A stretch of 64,000 nucleotides of DNA, taken from positions 116,622,001 to 116,686,000 of the forward strand of contig OX597819.1 in the NCBI GenBank assembly GCA_951406725.2, read 5' to 3'. The notes beneath the pieces were generated by a model. That model did not search any database and was not told the origin of the DNA. It was given only the letters and a program-made list of their open reading frames with translations. The position numbers were made by a program, and so were the translations under genes. The DNA comes from Octopus vulgaris (lineage: Eukaryota). Below are positions 1 to 64,000 of this stretch, one piece after another; position 1 is the stretch's first letter; each line of letters starts with the position of its first letter.

Positions 1-599
1 GCAGCTAAACCGACAGTCGTAAATCTGCCATCATTTGGTGTCTAAAGAAATCAGGGGAGAAATATTAAGACTCCTAGGTCTTACAGTAATAATATAATAA
101 TAGCAATAGTTGTGAAACTGTAGTAGTGCACTAGTAAATACCATAGGACTTATAGTAGTAATACATAAATTATAATAATGAACACGAATGATTTAACTCA
201 AAATGATTTGAAAAGTTATAGTTGTGAAACCGTCGAGTCGCTGGCAACTCCACTGATCTTGCTTGGTGAGCAAAGTGTATTTTCGACACCCTGAAAAACC
301 GTAATGGGCAGAGAAACAGAAAAGAGTCAATGGCCATTCCGAAAGCGGGCAGACAGTTCTGGTGAGTCTTGGTTGGCAGTCTGTCTAGAAGAATGTCTCT
401 GATTTAAAAACTGAGGTATATAGGACGCCTTAGTCACAATGGTGACAATCTGTTCCCTGACAATCAAGCCCGGCTTCTTCACAAAACCAACAGGAGAAAA
501 GTGGGAAAAGGAGACGGAAACTCCAAAAAAATGAAACTAATATTACAGGAATCATATATCCTAGGTTTTGAGATCCTGTCTGGGATGGTGTCATGAGAA

Positions 600-892
600 G
601 TAAAAATACTAGTTGTTGTGCAACCTAAAATTCACTGCCCCTTACCATGAGTGCTGAAATGTCAAATAAAAATAAAAATGAGAACTGCGTGAATGAGGCT
701 GGAACACCTTGTGAAGACACTCAAAGCGGAGAGTGGAGAGCATTATTAGTAGGTTTTGAGAATAGCTGAGGGGATTATTAGAGATCACCGAAGGAAAATT
801 CCTAACTAGAAAACGTCTGCCCCAGATGGGTTTCAGGGCTTTTGGCTTAGAAACGTCACAGTTCTGCACTGGAGAATTCCGAGACAGCTAGG
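600..892 (+). mobile_element. Decayed Dong/R4-type LINE fragment (region just upstream of RT)
   Basis: Manual translation gives IRDHRRKIPN*KTSAPDGFQGFWLRNVTVLHWRIPRQL, matching the NWKAPGPDG-x-GFWLK motif that precedes RT in R4/Dong elements; in-frame stops. Confidence 0.6.
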
Positions 893-3800
893 TAAAATAC
901 TAAATAGTGACGTTCGAGTACCGGTCTGGATGACAAAAAGAAGAATTTATTTACTGAGAGATGTGTGTGGAAAACAAACTATTGTATTATGGAGAAATTT
1001 AACGGATTGTTGAACATGTCACTAGTCGTTTTGTGCAGTTGTGCTTCATCACAAACATCGAAACCGCCTTTCAGTGCCCATGTTGAACTGGCATCAGTAA
1101 ACAGTAAATTTCTTGATGAGCGCAAGTCTTTATCAAGCAGAACAAGTTGATATGAAGCACAGAAAGCAACGTTCATTGAAATATCGTTATACAAAACTAT
1201 ATTTAACAGGTGCATTTATATTCAGACATGGAAAAGTTTCACTCCCGAAAATATCCTGTCTCGAGGGAAAACATCTTATAGAAAATATGCGTAAAAATAT
1301 ATCCCAGGGTTTTGTATGACATCGCCGAAACGTTGGACATGTATTTCCGTTTGTTTACCATTTGTTACCTACAAATGCCTAACCTGTCTTCACTGATAAG
1401 AACAGCTGTTCTTATATTTAAACATTAAGTATCAAATTTTCTGTTGCTTTGTCGAGCTAGAATTGATTAAAGAGACATGCATTAAGTACAGTCGCATTTT
1501 CAGCCCATCATATATCATATAAAGCTGAAGACTCGCCAGTTTGTTACAATCAAGTCTGCGTACAAAAGATGGGTATTCATTCCTTGTGAATGTGCAACGA
1601 GTCAAGATACGTATCAGATTCATCAGTTTTACTGCCTACATGGACGTTAAATGAAATAAACCACTAAAAGCTACGTTAAATTGTATGTTTATTAAAACGA
1701 AACAGCTTCCATTTTAAACTCTCTCTCGCTCACACACCACACACCCACAATCTTCAAAGACATAGGCATGTATATAAAAATATATACCATTTTGTGCTTG
1801 ATGTGTTAAGATGATTTGAGAGAATTCACTTTAGGTGAAGAATCATCTGTTTGATTTTTGATTAGCAGAACACAAATACGTATTTGTAGCTTATGAATAG
1901 CTTCGTTCAAAATGCAACCCCTATTTAGTTCACTATACTCACCCATTTTTATATGATAAATGAATTATTCAACGTTGCAACTCCATGACATCTCGCGTGA
2001 GAGAAGAAAAATGTCTTTTTGAATAAAATAATTTGATCAGTAAAGATAGTGAAGTAGATGTTTTAGTATCTTTAAATCATAAACGCAGTAACTTGTCATT
2101 TGGTTATAAGACAGAGGTCAACACAACTGTGAAGAATAAAACAACACTTAGAAAGTGATATATTGGTATGGCACAGGGTCAATTTAAATGGAAATGCACT
2201 GACTATTTACTATTTAGCCATCATCCAGAATGATAACGACTGAGACTTTAGAAGACTATATATCGTCAGAATACGAAATGGAATAGTAAATAGAGAGTGA
2301 CTTAGGGATAAAAGGCATACAAAAGGTAAGCTCATAACTGCATAATTTCTTGCACCTTTGTTTGCCCCATTCCAAAAATATAACTTTTAATAGATGCTCT
2401 CATATGACCAGATATTAGAAAATTTTAAAACCCCGCTTCCAGACCGCAAAACATATTCAAGGACCATCTTACAGGAAAAGCTCTTTCTTATGCGCTTCGT
2501 TATTCTCATTTTCTTGCTCTTAATCTTTTTCTTTATATTTTCTACTAAGCATGTACTTTACATTATTTTCCCTATCTTTCCTTCGATCTGACATTTAAGT
2601 TTACGATTTTCCTTTGTTGTGCATACTTTATTGTACATAAATCATTTTCTTATGGTCTGAACCAGAAAGCAAAGTCTTAATCTGTATCACAAAATTTCTT
2701 GTCTCACAGTGCTTCAGTTCCCAGTCTGTAATTCGTACCCATTTGACTATTTTATTTTTATATCAATATCTTAAATAAATTTGAAGGAATTACTTTCTTC
2801 AGATAATTTCATTTTCATATGTATTATATGACGATATATGTAGCTATCGAAAAAAAAATGATTTTTGGCGCCTCTAAATTATATACCATCTTTAGGATTC
2901 AGTTAGGTTGGTCCTCTTTTTTTTTCTCAAATATTATCTCAGATATTCTCATCTAAGATGAAGCGTCATATATATTCCTATATAGTTTATATGTACATAC
3001 ATATCCGACGGCATGATTTGAACTTGAGATCATTCAATCTCTTACATGTTTAAGCCAATAGAGCGTTATTCGAGAGAGATTTTTTCAGGTAAAAGGAGCA
3101 ACTAGAGCAACAGATTAGAATTCCTTTCGCCTGTTCGTAGTCCAGAATATTTTAAAACTCTTATCCACAGTTTGACTTCTATGAATCTCTATATCCTTGG
3201 CATTACGTGCCATTTTACAAATTCATTTTCGGTCAACTGACATTTCTCAAAGTTTAACGTTTCTAATTTCATTTTAATTCATTTCATTAATAATGTATTA
3301 CATGAATGGTAATATTACATTTACTTGATTCTCTACTCTTATCTGACCATATGTCATATAATTTCATATGATTGTTTGCTTTACATTTTATGCGGAAATT
3401 AATCTAATTGTACAGGAATAAATTCTTTTGTTTTTTGGGATTAGCTTTTAATATTCACTTATACAGGAAAGGATTCATAATTTATGTGCTAGTTACTTTT
3501 GCTTTGACATAATTATTTAAAGCCCATATTTGTTTTTATTGAAACAGAGTAAAATAGAGCAGGTATTTAATCAACAGTAATGATGTCACATACCGTGAAA
3601 GGTGCACGAAACACTGGTAAATGGAATATAAGAGTTCAATCATGTTTAACCCGTTCGTGTCCACTTTGATGTTAGAATATCTAGCGTTTTACTGTCTAAT
3701 CAATAAATTATAGTTATAGCAAGCTTTGTGTATATGTAGGTATATACTATTTGATATTTTTAGAAATACGAAAAGTTCACCTCACAAGGCTATAAGCAAC

Positions 3801-4038
3801 TGATTCGGTATTCGAAGTTGGCGAAACGTAACAACACAGAACTCCATGCGTACTATGATCCGATGACATGCCATTAGACATTGTTTATGCGGAAATATTT
3901 CTCTCGAGAATATTTTCGCATCGAATTTACTACCCACGTCGAAGGATATATGAACCTGTTAATTATGCATGTATGTTTGTATATCAACAAGCGCGCGCAA
4001 ACACACACACATGCGTGAATGAGTAAGTGTGTTGTGGG

Positions 4039-4084
<46 letters not shown>

Positions 4085-4149
4085 AAAATCAAAATTAAAA
4101 AATATAGGAAAACAAGGAGGTCGATCAATCACTAGTATGTAAGACATAC

Positions 4150-4505
4150 GAACTTTGACAAGACTACATGTACTGATGGGAACTTCAGTGTGTATACTTT
4201 AAATGCTAGTAGTAGCTATAAGATCAGAAATGTTGTCTATTGAATTAAATACTTGGAGGAAGCGGAATGCAGCATACACTGGGGAGACTTCTAGAGTTTA
4301 GCTGAGAGTCTAAATGTTCATTGGTGGGAGTATATGACAGGCAGCGGTCGTCGATATTCTATCATCATGCCAAAGATCAACATAGTGGTATGCTGAATCA
4401 AATTATTATTGGAATGTAGTCCAAACATGCCTGATACTTATTGTCACAACAGATACTTGAGTATGTTCTCATAAATGAGGCACCCTGAATATTAAATAGA
4501 AAACA
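4150..4505 (+). mobile_element. Penelope-like element GIY-YIG endonuclease remnant
   Basis: Translation across frameshifts: IRNVVY*IKYLEE..NAAYTGETSR/SLAESLNVHW..SSIFYHHAKDQH..LSQQILEYVLINE..LNRK, i.e. the VVY..YxGETxR..H..E..N pattern. Confidence 0.7.
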
Positions 4506-6631
4506 TGCTTAGTATATAATAGAACTACTGCCACTACACACGAAACGCACGTGTGGTCGTGTAACCGTCCGCATAGGTGGGGGTCATGTATGGCTATAGG
4601 TAAGTATATATATAGGTAAGTAAGAACAGTCGAATGAAAAATTTGTTTTTAATAATTCATTGGAGTGAACGTAAAATAACTGAATCTGTATCTGAGACTG
4701 CTTCGTGACAATTTTTTCATTGAACTAATAAACACATCGGTAACAATATAAAATATAAATTGTTTGTTGTTCAATGTTAGGAAACAAAAATCTGTAGAAC
4801 GGATAAATACCATAAGCATATCGTCGTACTCCTGTATAGTTTTCCAGTTTACTAAAAACAATACGAACAGATTTCTAAGTCATAAACAATCATGACCGAA
4901 TCAGAAAAAAGCTTTTATATCATTTATACCGGGATGTGTTGCCTGAAAAAGGTGTTAATATTCGTTTGCTTTTGTTTGGACGGCCGCCTTTGTGTTATGT
5001 AACAAGAAAAATCTCAACCAATAATTTGTGCAGAAAGTGGTTTAAATTTCCCGTGTAAAGTGGTTTACTCAGCCATATAATACTATTAGCATGTTAGAAA
5101 TGTTAAGGATGCATCCTTGTATACTTCGGATGTTATCAGTAGTAGTAAATTTTTTAAATGAAACCTGAATGAATCTGATGTTATTATATATCTCAATCTC
5201 CAAGGAATTGGCAAAGTGTTGGTAAAGTTTACAATGTTGGCATAACGCTAAAAGGAGTCCATTTCACTAAATGGTTATCTATGTACAGCTATTTATACTC
5301 TGTACCCCTACTTTAAGTATTTTGGCCAGTGTGTCACGCAAAAAATCCAAAATGGATTCGTGATTATTGCCATATAGAGCTAAAATATCTTTTCTTTTTT
5401 ATGTCAGCAACCAAATTCCTAGAAATACCAGCCAAATGTCCAGAAAATTACAGCCAGCAATCTTAAATGGAGCAGAATATTTGGATGTTGTGGCACTAGG
5501 TAGATGTGTGAACAACTGACGTGATGGAGTTTGCAGGAACACCTAAATGATAGGTCTGTGTGATGAGCTTTGACCTGGGGTTAAATAAGAGCAACAATTA
5601 ATTCTTCCTCCCGACAACTTGATCGTCAGGGTCTGTCACGTAAAAGACGTACCAGAGAACCAAGTAGCTCTTTCGCGTGAATATTCAATTTTTCTTATGA
5701 TATCAATATTTACATAATTATCCACGCAATAGTTCGATAAATAGAGTCAAGCTTTGACTCCTTATGGCCAGAGGCATCAATCAATGAGAGATAAGTGATT
5801 TTGTATAAGGATGGTAGGTGAGGGGCATTTGAGAATTTCACCTCTTTGTCAAAGGTATTTCCGCGATAAGTAAAAATTATCTCGGTCGCTATCTTACTTC
5901 TTGGAGTATTTGCGTCGAACACATCGATAAAATAGATATTTCAAACATAATGCGTTTCATTTCAAGTTGTTCACTAATTTTTCTGAAGTTTCATATAAAG
6001 ATAATTTGACTTCCAACATCAAAGAAAAGTGAATAGTTTTATTTTTTTTTCTTTGCTGTTTTCTTTGTTTTTCCTTTATTTTTACATTGACATATAACCT
6101 TTTCTGGTTTCCACTTCCATTTATAGTCAACTTCTTAAAGCTAGATATCTGAAAGTTTTAAAATTGTGTATTACAGAAACTTTAAAAAGTAGAGTGCAGA
6201 CTTACTTCACTGGCATTTACTTTTGCGTTTACAAAACATCAATATACAATAAAGCTAACATTTAAATTTCACATGTTATTTGACAAGATTATATATATTT
6301 TTAGGTTTGTTTTGTGTTTCTGTGACTCAGAAAGCATTTGTTTTGTTAAATATTTGCATATGTCTTGATTTTATTTCACTACTTCTTTGTAGGTTTTATG
6401 CGCGTGTGTATATGTGTCTGTGTGTGTATTAAAGTAGAAAAAGTAAATAACCAAATAGATAAGTTCACATGCAAAGGTTATGAGTTATTGTAGCCAGTTT
6501 TATGGAGTGTATTGATGAGGAGAACGTATATTTAAAGCAGTCCGGCTAAGGTTGAGACATTCGCTTTGTAAATATGGGGTTACAATTTCTAACTCATGCC
6601 GCAAACATTAGATGAATATTTTTGGTCACAG

Positions 6632-8104
6632 AGGGTGGCGAGCTGGGGGAAACGTTAGCACGCCGGGCGAAATGCTTAGCGGTATTTCGTCTGCCGTTAC
6701 GTTCTGAGTTCAAATTCCGTCGAGGTCGACTTTGCCTTTCATCCTTTCGGGGTCGATTAAATAAGTACCAGTTACGCACTGGCGTCGATATAATCGACTT
6801 AATCCGTGTGCCTGTCCTTGTTTGTCCCCTCTATGTTTAGCCCCTTGTGGGTAACAAAGAACTAGGTATTTCGTTTGTCCTTACGTTTAAGGCGGCGAGC
6901 TGGCAGAAACGTTAGCACGCCGGGCGAAATGCTTAGCAGTATTTCGTCTGCCACTGCGTTCTGAGTTCAAATTCCGCCGAGGTCAACTTTGCCTTTCATC
7001 CTTTCGGGGTCGATTAAATAAGTACCCGTTACGCACTGGGGTCGATATAATCGACTTAATTCGTGTGCCTGTCCTTGTTTGTCCTCTCTGTGTTTAGCCC
7101 CTAGTGGGTAGTAAAGAAATAGGTATTTCGTCTGCCGCTACGTTCTGAGTTCAAATTCCGCCGAGGTGGACTTTGCCTTTCATCCTTTCGGGGTCGATTA
7201 AATAAGTACCAGTTACGCACTGGGGTCGATATAATCGACTTAATCCGTTTGTCTGTCCATGTTTGTCCACTCTAGGTTTAGCCCCTTGTGGGTAACAAAG
7301 AAATAGGTATGTTGTTTGTCCTTACGTTTAAGGCGGCGAGCTGGCAGAAAGGTTAGCACGTCGGGTGAAATGCTTAGCGGTATATCGTCTGCCGTTACGT
7401 TCTCAGTTCAAATTCTGTCGAGGTCGACATTACTTTTCATCCTTTCGGGCTCGATTAAATAAGAACCAGTTACGCACTGGAGTCGATATAATAGACTTAA
7501 TCCGTTTGTCTGTCCTTGTTTGTCCTCTCTGTGTTTAGCCCCCTGTGGGTAGTGAAGAAATAGGTATTTCGTCTGACGTTACGTTCTGAGTTCAAATTCC
7601 GCCGAGGTCGACTTTGCCTTTCATCCTTTCGGGGTCGATTAAATAAGTACCAGTTACGCACTAGAGTCGATATAATCGATTTAGTCCGTCTGTCTGCCCT
7701 TGTCTGTCCCCTCTGTGTTTAGCCCCTTGTAGGTAGTAAAGAAATAGGTATTTCTTCTGACGTTACGTTCTGAGTTCAAATTCCGCCGAGGTCGACTTTG
7801 CCTTTCATCCTTTCGGGGTCGATTAAATAAGTACCAGTTACGCACTGGAGTCGATATAATCGATTTAATCCGTCTGTCTGTCCTTGTCTGTCCCCTCTGT
7901 GTTTAGCCCCTTGTGGGTAGTAAAGAAATAGGTATTTCGTCTGACGTTACGTTCTGAGTTCAAATTCCGCCGAGGTGGACTTTGCCTTTCATCCTTTCAG
8001 GGTCGATTAAATAAGTACCAGGTACGCACTGAGGTCGATATAATCGACTTAATCCGCTTGTTTGTCTCCTCTGTGTTTAGCCCCTTGTGGGTAGTAAAGA
8101 AAGG
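6632..8104 (+). mobile_element. Tandem array of tRNA-derived Nin-domain SINE (family A): 7 bodies, 3 with full heads
   Basis: Head aaggcggcgagctggcagaaacgttagc at ~6632, 6889 and 7330; B-box-like gagttcaaattcc; Nin/Deu-like gcctttcatcctttcggggtcga; ~184-bp headless units at ~7122, 7563, 7747 and 7931; flanking 15-bp direct repeat tatttt(t/c)ggtcacag at 6617-6631 and 8105-8119. Confidence 0.9.
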
Positions 8105-8528
8105 TATTTTCGGTCACAGCTCGGTCAACCAAAATACTGCGAGTGAAATTTCATTGATAGAACCCGTGTGAGTGATGTCAAAGGATCATTCTTGTTTTGG
8201 ATGATTATCTTAGAAGTTATCTCTGACTACAAAGACTGTCAGAAATGTCATGAAACAAAGAAAGCCATTAATTACATATTACTATGAAAAAGAAAAGGAA
8301 ATTGCTGTGCAAGGAAAGGTATGGTTAAAATATTTACTTCGCAACTACTAAGAAATGACACACATATATACAGTGTATGTATAAATACATACAAACACAA
8401 CTATCTCAGCTCGATTGAACATCATCATATAACCCTATTTTCGTCTTTACTGCACATATTCACTTTTCTTTCCGCCGATCTCACAGTATTAGAGCCACTG
8501 ATACAAAGGCAGAGAGAGAAACAGTAGT

Positions 8529-8568
<40 letters not shown>

Positions 8569-8605
8569 GCGCAAACTTGCACACGCACGTCTATGTATGT
8601 AAATA

Positions 8606-8969
8606 ATGATTTTAAATTTTGGCCAGAAATTTGGGGGAGAGGTAAGATGATTACCTTGGCTTCAGTACTCAATGGGTACTTATTTTGACCTCGAAATACA
8701 TAAAAGGCAAAGTCAACCTCAGCGGAATTTGAACTCAGTACGTGAAGACTGACGAAATACCTATTTCTTTACTACCCACAAGGGGCTAAACACAGAGAGG
8801 ACAAACAAGGCAGACAAACGGATTAAGTCGATTATATCGACCCCAGTGCGTAAGTAGTCCTTAATTTATCGACCCCGAAAGGATAAAAGGCAAAGTCGAC
8901 CTCGGCGGAGTTTGAACTCAGAACCTCGCGGCAGACGAAATACCGCTGAGCGTTTCACCTCGCCGACTT
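8606..8969 (-). mobile_element. SINE family A composite (LINE-tailed unit joined to normal-tailed unit)
   Basis: Reverse complement of the array unit; junction aagaaata/ggtatttcgtc at ~8762. Confidence 0.85.
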
Positions 8970-8983
8970 TATGTATGTAAATA

Positions 8984-9197
8984 CTGGTTTCAAATTCTGG
9001 CAGAAGGCCAGCAGGTCCTGGGGTGGATTAAGTCATTGAAATCGACCCCATTGTTCAACTGTTACTTATTTTATCGACCCCGAAATGATGAATAGCAAAG
9101 TCGGCTTCGTTTGATTTGAACTCAGGACGTGAAGACGGACAAAACACCGCTTAGAATTTTTCGCGGTGTGCTAACAATTTTATCAGCGAGCCGCCTT
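8984..9197 (-). mobile_element. SINE family A, diverged monomer
   Basis: atcgaccccgaaatgatgaa..tttgaactcag..gctaacaattttatcagcgagccgcctt. Confidence 0.8.
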
Positions 9198-9939
9198 TAT
9201 GTGTGTAAATATTAAGAATTAAAACTGAATGAGCAACTGTCTGTATGGCATAATTCTACAATTGTTTCACTGATACTTTACCAGATGGTTACTGCCTGAA
9301 TTTTGTTATTTAATATATGAAATAATACATTGTATCGCTATCTATACCTCAAGCAATACTGGAAAATGTCAACTCATAAGGTCTATGGTTAAATAGAATT
9401 GCTTAGTGTTTCTTTAAGTGACAGAATATATATACCCGTCGTTGAGGATGTTCTTATCATTTCATTAACATATAATAGTTGAAACACGAAAATAAAATAG
9501 CTGCACAAAAAAACCACAGATCAGAATGAACAGATCAAGAAATAGCCTGAATCAATGAAAACAAAAGAATAGAGGGAAGTGACACGGAAATCATACACCT
9601 ATTATAGCTAGTGTCTTTTCTAAGGTCATCAGGATGTTTACAATGTAATTTGATACTGCTGTGTTTTTGCCGAAAATTAATTTTCAAGAGCTTTTTACCA
9701 CCAGCTGATTAATTAATAAAAAAACATTCATCACGTCTTATATTCTCAAGAACACACAGATACAGGCTCATACAAGTTATTTCTTTGCTAATTTTTTATC
9801 ATTAATAAATAAATTAATAAATCAAGCGAATAATTACGATGGTGTAGAATGTTCAACACTGACACGCACATGCAGACAAACACATCCATTTTCTGCAAAC
9901 AAGTGCTTCTAGTCTAAAGCTCCGAATACCGGAAGACAG

Positions 9940-10890
9940 CAAGCGTATGGGGTCATCAGGAGAGAATGCGCGCTGTTTTGGGGACTACTTCCCGACGGTA
10001 TGAATGCGCACCGGCCACCCTCACTGATATGAAACCCCGCTTGCTAGATCAACTGGTTATCAAATAAGCGCAACATTCTTCTAGTCATCCCTAATCATGC
10101 CTTTTTAACCAAATCCAGTGGCTAGCCTTTTCCACTGTAGTTTGGATATCGGTCATGGTAGTATTTAATTCACGATGAGTTAGGCCTAACGATAAAACAG
10201 TTGCCTCACACTGTGTCCAACCAATACTCTACATCCGACTTCGATTGAAATCATTTCGCTAATCGGATACTGTCTTTCACTTCAAATAATTATTTTCCTG
10301 TATCGTATATTGACCTTGTTAACTTAACTTGTTTCTCCACTACAGATCCTGTAATTCTATTAAGAACTTCACATACCTTGTTTTCAAACTCTTTATAACT
10401 TCCTTTCTCATTAGCAGTAAGTCAAAGAACCCTCGATTTCTTCCAAGTACCATCTCATGTACCAGTTTCATAACCTGCAGTTTCCTGTTGGGAAGGGGTT
10501 TTGCTGTAACAATTATCGATCCACGGTGGTTTGAGTCCGGGGATGATTTTCCACGTGTTTTACGATCACATGATATTGATATGTCCTCTTCTTACAAGGT
10601 TTTTCCCAGCCTGCCTCGGTTGCAAATGTTCTACAACACCGTTTGCATACAAAGTTGTTTGCACTTCGTTCGCTATTCGAGGTATTAGCCGTATTCTTGT
10701 CCAAGGTAATTTCCGTGTTAACTGGGTTTGATTGATTCTCGACTACCTCCCCTCGGTAAAGCATAGGGATGTCGTTCTCACTAGTAGCTGTTACAAAATG
10801 TTACAGAGGCGATGATTGTAAGCCCGCAGCCTCCGCCAGTCCTTCCTGGTGTCGATAGACTATCCCATTGTCCGCTCTGTATAACAACTA
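9940..10890 (-). mobile_element. Internally deleted HERO/R2-like RLE-type LINE (N-terminal zinc finger plus RLE C-terminus, no RT)
   Basis: Minus strand: FVCKRCCRTFATEAG (C2H2-like start, ~10660-10610) and ISIEVGCRVLVGHSVRQLF/LGLTHRELNTTMTDIQTTVEKASHWIWLKR (~10250-10100). Confidence 0.7.
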
Positions 10891-10899
10891 AAATTAAGT

Positions 10900-11069
10900 G
10901 TATCGTGAAAGGTGTTTATAAGTCATTTAAAAATACACAAAAGTCGTTAGATTCACTACAACATTTAAATTTAACTCGTTAAAATATGTTCATCGCTTTG
11001 AGACCGCGACCTGTTCACTGACAAAATTCCGTGCAGCACAGAATTTTGCCAGTGAACTGGTCGCGGTCT
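10900..11069 (-). mobile_element. Penelope pLTR-like element ending in a 34-bp-arm hairpin (11001-11069); homolog of 18983-19120
   Basis: 10900-11038 is the diverged reverse complement of 18983-19120; arms agaccgcgacctgttcactgacaaaattccgtgc / gcacagaattttgccagtgaactggtcgcggtct. Confidence 0.65.
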
Positions 11070-11310
11070 TCCACGCAGCGATTGTTTTTGCTTCATCATA
11101 GATCTGAGATCAGGTCACTTGCTATACAAGTACGTCTCCGTAAATTTAATTTATTAGATACTAATGAAATAATACAGCGTATGTAAACATTAGTGTATAT
11201 ATTTGAACGCCTACATAATCTCAACCTTACAGAAACACTAAGCTAAAGACATGGACACATGTATATAGACAGGTGCATCGATGATATATTCACTTATACA
11301 CCCTTTTATC

Positions 11311-11349
<39 letters not shown>

Positions 11350-11410
11350 TTACACTCCACACGCAAACCCATGCACATACCTTCGCACAAAATATACATA
11401 CATATGTGTA

Positions 11411-11458
<48 letters not shown>

Positions 11459-12242
11459 TGTCTGTGTGTGTCTGTGTGTTTGTGTGTGCGTCTCTGTATG
11501 AATTTTGACTGGTGATCGATATTTTCTATTTTCTTTACTTTTAACGGTGTTTAGGATTCCATTCTCGGAGTCTTTGAAGGATTCATTTTATTTTCCCTAC
11601 TTATTTTTTCTTCATTGTAATTATTAGCATTGTTTGATAATCCTTCCTGTAGGCTTGATTACTGTTTTCGCTATAAGCCATATAAAAGATCCTCTGTGCT
11701 TTTTCTCGGTTGCGAATGTGGGATCTCTGTTCGTATTTTCATGCTTATCAGATCGTAATTACTAAAATTAATTTCCAATGTATCTCATCTCACCATGGCA
11801 CCTTGCCATCAGTTATGAGTGTAACATTCTGAATTCGACAATTATTTAACAGGTACATGTGAAATTTGCCTCACGAGTGTTTGTCCTGCTTTCAAAGTAC
11901 GAGGCGGTGAGAAATAATGTTTGCTAAGAATAAGAAGACAGTGAGGTCTTTTCACTTAAAGGGAAGAGAACATATGAAAGAATATTTTCTTGTAATTCAT
12001 TGTTTTCTCGGTTTTTGTTTTCGTTTTGGATGTCCCAGTCGCTGCAGATAACGTTGTTTCGCTCTTAATGGAGTTAATCATTTCAACGTAACTTTGGATC
12101 ATGAAACTACAGGGTCTATATTCATATAAAATATTTGGAAATTATATACGTTCGACTACTTTCCTTTTGGCTTTCGTACTCTCTGAATAGTGGAGAAAAG
12201 AAGTAAAGAGATACAGGCAGAGAAATTGAAACCTCAGTGTCG

Positions 12243-12307
<65 letters not shown>

Positions 12308-12415
12308 CTGCTCGCTTAGCCAGCGGGGTGGCGTCATTGAAAGCTAAAACAATGCGAAGCGCATTGTGACCAGCAATGTGTAGCAACATCTGATGGCCTG
12401 TTCGGTCAGGTGATT

Positions 12416-12462
<47 letters not shown>

Positions 12463-12780
12463 TCTATAAAAATAATTTGAAATTACTCTTATTCGTGGTA
12501 TGGACATTGGCTGCCCTTTCCAGCATGTAAGGTGTCCTGTTAAGGTCACCTCTTTTCTGTTTAAAGACGTACACTAATTTATATGATATATATATATATA
12601 TATTGAACGTACTACAAGCTCACGTCCTCCAAGTTCCACTTGAATCTCTGTCAGGTGACACTAATCCCATGGGGGTTGTATAATGGGATCGATCGACTGC
12701 AAAACTACCTGAGTGTGATGCAAATCTCCTACAGTACAGCCACTTCTGTAACTTGTTAGTAGCTAGTAATAGTGTTTAAA

Positions 12781-13163
12781 TCTCTCTCTATATAAACGGC
12801 AGTTTGTCTGTGTGTGTTTCTGTGTGTCTGTTTGGTTGTACCCTCACTCTGACCACGGCTTTCAACCGATTCTGATGAAACTTGACACACACATAGCCCA
12901 ATGTCATAATTCAAAACTAACGCAGCGAAAATTTTGAAAAGTTTCCCCAGTTCTGAAAAAAATCGATAAATTCGACATGGGGTCGAGAATCAGAAACACA
13001 AACCACAGACTGTCTAGGGGACGCAACTCCACCTTTTTAACTCTCAAAAAAATTTACCATCATTTTTTTCCCATTTTTTTGCTATATTTTGGCTATAACT
13101 ATCTAAAAATGCTTTATAGTTATTTCCCTTACAAACCCGAGCAACGCCGGGCGATACTGCTAG
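12781..13163 (+). mobile_element. Non-autonomous Helitron, copy 1
   Basis: A|TC start, subterminal hairpin cccgagcaacgccggg, CTAG|T end, no TSD; near-identical copy at 19131-19500. Confidence 0.85.
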
Positions 13164-14250
13164 TATATGCTAAAATAACTTTTATCATGCACTCTAAAAT
13201 TTCTGCCAGTTTGTCTTCTAAGACTTGTGTATTATTAATGTGAAATAGACTTCACTCTGTTTACTTATTTACATAATAAAATTGACATTCCTTGACAGGA
13301 TACTTGCCAAGTATACCAAATATATTTTAAACACGCACTTTTACCTCTTCATTTTATATTTGCAAGCTAAATGCTTCGCATGTTATGTAAAACGGACAAT
13401 TTTAATATACTCTTAGTATTAAGTTAAAGACACATCAGCGTTGTTAATAAAGTTCTTTCTGCATTTGCATTCGTATGGTTTGGGGCTCTATGTTAATGCA
13501 TGGTGTCTTGGGACATTTTTTCAACTGTAGGCTTCCAGTGATCAAAAGAATTATTTGAAGAAAACTGTATATCGGCTACCGAATTGTTATGCTATATATG
13601 AGTGCCTGTCAATGTATCTATGTTTATGTTTACTGGTTAGAAGTATGTTTCGTGTTGCGTTCAGTTCATATCATTAGTATAACTTAGTCGTTGACTAAAA
13701 GTGCTTAACTACTAAAAGGTATTAGGTGCTCGGTTAGGTACAATCAACTAAATACAGTTGAATACACTGCCCCATGTAGGGTGTGATGCATTGAGTTGAG
13801 ACATATAAATGAGTATGAGGTCCAAATATGTTATCACTGGAAATGCTGTGATATTGCCATTTTAAAATCTAATGAAAATACATACCGCTCTAACCCATAT
13901 CAAAGACAGACACATATCAAATCTAAATCGCAGTGTCACACCAAAATACCTGAAGTCTGTGAATTTACCTAGCGTTTCAGATAGCTTGATGGCTTGGCAT
14001 ATATGACCAACACCAAAGAGAGAAATTATTTGGCTACTTTAACAATGTAATGCGTTCTACTATCGTCTTTTGGTAAGCGAAAATTAAAAGCAACCATCAA
14101 CATCAGTGGAAAGGTATTACTCACTGTTTCCTATACATCGAACCAGGAATTTCGTCTAACCAAGTGACGAGTGGGGCCTAGTCTCAATTCGAGCATGATG
14201 CGTATGGGATTCCTGCAACTTACTGCTGCGATAATATTAACGTCGCTCCG

Positions 14251-14282
<32 letters not shown>

Positions 14283-14614
14283 TCCTTATATACCTCATGA
14301 CTATCAAGAGATATGTTTCTCAGAACTCCACTCCCTCGCCTAGAATCATGCCTTTAAGTGACGTATATATATTTCATATGAGATACACATTTTGGTATTA
14401 AGAAAAATGCTCTTTGAATTGCATTCACCGATTATTTTAAAATCAGGCCAACCTTCTGCAACACCAGTGAATGCATTATACATTGTTTCATATATTTTGA
14501 AGCACAAACTTTATTCTTAAGCAGGTAGCAGGTGGGTGTACGATATTGAAAGCTCCAGTTAGGGGTAAATGTGCATGTCATTCTCATGAAATACTGCCGC
14601 GATGATTGTCTCCG

Positions 14615-14687
<73 letters not shown>

Positions 14688-14692
<5 letters not shown>

Positions 14693-14892
14693 TAATCCAA
14701 ACAAGAAAGCACACAAAACACAACAACGCGAGGACGTGGAACAAATATAGTATTATGGGACGCTCAGGAAAGAAGGAAAGAAGGAAGGTTTAACGTTTCG
14801 AGCGGAGCTCTTCGTCGGAAACATAGGAGAAGGAAAGATCCATAGGAGGGAAGACAGAGGAAAAAAATCGGCAACGGTACACACGATGTCAC
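14688..14892 (-). mobile_element. Penelope pLTR-like short element with hammerhead-like fold
   Basis: Reverse complement of 44590-44795; abuts (TA)n; 14822-14788 reads GUUU CCGACGA A GAGC-UCC-GCUC GAA ACGU U AAAC. Confidence 0.65.
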
Positions 14893-14902
14893 ATTTTGAA
14901 AG

Positions 14903-14993
14903 GGTAACCTTAATACACAAATAAAGAAATTATGTTAACCAATGCGGTGCTGAGCACTCATTTTCATCATTCGACATTTACGTGTATATAACG

Positions 14994-15025
<32 letters not shown>

Positions 15026-15142
15026 TGTATGTATGTATGTATGTATGTATGTATGTATGTATGTATGTATGTATATATATTTATATATATATATATATAT
15101 ACATACATATATATATATTTATACATATATATATATGTATAA

Positions 15143-15173
<31 letters not shown>

Positions 15174-15224
15174 CATATGTATATATATATATAATATTTA
15201 TACATATATATATATGTATGTATG

Positions 15225-15256
<32 letters not shown>

Positions 15257-15282
15257 TATATACATATATATATACATATACA

Positions 15283-15314
<32 letters not shown>

Positions 15315-15404
15315 CGTTATATACACGTAAATGTCGAAATATGAAAATGAGTGCTCAGCGCCGCATGTTTAACATAATTTCTTTATTTGTGAATTAAAGT
15401 TGCC
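14903..15404. repeat. Long inverted repeat: ~95-bp unique arms plus mirrored (ATGT)n/(ACAT)n around a (TA)-rich centre
   Basis: 14903-14996 is the reverse complement of 15311-15404 with scattered mismatches. Confidence 0.9.
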
Positions 15405-15715
15405 ATTGGTTTCATCTTAAGAAAATTAGGAAAATGTCCTAGTGTATCAATTTTCAAGCCAAATACATGGAGGAAGGTGTTCGCCTCCATGTTGGAAAAT
15501 ACAGCCTCGATTATATATATATGTTTGAGTTTAAGGTGATATATTATCCTGATGGTTACCGTGTTTCCTCTTCATTCGGTTTAATCAGAACGGTCGTTTT
15601 GTGATACCCAAGCAAACAATAAGTTGCTAGGTTCTGGTAACTATTTTCGCTTGGTAAAACCGAGCGTCTTATTCAGGACTGCATACTTTCTGTAGAGTAT
15701 GTAATAGTAACAAAA

Positions 15716-15855
15716 AATGATAAGGAGAACGGAGTTTTCTCACATCTAAAGTTTCATTTAATAGTTATTTACAGCATCCTTTACTGGACCAGAATATCGT
15801 AAATAACTGTTAAATAAAATCATGGAGGTGAAAAATCTCCGTTCTCATTATCATT
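15716..15855. repeat. Diverged inverted repeat, ~57-bp arms
   Basis: aatgataaggagaacggag..atagttatttac vs gtaaataactgtt..ctccgttctcattatcatt. Confidence 0.8.
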
Positions 15856-15866
15856 ATTAATACTTT

Positions 15867-15936
<70 letters not shown>

Positions 15937-17311
15937 TATTGTATTTTTAGAATACATCTCCATGAAGAGATTTTCTAACAGACAAAACCCATACTACGAT
16001 GCATGGAGAGAGTGTGATACACCGCTGTGTGACAGATAATTCACAGCGGAAAAAAAGAAAACGAAAGGAAGAGAAAGATTCGAGTTTTTGTTCTTTTATT
16101 ATTTTGGACTGAGGGGCTGGTTTATTAGAGACCTTCTCCATAAGGTCCATTTTTCTTTTTTCTTCTTTTTTCTTTTTTTATTGGACCAGGAGGAGGTAGT
16201 GAGATTATAGGGCCTTACTTTGGTTGAAAGTAAACATGATAAATTTTGTCGTATCGTGCTCATGGCCATCTTGAGATGTTGTTATGGTACTTAATGTAAA
16301 ACTTTGTACAAAGCCATTATGTTTCGGTAAGAGTAAATATTAAAAAAAAAACAACAAAGGAATTGCATATCTACACTGAAGGATAAAAAATTTCGTGCAT
16401 ATTAAAGTGGCAGTAGGTGGGAAATATGGAGATCATACCGAAAACTTAAAAAGAAAGCTCTCTCCAAAAATGAGATCAATCTTGAGGATTTGTCCAGCCA
16501 CATATACCATATTAACAAATATATCCATGAAATATAATATCGTCTTTGATATAATTTTACAGAGAAGCGGTTGTGACTACTGGTATACATTTTATTTTCG
16601 ACCGTCCGATCAAGATTTATCTGAATCTGGAAGAGAACTAACAACAACAAATTAAGCCTAATGCCGGAACGTATGTGCCAATCGGTCGACGTGCTTGAAA
16701 GGCGAGGCAGCTTTATGTTATTCCCATTAGGTGACTAATGGTATCTCGACATGTATGATCAAAAGTTTTCATTTCTGATAGAAAATAACCCTTTGTTCAT
16801 ATGGTCATACGATGGTGAATGGTTACTTTCTTTGAAGCGATTTCAAGTAATTGTCTCGTTAATCCCTATTTATGTAACACCTCAGAACCCTTTTATCCTT
16901 TATTTTATATTGTTATATTGATTTCTCCCATCAGTGCAACCGTCACGAACGGATTTATATGGGAGGAGAAGAACAAAATCCGCCTGTGCATGCATGGTGT
17001 GTTAATGTATTACCTGTAACTAGATGAAAGACTGAGTCGATTCTGGTGAGTTTTGATTTCAGAACGGAAAAGAAATCAATGTAATTACTATAAGGTTTTG
17101 AATCTACTATTTAGCAGAAGTTCTGGTCCTGCTTTCTCTTTTCCTTATATGCGTAAGAGAATAAAGAACATTCGGAGAAATAGTGAGAGAGCGGCCAGGA
17201 GCTATCTGGAAGCTGGTTACAACGTATGTGCCCTAAGATTCCACGAAATGTATTAATGTTTCTAATTAATGTGCACCTGACCTTAATTTATTCCTGCCAA
17301 TAGCAACCTCA

Positions 17312-17510
17312 CTTTACTCTTTTACTTGTTTCAGTCATTTGACAGTGGTCATGCTGGAGCAAAAAACCTTTAGTCGAGCAAATCGACCACAGGACTCATT
17401 CTTTGTAAGCCTAGTACTATTCTAACACTAGTTACGGGGACGTAACACACCGGCATCGGTTGTCAAGCGATGTGGGTGGGACAAACACACACACGCAAAC
17501 GTATACACAC
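17312..17510 (-). mobile_element. SINE family B, 3' part
   Basis: Matches the tail of the 20750 and 62097 copies (ctcttttacttgtttcagtcatttga..). Confidence 0.8.
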
Positions 17511-17910
17511 ACATATATGTATATAATGTGTTACTTGTGACCTTACATATATACACAGACATACAGGAAGTAAATAGACACCTTTAATTTTCAACATCTT
17601 TTAATTAATACGCAAAGCGAACAATTCAAATGTACTGTATAGGTAGGACTACATACTTTAATATTTAGTTCGCATTCCCTTTGCAATTTGTAATTCCGAA
17701 ACCCTTTCTGGTATTGAACTGATGAGCTTTGTGATTATCTCTTATGGAATTTCTGCCCATTTTCACGCAACAATCGAAACAATTCATCTTTAGATTTAGA
17801 TTTCTGTTGTGACACTCGTATAGCTCTATCTAGTATGCTCCAAAGATTTCCAATTAGGTTCATGTCAGGAGATTAGCTCGACCAAGGAAGGTTTCTGATC
17901 CCATTTTCAG

Positions 17911-17973
<63 letters not shown>

Positions 17974-18334
17974 TATACATACACATAAAAAAGGGAAGAT
18001 AGGTAAATATAATGCATGTTCGATCTTTTTTGAACCGTTGCCCTTGAATACTGTGTCATATTTTGTATGTATGTGTGTGTGTGCGTATGTATATTTATGC
18101 GTGTGTGCGTGTGTGTGTGCGTGTGTGTGTGCGTGTGTGCGCGCGTGTGTGTGTGTATGTATGTAGAAGTGGATAAGCATATATGAGTATATATTTTAAG
18201 ATTATAAGTATATTTATGAGTGTGTCTATATGATTGTGTACTTGTGTATATGTATATGGTTATATGTGCACAGTTGCCCCTAAACGTTGTATCTATTCAC
18301 CGTTAGACGATGATGAGAGGGACAACCCCAGCAC

Positions 18335-18367
<33 letters not shown>

Positions 18368-18995
18368 CGTCTATACAAACATATATGTGTGTATATATAC
18401 AACCTTCAACAAAGTAACAGTCATGTACACAACTTAGACGGACACATACCAGTACACGGACATACGTTCACATGCACATACACATGTACACACACACACG
18501 CGTCTGCCCATTCTCCAAGATACTCACATACATACGTATATATATATATAGAACCTGAACTAACTAGAAGTAGGGAGAAAAGAAAAAAAAACATAAGTAA
18601 TAGTAAAACAAAAGTTTTGTGATATAGAGATAAGTGACTGATAATAGGTTTTAGAGTTTTGTCGTGGTGGTGAGGGTCGTAAATCACTTCCTAGTTTCGG
18701 CGGGGGGTGGGGTTGAAATTGTTGTGATGAGTGCTCAGTCTACATCTATCCATCACTACAGGTTTATAGCTTTAAGTTTATAGTATGTGGGTGCGTGCAT
18801 ATACATACATACATACATACATACATACATACATACATACGTACGTACATACATACATACATACACACATGCGTACGTACGTACATACATACATACATGC
18901 ATGCATGAATACATGCGTGCATACATACATACACACATACATACGTACATATATATAACGAACTAACTGTTACTTTCTCAGATGCAGCACGGATT

Positions 18996-19046
18996 TTTGT
19001 CAGTGAACAAGTCGCGGTCTTAAAGCGACGAAAATATTTTGACAAA
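18996..19046 (+). ncRNA. Putative minimal type I hammerhead ribozyme with G3-C8 core
   Basis: UUUGUCA GUGAACA A GUCGC-GGUCUUAAA-GCGAC GAA AAUAUU U UGACAAA: 7-bp stem I, 5-bp stem II, palindromic stem III. Confidence 0.6.
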
Positions 19047-19130
19047 TTAAACTTAAATTTTGAAGTGAATCGAACGGCTTTTGTGTTTCGTAAATGGCTT
19101 ACAAACACCTTCCACGCTGCAATTCATATA

Positions 19131-19498
19131 TCTCTTCTCTCTATATATAAACGGCAGTTTGTCTGTGCGTGTTTCTGTGTGTCTGTTTGCTTGTACCCTC
19201 ACCCTGACCACGGCTTTCAACCGATTCTGATGAAACTTGACACACACATAGCCCAATGTCATAATTCAAAACTAACGCAGCGAAAATTTTGAAAAGTTCC
19301 CCCAGTTCTGAAAAAAATCGATAAATTCGACATGGGGTCGACAATCAGAAACACAAACCGCAACTCCACCTTTTTTAACCCAAAAAAAAATTTACCATCA
19401 TTTTCTTCCATTTTTTTGCTATATTTTGGCTATAACTCTCTAAAAATGCTTTATAGTTATTTCCCTTACAAACCTGAGCAACGCCGGGCGATACTGCT

Positions 19499-19500
<2 letters not shown>
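19131..19500 (+). mobile_element. Non-autonomous Helitron, copy 2
   Basis: Same sequence as 12781-13163 with an ~18-bp internal deletion; ends CTTG|T. Confidence 0.85.
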
Positions 19501-19554
<54 letters not shown>

Positions 19555-20749
19555 GTGTTTACTATTTTTTTCTTTTTTAATAGGTGTATACCTATTTTTA
19601 TTAAAATTTACTTTCAATTTTGCATTCTGCCTCATAATTTTTCCATTCCTATATATATATGTATGTATATATATATATACATATATGCATATAATATATT
19701 CATACATATATATATATGCATGTTTATCTATCTCTTTACCTCTCTCCGTCACTTTCTCCCCCGTAAGTAAATAAATGAATATATGTAGTATATATACAAA
19801 CACACATCCACCAGTATATACATATAATTTTATACACACCGAAAGATAGATAGAGATTAACTATTGGGACTGTTAACTAATAGTACTGTATTATTTCTGA
19901 ATTACAGTGTTATTAGAGTGTATATATACTGCAATGTAAACTCATTGCTTGTACTTCCATTTTCCTTATTACCACCTGGGCTGAAGGTGAAAATAATTCC
20001 AGCATTTCAATATTTCAGTATTAACTCTCACCGTTTCTCGTTGACCGATTGCTTCCATCTAGGATACTATAAACCGCATAAGAACAATACAACATATCTT
20101 CACGTCCCTTTCCGTGCTCTTAAATCATTTGTAACTGTCAAACGTACCCTCAAGTTGCGAATTAATTTGCATTTACATTACACCACTGCTACACGGCTTA
20201 CAGGAAACGTAAGGTGAGGCATTTTAAAAGGTAGGGATTATTAATTATCATGCTAAATGAAACATCTGTACTCGCTTCCGAGGACGAAGGCTACTTTACG
20301 TGTAGAGTAAATAGGAAACGTTCAAACAGAACGGAAATAAATTACTCGAAATTTCAAACGAGTTGAAGGAAATAGAATTATCTAAACGGAAATCAAATTT
20401 TCTCCGGGAAACGAAAATCAAGACATTTTCCACAGAATATATATTAAACTGCTAATATTGTTTTGAGTCAAAAGCTTAGCAATATGTTGGTAATTTGTTT
20501 GCATTATTCATCAAGTTTCAACAAAAGTGGTCCTTTGTTATTGTAACTTGATGAAAAAAACAAAACTATATTACACAATTTACTGTGTCATATTTCAGCA
20601 CCAGTTACTCTTACTCTGTTACGGCATAATGAAAGCGACGGAAAGGTGATAAAACTAAAATCACCAACAACTAAACACCTACAACAACCTAATAATAAGA
20701 TAAACTTCCGCATTACAACTAATGAGACAATTCATACGCCAATCGTTAG

Positions 20750-21164
20750 TCTTTTACACTTTTATTTGTTTCAATCATGTGATTGTGGCCATGCTGGAGC
20801 ACCGACTTTAGTCGAGCAAATCGACCCCAGGACTTATTCTGTGTAAGCCTAGTACTAATTCTATCGGTCTCTTTTGCCGAACTGCTAAGTTACAGGGACG
20901 TAAACACACCAGCATCGATTGTCAAGTGATGTTGGGGGGACAAACACAGACACACAAACATACACACTCAAACATATGTATATATATATATATATATATA
21001 CGACGGGCTTCTTTCAGTTTCCGTCTACCAAATCCACTCACAAGGCTTTGGACGGCCCGAGGTTATAGTAGAAGGCACTTGCCCAACGTTCCGCGCAGTG
21101 GGACTGAGCATGGAACGATGTGGTTGGTAAGCAAGCTGCTTACCACACAGCCACGCCTACGCCT
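20750..21164 (-). mobile_element. SINE family B (octopus OR/OK-like, tRNA head plus CORE-like body), full length
   Basis: Minus-strand head aggcgtaggcgtggctgtgtggtaag..tcagtcccactgcgcgg..ttgggcaagtg; internal (TA)/(TG) tract; many copies in the window. Confidence 0.85.
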
Positions 21165-22492
21165 ATGATAACAATATTGATGTTAGTGTATTTGGCGGGA
21201 GCTTCTGAAATTTTCCATTGTCACACTTGGCAATCGCTTTATTATTGTCAAGATTTCACGTTTCAGCCAGATTATCTCGGGTAACATATCTGGCACACGC
21301 CATCGAACTTAATTTCATAAAAAGAAGAAAATATGTAACTTTCAACTTTCTGCCGCATCGGAGATACTCCTAGGTTGCCTACGCCGATTAACGTGTTGCA
21401 GAGTCTGTTGGATTACGTCATGTGAAGGTCATATGAAATACCTACACACATAGCTTAGTATCGATCGCTATTTACACGCTGCACACTTCTGGTTTGCTTT
21501 CGCCGTAACCCCACCGCAAATCAGAAACTCTTCGTCAGGGCGACACGGTGATACGGTGCTGTAGCTATATGACCATTCTAAATCAGATGAGACGTTCGAA
21601 AAGCATAGCAGATTTGAAGAAGAAATCAGTAAATATCAGTTAAATAATACTAAAATATACTGTGTCAACGAATGTATTGCTTTTTATTTATGCAGGGCGA
21701 TATCACATCAGAAAGAAAGAAAAAAGTGAGACATGTTAAATAAAGAGTGAAAGGAAAAATATCGAAAACCGACATAGGTAAGCTGAGAATTCTTGGATGG
21801 GTGACAGCAGTCTTTGGCTAATTGCCATATATTTACTTAGCAAGGTTTCAGTTTCAGAAAGAATTTTTTTTAAAGAAATGTTATTGGACAATGCCAGTCA
21901 TCATTGCTTTCGTTTGCTGACCTGCCAAGTGGGCATTCATAAAATAACTCTCGGATGGTATAAGGAATTTATTTTGAATAGCTTGATGTCTTGCTTCGAT
22001 AAATTTGATTAGATATTGAATACATAAGGAAAATAATATTTCAGAGTAAATGCTTGTGTCCAAGCTCTAGATAGAATTATTTGTACTTGACCTCGTTGTT
22101 CTTAACTTACTTCGGTTTGCTGCAGTAAATCAATAACTCAATCAACTTTGGTTATAACTATTTATTGTGTGACACTAAGGTGAACTTCTAGTGGCTGATC
22201 AGTAGCTCGATAAGAGACCGAGGAGAACTATGTGAATTGGCAGCGGACGTCGTAGGAGGGAAGCTATTATTCTCGTTTTAAAACTAAGATGCAACAATTA
22301 CATATGGCAGACGAAAACGTAAAGCTATATTAGTTATAGGATATATTTCTTATCAGAAGGGGATTTGAAAACGAAGAAATGGCAAGTGTGAGGTCAGCAA
22401 TTCGTTCTATCGTTTCCCTTTCACTGATGTTCTTTAATCTTTACTATGAATATTTCTCATTTTCATTATTCGCATCAAATTATTCCTAGTTT

Positions 22493-22549
<57 letters not shown>

Positions 22550-23133
22550 TATATATATATACACACACAAACATACTTATATATATATGCATACCTATAT
22601 ATATCCTATAGGTTTTGACTGCTACTTCCAGCATGTAAGTTTGCCTATTACGAGTCGCCTCTTTAAATGTTTAAATGTACACTAATTTTGTATGGAAAAT
22701 ATGTTTTCTATTAATTTTTTCCTACATGCTAGGCCACTGGTAGTGAAATTTCTAAAATTTCGCTGCCCTATATTTTATGAATATTGTTTTAGTAATTTCA
22801 GAAGTTAATTCGGCATCTTTTTCATTCACTACCGAGTGAAACCACGCTCGCGCGGGGATTTTGGAATATTATAATATATAATAATGATACACGTGTGTCT
22901 CTAAATTATATGTTAATGTTTTGGCGTAGCCACTGATGAGAACTTCGCCTAGCCTTTTATTTTATTCGCGAATTAGAGAGTGAAAGCTAGGAATGGCTGT
23001 AAAAAAAAACAAGGTAAAAGTTTTCATTTTTCATTCCCTTCGAAATTGCTCTTAAATGTATTTTGACTACTACTTCTAGAATGTAAGGCTGCCTGTTAAG
23101 GGAGGGTCATCTCTTTTGTGTTTAAATGCCCTG

Positions 23134-23210
<77 letters not shown>

Positions 23211-23373
23211 ATTTAGTACATGGGTAAATATTTATTTCGTATATTTTTCACTTGTTTATTGCTTTGGTTTTGTTGAGTTTGATCTGAGAACATAAACTTT
23301 TTTGTGGAGAATGGCGATTTGACGTCTATATCTAGCATGTTGACTGTCCACTTTTCGTGTGCAGTCCTTAATT

Positions 23374-23457
<84 letters not shown>

Positions 23458-23717
23458 TGGAAAACTTTGTAGTGGGATGATGGAAAATCTACGGTGAAAA
23501 AATACCAAACGGCTCTTGAACTCTGCGTGAGTATATGTGTATATATATAAAATGGAGTATGTGAATGCTTGTGTGTGTTTGTGTGTGTGTATGTGTGCGT
23601 GTATATGTGTGAATAATGGATGTGGGATGGTGAACATTCAACGCCAAAAGGAAAAATCAAACAGTGGTTCAACTCCGTGTGAGTACATGTGTATATTTAT
23701 GTTTGTATGTGAACCAG

Positions 23718-24290
23718 CGTTCTGTCAGTAACAAACGATAATCGATGTCACCTTTCAAAAGACAACCATTAGATAACATTGATAACAAGTATTTTAATTT
23801 GATTTACCATCCATATTCTGTCTGTTTTGTTAAGAATAAGTATTACAATCGCACACACACACCTACACAAGCATATACATATAGAAACTCATTAGAGAAA
23901 ATAATTATAGCCGGACTGTATCAAGAATATAATACAACTCCAGTTGAACGGCATGTTATAAATACAAATCTTAACTTAACAGTTCAGAGTGTTCTTTATT
24001 TATGTTTAGAAATTTTTTCCCATTGTTCTTTCAGTAACTATACATTAAGTAACTAACGTTCTGTCAATAATTTACTATGATCAATGTACAACCACTAGAT
24101 AATATTGAGAAGTTTATCAATTTGAATTACCATCCATATTCTATCTGTTGTGTTACAAATAGTTAATGCAATCACACACATTTACACAAATATATACATA
24201 TATATCAACTCATTGGAGACAATAATTATTGCCTGAATTTATGAAGAATATAAAACGACTACAGTTGAAAAGTATATCATAAATACACAT
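23718..24290. repeat. Old tandem duplication, ~250-bp units (23718-23972 and 24057-24290)
   Basis: Shared anchors cgttctgtca, ttaccatccatattct, aactcatt, aataattat and cagttgaa in the same order. Confidence 0.8.
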
Positions 24291-24681
24291 TTTATTGCTC
24301 ATACATGTCCTTAATTTATTTATATAAAAAAATGTATGTAATAAATTTTGGACAAGAAATTTTTGCAACATCAACTATAAGTCACAGATTTCTTTTTATG
24401 GTTTTAAGTTGTAAGAGGTTATGTCAGTTTCAGTAATGGAGAGCGCAATTGAAAGGAAATGTCGCTTCGAAAAGTTCCTATATTTATTCAGGGCCAGCTT
24501 TATGTGGCCTTAAGTCGTACAAGAAGGAGGAAAAACTTTAAAATTCTGTTGAAGGAAAGAAGTACTTAAGGGATATTAGTTGCGGATAGAGTTTTCATAA
24601 AAAAAAATTGGTAATAAAAGAATTATAAAACTAAAAAAAACATAGTTTTGTACCTTATTTATGTATAAAATACTACAATTA

Positions 24682-24904
24682 AGTTTCTTTATTGGCCACA
24701 CAGGGCTGCACACAGATGGGACAAGTTACAAGGTAGAGCTTTTCTTTTGGGGGAGGAAAAAAAAGGTGGCGTAGGTTTTCGATCAAAAGGGATCGTAAAA
24801 GGGAAAAAAAGAACAAAAAAAAGAAAAATAGAAAAAAAGGAAAAGAAGAAAAAGAAAAAAGGGAAAAAAGAAAAGAAAAATGAAAAAAAGAAGAAAAAAA
24901 CCCC
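24682..24904 (-). mobile_element. 5'-truncated LINE 3' end (Tx1/L1-like) with perfect 15-bp TSD
   Basis: TSD aaaatactacaatta at 24667-24681 and 24905-24919; minus strand ends ..gtggccaataaagaaa; U-rich 3' UTR. Confidence 0.7.
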
Positions 24905-25050
24905 AAAATACTACAATTAGCCATCATTTTTGATGGCACGGGGCCAGCAGGTGTATATACATACTTTATTCTTAGAGCTGCAACACCTCACAAAATATCA
25001 CAAAAGAATTCTACTCAGGTTCGTCGGGCCGTAGTGACTCCAGAAATCTG

Positions 25051-25759
25051 GTGATCCTGCCATCCTCTGTTTATGAGTTAACATTCTGCAGGGTGTTACT
25101 GCTACCTATATTCGACCGCTACCAGCCTGATCTTCATTACGTAAGTCGTTTCATACTACAGTAGTAGAGATTAAGTGTGCTGGCAACTAACCGTTCTCTG
25201 TTTCATTTGAAACCACGTAGCTTCTATTCAAATGAGTAATTCTAATATTCTACTTAAATTTTTGAAACTTGACTAGAATATTATGCATGGAACTAAAATC
25301 TCTCCCTCTGGTCATTTCAGGTAATATACGTCTCTCATCTCACATCGTGCGTGTGTTTATGCGTTGAATCACAATAAAACCAATATTTGCAAACTAAGAG
25401 ACACACTTTATCATACTGCTACTATTAGCATAGCACTAAATACAACCTACTTTGTAAAAGTTCTGCTTCAACTAAGAACAATATTTCAATTATATGTTCG
25501 CATTTAGCATAGAGATAACAAAATTCTAAAAAAGTGGAGACTTATCTTAAGAAATGTCGTTGAAACTTCATGCTAGCCCCTTAGATATTTATAGAATCGA
25601 TGCATAGCTTAGTGATTGTGCCATCCTCCGTTTAGAAGATAACATTGTGCAGAATGTTAATGCTGCCAACTTTCGACAGCTACCAGCCTGATCCAGATTA
25701 CATAAGTCGTTTCATACTTTAGTAGTTGAGAGAAACGCTGCTGACATCTAAGCATTCTC
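25051..25759. repeat. Direct repeat pair, ~148 bp (25051-25198 and 25612-25759)
   Basis: Shared tgccatcctc..taacatt..gctaccagcctgatc..taagtcgtttcatact. Confidence 0.8.
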
Positions 25760-26069
25760 AATTTTCTTCGACAGCTATCTCTCTTTACAATGTGCAACAA
25801 AATGTAGGAGCACCTATTATATAGCTTTAAACTATCTTGCAGTTAAAGCATCTTGTATATTCTCAGATCGGCTGTGAAGTTAAATCGATCCAATATGGAC
25901 CGATGGGTATAATGAGCCATTAATTTTATCTAAAAATACTTAGGTAATAAAAACAAGTAACGGCCTTTGTATGATGTAATCCCGAATTAAAGATGTGCTA
26001 TTCTACATTAGTAACTCTTATATATATATATATATATACAGACACACATTTCCCTTGAATGCGCTACAT

Positions 26070-27400
26070 TTCTTCAAACGTTAAAAGAGGGAATAATCTG
26101 CCCTGTCCACAAAGGAGGAAGCAGAGCAGATGCTATAAACTACAGTCCTATCTCTTTGACCTCACACATCAGCAAGATCCTGGAACACATTGTCAGAAAA
26201 AGACAGAGCACGTTCCTATAAGAAAATGACTTGCTTACGGACACGCAACATGGTGGCCTAACGCAGCTACTACAGCACTTCGACTGGGGCCTAAATCAAC
26301 AGCTGAACCATTCAAATGTGGATGTGATATATCTCGACTTTGCCAAGGCCTTTGACAAACTCTATCATGGGATAATATGTCACAAATTGGGTGACCTCAG
26401 TATGGCTGGTAGACTGGGAGAGTTGCCACATGATTTTCTGAAGGGCAGAAGTCAGGCTATCACACCAGATGGTGCTCTCTCTGAAGTGACACCATTCTAC
26501 AGTGAAGTCCCCAAGGGAACAGCGCTTGGACTCATCCATAGAGTCATCCACAGTCAGCAGCTAGGCCGATGATACAAAAATATCGCAGGCGGTCAAGGAT
26601 CCTACTGACATCCTAGGACTACAGATGACCAGAACGCAATATATAAATGGGCTGATGAGAACGATATTCAGTTCAGTGGCTCAAAATTTCAAGCACTCCG
26701 CTATCAGCCAGCAAACAATGTAATTCGAGAGTTAGAGTCGGTGCGTGACCTTTCCATGTGTGCATTGCTCAGATAGCAACACTGTGCAGCCGAGTGGTAG
26801 GTTGGATCCTTAGCTCCTTCCGAACCAAGGACAGAGACACAATGCTTCCGTTTTGAAGAACCATTGTCCTCAGTCGCCTGGACTACTGCTCCCAAATGTG
26901 GTCCCCACAGAGTGTAAAACTAATTGCGGAACTAAAAACTATCTAACGCCACAGCACAAAGAAGATAGATTCAGTAAAAAACACATGGGCTACTGGGAGA
27001 GGTTGAAGGAACTGGATGAGACGTGAAAGATATACTGTTCTATACATATGGAACAGAATGGAGAGTCTACCTCGAAATTTTGGAATCGAAATCTACAACA
27101 ATCCCCGAACTGGACGGCACTGCACTACTGGTCACATTTTCTCTATTGAGGACATAAACCCACTATTGTAATAGCTTATGATTGAAGGGACCACAAATTT
27201 TTAATGTCCTACCATAGAACATGTGGGATCTGCAAAGTGTTTACAGGTAAGTCTTCAAAAAAACTTCTGGACAGTCTTTTATCTGCAATACTGGATGAAC
27301 CAACATCGCGGCAGGAGGCACAAAGAAGAGCGGCACCAGAAGCAACAATGTAAAAATCCCCAGATGCAGTAAAGACAGTGCACCAGCATGGCCTCACACT
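26070..27400 (+). mobile_element. Decayed CR1-group LINE, RT to 3' end
   Basis: GIICPVHKGGSRADAINYSPISLTSHISKILE..LTQLLQH..VDVIYLDFAKAFDKL..VPKGTALG..ADDTK..KGPQIFNVLP..LDEPT; many stops and frameshifts. Confidence 0.9.
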
Positions 27401-27597
27401 CTGGTTGAAATCCATAAAATATACACTCTGGCTGAAATCCATAAAATATACACACATATAAGTACGCACACACATATATATATGTAGGTTGGTAGACAGG
27501 CATGTATGCATGAATATATTGTTATATATGTATACATATATCTGCATGAGTATATAGTAATATACTATATATACCTACACACACACACACACACAGA

Positions 27598-27638
<41 letters not shown>

Positions 27639-28549
27639 AGACACGTATATGTAAGTCAGTTGGTCGGTAAGCAGGTAGGTAGATAGGTAGGTATCTACGT
27701 ACGTAGGTAAATAAGTAGGTATCTACGTACGTAGGTGAGGTGCACATACGTATGCACTGTGTACATGCGTATGAGGTGTACATACGTATGCGTATTTAAA
27801 TGTTATATAAATATCTTAGGAAACAGAAAGAGCGGGGAAGGGAAGAGAGAATGAGTTACACGTATGTATAAAGCAGAAGAGTGAGCTCAAGACAAAGGAA
27901 GCCTAATGATAATGTGTCAGTCAATGAGATGAGCGTGTATGTAATTAAATGCAATTGAAGATAAAAGCGTACACAGCCAAAGTCTCCAATGGCACCATTT
28001 AAACGCAACTTTTAACCAACTTCTTGTATTATACTGCAGTTATTTTGTCATTAATTCCATCGAATGTGCAGCCACGGTAGGCGAAATATATTCTGGCATG
28101 AAAAGCTCAAGAATCCATAGATCAAGCATTAACATTATCTATTCTAGATTCAAAGGGAATTTAGATCGGCTGAAACTTTAAATCCAGTGTGAATGCATAT
28201 TTATATATTGCAGATATCTTCTCAAAAGCTATTGGAAATCTGGTTAAATAAACGTCGCAATATACAACTTTAGCAACTTCGGCTTCTCTGTAGTTTAACA
28301 TAATCATTAACGTAAAATATTTAAAAAGAAGAAAGAAATAGTAAATGCTGAACCATCTTCATAGTTTGTATTGATTTCCAAATTTCATTCCTGCTAGGCT
28401 CACCAGCGGTTATTCAAATACGCATCATGCTCAAGTCTTTCTTAGAAGCCACTTTAAAGATGAATTCTTTCGTATGAAACACATCTGCGGTTCCGATAAA
28501 AATTGAAAGAAGAAAAAATAAATAAATAAATAAATATGAACCTTCTGTC

Positions 28550-28884
28550 CGGTATTCGCCATGATATATCGCTAGTCACTACACTTTCTTTATTTTCTCT
28601 CCTTGTTTCTTTCTGTGTTCCTTTCTGTGAAAGAGCGTAGGCTCGAAACGTTAAAGACTTTTTCCCTTCACGAACGTTATACTAATACACATGTTTGTTG
28701 TCTACACCACCTGTCTTCGCCCTTTGCTTTTTTGTGAATTCTCCCCCTATATATATGTCTCTTTCTATAGAAGAGCATATGCTCGAAACGTTAAAGACTT
28801 TTTCTATTCCTGAGCGTTATACTAATACATCTGTTTGTTGTCTACACCACCTGTCTTCGCCCCTTGCTTTTTTGTGAATTCTTT

Positions 28885-28890
<6 letters not shown>
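28550..28890 (+). mobile_element. Penelope pLTR-like tandem repeat (140-bp period), each unit with a degenerate hammerhead-like fold
   Basis: Units at 28621 and 28761: CUUU..GAGC-NNNN-GCUC GAAACGUU AAAG; each unit ends in (TA)n. Confidence 0.65.
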
Positions 28891-28950
<60 letters not shown>

Positions 28951-29753
28951 GTGTATATATGTATGTAGGCATATATGTATTTTGCGTATACATTGTATGT
29001 ATATCTATGACTGTAATAAAACTTCGCTATTCTTTTTTAAGGTGCAATAAGGTGTGCCTTGAGAAAAATGTACCACTTATTTGTAGTAGCTCGAAGTATC
29101 GTATTAATATTAATTCATTGACTCCCAATATTTAAACTTTTTATTGCTTACATTTTTCTCTATGTACCCCTGGTTGTATTAATAGAAAAATATTCCAATA
29201 ATCATCAGATGTCAATGAATACAAGAAGATGATTCTTATGCGATAAAGTGCGCTAGTTGTTAACTTGTAAATATTTTGATCACTCAACGATACCAAAGTA
29301 AATAAATCGGTGAGCGATAAATACAACCAATAAAAAAAAAGAACTTAAAAACAAGTAGATTAATTTTATGAGAGATATTATAGATTCACATCATACGCAG
29401 AATTAAGTTATGTTTATATCCCGGATGTATTTTTATAGATTTTTTACGTAACAGAGATAAGGAAAAAAATATTTAGAATATCGTATTTCAAATAATAACA
29501 TATTAAAGCAAATTACATGGGTGGAATAAAAGTTGGAAATGCGATAAAATTAATTTTGCAAAAAGGTCATCAATCAATCTGATACGGTTTTCCGAAAACT
29601 ATGAAATTCAATGTTTATATCATACATATTTACTTAGGTGCAGACTGTAAAATAAACTGTTTGATTTTTGACTGGGTGTGATTCTGTTTTGTTTACAGAA
29701 CATAAGCATCAGACTTAGGGCCAATATAATCATACGCACAAACGCACACAGAC

Positions 29754-29803
<50 letters not shown>

Positions 29804-29860
29804 ATATTTCGGAATGGTCATATTGCCAGTTTAGCCAATAAATCTTGCACAACAAATATT

Positions 29861-29947
<87 letters not shown>

Positions 29948-29949
29948 CA

Positions 29950-30157
29950 ATGGTCACTATGACATAGCAGTACTGCTTAAGACTATGTTACTACATTTTA
30001 ACCCCAGGAAAACATACACAGACAGATATACACACATACGTACACACACACACACACACACCTATATATATATATATATATATACACATACACATACAAA
30101 CATACATATATGTATCTGTGATGTTTATATATATATATACACAATATATATATATAT

Positions 30158-30202
<45 letters not shown>

Positions 30203-30367
30203 ATCACAGATACATATATGTATGTTTGTATTTGTATGTGTATATATATATACGTGTGTGTGTGTGTGTGTGTGTAAGTATGTGTGTATATGTGTGTGTG
30301 TAAGTTTTCCTGGGGTTAAAGTGTAGTAATATCGTCCTAAGCAGGACTTCCATGTCATAGTGACCAT
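29950..30367. repeat. Long inverted repeat with mirrored microsatellites around a (TA)n centre
   Basis: atggtcactatgacat..taaccccaggaaaac..tatgtatctgtgatgtttat vs ataaacatcacagatacata..gttttcctggggtta..atgtcatagtgaccat. Confidence 0.9.
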
Positions 30368-30454
30368 AAACTTTTATCATTCATTGCTGTTATTACATAG
30401 ATCTCACTCAGAGATATAAAACTAGTTCTTTCTCTCATATACATATATGTTCCA

Positions 30455-30742
30455 GTTGATCCGAGATGTGATCAACGGGAGAGTTCGCTCGTGAAATTAA
30501 CGTACAAATGACTGAGCACTCCACGGGTAGGCACACCTTTAAAGAGGATCTGAGGGTGATCCAGCGTGAGACAAAATGTAACAAGGCTGTATCTTTGCAT
30601 TATAGGTACAACTATGTTTTCCCAGCGGAGTGGAGTGCAGCAGCGTGAATTATGGATTCTTCCTTAAGGACTAATCGCGCCGCTAGGAATCGAACTCATG
30701 ACCTTACACTTTGGAGGTAAATACATTCATTAATCTACACGC
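30455..30742 (-). mobile_element. tRNA-derived SINE (family C), diverged
   Basis: Reverse B-box ggaatcgaactc at ~30686; CORE-like ccttaagga; body gctcgtgaaattaacgt..gagcactccac. Confidence 0.55.
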
Positions 30743-30760
30743 CTTCATTTATATATATGT

Positions 30761-30972
30761 AAAGCGGTGTGCTGGCAGAAGATTTAACACGCTGGGCGAA
30801 AAGCTTAGCAGTATGTCGTCTGTCTGCACGTTCTGAGATAAATTCCACCGAGTTCAACTTAGATTTTCATCCTTTCGAGGTCGATAAATTAAGTACCAGT
30901 TGCATATGTTGGTCGATCTTATCGACTGGCCCCCTACCCCCAAATTTCGGACCTTGTGCCTTAAGCAGAAAA
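30761..30972 (+). mobile_element. SINE family A monomer with normal tail
   Basis: Head aaagcggtgtgctggcagaa; Nin domain; tail ccccaaatttcggaccttgtgcc. Confidence 0.85.
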
Positions 30973-30987
30973 TGATATATATGTATT

Positions 30988-31375
<388 letters not shown>

Positions 31376-31599
31376 ATGTATGTATATATGTATATATATA
31401 TATATATGTATATATATGTATGTATGTATGTATATATGAATGTATATATATATATGTATGTATATATATGAATGTATATATATGTATGTATATATGAATG
31501 TATATATATATGTATGTATATGTATAGATATGTATGTATGTATTTATTTGTGTACGTATGTATGTAAGTATAATGCTCATATAAAAAAATTTACATCAA

Positions 31600-32380
31600 A
31601 CTAAAAAATCAAATCAAAATTGGTAGTGCCATGGGAAGAGAACATCGGCAATGCAGAGGAGCGAAAGGAGGAGAGGCATGAAAAACTAATCAATGAATGC
31701 AGATAACAGGGATGGAATGTTGAGTATTGTGGGGGATAGAGGCTTCAATGACAAAGAAAGATGACAACGCTATTCAAAAGATTTGCTTTTTCTAGCTCCG
31801 AGCTGCGAAAACCAATAAGGAGAGTACAGGAGGCGGTCGAAAAAGCCAGCTTCTAAATATGGCTGAAGCGGGAAGACCGAAAATGGCTTGAAAGTCATAA
31901 CATGCCGGCGCGAAATAACATCACTAGGTGAGACAAGCTGACACTGAATCAGCTTCGCTGACTGACAGGTGACGGTCGTTTAGAGAATACGTGGGCTAAG
32001 ACTACGCGCCTTCATTGCTCAGTTAAAGTTGAGACAGTGTCGCGTGACAACTTGCTGGGTCTGCCTGCTGGAGCCTAGCAGCGGGTATTTAAAGGGAAAA
32101 AAATTGACAAGTCAGTCAGTCGCCGCTGACACTCGTTGACGATACATCAAAGAGGCCAGGGAACAGAAGAAAGCAGAAGAAAGAAGACATGCACCGAACG
32201 CCAGAGCTGAAGACACCTCCGAAAGCGGGGGGTGGGGGGCTCGCCACGTCAAAACGGTTGAGGAGTAGGGGCCGAAACCGGACGTGGTTCTTCCCGATGA
32301 TGTCTTGAGCTAACAGGATCCAATAAAGGAGCTGTTGTGGTAGCTGACCACGAAATACGGTTGTAATTCTCCCTATATTT
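31600..32380 (+). mobile_element. HERO/R2-like RLE LINE 3' fragment plus 3' UTR
   Basis: LVVPWEENIGNAEERKEERHEKLINECR*QGWNVEY..RGF..AVEKASF*IWLKR; GC-richer UTR with aataaa at ~32322. Confidence 0.75.
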
Positions 32381-33299
32381 ATTACAAGTTGATTGTTAGA
32401 TTTTAAACATATGTGTGCGTAAATGCGCTCTTTCTCGCGCGTGCGTACAGTGTCAGTGAATTTCGACAAATCATATTAGATAAGTATAACTATTCTACTG
32501 TCTCCGATGTATGTTTAACTTCTCAAGGCTGCCAAACAGGCGTTTAAAATACGTTTTGCAACCTTGCCGTTCTATCGTAAACTGCACTACGGAAAATCGC
32601 GTTGTGGGATCCACGTTACTTACTCAAAGGGATTTCTGACACATTTTCCACACCGACCTTACAAAGAGAACATGAAAATGTAAAAAAATATTTCAGTCAT
32701 GCATTTTTGACTAAACTTACACATCAATTAAATACATGTTAAACCAATTACGTAATGTCCACTAGGCATATGGTATATTAATTTTTGTACGTCTGTTTTT
32801 AACAACGATGCTACTTTTGCAAGGGTCCCTACAGTTTCATTTTTTTCCATGTGTGTCTTTGCTTACATAATTGCTAACCAAATACCCTCAAAATTACAAA
32901 TAATACCTTTGGAGATGCATTTTTATAAACATGATAGCCATCCATTTCAAGAAGCAATATATTAATAAGATTACTTGAATGAGAGTCAATGTTCTCGCAA
33001 ACAATGGCAGCATCGAAAGTTTCATATCCTCAGCATTAAGTTTCTCAATAAATTCCTACTGTAATTATCTGAATCTCTGATAGGAAATCCAGGAACATAA
33101 TTCGCTTCATTCGTTAATACTTAACCACACAATGAAAATTTTATAACATAGATATTTACGATTTCCCCTGCTTCAGAGATATTAAATGTTTTTCTTCAGT
33201 ACTGGAGAGATGGTAGCGTCTATATCATTAGTGTTAGACACGACACTTTATGGATATATTATATGTAATTCTTTCTTTAAATTACTTGTTTCACTCTGC

Positions 33300-33750
33300 A
33301 GCGTAAATATCAGAAGATGGTGTTCTACCTGTATGTTCCTTGCATTTTTTATGACGGGAGACTGAAAAGCTCCTGGGTTTGGGTAAATATACAGTAGGAT
33401 CAGTTAATTGTGATTTTATTCAACATGTTCCCCTCTTCGATTCATACACTTATTGTAGCTGTCCTTCTGTTTTTTTAAGCTCTATAAAAGAATTCGGAAG
33501 GTTGTGCCTCCAACCAGGCCTTTTTGCAATACTTTTAAACCAGGGACTTTTCAGCACTCTTTCGTATGTTTGATCAAAGCAATAAAGAATAATCATAGTG
33601 GATTTGATTATAGTCTTTATCTTCTGTTTGCAAGTAGTTTCAACTAATATGTGTAAGGTGCGGTTCCTTCCCTGGCATGTGGCATTTTGCCAACATATTT
33701 ATTTACAAGTCGTTCTGTTACCATGAAATGTTTTTTATTGGATATTGTTT
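33300..33750 (-). mobile_element. Possible highly decayed RTE-type LINE fragment
   Basis: Weak resemblance of IRKSAEKS..YCKKAWLE..EEGNMLNK to the EN-RT linker; many stops. Confidence 0.3.
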
Positions 33751-35051
33751 GTTTATAGTACTGTTTTTAGTTTTAATAATGGTAGTATTAATTGCTGAAG
33801 CCATTATCAATTTCAGTTAATATTTCACCACCGTTATTAATTCCATCTGTAGCTAAACACTACATCAAAGCTGAAATAGAAATCTGGTATTGAATACAAA
33901 TATCTATTAATAATTTTTTCCATTCAATACATGTCACAAATTAGTTAAAGGATGCGTTAATGGCACGGAGTTTATAAAGGAAAAGCTATGTGCAATTGTA
34001 AAAAGAATCATTATAAGCATTTCCTGGCAGAGTAGTGAACTGTGAGATACAATGATGCATTTGATACCATGCAAAACTCCCGATGCTTCCAGTAACTTTG
34101 GACCAAAATGCAGCAAAGTTTGCGAAACTACTCGTATAAATTTTGTAACATGCTGAGAAATATACAGTGATTTCATCTTCTGTGTTCTATTCATCTTCAG
34201 GTGTTCTATTCTGCTATTTCCATTGACCTATGTCTGGTTAGGAATAAAATGTATTTCACATGATCATTTAAGTCATTAAAACCAATTCGCTACTTTCTAA
34301 AGATAAGAGAACATTAAAAGAAATTAGTTTATTATCTTTTCAGCAACTCTTAACATTGGGACATAAGTTGTGAGAAAAGCTGTCAGATAATTTCTTGAGG
34401 ACGTTTACCTTCTTATTTAATTAATATATTACCGTACATGGGATTTTTAGAAACACAGTAAAGCTCTAGGAATTTTTGAAACCGATACTCACGCATAGGC
34501 TGTTAGCAATCTCCAGTCATATTTCTATGTCGTAAAAACATCGAAGTATCCTACCCAAATTTATACCTTTATGATATAAATTTTCTTCTCAAACACTTTC
34601 TGTTGCTGCATTTTCCCTGAATATTCCGGAACATCAACATGAATATTTCTGGGGTAGAGTTGGGGGGTTATCCAGTTTCTTAAATTCTTCATCGTAATCT
34701 ATTACACAGGAGAATATGCAGTAGTATATTTTACAGCATTTGCAAGTTCGTGAGAAATGTTTACATTAAAAGCGATAGATCTACAATCCATTTACATTAG
34801 ACTTCCAATTAGTTTCCCCACGCTTCCTATTCTTTAACTTTTATTATAAAACCTGACTGCTTTATTCTAAATGAATATTTAACTTACAGGAGCTCTTATG
34901 AAATCGATGATAAAATAAGCACGCTTCACAAATAAAAGTTAAAGGGCGTCCATGTTTGCTTTGTTATTGCTGTATTGATGCGGCCAAGCCCCCTCCCGTT
35001 TGTATTCCTTTTTATCTTCATACTGCTTTTGCTGTTGATTCATTTATTCTA

Positions 35052-35647
35052 TTCTTTTCTACTCTAGGCACAATGCCCGACATTTTTAGGGATGGAACTA
35101 GTCGAATACATCACCCCGGTACGAGACAAGTAATTAATTTATCGACTCTGAATGCATGAACGGCAAAATCGACCTCGGCAGAATTCGAACTCAGAACTGC
35201 TAAGCATTTCTCCCTGCGTGCTAACCTTTCTTATTTCTTTATTGGCCGCAAGGGGCTAAACATAGAGGTGACAAATAAAGACAAACAAATGGATTAAGTG
35301 ATTTACATGGACCGCAGTGCGTAAATGGTACTCTATTTATCGACCCCGAAAGGATAAATGGCAAAGTCGACCTCGGAGGAATTTGAACTCAGAACACGTA
35401 GACAAACGAAATACCAATTTCTTTACTACCCACAAGGGGCTAAACACAGAGGGGACAAACAAGGACGACAAACGGATTAAGTCGATTATATCGACCCGAG
35501 TGCGTAACTGGTACTTAATTTATCGAACCCGAAAGGATGAAAGGCAAAGTCGACTTCGGCGGAATTTGAACTCAGAACGTAACGGCAGACGAAATACAGC
35601 TAAGCATTTCGCCCGGCGTGCTAACGTTTCTGCCAGCTCGCTGCCTT
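35052..35647 (-). mobile_element. SINE family A composite (two LINE-tailed units plus a normal-tailed unit)
   Basis: Three Nin bodies; flanking 14-bp repeat attcatttatt(c/t)ta at 35038-35051 and 35648-35661. Confidence 0.85.
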
Positions 35648-36272
35648 ATTCATTTATTTTAACATTAAGGAAAATCTGAAGAAAATTCTCCGACTATTAA
35701 ATATTTACGCATCTTAAATGATGCTTCATTTACAATATTCTTCATTTATTTCTTACTACTAATTGTATAAATAGACGTCGCTGCTTATGAATAATTAAAA
35801 CATTTCAGAATGACAAAGCCTGCCGTAGCACTGCGGGAGCAAATATAATCGTTGACATCTAAGCTATTTCCTTACTAAGATCGACTGCAGACGTAAATGA
35901 TGTGTATATTTTTAAATATCAATTTTGAAATATAAAGATGATACACAGAAACATGCTGTTTGCATTGGTTTTACAGTTGTCACTGTAGGAGGCGATTGTT
36001 TATGGCTGAAGTAATATTCAATTCGGTTAATAGTACTAGAGAAGACCACTCGCTGCTGTAACTAAATTGTTTTCAATATTTGAAATTTTCACATATCGTT
36101 GGTGAATTACTCGTTTAAGATGAAGAATATGCTCTTGGTGGAGTTTAGGCATGTATTTGTCCACACGGACACACACATGCATATATATATATATACACAT
36201 ATGCCCACAAACACACAACACGCACATATACATGGACACACACAAGCACACATGTGGATAGATATACATACC

Positions 36273-36323
<51 letters not shown>

Positions 36324-36331
<8 letters not shown>

Positions 36332-36500
36332 AATGAAGAAATGCTGACAAATATATATATAATTTATAGGTGAAAGTTTTTTATTGCGCATTTGTTATGC
36401 TTATCAAAACATATATTTTGATAAGCATAACAAATAAGAACTTTCATAATTAAATATTAAATTACTTCAATTATAGCATTTTCTTCATTTCCTTTTTATA
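36324..36500. repeat. Nested decayed inverted repeat between (TA)n tracts
   Basis: Perfect 20-bp core arms at 36390-36435; outer arms aaagaaatgaagaaatgct / agcattttcttcatttccttt. Confidence 0.75.
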
Positions 36501-36531
36501 TATCACCACTCGTGTTCGACATCTCCTTTTT

Positions 36532-36600
<69 letters not shown>

Positions 36601-36968
36601 TACGTTCAATCACAAAAGAAATACACGAAGAGTAGGATATCTGACTCGCTGGAAATAGCAGTTAAAACTCCAAGCCCCCAATTGTTGTAATTCCGCAAGT
36701 GATTGGAAAATAAAAACCTTTACCTTAATCCTAGACCTTGCAAGGTTTCTGCAGACATAAATACAGACTGAAATAAAATAACCTCAGCCTATATCTGGCG
36801 CTGCTTCTTCAGTAGTTTGCCAGGACTGAACACAGGCACGGAGCGATAAATAACCCGCCACGTGACTATAGGTTCTAATTTTTCGAATCTACCGCGCAGA
36901 AGTGGAACTCAACCAGCACTAAAAAATAAATTGCCGATTTTCTTCCAGAATTAGCCCAAAAAACATTT

Positions 36969-37077
36969 TATCATTAATTAAAATCTTAGGGTAGCAAGAA
37001 TATTCATCGAATATTCACCGGTAACTAAGAATTTTTCGATGAATATTCTTGCTACCCTAAGATTTTAATTACTGATA
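36969..37077. repeat. Inverted repeat, 43-bp arms, 1 mismatch
   Basis: 36969-37011 vs 37035-37077; right arm abuts (TA)n. Confidence 0.9.
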
Positions 37078-37102
37078 TATATATATAGACGTACGCATAC
37101 AT

Positions 37103-37354
37103 CTTCTTTTGTTCGTTAATTTGTTTGTCATTTGACTGTGGCCATGCTAGAGTACCACTTTTAGTCAAACAAATCAACCCCAGGACTTATTCTTTATTAG
37201 CCTAGTACTTATTATGTTGGTCTCTTTTGTCGAACCGCAATGTTACAGGAACGTAAACACACCAACATCTGTTATCAAGTGATAGTGGGGGAGAAACACA
37301 GATACACAAACATATACATATACATACATACACACACAAACACACACACACACG

Positions 37355-37411
<57 letters not shown>

Positions 37412-37555
37412 TCGGCGGGCTTCTTTCACTTCCCTCTACCAAATCCATTCACAAGGCTTTGGTCGGCCCGATGCATTCTACCATAGTAGAATACATATGA
37501 CCAAGATACCACGAAGTGGAACTGAGCCCGTAACTACTTACTACACAGCCACTCC
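37103..37555 (-). mobile_element. SINE family B
   Basis: Colinear with 62097-62531. Confidence 0.85.
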
Positions 37556-37589
37556 GGATATATATATTTATATATATATAAAACTGTGA

Positions 37590-37950
37590 TATGTTACGAC
37601 CAAAGATTGGTCCAGGCCATGTCTAACTTAATAGTACCACCTAAGAGGATTATCAAAGCCTTTTTAAGTCATGTTTTGTGGTATTATGGTCCTTTCAATT
37701 AGGGAGTTCTTGTTGAGTGAATTCTTTCCAGGTATGGGTGGCTTGTCTGGTATTACTTGAAGAAATATGTCCACACTCCATTTAAAGGTGATGGGATCAA
37801 TTTCCTCTCTGATCAGTTTTGCAAGAATGTTAATCAGGCAAGACCTGTTCAGGAAAAGAAATTGTGTCTCAGTGTACCTGTATGTTGTGATCATGAATTG
37901 GGAAAGGGTCATATGTCCCTTGGACCCAGCCTTGGATGAACCTTTAACCT
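37590..37950 (-). mobile_element. CR1-group LINE 3' end (second family)
   Basis: LINILAKLIREEIDPITFKWSVDIFLQVIPDKPPIPG; 3' UTR shared with 58458-58640. Confidence 0.75.
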
Positions 37951-38243
37951 AATGTTTATATACATATAATATTAGAAATATCACATTTCTAAATCTCCCA
38001 GACAGGCTTATTCAGCAGTGATGGCTTGTTGCCATCTTAATGTGGCAGTCCCAAGAAAGGGAAGAATACTACTGCTATTTAGCCCGATGAAACACCGTTT
38101 CCAATATATATATATATATATAAATGAAAGAATACAGTGATAAGCAGTTCCGGGTCCAGTTCTACTGCGTGGCATCATGGTCAGATGTATTCTACTATAG
38201 CCTCGAGCCGACGAAAGCCTTGTGAATGGATTTGGGGTCCATA

Positions 38244-38772
38244 TTTCCTTGTTCATGCCTGTATCTGCATCTCTTGTTTATTCTTGTGGATTCGAGGTTG
38301 CTCTTCCATGATTATTTGTTAACTGTCACTGATAATATAGTCTTGACCTTTATAACATGAAATTCTTCCCAAATACACAGGAGAATATCATAGAGGTCGT
38401 AAATGTGTCTGTTCAAATATTAAGGAGATAACTTTTTGTGAGTATGACAACGACCTCGAAACCACAAGAGTATACAAAAGAGGCAGAAACAAGGAAAATG
38501 CCCATTGCATTCGAATACTATACAAATATTCTTCTAAACAACTTTTCTTTTAATTTTTCCATAATTGAATTTTTTCCATACAAAGTCTCAATGACTGAAA
38601 CCGGTACTGAAATGTTTTTTATAAAAGAATTTTAGCATTTTCTACCTTGACATTTTTTCCATATATATCAACTCATGTACTCCTTTTCAACCTTCTACAT
38701 ATATACACACATACATACATACATACATTACATACGTACATACTTGCATACATACATACATACATACATACA

Positions 38773-38806
<34 letters not shown>

Positions 38807-39342
38807 GTGTGTGTGTAAATGTATATATACATACACAAAAACACACACATGCACACTCACACTTACATATGTGTGCGTGTGTGTAAGTGTATTTTATTTT
38901 TCGAATTTGTGTAAATGTGTATAGAGTAATAAATCAGTTGAATGATGTTTCATCACGGTCAGGTTTTCACGTTTTTTTATTAATGTATTTTCATAAAAAA
39001 GTATATATGTATGCTTCCTTTCCCAAATGTTGATATGTATTGTTATCTGCCCAAAATTAATATGTAACCCTGGGATGAAAATAGGTTGACTTTTGTTGAC
39101 CATTAAAAACAGAACACCTGGCGTATATGATTTGTGGTTTCTCTGTTCTAAAATAGTGCAACCGTCCATAACTACTTCAGTAAGATCAATTCTCTGCTAA
39201 GTTTTGTCATACACACAAAATGTTCTCTCTTTAATATTTGAACAGACACATTTACGGCTTCTTTGATATTCTCCCGTGTATTTAGAGAGGGATTTCATGT
39301 TATAAAGACCAAGACTATATTATCAGTGACAGCTAACAAATA
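38244..39342. repeat. Interleaved inverted repeats A-B-A'...B'
   Basis: A 38244-38299 / A' 38453-38498; B 38313-38451 / B' 39201-39342. Confidence 0.8.
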
Positions 39343-39877
39343 TAGAAGGGCAAATGTGTATCTGTGAGATAAAAGATGTTAGTATTTCCCATTGAATGTA
39401 CATCGACATAAATTTAGTATCGATATGCTTATTAAAAGACGGTGTTTTGTGAAACGGTGACTCAAATAGGGTTCTACTTTTGTTATTTACCCAAGTTAAA
39501 AATAAAACCGATATATTAGATTCCGTAAAACACTGGCAAAGATGAAAGATATTACCTGGATTTAGAATTCTGTTAAATGGGTACGACGTATGCTAATTAG
39601 CTGCGGGTTTAATGCATGGGACATGTGAACAATTATCAGCTCAAAATACATAGACCTTTGAAATACACAAACTATGTCTGATTTATCTTTTGCTTGTTTC
39701 AGCCATGCTGTCGTCGTGCTGCGGCGACTCCTTGTAATATTTAACTGAACTCATCGACACAGGTGATTATTTGTAAGTTAGGTCATTATTTTATAGGTGT
39801 CTTTAGCAGAACCAGAAAGTTAGACGGGTTTAAAATATTCACACCGGTTGTCTACTGGTGGGAGTCAGCCACACACA

Positions 39878-39967
<90 letters not shown>

Positions 39968-39989
39968 ATATATATATAGCTTTTGAATA

Positions 39990-40240
39990 TAGCTTTTTAG
40001 TATTCTCCCAAAGAGTCTGAGGAACTTGCACAAAGTAGATGTAGTAGTTTTTAAATCAAAGCTGGACCTCTTCCTGTCGAGAGTCCCAGATGAACCTACC
40101 TCACGGCAAGAGGTGCAAATGTGGGTAGCTATGTCAAACTCCAGTCTTCACCAAGTGCCACATATTAGAGAAGGCTTTTAGTAATAAAAGCGTAGCACAA
40201 AACGGCGGTGCATCAGCATGGCTGCATCTCTGAACTGAAA
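39990..40240 (+). mobile_element. CR1-group LINE 3' end (related to 26070-27400)
   Basis: FSILPKSLRNLHKVDVVVFKSKLDLFLSRVPDEPTSRQE. Confidence 0.8.
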
Positions 40241-40244
40241 CTAA

Positions 40245-40299
<55 letters not shown>

Positions 40300-40306
<7 letters not shown>

Positions 40307-40757
40307 ACGGTATTCTACACAGTTTTCGCCCCAAAATTCGCTCACAAGTGTTATTAGTCGAACCAGGCCTAGCGTACAAGTCATTCGGCCAAGGTACTCT
40401 GAAGCAGGAAACAACCGAAAACATATGGTTCCAAAACATGTTTAATAACCACACATGTATGCCTGCACCTATATAGTAAATTTTATCTTTTATTGTTTAC
40501 CTGTTTCAGTTATTACAATGCGGCCATGCTGGGGTCTCGCCTTTTTTAATCGAATGGAATGTTAGTCGAATGAATCGACCCTGAATTTTTTTTTTCTTTT
40601 TATAGCTTGGTATCTTGTGATTTATTATGGCATATATACATACACGTTTTATATCTATATGCTTGCTAAGTTACGGGAACGTAAACACACCAACATCCGT
40701 TGTCAGGCGGTGGCTTCGTTGGGAAACGATTTTTATCACATAGCCATACCTGCGCAT
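40300..40757 (-). mobile_element. Two diverged SINE family B fragments
   Basis: Head-like 40300-40469; tail and head remnant 40485-40757. Confidence 0.65.
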
Positions 40758-41410
40758 ATGTGACAATATATTTGGGAATCACTCTTACACCCAACACTGT
40801 AATGTGCTAGATTGTAGTTCAGACTCTATCATCCACTCATTTTATGTATATGAAAATTTGTCAAAATTGATCTTGGCAAATTAAGACTTTGATAAATTAT
40901 TTAATCACACCTCATCATTTCACTATAAGGTTCATTTTAAGTTATGCGATCAGCTACCGGTTCCAATGTGCAAACACAATATCTGTATTAACGGGTGCAT
41001 AATAGTGATAAGTATAAATGTATGGAGATTTGGATTTTCGCACGAAGGCAAAACCTAAAATTCGATTAAATACACATTTGATATAGTCATGGAATAAGTT
41101 AAATATGATGTGGGAAATAAAGGCTAAATACGGAACGTCCGGAGAGTATAGTTAATATTTCCTGTGAAGTTATTTCATCTGTGTTTTAATTGGAATTGTT
41201 CAAGGTGTTTAAGTCAGGCATCATAAAACTAGTTAGAATGATCGAACATTACGCACCTCACTGACTCTGGCCTTTTGACCAATCTCCTAAGAACAATAGC
41301 TAGTGCCCTGTTTATCTCCTAAATACCGACCTACCCAAAAAACGTCCCCCACCACTACCACTCCATTAAATTTGCCTAAATGCATAAATACCAGAACTTA
41401 TTTTGACAGC

Positions 41411-41461
41411 CAGCACCTGAAGATTTCATCTGAATGAAACAGTTCTAGTCCTGTAGAAGCT
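41411..41461 (+). ncRNA. Hammerhead-like fold with canonical core and damaged stem I, in a pLTR-like element next to (TA)n
   Basis: CUGAAGA U UUCA-UC-UGAA U GAA ACAG-UUCUAGUC-CUGU A; related sequence in both arms of 42532-42620. Confidence 0.45.
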
Positions 41462-41543
41462 CCTTCTATAAAATAAATTACTTTACTCTGCAATGTATTG
41501 AGTACCTTATTTACTGTGGTTAACCCCGACTCAACCCGGGACC

Positions 41544-41593
<50 letters not shown>

Positions 41594-42464
41594 CATTTAT
41601 ATATGCACATATTATTCCCTGTATCACATTGCTTCTCTCACTCTATTTGTCTTAAAAGTATCTTATGGTTAATTCGAGTGAACACACCACGTGAAGAATG
41701 ATAAATGATTGAAAAACAGATGGAGATATTCAAAATCTCTAGTTCTGATCATCAGAGAAATCTTAGCGAAAAAGCAGGTATATAGATACAGATTATTCAC
41801 TCGAAGCATATCTGTTGCTTTTTAATCTAGGAGAAATATTACTAATTCTACAGGTATAGAAAACGAAATTTAGGTAAAATTGATAGTCAAACAGGACACA
41901 GATGATTAATATACACTTTTACTTCCCCTATTTCATACTCTTTAACATAAGCCGGTGAGATTGTACCAAAATTGGAATCCAATACTTTTCAAAGTAATAA
42001 CATAGCTAGTGAAAACTCTAATGAATGGGTTTCATGTTTTACTTTTTATTATTTCATGGGACAAAACTCGCACGTATGGCATCATAGGCTAATTACGAAT
42101 GATGTGGTGATATGGATTGTGGAAATATATCGTTAGAAATTAGTTGAAGTGTTTTACTCAGATGGAGTTTTGTAAAAGTAGAAAATTCTGGTCGACGAGG
42201 TTCGATGAGAAATTATATAGTTTAGTACAGCACTTGACACAATTAACAGATGTTGCAACCTTTTGATTAAATACGAAATATATTTTTAGATATTACAAAA
42301 AATGAGAAGCTATGATATTTATTGCGTTTATAAGACTTGTTTAACAATAATCAGTGTTAATGAGATTACATAAGATTTTAAGTTGGCCCCACTAATAGGA
42401 ATTCTATCAATGAGCATGATATCGACTCTGAGAGAAGCGAAATGTACAGGATTCCAATAGAATG

Positions 42465-42510
<46 letters not shown>

Positions 42511-42531
42511 TATATATAATACATATATATG

Positions 42532-42613
42532 TTTATTAATAGAAGGATTGTTTCATTAAAGAAATCTTCAGGAAGATTTCTTGAATGAACATCTAGTCCT
42601 AAATCCTTCTATA

Positions 42614-42620
<7 letters not shown>
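42532..42620. repeat. Short fold-back built from the 41417-41480 element
   Basis: ttcattaaagaaatcttc/gaagatttcttgaatgaa core; atagaaggatt/aatccttctat outer arms; lies between (TA)n tracts. Confidence 0.7.
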
Positions 42621-42664
<44 letters not shown>

Positions 42665-42671
42665 ATATATT

Positions 42672-42704
<33 letters not shown>

Positions 42705-42814
42705 ATATTTATATATAGATATATATGTATATTTATATATATATAAATATATATCATTATATTTATATATGTATCTATATGTACATAAATAAATATTATG
42801 AATATAACCTAAAG

Positions 42815-42867
<53 letters not shown>

Positions 42868-43363
42868 TATATAAACTGATACATGCATGCTCGCACTAAC
42901 ACACGCAAATATATGTATAGGAAACACCATCTCAGTTCGTGAGTTGATGAGATATAGTTTCCTCCGTAATTGTTTCATTGCCCATAAATTGCGTTGTATT
43001 GTCATTTGTGGTTGATATATAACGCTGTAAAATATACGTTGTCTATTAATGCTCGTGGATGATGAATGAGGAACATAGTCAATGTAATTCTGGCGAATAA
43101 ACATACTAGCATTTTTGGTTTCGTGACTGAATATAAATGAATAATAGGAATATATTAGGACTATATTTAGACAACGAAATATATAAATAAATATGTGTAC
43201 CATTTACATATTACCTATATCGTATTTATAAACAGGTCTTGTCACATAAATACAGAGAGCCACATTTGGGCACTAACATTATTATAATATGTGCGTGTGT
43301 GTGTATTCCTGTGTATGTATATATGCATATACATATACTTTTATATAATATATATATATATAG

Positions 43364-43645
43364 TGGAGGCACATGGTCTAGTGGTTGAGCAGCGCACCCT
43401 CAGACCGTTCGAATCCCCGACCGGGTGATATGTGTGATAATGAGTGAAAGACCTAAGCTCCACGCGGCTCCGGCACGCGGAAATGGAGAAACTTTTACTC
43501 ATGTTTTCGCCACACCTTTGTCTCAATCTTTCCTCCTGCATCTAACAGGTCACCTGCGACCGACGGGCGTCCCGCCCAGGTGAACAGCCGATATGCCGAT
43601 GAAACCGGGAAACGGTCCTTCTAAGGCAGGCATTGATCGAGAAAA
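43364..43645 (+). mobile_element. tRNA-derived SINE (family D; V/Meta-like 3' part)
   Basis: A box tggtctagtgg, B box gttcgaatccc; cctgcgac..ggcgtcccgcccagg..gaaaccggga. Confidence 0.7.
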
Positions 43646-43671
43646 AACAGAGATATATATATGCATGCGGT

Positions 43672-43890
43672 TTTTACCTTTATTCTTTTACTCGTTTCAG
43701 TAATTTGACTGTGGCCACGCTGGAGCACCGCCTTTAATCGAACAAATAACTTGCAGGGCTTATTCTTTCTAAGCATAGTAGTTATTCTATCGTTCTTCTC
43801 CGCCACTGTGGGGGATATAAACACACCAGCATCAATAGTCAAGTAATAGCAGGTGGACAAAAACAGACACACAATGATATACATATATCT
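43672..43890 (-). mobile_element. SINE family B, 3' part
   Basis: Tail homology to the 62097 copy. Confidence 0.8.
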
Positions 43891-43924
43891 ATACACACAC
43901 ACACATACGCACACACACATACAC

Positions 43925-44042
<118 letters not shown>

Positions 44043-44074
44043 ATATATGTATATATGTACGTATGTATGTATGT

Positions 44075-44453
44075 ATATATTGTTAATAATATCAGGAAAT
44101 CAATATCAGATAATTCTTCCGAAAGACATACACGTGTGTAGAATAATTGATGTATTAAAAATATAAATATATGTAAAATATATGTAAATATGCATAAGTA
44201 AGAATATATTTAATAATAAATATGACAGTTTAAAAGTTTGGAATAAAATTTTTAAAGCTTCTCTTTAGAGGCTTTAAAAACTTAATTCGAAACTTTTAAT
44301 ATTTCATATTTATCATTATATATTCATACTTATACATATTTACACATATTTCTATATATATTTATATTTTTAATACAACAATTATTCTACCCACATGTAT
44401 GACTTTCGGAAGAATTTTCTGTTATTCAATTCCTGATGTTATTAACAATATAT
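44075..44453. repeat. Diverged long fold-back, ~190-bp arms, centre ~44264
   Basis: attgttaataatatcaggaa..aattcttccgaaag..gtagaataattg vs caattattctac..ctttcggaagaatt..ttcctgatgttattaacaat. Confidence 0.85.
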
Positions 44454-44589
44454 TATATAGTGTATATAATCGCTCGTGTTAAATGTATGAATACTTTAAT
44501 AGTATTTATATTTTGATACAACAGAGCACTTAATATAAACTCAGTATATATTCTCATAGCGAATATTCTCATAATATTTAACTAAAGTT

Positions 44590-44791
44590 GTGACCGCGTG
44601 TGTACCGTTGGCGATTTTTTTCCTCTGTCTTCCCTTCTCTGGATCTTTCCTTCTCCTATGCTTCCGACGAAGATCTCCGCTCGAAACGTTAAACCCTCCT
44701 TCTTTCCTTCTTTCCTGAGCGTCCAATAATACTATATTTGTTCCACGTCTTCGCGTTGTTGTGTCTTTTTGTGCTTTCTTGTTTGGATTAA

Positions 44792-44795
<4 letters not shown>
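44590..44795 (+). mobile_element. Penelope pLTR-like short element (same family as 14688-14892)
   Basis: ccgacgaagatctccgctcgaaacgttaaac at 44664-44694; ends in (TA)n. Confidence 0.65.
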
Positions 44796-44878
<83 letters not shown>

Positions 44879-45285
44879 ACAATATATTTTATATATGTAT
44901 GCACACACACACACACACATATATATATTATATATGCTTCGGATTTTATATATGTTTGATGTTTTAACTATATTTGAGTTTTTGGCACTGTTATATATGT
45001 TCTTATTTCAGTGTTTTCAAATCCAAACTATATATGATAGAAGTGTCGTTTTGACTAATCTTGAAACGTACGTTCTCAAATAACCTTTGCATTTGATTTT
45101 TTGATGTCCTTACCCCCAAACTTTTGTGAGTTGAGTCAAGCAAACACTATATGAGTGAGATTTTCTTTAAGTATTAGAAATAGCTTTAAAAAAGTTTTTT
45201 AGCTGCTATTTCTAATGAGTTCAGTATGCGGCAAAGTAATTTATTTTACTAAGCCCTTTTATATAATATATATATATATATATAT

Positions 45286-45427
45286 ATTGTGGCCTTCATT
45301 CATTTTCTTTCTACCAAATTCATTCACAGGGTTTGTGGCCAGCCCAGGGTCACAGTCGAAGACACTACTCAAGATGCCACTGTGAGGTACTGAACCCAGA
45401 ACCATGTGGTTGGGAAACAAGCTTCTT
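45286..45427 (-). mobile_element. SINE family B head/core, split by an insertion (remainder at 47607-47638)
   Basis: ..tgaacccagaaccatgtggttgggaaacaagcttctt continues as ggaagcaagcttcttaccactcagccac after 2.2 kb. Confidence 0.85.
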
Positions 45428-47606
45428 TTATTCATTACATTGGTCATAAAGGCCTTACATAGAAAGGCATCTACGGGCTGTACCCACACCTAATGGTATG
45501 AATGGCAAATGAAATGGTAAAAAATGAGGGCAGCAAGCAACGGCAGCCGATTGATGTTTACCCGAAAACATTGTTCTTTTAAAGTTTCATACTCGAGGCA
45601 ATAAACCACTTATATAGTTAAAAAAAACATTTATGAGGCAATAAAACTTTTACATGTTTACAATATAAAAACCATTATGAATCAATAAACCTCTTACACG
45701 ATTCAATGTAAGCACTATAGAAATACAATAAAAATGAGACACCAAGCCTCTTACTTTTATTATCAGTTACAGGCTTTCCTGCCCGACCAGGCTCATCGCC
45801 CTAGTCAAACACTTGGACGGTGCCGAGTCGAGCCGTTTGCACACAAATCTAAAGGTATTCACTGGAAGGAGTTCATTATCATGCACAGATCGATTTCCTA
45901 TATGACCTCCGCAGCCACCTGCGAAGGCCACTCCGGGTCCTCCGTGCAGGAAAGAATCCCCTCCCTTCGGCCTTTTAAAAAAAACTTCTTAATGAGGCTT
46001 TCTAGTTTCCCAACTTTATGGAGGGGGACCACAAATGTCTCCTCCACAGCATGGGGGAGGTCTACAGTTTCCACCTTCGGTGACACAACCTCCACCGAGG
46101 GTGTTTCGGGACACGCCAGCAGTGTGTCAGAAAACGGCGTTTTTCTTCTTTTCTTTTTTTACTCTTGAGCCACGGGAGGGTGGACCACCTCCGCTTTATC
46201 CAGCAGTTCCTCCCTCCCTCCCGCAACCTTCCGGTCCTTTGGTGGACAACTATTGTTTCCCACCTTACTTTTTGCCTTTTTGAGGAGGTTTCCACCTCCT
46301 CGACTTCCCTCTTCTCTCTATCCACTGAGGGAGCAGGGAGCGGTATCTTTAATAACTGATCCAGGACCTTATTTTGGTCCTGAGGGCAGTTCTTTTTGTT
46401 ATGGCCCGGTTCCAGGCACACAAGACACATGGAGGCGTCTCTCAATCATCACCGGATACCTGGCCCCAGCCATTCTTAAAAAACCTAGGAATACCAGATT
46501 TTCGGCTGATTGGATCCATAGAGTCAAACAATTTTTGACCCCTCCAGTCAGCCGTAGGGAAGATATTTTTGTTGAAGAGCTTGGTACTGCTGCCACCCAG
46601 ACCCTGGCGGATATTATCCTCTATACACTCGGGTTTAATTCCGGGTGGCAAACCGCATACACAAGCCCTCGTCAAATTCTTCCCACAATAAGTGGGAAGA
46701 AACAAAATTTCTCTGCCCTCCACGGGCTAACTCGCGAATTTGCGAGCCTCTTCGGGAGTGTCAAATAGCAACCACACGGTTGAGCATTTCAGCCCCCTAG
46801 AGATGCACTTAATATTTGACATATATTCCGCCAACTCCTCTTCTATCAAAGTTTTCTCGCAGACTGCGATGATGTCGAGGGACTTGAAGTAAGTCCTCAA
46901 CACCACCGTCTTCTTTTCGATCTCTTCCATCCACTGCTTGGGTGGCATTATTTCCCACTCCACAATTCTTTCTTTGTTCTTTGTCATGATAAATTAAACA
47001 GTTCAAAAACAGTTCACAAAATTCAAACAATTAGAGAGAAAATTTAAAAAGAAAGTCCCAACCAAAAAGAAGAAGAAAATAAATAAACAGTTCAATAAAG
47101 AACTTCAAAAGCAAAGATAGAAGAACAGAAGGCGACAGTTCAAAACACACAGCGAAATATCCTTTGGCCACACAGTACTCCTCGGCTTTCAATTCGAAAC
47201 TGGAACACAACTTCTCACAGTTGTATTATTCCACAAAATTATTCCACAAAATAATTGCACAGAATTATTCGCCAACATGAGCCAACTTTCCAAGCAAACA
47301 ATTCTCAAAATTAGTTCAGAACAACACTTCACGAACTAACTTTTGGGGCATGATACGCCCCCAAACAATCATTCTCACAATTAAGGGAGAAAAATTATAT
47401 ACTCTACTGCAGGCAGACTAGAGCCTAGAGTCCAGTGAGGACTTCTTGCTTGTAGAAAAACCACGCAAACTACAAACTCCCACTGAACCAAAAAACAAAA
47501 TACTTACCTTATAGTGTAGTCTTGTTAACAATCAACTTTCGTCAGCTGCAAACCAGCGAGGCGACTTCATTCAGTGCTATGAACAACTGACAACAAACGC
47601 ATGCGC
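45428..47606 (-). mobile_element. Non-autonomous Tx1/L1-like retroelement carrying only ORF1
   Basis: 15-bp TSD ggaa(a/g)caagcttctt at 45413-45427 and 47607-47621; minus-strand 3' end gaataaaa; ~620-bp 5' UTR; no EN or RT motifs. Confidence 0.75.
45800..46987 (-). pseudogene. Disrupted gag-like ORF1 with CCHC zinc knuckle
   Basis: ORFs 46987-46727 and 46723-46442 are in frame across one stop; the next frame has CLVCLEPGHNKKNCP (Cx2Cx4Hx4C), then a K/E/P-rich tail. Confidence 0.75.
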
Positions 47607-47644
47607 GGAAGCAAGCTTCTTACCACTCAGCCACTTCTAATTTG

Positions 47645-47684
<40 letters not shown>

Positions 47685-48128
47685 TGCACAGACTGGAACT
47701 TGGTGCAGCTCTCCAGCTTATCAATTCCAGTCAAGCCATCTAACCCATGCCAGCATGGAATGATATGAGTGTATGTATGTGTGTGTGCGTGTGCGTGTGC
47801 GTGAATATTTTATTACCATATAATTCCACGCACACGCATATAGTGACAAGCCGTTATGAATTTATGTCCCTTGACCATTAAAGATGATTCCATGAATAGT
47901 CTATTACTGTCATACCACCTCCGTATTTTTTTATTTTCCTTCTTCTTCTCCATCTTCTTTTCCTACTCCACCTTCTACTTGCTCTTCTTTTTCTTCGTCG
48001 TCTCATTCCTCGGCTGCAGCTGCGTCTCCTGCTTAGATAATCAAAATACAGAACCAACATTTCTCTGCAGTCCTATTAACTATTTCTTCATATCAGCTTC
48101 TGCCTGGCGAGCCTTCACAAAAGGAAAA

Positions 48129-48178
<50 letters not shown>

Positions 48179-48204
48179 GAGACAGAAAAAAAACTGTCCT
48201 ATCT

Positions 48205-48362
48205 ATTTTAAAGAGTATGGAAATATTTTCAAACAACATTTCATAAAATGTTTCTTAATTTTAATTCTTCTTCTTGCTGTTCTCTTAGATGAAAAGTCGA
48301 AAAGACCCGAAACCGGCACTAAAATGTTCTTCGTGATAAAATTCTTTTAGCATTATCTATCA
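48205..48362 (+). mobile_element. Decayed pLTR-like repeat, homolog of 38510-38645
   Basis: Both share aaatatt..aaacaac..gtc-N-gac..gaaaccgg(t/c)act..aaatgtt..ttttagcatt, a hammerhead 3'-half remnant with palindromic ACCGGU. Confidence 0.5.
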
Positions 48363-49306
48363 TATCTTATTTTCTTTATATATATAAGGTAGAAAATACT
48401 GAAATATTTACATATATATATATATATATAAGGCGTAAGTAGATTTTTACAGATATATATATATATATCCAAGTATAAATTTTTGTTTACATATATATAT
48501 ATATGTGTGTGTGTGTATGTGTGCGTGTGTGCGCGTGCGCGTGTGCGCGTGCGCGTGTATGCGTGTGTGTGCGTGCGTGTGTGCGCGTGTGTGCGTGTAT
48601 GTGTGTATGTTAGCACTATGTGTATACGTGGTTGTGTCTGTACGTAAAACGAGACAGGTAGAGTAAAAGCATTTCTGTTGAAAATTAAATAGAGCCTCCT
48701 TTGAAGGAAATAAAACATAACGTTATTATGATATTTTTTGTCTGCCCGATAATTGAATTTTGTAATTTATTTTTAAGAATTTCACCTAGTTTCTGTGTTA
48801 TATTTGTAACCTGGTTATTGATGTCGCCTTAAATTGACGTCATTTTCTTTCTTGCAAAATTTCACTCAATTTTCAAGAAAACAAGAATTTAGAAACGTTA
48901 TTTAAAGTATATTTAATTTGATATCATCACTTAATAAATATTTCGAGTTCCATTATAATGAATGCAGACATTTTTGCTACGGTAATGATACGTCTTTTTT
49001 GCCATATGTTCGATCGTTTGTATTTGATCACGGAAAGCTCTGCACGGGTAACAAAATACTTTAAATCTATTTATAATTGGATCTTAAGCGGAGTTTTGAT
49101 AGAATTGCTCTGCCATGTGTTGGACTATATTAAATGAAATTTTATACGCAAAAGCATCCATGAATATGTTAGGACTCGCTATGAAATATAGAAGCTGCGA
49201 CACAAAAAATATTGAACCTCAATCAATTTTAAGTTGATTTGCTTCGAATGAGAATGTCTAAAGATCTAAATGAAGAACAATATAATTATATGCTAGATAC
49301 GTTGCA

Positions 49307-49398
<92 letters not shown>

Positions 49399-49480
49399 AA
49401 TATAGGATGAAGCTTTTTTATAGAAAAAAATTCCATCAGAAAATGTGGCAGCATATTAAAGTACATTTAAGGTTAAAATT

Positions 49481-49769
49481 ATAAACAACTTATAAACAAG
49501 GACTAAAAGAAAATTATTTCTATACCAATATGCTGATAACAGACTTTTAAATCGTCAATTTCCACATATTATTTACTCGCTACAGAAAACACGTAGAGCT
49601 GAAATCGAGGAAAGCTGGCCAACATCGAGGAAAGTCGGCCAGCTTTCCTCAATTTCAGCTCTACGTGTTTTCTCTAACGACTAAATAATATGTGGAAATT
49701 GACGATTTAAAAGTCTGTTATCAGCATATTGGTATAGAAATAATTTTCTTTAGCCCTTGTTTATAAGTT

Positions 49770-49775
<6 letters not shown>
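49481..49775. repeat. Long fold-back, ~140-bp arms, 16-nt spacer, in a (TA)n-bounded element
   Basis: 49481-49620 vs 49637-49775 with few mismatches. Confidence 0.95.
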
Positions 49776-49819
<44 letters not shown>

Positions 49820-49899
49820 CATAACTTGAAATACGGTATAGTATATACAACTTCGCTGACGGTAACGTCGGTTTGAGCACTGTTCCCTCATTTTAATTA

Positions 49900-50245
49900 T
49901 TGTCATTATTATTTTGGTTTGGCTCAGGTTTGGTCTTATTCCTAGTAGGATACATGTGGATAGCGGGTTACTACCTATAACCTTATTTACCCATGAGGTT
50001 TCTGCAGTCTTTAAATTGCTTAGAGCACTCTTGTTAATCCTTGTTATTTCTAACAGACAAACGTTTGGTAGGAGCACTACTAGACATTATATTTCAGTCT
50101 TCTTCGGGCATTTGTCTATATCTTCGCTTACTGATTCCTACGTACCAATTATTATACGCACGACTTTTACTGTTCGCATGCTCCAAATTCTTCGTATTTC
50201 AAATTTTAAGGGAATGTATCTTGTAGTATAACTTTTCGGCCCTTG
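49900..50245 (-). mobile_element. Dong/R4-type LINE extreme 3' fragment
   Basis: EIRRIWSMRTVKVVRIIIGT*ESVS..PNVCLLEITRI. Confidence 0.65.
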
Positions 50246-50259
50246 TGACTATTATTATA

Positions 50260-51500
50260 ATTGTTGTTGTTGTTCTGAAAGACTCTCAGAGAGTTTTTAA
50301 TTACTATTTATTCTTTACTTGAAAGCAAGGAATAGCAATAACACAATGGTTTCTGTGTTTCAAAGAGACAATATTTTCCACAGAATGCGAGCTGTACCCA
50401 ACACTGATGTCTTCTGGTTCACCTCGTGCCTAACAGCAACTTCAATATTCTTCATATGCTTTTCAAAGCTCTTGGAAATTTCTCCTACTGCTCCAGTTAT
50501 CACCGATATCACCATTACTTTTCTCATGACCCATAAATTTCCTATCTTATCTCACAGTAGCTGGTATTTCTCAATCTTTTCGGTTTCCTTACGTTTCACC
50601 GTCGAATCGCCTGGTGTGGCACCATCTGTTATATTTACTTCTTTTTCATCTTTATGGAGGAGCACAATTCCTGGTCATCTCGCCTCTATGTCTTGCTTGC
50701 ACTGCATGTTAAAATCCCAGAGTATTTTGAAATGTTCGTTTTCCATTACTCCCTCTGGCTTGTTTTCCTACCATTGTTTGGTTCCCTCGAAGTTTGCTTA
50801 ACTGCGCAGGAGCCAGTGGACATATAGCGTTATATTGTCGTCTCTCCTTTTGTATTCACGTTGTGTGATCTTACAACACTCAAAACCATATGGCATATAC
50901 TCTCCCCCTTCTCAGAGCACATCCTACACTATGGCGAGTCACTGCTTTTGTCAATGCAATATTTCTAATAGCTTGTTCTGAGAGCTTCTTCTTGAGCGAT
51001 GCACACTAATGTCTCAGCTGTCCTTTAAAGTCTCCTTTCTGCAGCCATTGCCAGATTCTATTCCAATCAATCTCATCTTAATTCTTCAAGAACTGACTGT
51101 ACATTTTCTTGTCCTGCCAAATTTTCATCTACTTTTCTCTCTCTCTATCTGGTCTTTCTTAAATTTTGTTGGATCTACAGCTTCGTTCACTTTCAAGATT
51201 CCTTGCATTTTCACTCTTTCAAACATTTCTTCTTTACTCTCCTTTACATACAAAGCCAGGCTTTTCTCCTCTTTCCTCACACAACCTTCACAACACACCG
51301 ACCCCCATCCTGCTTTCCTCTTTACATACAATATTGACACATCACCCTTGGGGTGTAGTTCTTTGTTTATTGCCATTAATTTATGTGTTCTCTGGCCTAT
51401 CTCTTGTGATTCATGCTTATATTAAGATACTATTCCTGCCCCATATCTCATCAAAGCATCCGCCCACCTGTTATTTGCTCGAATCTTATAGAGGAGATTT
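50260..51500 (-). mobile_element. Dong/R4-type LINE 3' region (post-RT, CCHC, RLE endonuclease), decayed
   Basis: LHPKGDVSILYVKRKAG; CRMC..E..H; KPEGVMENEHFKILWDFNMQC..IEAR*PGIV..KIEKYQ..VLGTARIL. Confidence 0.9.
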
Positions 51501-51630
51501 GACTTTGACTGGACCACAAACCGAGTTCTCCTCAAATACTCGTTCCCGTACATTCCTCTTCTTCTTCTTCTTCTTCTTCTTCTTCTTCTTCTTCTTCTTC
51601 TTCCTCCTCCTCCTCCTCCTTCTTCTTCTT

Positions 51631-51661
<31 letters not shown>

Positions 51662-51685
51662 TTATTATTATTATTATTATTATTG

Positions 51686-52060
51686 AGTGAGAGAGCAGTG
51701 CATTCCATCAAGTGACACTAGGGTAAAATATACGAAGCCCAGTATACCCATCATGACTACCCGTCACATACATCACAACCATATGTGCGCGACATGGTGA
51801 TCTCATATCAAGATAAACAGAGCACCTTGCAGGTGGGGCCCAGTTAGAATTTTCTTGTGGTCGAGTAGCCCATCGTGCTCAAAAGGTCCCTGGATAAGGG
51901 TTGAATAAGGATGTTGAACGAAACATCAATGTTTCCGAAGGTGTATTATCCAAACCCCAAAGAATTCCTCTCAACACATGGCTCTGATGTTCCCCAACTA
52001 CTTCTGCTCGTGATAAGAGGTGCACATATCGTCAGTCACTAAGAGAAACAACTGACAAGC
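51686..52060. repeat. Unclassified non-coding interspersed repeat between (TTA)n tracts
   Basis: GC-richer block bounded on both sides by (TTA)n; no ORF; family not assigned. Confidence 0.4.
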
Positions 52061-52061
52061 A

Positions 52062-52112
<51 letters not shown>

Positions 52113-52149
52113 GTTGTTGTTGTTGTTATTATTATTATTATTATTATCT

Positions 52150-52705
52150 TCTTTTTTCTTCCTTCAAATTTGCTTCCATTTCTTGCCGAGTGTCTTCCCG
52201 ACTCCTAGGGCAAAGAAACTCATAGTATTCATTGGTAGGCCATTAAACTAAACTCACTAGTTCGTTCATTTAAAAAATTTTTTTAAAGTTAAATTAAAAT
52301 ACATGGGTAGTAATAGTTCTCACATCGACAATGCTCTTCTCAATACGTGTGATGCACCAGTTAAGACAATCTTTTGCACTTCTTGCAGGGATGGTAAGCC
52401 AGGGATCCTTCTCGTATAATTTTCGGTTCCCTTCTTGATCATTCGTAGTGCTCCTACGATCACTGGTATTGTAACCGCCTTGAGATGCCACATTTTCTCA
52501 ATTTCAATGAGCAGGTCTTTATATTTTCTGAGCTTGTCAAACTCTTTCGCCGAGATATTATGATCACAGGGGATGCTCATGTCGATCAATAAGCAAACTT
52601 TATTGTTTTGGTCTTTCACAACAATATCTGGTTTATTGGCTTTGATGGTTCGGTCTGTATGTACTGAAAAGTCAAACAGAATCGTTACATTTTCTCCTTC
52701 AGTTC
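52150..52705 (-). mobile_element. Dong/R4-type LINE 3' end with open RLE domain
   Basis: ORF 52320-52772: ILFDFSVHTDRTIKANKPDIVVKD..LIDMSIP..KLRKYKDL..IPVIVGAL..LQEVQKIVLTGASHVLRRALSM; 5' truncation falls in (TAA)n. Confidence 0.92.
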
Positions 52706-53056
<351 letters not shown>

Positions 53057-53064
53057 CTATGCCT

Positions 53065-53582
53065 AATGGACCATTCCTTGTATTTGTTACTAATTGAAGC
53101 CTAACTGGTTTTCCTTCGATTATATGTATACAGCTTTAGTGATGTTCATTATTCTTGATCAACCACGTCAACTGCAAACGCAGAGTGCTCGCTGCAAATT
53201 TTAACTTGACAAATATTTGCTTCATGATTGAATTATTAAAACGTATTTTTATGAATTTCACGTAGTTATTATTATTATTATTTGAATTAACTGATTATTA
53301 TTATTAATTATTATTATTACATTAGACAGTATTATTATCTATTATTACTAACGCTACGTGTAAATTATTATGTGATATTATTCAGTCTCACACTTATTAT
53401 GTATGGTATTATTATTATTATTCTATTATATATCAAATGGACCAGTTCCTTGTATTTGTTACAATTGAAGCCTAACTGGTTTTCCTTCGATTAGAAACCG
53501 AGGATGTTCATTATTCTTGATCAACCAGTGTCAACTGCAAACGCAGAGTGCTCGCTGACAAATTTTAACTTGACAAATATTT
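53065..53582. repeat. Near-identical ~150-bp direct duplication (53065-53218 and 53436-53582)
   Basis: aatggacca..gaagcctaactggttttccttcgatta..cgcagagtgctcgctg..ttgacaaatattt in both copies. Confidence 0.9.
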
Positions 53583-53941
53583 CCATTATATATGCATTAA
53601 TATGACAGACGCGGCATAACACCGGTGTCATGGTGTCATGGCAAAGAAAATAAACTACAAACTGATTGCGTATTACACGATTCAGCCGAGTAGAGTAGTG
53701 TTTATATTTTCAAATACAAATAACTTAGATAAATTTTAAATCAGAAGAATCAAAAATGAATACCACAAACATTTGAGTTTACCTTTCATTTTCTTTTTTC
53801 CAATATCATTAGAGTATATACTAAAAGTCATTTACTATGATTAGTTCACCTGAATATATTCTATTCGTTTGTCATTTCAGTCCATTGTAATAAAAAAAAA
53901 TGCAAAATTAATGATTCAAATATATCAAAGAATAGAAATTG

Positions 53942-54006
<65 letters not shown>

Positions 54007-56361
54007 ATGTGCTTGTTCACCTTTCTCGGTGAGTTTCACTGAGCTGAGTTGAAACTAAACGAAAAAAAGTGTAATAGTTGCTAGAATTCAAATTTATATG
54101 CATTATAGTCAAATTCACATCTTCACCGCAGACAAGTAAAGTAATTAGCTATATTAAGTCACGCGACATTTGTATATGGCAAGATGTAATCGTGTCTGAT
54201 TATGACGGGCCGCATCGCGTGGTGTCCTTTAATTAGAAAAAATAATAAACCTGATAATTGCTATAGAATTTAAATGAAAGAATATTAAAACATGTGTTAA
54301 TGTGTGAACAATAGTATGGGAGCTAAGATAAAGAGAGGTCAACAAAGAGAAGGAGACAGGCAGACCACCCAAAATGAAATAGTGAAAGGCGGTGTAGCAT
54401 TGAAGTAATGTTTTAATGACCAGGTTAAAAGTGCATAGGAAACGTAATTCGAAATCTCAAACGTTACTTTATCCCGCGTTAAACATCAAATTACTAATCA
54501 CCGCTTGATATTCGCTACATGACCAAAATTCAAGAAGAAATCCGAATTTTTTTGTTTCCCCATTCATACTGTGAATATTATTATATATATATATTCTAAA
54601 AGTACAGATAAAAAATTAGTTTTCGTACCTTAATTAAGCATCACCATAAATTTATGTTAAGTAATTGGACGCTGATACATTAAGCTGTTCTCAGAGGACA
54701 GTAGAGGTTTGAAATATATTCATGGCCTAGAATGAAATCTATCTCCGACAATGCTCTCCGGATATTTACCTAGATGATTAACATTTTCAAAATAATATCA
54801 TTAACCGCTGTAACCCTAAAGCAACATATAGGCTCTTAATGATTCTAGTGCGTGATCTGAGTGAAGACATTTCCTATCATATGAAACACCAATGCCTGTC
54901 AGGAATAAAACAATCAATATCACACTTGACGTTTTCCATTGTAAGGAATAACACAATCCTGCGCCATGTCAAAACAAGTCAATTTCGATGTAAGTTCCTT
55001 TCTTCTGAGACATAAAATTTCCGTCTCAACGACACCGTTCTTTCTGCATTGACGCATTAAACGATTTTCACTAGCGAAAAGAAATAACCCTTAATTTGAG
55101 AAGAGTAACGTGCTGGTAAGAATTCAGTGAATGAGAAAAGACTTCTACTTAATTTTAAAATCTGGTCGAAAACAATTTCAAATTCTTATATTAGTAGATC
55201 ATTCAAGAGAAATGGAGAGTAACGAGAGGAGAGAGTAGGAGAGGCAGAGAGAGAGTGTGGGAGGCGGAGAGAGAGGGGGTGAAAGTGGGAGAGAGAGACC
55301 AGGGTGCAATGTCTCACGTCTTTTAAAAAATCTGTCATTATTCAATGTAATAATCTCAATTTAATCTAGATTATTTCATTTCGCTGTGACAAATGTCAGA
55401 ATCAAGTGTGTTAGGATATAGACACGGCCGAGGAGAAATTATCCACACTGTCATACTAAGCCTTACAATTCACTATATATCTGGAGTATGCAATTAGTTA
55501 CCAAGCTAAGACGGAGGCATGATACAATAGAAGAAGCATATATTTGAATTGCAACTAGTTTTTCAACTGACCAATTGTGTGGCAACGGATTGTTCGAACA
55601 GAGCTGACCCCGTACTGCATAACAGCAATTTTACTTGCGTTTATATATTAATATTGGGTATTGTGTATTTTTATGGTGCTAAATGGACTACATTTAAGTA
55701 ATGCGTTGATGGATTGACAAAAACAATTATATCCATGGAATCGCTTTGAATATCAAATATTCTCCTTTTCATTGGAACTTCAATGGCATATTTTACGTCC
55801 TAGAAAGCCTTAAGCTGAATAACAGGAAACTGCATTGGCTTAATGTTAAAATGCAGATAATACGGATTTTCTAACATCAGATTATTTGCTTTACTTTCAC
55901 ACGTCGTTCAATAATGATTTTCAGATAGCTATCTACTTCAATTTCCAAATCTAAATATTAGCAGATTAAAACGTCACGTTTAGAAAACCAATAGATTTCG
56001 GAAGATAAATATTTTCGCGTAAACTCACATGCCTTAATGGCCTAAAAACAACTGTGTAAACCTAGTAGTTTTTCCCAAAATGCTTGATCAGATATTAACT
56101 TAACATTGGTGGCATAGCATTACTAATGGATGTAGTTTGAAGAGTAATTATCATTTTAGCATATCAGATGTTTAGAAATTCTGATGTGTTATATCATTTT
56201 CATATTTTAGCAGGAGTTTTCAGTAAATGCATTTTCATTCCAATGCTGAAAGACGCTTGCATTTATACGTATACAAAAAACACACACAAACATAGTTTAT
56301 ACACACACACACACGCATACATATATATACACACATCTATGTATAATTGTATACGTGTATA

Positions 56362-56424
<63 letters not shown>

Positions 56425-56859
56425 ATATATATATATATACATGTATGTATATATGTACATCTGTGTATATAAGTATATGTATATGAATATATATATATAT
56501 ACATATACATATATATATATATGCATATATGGGTGCTGAGAAACGAATGGAAAGTAGAACAAGTAGTATTTAAGAACGACCCTTCATCAGTTGTCAGCTC
56601 TCCATCTACTCCTCATCTCGACCATATACAAATATATATATAAGCATATATGTATACACATACATATATATCCACATATATATTATTTGAATATAAATAT
56701 CTACAGACCGAGAGAGTTTGATAAGCAGATAGATAGGTAGAGGTAGAAAAGTTGCATGAGCATGTAGGTTTGAGTATGTAATATCCGTGATTACAATATA
56801 TTAAAACTGTGTTGTAAAATTATTTCTATTTTAAAACAGGAATGGCTTTGTAATAATAA

Positions 56860-57074
56860 GCTTTCCTACTATAGGCATACATCCTGAAACTTGTGGGGAG
56901 GGTACTAGTCTATTACATCGACCAAGTGTTCTACTGGCAGTTAGTTTATCGACCCCCGAAAGGATAAAATACAAAGTTGCATCGGTAGGTTCTGAACTAA
57001 CTACGTAGCGATGGACGAAATACCAATAAGAATTTTACCCTGTGTGATAACAATTGTGCCGACTCGCCGCCTTA
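56860..57074 (-). mobile_element. SINE family A, diverged monomer
   Basis: tttatcgacccccgaaaggataaa..actcgccgcctt. Confidence 0.8.
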
Positions 57075-57126
57075 TATTTGAAATAATAAGTAATGGAATT
57101 TGAATTCATATTAATGCTACTGGAAT

Positions 57127-57522
57127 TGATGCTGTAAGCTGGCAGAATGGTTAACACGCCGGGCGAAATAAATAATGGTATTTCGTCCGCCGCTACGTTC
57201 TGTGTTCAAATTCCGCCGAGGTCGACTTTACCTTTCATCCTTTCGGGATCGATTAAGTAAGTACCAGTTACGCACTGGGGTCGATATAATCTGTCCTTGT
57301 TTGTCTGTCCTTGTTTGTCCTCTCTTTGTTTAGCCCCTTATGGTTAGTAAAGAAATAGGTATTTCGACTACCGTTACGTTCAGAATTCAAATACCGCCGG
57401 GGTCGACTTTGCCTTTTATTCCTTCGGGGTCGATAAATTAAAATACCAGTTGAGTACTGGGGTCAATGTAATCGACTATCCTCCTCCCCCAAACTTCAGG
57501 CCTCGTGCATTATTTTAGAAGG
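57127..57522 (+). mobile_element. SINE family A composite (LINE-tailed unit plus normal-tailed unit)
   Basis: Junction aagaaata/ggtatttcg at ~57357; flanking 17-bp repeat attaatgctact(g/a)gaat at 57110-57126 and 57523-57539. Confidence 0.85.
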
Positions 57523-57719
57523 ATTAATGCTACTAGAATATGATAATTTAATCTACACATTGAAATGCATGATGTGGAATAAATCATAATCTTACAAATT
57601 TATATGAAGATGGTGCCTGAGGAAAACCAAACTCTGTTCCTTATTATTGCATGTTCATGTGGTAAAAAATTGTCTAATGGTGACAGTGCAATTTCTAACG
57701 AAAACAAGCTGGAGTAAAA

Positions 57720-58175
57720 GAGAGAATGCCGTACAGATATACTGCAGTCACTTTTAAGATGATTATTCATCAGTTGTTGAAATAACGTCTAAAACTATAA
57801 TCAACGAGTAAATTTTATCGAGCAGCAAAATCAAGTTTGTTGTGACCTGCAGAGGAGCACACACTATAATGACAGCATATGTACAAGATGATGAATTACC
57901 AGTCTTGCTATATACAATCTGTAATGAACATTTTTTGGCAGGGCCTCATCTTCAAAAGCGATGCCATGCATTATGCAAATATCATTTGCATGGAGTCTAT
58001 CCTAGTGGAATAACTTTTGCAGTTGATCGAACGCGATATACATATGGATGATGCTAAGATCCCTGAAGCTGTGATGCTAAGTGAAGTGAAATGTGGAAGG
58101 TGTCGAAGAGGCCGCCTGAAAGTTTGTCATAATAATGGCATCATGCGACATCTAAGTGAAGCGAGTGATTTGATT
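57720..58175 (+). mobile_element. Decayed RTE-clade LINE C-terminal region
   Basis: MNIFWQGLI..MHYANIICMESIL..IHMDDAKIPEAVMLSEVKCGRCRRGRLK resembles the RTE RMDDxRIPK..RxRGRPK motif. Confidence 0.65.
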
Positions 58176-58236
58176 GTTATGTAGAGGAATACAAGTGCAA
58201 ACATTATATATATGTATGTGTATATATATATATGTG

Positions 58237-58332
<96 letters not shown>

Positions 58333-58350
58333 GATATGTATATGTATATG

Positions 58351-58401
<51 letters not shown>

Positions 58402-58420
58402 GTATATAGATATGTATATG

Positions 58421-58457
<37 letters not shown>

Positions 58458-58462
<5 letters not shown>

Positions 58463-58640
58463 GACAAATTCCTTCAAACAGTCCCAGACAAACCACCCAC
58501 ACCCGGATATGTCTTCGCAAACAATAAATCTCTGCTCGAATGGGCCTCAGTGCCCAAATCCTGAATTGAAAAACTTCGCCAGGTGGTGCTATTAAGTTAG
58601 ACATGGCCTGGGCCAATACTGGCCAAACCATTTCTAAGTT
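58458..58640 (+). mobile_element. CR1-group LINE 3' end (same family as 37590-37950)
   Basis: [29 protein letters not shown]; ggtggtgctattaagttagacatggcctgg. Confidence 0.75.
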
Positions 58641-58648
58641 ATTCTAAG

Positions 58649-58702
<54 letters not shown>

Positions 58703-58709
58703 TTATATC

Positions 58710-59110
58710 TGTCACAAACTGCAAACTGCGTGATCTCGGAATAGGCGGAAACTTTGGAGATTGGCTGCACAGCTTCCTAAAAGATAAAAGGCAAGCAGTG
58801 GTGGACAATGGAGCCATCTCTAAGGAAACACAAATAACAAGTGGTGTTTCACAGGGCACTGTCTTGGGGCGACTGCCGTTCATAGTGGCCCTTTCAGACA
58901 TGCCCTCAGTTGCTAAGATGGCCACCCTTGCTAGCTATGCAGATGACCCAAAAGTCTCTCAGACAATACGAAACCCTTGAAATATTGCACATCAGGTAGG
59001 CTGAGGACAACAAAATGCAGTTTAATACAGGGAAGTTGCAAGCTCTGCGCTACCGGCGCACAAAGGTGAACGACATGCAGATCGGATACACTGGCCCGGG
59101 AAGAACTGTA
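58710..59110 (+). mobile_element. CR1-group RT fragment
   Basis: KLRDLGIGGNFGDWLHSFLKDKRQAVVDNG..SGVSQGTVLGRLPF..SYADDPK. Confidence 0.85.
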
Positions 59111-59663
59111 ACCGACTTTCATGCGTAGTTGTGTCTATTGCTCCGCCAACGCTTTGGGGGCAAATTACATTGGCACTTTCCGTATGCACACATCCTCTGT
59201 TAAAATAGATTGCATTGATCATGTGCTCATTCTCACTTCGTAAGCTATTTCCTGGATTGTTACATGAAGGTTTTCCATGACTATTCGACGAGCTTTCTGA
59301 ATCGGTTCCTCGTTTCGGCTTGTGGTTGACCTGTCTGACAGTACATTGCTCTCTACTATGAGGCAGCCATTTCTGAAACGGTCATCATCGTCAAGCCCAC
59401 AGGATTTTCAGAATGGTTTGAGTTGGAGCAACACGAATCTCTTGGCAGAACTGCAATATATCTGCTTGATGCCTTCGGTGAATACGGAGACCCAACAATC
59501 GCGCTCTAGAAATCTATTCTTCAGGTGGAATCTGACGCAGCCTAGAGGCTCAAAATGTTTCATCCAAACGCAAGAAGATTGGCGTCACTCCCACTTACAA
59601 TGTTTTGCCAACGCAGCATTAGTTTATCGGAAAATTTCGGATATTTTTGAGACACAACTCGTA
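59110..59663 (-). mobile_element. Mariner transposon 5' half (TIR plus HTH region), decayed
   Basis: Minus-strand start tacgagttgtgtctcaaaaatatccg; RSTTSRNEEPIQKARRIVMENLHVTIQEIAYEVRMS..SILTEDVCIRKV..FAPKAL. Confidence 0.75.
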
Positions 59664-59674
59664 TACACAACTCG

Positions 59675-59728
<54 letters not shown>

Positions 59729-60455
59729 TACATACACATGTGCGTGTCCAAGCGTGTGTATCTCTTGTTGTTGGTATCTGTTTCTGTGTGACAATATTTG
59801 ACTGTTGATGTAGGATGTAGTATAGGGAAGTATTTGGAGAAACGAAACGATTATAAATTGATTGATAGATTACATTACCATAAATATTATATGGCTTGAA
59901 TCTTTAGTATAGAAATGATCTCTATTAAAAATCATTCTATATTAATGCGTTGTAAAAGTGCATGAAGGAAAACCATTCAGCGTAGTGGTCATTGATAAGT
60001 TGATAAATTGATAAAATGATTAATGAAAAACATTCTCAGCGCTTAATACTATTGATTCATAGAATTGTGAACGTGTTATTGTATTTCGGCTAAATTCGTA
60101 AATTTAATTGAGTATACAATAGCACTACAGTGAGCAAGTACTTCCTCTTGTAGGATATCTGCCAGATGATCTTTTAACCTTTTGAATATTGGAAGGGAGA
60201 TTCTATTTATTAAATGTTTATCTCGTCGTCTAATCCTCCTCTTCTATAAAGTTCTCGCCTTTGGTGCTCTTGAATATTATTTATGCAAAAATATTAGGAA
60301 ATATCTCATACTTACAAATATGTGAATACAGCCAAGAGCCATGCATACATATATTCTTACAAAGATATGATGGTATACGTACAAGTGTATATATATATAT
60401 ATTTATATGTATGTATGTGTGTGTCTGTGTGTCCGTGTGTGTATCTCTCTCTCTC

Positions 60456-60501
<46 letters not shown>

Positions 60502-62096
60502 TTTGTATGTGCATATGAATACACACACACATATTTATATATATATATTCATATGTGTATGGATGTATTTCTCCATAAATGTATATGTGGTCGTTCACGA
60601 CACACGCAAACAAGAAAACACACGTATATGAATGTATGAGCTTGCTTGTATATGATTATATCGAAGATTACATGTATTATTATAAGGTTTCAAGTATTAA
60701 CATTGTTTTCCAATCTCCTCATCTTTATTTGGCTCTCTTTCTCATCTTCTAACCTCTCTCTCTCTGTCTCTGTCTCTCTCTTGTTTCTCTCATATATCTG
60801 CATATGTGTCCTTCTGAATATGTGTCTATATTTGTGTGTATGTTTCCGTGTGCATGTGTGTGCGTATGAAGGTATGATCGGTCTGTTACAGAGGCACACA
60901 AAAACGCATATACACACGTATGCATGTATGTATATTTGTTTACCTATCTATCTATCTGTCTATCTATCATCTCTCTCTCTGTCTCTCTGTCTCTCTGCAT
61001 CTATCTATCTATCTCTTTCTTCCTCTCTCTCGTTTTATATATATATATATATATATATTCATATATGCTTGGGTATATATATATATAGGTATATATAAAT
61101 TACATCTCTTATACACATATATAATATATATATATATATATCTTTTATAGATATAATACATATATATATTTATATATAAGAATGTATGTGTATATATATG
61201 TATATATATATATTCACATACACACACAGACACACACACACAGACACACACACATACACACACAGACACACACACACACATATATATACATATACATAAT
61301 ATACATACCTACACATATATACATACAGCCACCCACACACATACATTGCGTGCATGCATATGCCATTGCGTATGTTGGTATATTTGTCTATGTGTGAATA
61401 TACGTGTATTCATATGTTGTTAGTTTATCATTTATATCCCTATTTGTGTATTGTTTATGCATTCAATCGAGATCTCTGCATACACAATTATACAGCGAAA
61501 TGTATTATTTAATCACACTTGTAAATATTTGCAAATTTCTTCTGAACTCTGACCTCAAAGTAATTACTTAGACGCTACATTGCACGGCATACATAATTTT
61601 ACAAATATCTGATACTTGTTAAATACGTCCCCCGCCTCCTGTTTGTCTAACACTTCGTTCCGTTACAATATTCCTAAACTGGATATCCAAAGGTTGAATG
61701 TTAATATTGACAGCAATTGTAAGGGTCTTACTTGTAGTTATGTACACGTTCCACTTATACGCCGTGACCTCTTCAGAGGCGTTTCTCATTGTTCTTACAT
61801 TAGTTTGTGATCGATGCTACCAGAGTTAATTAGGCAGAAATACATTTTGAACTGAATAAGACTTCGCTCTGTTCTGTTATTCTGTCTGAAATGACTTTCT
61901 TTTGGAGTATTTGGAATAATATTAAGAAATACATCGTCAAAGGAAATGGTGATAGAATACGGCTAAACTCATTAAGCGCATTACTTTTGGTGGTGAGATT
62001 TCTCTTTAACGATTTTACACGGTATTAAGATATCAGTGAAATATACATGTATGGATGAATGTATTTATACGCATTCACACACATATGTATGCGCAT

Positions 62097-62312
62097 ACTC
62101 TTTTACTCTTTTATGTGTTTCAGTCATTTGACTGTGGCCATGCTGGAGCACCGCCTTTAGGCGAGCAAATCGACCCCATGTCTTATTCTTTGTAAGCCTT
62201 ATTCTATCGGTATCTTTTGCCGAACCGCCAGGTTACGGGGACGTAAACACACCAGCATCGGTTGTCAAGCGATGTTGGGTGGACAAACACAGACACACAA
62301 ACATATACACAC

Positions 62313-62367
<55 letters not shown>

Positions 62368-62531
62368 TACGACGGGCTTCTTTCAGTTTCCGTCTATCAA
62401 ATCCACTCAGGGCTTTGGTCGGCCAGAGGCTATAGCAGAAGATACTTGAGCAAGGTGCCACGCAGTGGGACTGAACCCGGTACCATGTGGTTGGTAAGCA
62501 AGCTACTTACCACACAGTCACTCCTACGCCT
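62097..62531 (-). mobile_element. SINE family B, full length, young
   Basis: Head aggcgtaggagtgactgtgtggtaagtagcttgcttacc..gggttcagtccc; tail gagtaaaagagt. Confidence 0.9.
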
Positions 62532-62611
62532 ATATATTAGAACACATGTGCATACACACGCATACACATATATATGTATATAATGTATCTAACTATCTAT
62601 CTATCTATCTA

Positions 62612-62718
<107 letters not shown>

Positions 62719-62761
62719 TTATTCATGTGTATGCACATATATATGAATATATATGTAAATA

Positions 62762-62796
<35 letters not shown>

Positions 62797-62803
<7 letters not shown>

Positions 62804-63032
62804 GGTTGTATACTGTCAATCTAACAAGAACGTGACAGTAGGGGGTACACCACCGTTATATAGCCCTAGGAGGCATCGAACGCCTCCTGACAGCTTCCAC
62901 ACATTTTATCCTGTGTCCTTATATACACATATAAGCTGTCAGGAGGCGTTCGATGCCTCCTAGGGCTATATAACGGTGGTGTACCCCCTACTGTCACGTT
63001 CTTGTTAGATTGACAGTATACAACCATTATAT
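62797..63032. repeat. Perfect 100-bp inverted repeat with 36-nt spacer, (TA)n-bounded
   Basis: 62797-62896 is the exact reverse complement of 62933-63032 by eye. Confidence 0.95.
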
Positions 63033-63082
63033 CGCTCCACCACCGTACACCTTTCTACGAGAGATTTAGAAACTCAGTATTT

Positions 63083-63132
<50 letters not shown>

Positions 63133-63239
63133 AGTATATATATTTATGTATGGATGAATGTTTGTATGAATGTTCGCTTCGGTTTTTTTAATTAAGAATA
63201 CTGACCTTCTTCGTTATACTGCAGTGAATGAATGCGTCT

Positions 63240-63690
63240 TGCTGTGTTAATCATTTTAAATTATTAAGATGGTTTTGTAGATGTTTACATCGGCGAACAC
63301 TTGTAGCGTCTGAATTAAGGTGTTGCGGTTCAGCCCTATTTTGTTCCACACGGGTCGGAGCATATCCTTTTTCTCCAATAATAATATATATGAACCTGAT
63401 AGTGTATCTTTGGTACGTGTCTTGCAAACTCTTCTCTATGGTGCATAGATGTCCTCTTTGTCATGTATTTTTCTAACAATATTGGGGTTCAAAATTGAGG
63501 TGATTTCCACAACGGAGAGTATTTTTTCCTTGTGATTCCACACAGTTATGTGGTCAGTTGTATTTCAACTTAGTGACTTAATGAAAGCTTTAATTTTTAA
63601 GTTCCACGAATATTTTTTTGAACCATTGGTCTCAATATAGTCAAGTTCATGTTTTGCTTATTTTTTTTCTTAACCTCTTCCACGCTGTTT
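63240..63690 (-). mobile_element. Decayed RLE-type LINE endonuclease region
   Basis: EYSWNLKIK..ITVWNHKEKILSVVEITSILNPNIVRKIHDKEDIYAP..YTIRFIYIIIGEKGYAP. Confidence 0.6.
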
Positions 63691-63699
63691 CAGTATGAA

Positions 63700-64000
63700 T
63701 GACGTTATTATCTGCAAGTCAGACCAAGAGGACACACTCAGTCTGAATCTTGATTGTTCGATCAGCGGTGTTCGATAAACTCAGTTGTTAATAAAGCTGA
63801 AATCACAGAAGTGCTCCCACAAAATAAAATTGAAAATGAAAATTACATCGGTATATGCGACGGCAATTTTAAAATCTGTCATCTTTGTGACAAATTGTTA
63901 AAAATAAATCCACTAAGTTGACTGGCCATATATAAGGGCTGAAAACCAAATGAACACCATAATCAATAAATTGGAGAATACTGACGAATTGTGGAGCAGT
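63700..64000 (+). mobile_element. Penelope-like GIY-YIG endonuclease remnant (runs off the window)
   Basis: DCSISGV/INSVVNKAEITE..ENYIGICDGNFKI..LAIY..SINWRIL. Confidence 0.65.

Follow-up and report, generated by a model that had tools for sequence, protein, structure and literature searches.

The window, that is, the whole 64,000-nt stretch of Octopus vulgaris DNA analysed here, carries several copies and composites of one SINE, among them an array at 6617..8119 (Table 1). The preliminary description had proposed a SINE array with a single outer 15-bp target site duplication (TSD), and this holds: seven units (6632-8102), with tail ends at 6864, 7121, 7305, 7562, 7746, 7930 and 8102, lie between two 15-bp copies with one mismatch. 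GGTAT directly follows six of the seven tails. In four of these cases it opens a headless unit starting at consensus position +49, and in two it opens a 25-nt piece (P1 or P2) that precedes another complete head; behind the seventh tail come GG and the right TSD. The pieces of about 23 nt at 6865 and 7306 had also been taken for TSDs that recur after the tail. We rejected this assignment, as P1 and P2 differ from their proposed partners, the starts of units 3, 5, 6 and 7, at 3-6 of 23 positions; true TSDs are present at other loci. P1 shows 3-4 mismatches in 23 positions to the downstream unit starts and is nearest to the normal-tail N1 consensus (2 of 23).

Table 1. SINE-related features of the window.
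Feature	Position	Strand	Remark
Array: outer 15-bp TSD, left copy	6617..6631	+	14/15 identical to 8105-8119
Array: unit 1, head, shared body and LINE-derived (alternative) tail	6632..6864	+	
Array: piece P1, SINE +49..+72 fragment, N1-like	6865..6889	+	no matching downstream partner
Array: unit 2, complete head, body and alternative tail	6890..7121	+	
Array: unit 3, headless, +49 to tail end	7122..7305	+	tail: three variants in common with unit 1
Array: piece P2, sister of P1	7306..7330	+	differs from P1 at 2/25
Array: unit 4, complete head, body and alternative tail	7331..7562	+	
Array: units 5 and 6, headless, local tandem duplication	7563..7930	+	2.7% apart, five variants in common
Array: unit 7, headless, last unit	7931..8102	+	9-nt deletion in tail region
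Array: outer TSD, right copy	8105..8119	+	preceded by GG (8103-8104); left copy preceded by AA
Second composite: 5'-shortened alternative-tail unit, then headless normal-tail (N3) unit from +49	8600..8959	-	lower end approximate
Complete N3 copy just upstream of second composite	to 9196		
Sister LINE family, 3' end	24684..24900	-	more distant version of same tail; upper end approximate
Stand-alone normal-tail copy (host-type SINE)	30761..30965	+	
Third composite: alternative-tail unit, restart at +49, then minor +16 restart into normal-tail unit	35066..35646	-	
Fourth composite: alternative-tail unit and headless normal-tail unit from +49	57137..57512	+	

The SINE consensus is 232 nt long, and the element is short, non-coding, dispersed and of high copy number. 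Its exact 25-nt tails occur 56,316 and 12,990 times genome-wide, and its TSDs are of variable length, 24 of 44 lone main-variant copies scoring at least 9 compared with 2.25% of shuffled pairs. Normal and alternative tails sit on a common head and body, which confirms the earlier claim of one family with two tail types. The head is putatively tRNA-like, with motifs resembling A and B boxes, and head and core presumably resemble the octopus SINEs OR1, OR2 and OK. ARAGORN found no tRNA in the window, a search of 6600-8150 against Rfam returned nothing significant (no match below E=3), and no OR1/OR2 consensus or CORE domain was matched in four of the five supplement files of PMC4758252. The octopus tRNA-derived SINEs OR1 and OR2 were described by Ohshima and Okada (1994), according to the citing passages of PMC4824008, PMC4758252 and PMC3531059.

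GGTATTT follows 24,412 of the 56,316 exact 25-nt tails of the genome, and at all fetched loci the SINE resumes after the main tail variant exactly at +49 in 208 of 218 cases. In an unbiased 800-kb sample a SINE restarts at +49 after 20 of 44 tails, the remaining alternative-tail copies lying in other DNA at GGTA, TATA, GATA or AGAA sites. The junction at +49 is more than chance. The preliminary description had held that random downstream flanks would speak against its self-targeting loop, and the flanks are non-random; its statement that the alternative tail is always followed by a GGTATTT-like restart applies to six of seven tails in the array and does not extend to the genome, as the 20 of 44 unbiased tails show. 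A clean split of targets by tail variant (TAGT to GGTA, CAAT to AGAA) was weakened: in the C1 set, 11 of 28 CAAT tails lead into GGT or a +49 restart. SINE heads make up 35 of 122 YGGTATTT sites; in the 800 kb they make up 30 of 44 CGGTATTT sites, so that a preference for 8 nt would be enough, with no need to recognise the head itself.

A sequence-specific LINE targeting the SINE head had been postulated, and such a LINE was found outside the window, from which it is absent (examples are L423, L424 and L427-L432). Its 3' flank is SINE +49/50 at 47 of 49 distinct loci among the matches listed (100 of 167), which is above the 20% of flanks in one repeat taken as target preference in the corresponding section of PMC4494074. 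By alignment, the SINE restarts at +49/50 at 28 of 30 loci and the other two also start with GGTATT. When copies were chosen by a match to the internal RT region (n=20), the 3' end was visible in 18; SINE sequence from +50 follows in 17 and one is masked after GGTATT. These three sets of loci (30, 20 and 49) overlap. Eight copies, near full length at 4.95-5.36 kb, have SINE head positions 1-64 on one side and SINE +50 on the other, full-length copies dividing a SINE in two. The ORF2 of L429 is intact, with 1134 aa and endonuclease, RT and zf-RVT domains (PF03372, PF00078 and PF13966); ORF1 has a zinc knuckle (PF00098), and the best PDB match of ORF2 is L1 ORF2p (E 1.8e-64). Two ORFs with an APE endonuclease, RT and C-terminal zinc motif fit Tx1 and also occur in L1, hence they are not diagnostic. 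In a quick RT tree of 40 rows, which holds no curated Tx1 or L1 reference and leaves out P0032 for its short alignment, the LINE groups with the LINE found at TATC repeats and with P0083 (SH-aLRT 99), and a row automatically named 'Transposon TX1' is placed elsewhere. The LINE is a putative member of the Tx1 clade.

The LINE tail agrees with the SINE tail at 31 of 34 nt for the CAAT type and 28 of 34 for the TAGT type, and the same stem-loop is predicted in LINE and CAAT-type SINE tails. The link that shared tail and shared site provide between LINE and SINE is correlative. The sister LINE family, usually located in TATC microsatellites, was rejected as the partner on account of its poorer tail match (26 of 34) and different target. 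At least five other LINE families carry a 70-80% version of the tail, which counts against our main reading; they could be additional movers of the SINE. The partner was found with a looser tail pattern, at 2 of 30 loci. A negative pattern designed for a LINE bearing the exact SINE tail yielded, among 100 listed of 1,977 matches, sequences judged by eye to be SINE variants or truncations. L417 and L418, considered as possible tandem LINEs, are segmental duplicates.

The downstream halves of composites are drawn from four subfamilies, N1, N2, N3 and ALT. Pairwise difference among N3 downstream halves is 0.247, with a minimum of 0.121 and no close pair, compared with 0.274 for stand-alone N3 copies. 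Descent of all composites from one dimeric master, which had been named as an outcome adverse to the proposal, was therefore not observed, and a dimeric (complex) SINE family with both halves from one master was set aside. Young LINE copies are 1.3% apart, while the SINE bodies and heads that flank them are 9.9% and 9% apart, as expected of independent hosts; the 9.9% between bodies also led us to reject the whole head-LINE-SINE composite as the moving unit. Judged by divergence, the hosts of the tail-swapped SINE are independent older SINEs of several subfamilies.

Loci with two heads show TSDs. Among them, 23 of 28 distinct loci have an alternative-tail insert followed by a +49 restart; the prefix common to left and right copies is at least 10 nt in 17 of these 23 and shorter than 10 nt in 6, and 11 loci share left and right a base found in no consensus. 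Heads at one-head loci are chimeric. One-head N3 composites carry the N3 base at position 20 in 15 of 24 cases against 4 of 39 lone copies (p=1.5e-5) and at position 37 in 9 of 24 against 5 of 40, with 1/23, 1/22 and 0/22 at body positions 64, 142 and 143. This suggests that the 5' part of the single head stems mainly from the host. Against such a reading, position 20 lacks the N3 base in 9 of 24 heads. A first sample of three N3 composites had ALT-type heads, and the divergences of head and last unit were not correlated in 78 mixed composites (rho 0.13, p=0.25). Chimeric heads could also come from later recombination between two heads. At LINE loci, left and right copies of the 49-64 piece show 12 differences in 128 positions, and all eight LINE-flanking heads carry G44 and C49, compared with 32 of 172 other heads; both observations would fit a LINE RNA that brings along part of the head, although G44 and C49 could reflect target preference.

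Tandem duplicates are visible inside arrays. Of 106 pairs of neighbouring units, 43 are closer than the 1st percentile of distances between loci, and L245 contains ten near-identical units. Crossover or slippage is thus supported, in line with the earlier suggestion that unequal crossover contributed; with only 43 of 106 neighbouring pairs that close, the units are not tandem duplicates alone, another result that would have weighed against the proposal. In part of the arrays neighbours are closer to each other than dispersed copies are, as in a SINE-derived satellite. In the present array one of six neighbouring pairs is that close and four of six are 8-11% apart. To judge from their variants, units 5 and 6 are a local duplicate; P1 and P2, together with the tails of units 1 and 3, are probably an older one, and P probably derives from a two-head source locus, as a fragment brought in by the RNA.

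We consider it likely, from these sequence comparisons, that a rare LINE of L1/Tx1 type inserts almost always at SINE head +49/50 and mobilises the SINE that shares its tail, into the SINE's own relatives. Such self-insertion likely seeds arrays like that at 6617..8119. Counter to this reading, the array runs out into unique DNA, P1 and P2 have no partner, and the SINE is far less specific (20/44) than the LINE (47/49 among the loci listed). The SINE would have acquired its tail from the head-targeting LINE lineage. ORF2p, whose endonuclease specificity and action on the SINE are both putative, would nick close to C-GGTATTT, where a hairpin loop predicted for the head has its foot, and SINE RNA would be reverse-transcribed there. 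Because this RNA starts with the same head as the target, the cDNA would usually pair with the host head, so that a single chimeric head without a TSD results; in the rarer case of a blunt cDNA end, two heads with a 10-17 bp TSD would remain. Most self-insertions appear to have produced one chimeric head rather than two heads and a TSD, in keeping with insertion in place and a 5' joint formed through homology, on the R2 model. Every insertion would leave tail-GGTATTT as a reusable site, and unequal crossover or slippage would then multiply 184-bp units. More tentatively, and at somewhat under even chances, we propose a closed self-targeting system: the head would be the landing site of the LINE and the 5' end, perhaps the promoter, of its RNA, and the SINE with the captured tail would insert into its own family, regenerate the site and make hosts for both. 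With junctions on the order of 10^5, this would be an R2-like cycle on a dispersed SINE, not on rDNA.

The same in-place insertion could be guided differently: an RNA extended at its 3' end by read-through into GGTATTT would pair with a target that is nicked loosely, and this pairing would mainly set the site. The endonuclease would then show no more than a weak pyrimidine/purine preference, and the loop would travel with the RNA. This is possible although unlikely in our view, and compatible with the main explanation. It would account for the C at right-side +49 in 14 of 15 copies of the young LINE subfamily (G in the old one), for the GG before the right TSD of the array and AA before the left, and for left/right mismatches, which amount to 22 of 252 in the first six positions and to 3.5% beyond them. 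In normal-tail SINEs too, a Y is followed by NNTA, and the element's own tail overlaps the TSD; the share of SINE heads among YGGTATTT and CGGTATTT sites also favours pairing, and a tail-TSD correlation is known for RTE elements from the relevant part of PMC6007223. However, these mismatches show no clear direction (GGTATT on the right in 10, on the left in 6), a pyrimidine occupies the non-duplicated position -1 in 30 of 42 (p=0.008) where pairing would favour A, L388 retained the C of its GGCATTT host, and the LINE's 47 of 49 (among loci listed) is above the head's share of any motif counted.

The remaining alternatives generate composites otherwise than by in-place insertion. Retrotransposition of whole multimeric RNAs, read through from a few nested source loci, is very unlikely. 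It draws support from the single outer TSD of one-head composites (score of at least 9 in 15/25 ALT-ending and 11/30 N1-ending cases), but the host's own insertion also predicts this; the orphan N1-like P1 and P2 in an array without a normal-tail unit, and the 9 of 16 LINE copies with visible 5' end that lack an upstream SINE, which also count against our main reading, are in its favour. As the main route it is contradicted by downstream halves from N1, N2, N3 and ALT without clustering, by heads bearing host alleles and by the divergence of SINE bodies beside young LINEs. We find still less credible a template switch of the RT at GGTATTT, a motif that one RNA has at +49 and another at its 3' end; the switch would build the composite in one event. 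It would yield the single head, the single outer TSD and the exact +49 register, and might yield the excess of the young N1 subfamily among normal-tail halves (21/27, against 11/50 typed stand-alone copies of N1-N3); yet it predicts ALT-type heads where 15 of 24 have the host base, and leaves unaccounted for both two-head loci with private TSD variants and full-length LINEs between head and body. A purely satellite origin, in which tandem duplication of one chance junction yielded the whole array, has almost no likelihood: close neighbours (43/106) and the units of L245 are what it predicts, and SINE-derived satellites are known (PMC10702118, in part), but the same junction is found at more than 24,000 dispersed places, in different hosts and also in the LINE, and most adjacent pairs of this array are too distant. 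Tandem duplication is contradicted as sole cause and stands as a secondary process.

Self-insertion as proposed here would form a large feedback loop: exact junctions of tail and GGTATTT number at least 24,412, and extrapolation from 0.8 Mb gives about 9x10^4 self-insertions. It would give SINE-derived tandem arrays a defined starting mechanism, and thousands of dated natural junctions with distinguishable host and donor alleles for the poorly understood 5' joining of APE-type LINEs; with an intact young ORF2, both specificity and trans-mobilisation can be put to the test. Such a loop might be part of the reason that automated annotation sorts the SINEs of such genomes into hundreds of families, PMC13282606 listing 900 that were recently active.

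Within the published literature searched, we found no SINE inserting into its own family. The closest precedent, from the passages of PMC4494074 on these elements, is that of the crocodilian SINEU-1/2/3 and Tx1-Mar, which have a common Mariner target. There as here, a SINE and a Tx1-clade LINE share a target that is another interspersed element, SINE specificity can be below that of the LINE (13-90% flanked) and sequential insertion leads to tandem copies. Their target is a Mariner DNA transposon, whereas here it is the SINE's own family; SINEU tandem copies are whole with a TSD between them, whereas here headless units follow one chimeric head, and the octopus partners are linked, unlike SINEU, by the 31/34-nt tail match besides the common target. 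The same passages list other target-specific Tx1-clade LINEs, namely Tx1 (in Tx1D), Keno (in U2 snRNA genes) and Kibi/Koshi (in microsatellites), which likewise have an endonuclease-RT-zinc ORF2 and a fixed repetitive target; the sister family in (TATC)n recalls the microsatellite-targeting lineages. A SINE head as target sets the present LINE apart from these, its clade placement being made without curated references. R2, in the relevant part of PMC6895275, joins its 5' end via upstream target homology, with an RNA that carries upstream target sequence and pairs with the target, as would be the case here; it uses a restriction-like endonuclease and rDNA, whereas the enzyme here is of APE type and the SINE is dispersed; that the RNA carries the head is here deduced from alleles alone. 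Squamate SINE-derived satellites, for which PMC10702118 invokes unequal recombination in the part concerned, resemble our arrays in their tandem part-SINE units, distinct leading and trailing units and homogenisation when long, unlike which the unit boundary here is an insertion site in common with a LINE. In the portions of these sources considered, target-specific LINEs and their SINEs insert into RNA genes, microsatellites or transposons unrelated to them; here a single SINE family would comprise parasite, target and passenger.

SINE consensuses were drawn from 80 evenly spaced 10-kb stretches of the genome (800 kb) and from loci found by searches. An apparent likeness of the SINE to those of octopuses points to an octopus as the probable host. 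Copies with the alternative, LINE-like tail are on average 94% (TAGT variant) and 92% (CAAT variant) identical to their consensus, compared with 89, 86 and 84% for the normal-tail subfamilies N1, N2 and N3, so that the alternative-tail family is the youngest. Genome-wide, exact 25-nt tails number 56,316 (TAGT) and 12,990 (CAAT), and 24,412 of the TAGT ones are followed by GGTATTT. The 800-kb sample holds 61 tail matches, 58 with a near-intact end. Scored there without bias, on chains that lie clear of stretch ends, TAGT tails lead into a SINE restarting at consensus position +49 in 20/44 cases and into a restart elsewhere in 2; in 9 cases GGTA belonging to other DNA comes next, and in 13 some different sequence. 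CAAT tails show the +49 restart in 1/10 and a +16 restart in 2/10. In the wider set of loci, many of them chosen because they carry the junction, +49 is the exact position of 208 of 218 TAGT restarts. The minor second head site at +16 (C then AGAAACG; 12 restarts) is found mainly with CAAT-type tails, for instance once in the window and at L057, L077, L171, L172, L208 and L213. Alternative-tail copies with TSDs at GGT sites also occur in a second abundant SINE and on the antisense strand of the SINE's own body (L011, L019).

In lone copies the TSD begins directly after the tail. Across the 42 anchored TSDs (45 minus 3 low-complexity rows), the predominant bases of the site are G/A, G/A, T, A, T; 30 of them have a pyrimidine at position -1 (p=0.008). 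Leaving out already-used junctions, SINE heads make up 40/634 YGGTAT, 35/122 YGGTATTT and 30/44 CGGTATTT sites over 800 kb. Because heads are a small share of the shorter sites, a 5-7-nt preference is too weak for the observed rate; an 8-nt preference is not too weak to account for it. A predicted hairpin (positions 33-61) contains the insertion site in its 3' arm, and its loop is closed by the covarying positions 44 and 49 (T44/G49 or G44/C49; G44 with C49 in 38/46). This covariation may be a single subfamily event.

The array with one outer 15-bp TSD, reported in the preliminary description, was borne out. Its seven units run as head-unit 1, P1, head-unit 2, unit 3, P2, head-unit 4 and units 5, 6 and 7, where P1 and P2 are 25-nt head pieces preceding full heads and headless units are 184 bp long, starting at +49 and finishing with the tail. 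P1 and P2 had been taken for halves of TSD pairs; they are not, since they differ from the starts of the downstream units at 3-6 of 23 positions. They differ from each other at 2/25, and the consensus closest to P1 is that of N1. On the evidence of this one locus, the most plausible reading of P is a fragment that RNA carried in from a two-head source. An old duplication of 441 bp is suggested by three tail variants, adjoining P1 and P2, that units 1 and 3 have in common; against this, units 2 and 4 are 12.5% apart with one common variant only. Units 5 and 6 diverge by 2.7%. The window holds three further composites with the +49 restart.

Coordinates of the array and of other features in the window and elsewhere
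Feature	Location	Strand	Remark
Window	C6:116,622,001-116,686,000		genome of 2.8 Gb
Outer TSD, 15 bp	window 6617-6631 / 8105-8119		encloses seven SINE units
Head piece P1	window 6865-6889		
Head piece P2	window 7306-7330		
Sister L1/Tx1-type LINE	window 24684-24900	-	3' end
Fragment of another LINE	window 26060-27200		decayed
RT-like ORF of that fragment	window 26222-26572	+	
Tandem duplicate of 140 bp	window 28631-28896		no relation to this SINE
Restart at +16	window 35232	-	
Sister LINE	L321:2773-8460		near full length, microsatellite at 5' side
Homogenised array L245	C1:4,675,261-4,679,430		

The hosts of the insertions were examined in two sets of loci. The first came from a pattern of half-head, short spacer and new head, which has 74 matches; 30 were fetched (28 distinct). 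At 23 of the 28, an alternative-tail insert is followed by the +49 restart; its left and right copies match over at least 10 nt in 17 and under 10 nt in 6, and at 11 loci they share a base absent from all consensuses. The second pattern, an alternative tail followed by an N3 body, had 120 matches; the 30 fetched comprise 24 composites with one head, 2 with two heads and 4 truncated or unresolved. Descent of the composites from one dimeric master, raised in the preliminary description, does not fit their N3 halves, which are as diverse (pairwise 0.247, minimum 0.121) as stand-alone N3 copies (0.274). In the 24 one-head composites, N3 bases are enriched at head positions 20 (15/24 versus 4/39 lone copies, p=1.5e-5) and 37 (9/24 versus 5/40, p=0.03) and almost missing from +64 onward. 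The left side of a composite head is thus usually the host's and the right side the donor's. An earlier mixed sample, with 3 N3 cases only, gave no host signal in heads. Later recombination between two heads would also produce the same chimeric head.

A LINE with a tail-like 3' end and a SINE-head flank, as had been foreseen, was found outside the window. Tail-only matches first pointed to a LINE residing in (TATC)n microsatellites and to other families with related ends; first-look candidates of the head-targeting LINE were 216 and 750. The LINE-like end joined to GGTATTTCGT gave 307 matches, the 30 fetched being 28 SINEs and 2 LINE ends. At 30 loci of the head-targeting LINE, the sequence that follows is a SINE from +49/50 in 28 and starts GGTATT in the remaining 2; the hosts are N1 (13), alternative-tail copies (11), N3 (4), N2 (1) and none (1). 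An internal RT-region search listed 40 copies; among the 20 fetched the 3' end is visible in 18, with a SINE from +50 in 17 and one masked. For the tail-only pattern (167 rows), inspection of the first 100 by eye places 47 of 49 distinct LINE loci at the SINE site. These three locus sets overlap. The family is rare: neither the window nor the 800-kb sample contains any of it. ORF2 is intact in L429 (1134 aa; PF03372, PF00078, PF13966) and ORF1 bears PF00098. The top relative among solved structures is L1 ORF2p, and one homolog is automatically named Transposon TX1. Over its final 34 nt, the LINE agrees with the CAAT tail at 31 positions and with the TAGT tail at 28.

The sister LINE family, present in the window, has 3' ends 98-99% identical, usually followed by (TATC)n, and more families with related 3' ends, several of them ending in ATT/ATC repeats, were met at L029, L075, L108, L170, L327 and L068. 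The tail-sharing LINEs are a radiation with different targets. At L412 and L408 (C29), LINE 3' UTR pieces close in the SINE's TAGT-type end, and at L412 such a piece is fused directly to SINE positions 3-128; both are possible SINE-LINE recombinants, of the type from which a new tail would arise.

Eight young copies of the head-targeting LINE (4.95-5.36 kb, 1.3% apart) lie between head positions 1-64 and a SINE from +50. Their hosts are independent, as the right SINE bodies differ pairwise by 9.9% and the left heads by 9%. G44+C49 is present in 8/8 left heads versus 32/172 other alternative-tail heads and 10/95 unbiased heads, which a preference of the LINE for G44/C49 hosts could account for. 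Such a preference leaves unexplained the mismatch between left and right 49-64 pieces (12/128 positions). Four copies have T62 on the left and one has it on the right; the clade L429/L430/L432 lacks it. On the simplest reading, the LINE RNA would carry part of the head and join by homology, by analogy with the homology-made 5' joint modelled for R2 (PMC6895275). The older, truncated copies include L388 and L415, each with a half-head and a TSD of 15 or 20 bp, and L397, which sits at the regenerated tail junction of an array; of 16 older copies whose 5' end can be seen, 9 lack an upstream SINE.

The mean divergence of unit bodies between loci is 0.09. Duplication as the only source of the arrays would suit the 43 of 106 adjacent pairs that differ by under 0.04, a figure in line with the crossover contribution proposed beforehand; the other pairs differ by up to 0.17, so that repeated insertion and duplication both act, and duplication alone is scarcely credible. 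Long homogenised arrays with up to ten near-identical units occur at L245, L237, L009 and L258, the last repeating full copies with a 33-bp spacer. Segmental duplicates of about 7-14 kb with LINE or SINE junctions (L417, L418, L008/L009) slightly inflate the counts.

Template switching appears very improbable, and a main route by way of whole read-through multimers only a little less so. That specificity comes mainly from RNA-DNA pairing, which would be compatible with in-place insertion, is rather unlikely; for RNA-templating of the first TSD bases, the 42 anchored TSDs gave no clear direction either way. Most probably, the machinery of the head-targeting LINE would insert the SINE in place, the 5' joints being made by homology, and duplication would follow later.

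Our literature searches showed no SINE targeting its own head and no LINE targeting a SINE head; Repbase, Dfam and subscription papers could hold some, and prior descriptions are possible in Ohshima and Okada 1994 and Kojima and Fujiwara 2004. L1-Tx1 families are listed in PMC13282606, along with a SINE/LINE expansion at JC 0.065; the terms 'target', 'nested' and 'chimer' are absent from its searchable text and supplement. Other works treat SINE satellites (PMC10702118), tail-TSD correlation (PMC6007223) and how stringent LINEs recognise 3' stem-loops (PMC4176376). SINEU and Tx1-Mar have a common Mariner target, with tandem copies around the TSD (PMC4494074). Whereas their target is Mariner, that of the present system is the SINE's own family, and a target-specific LINE/SINE pair that is new in this respect is well supported.
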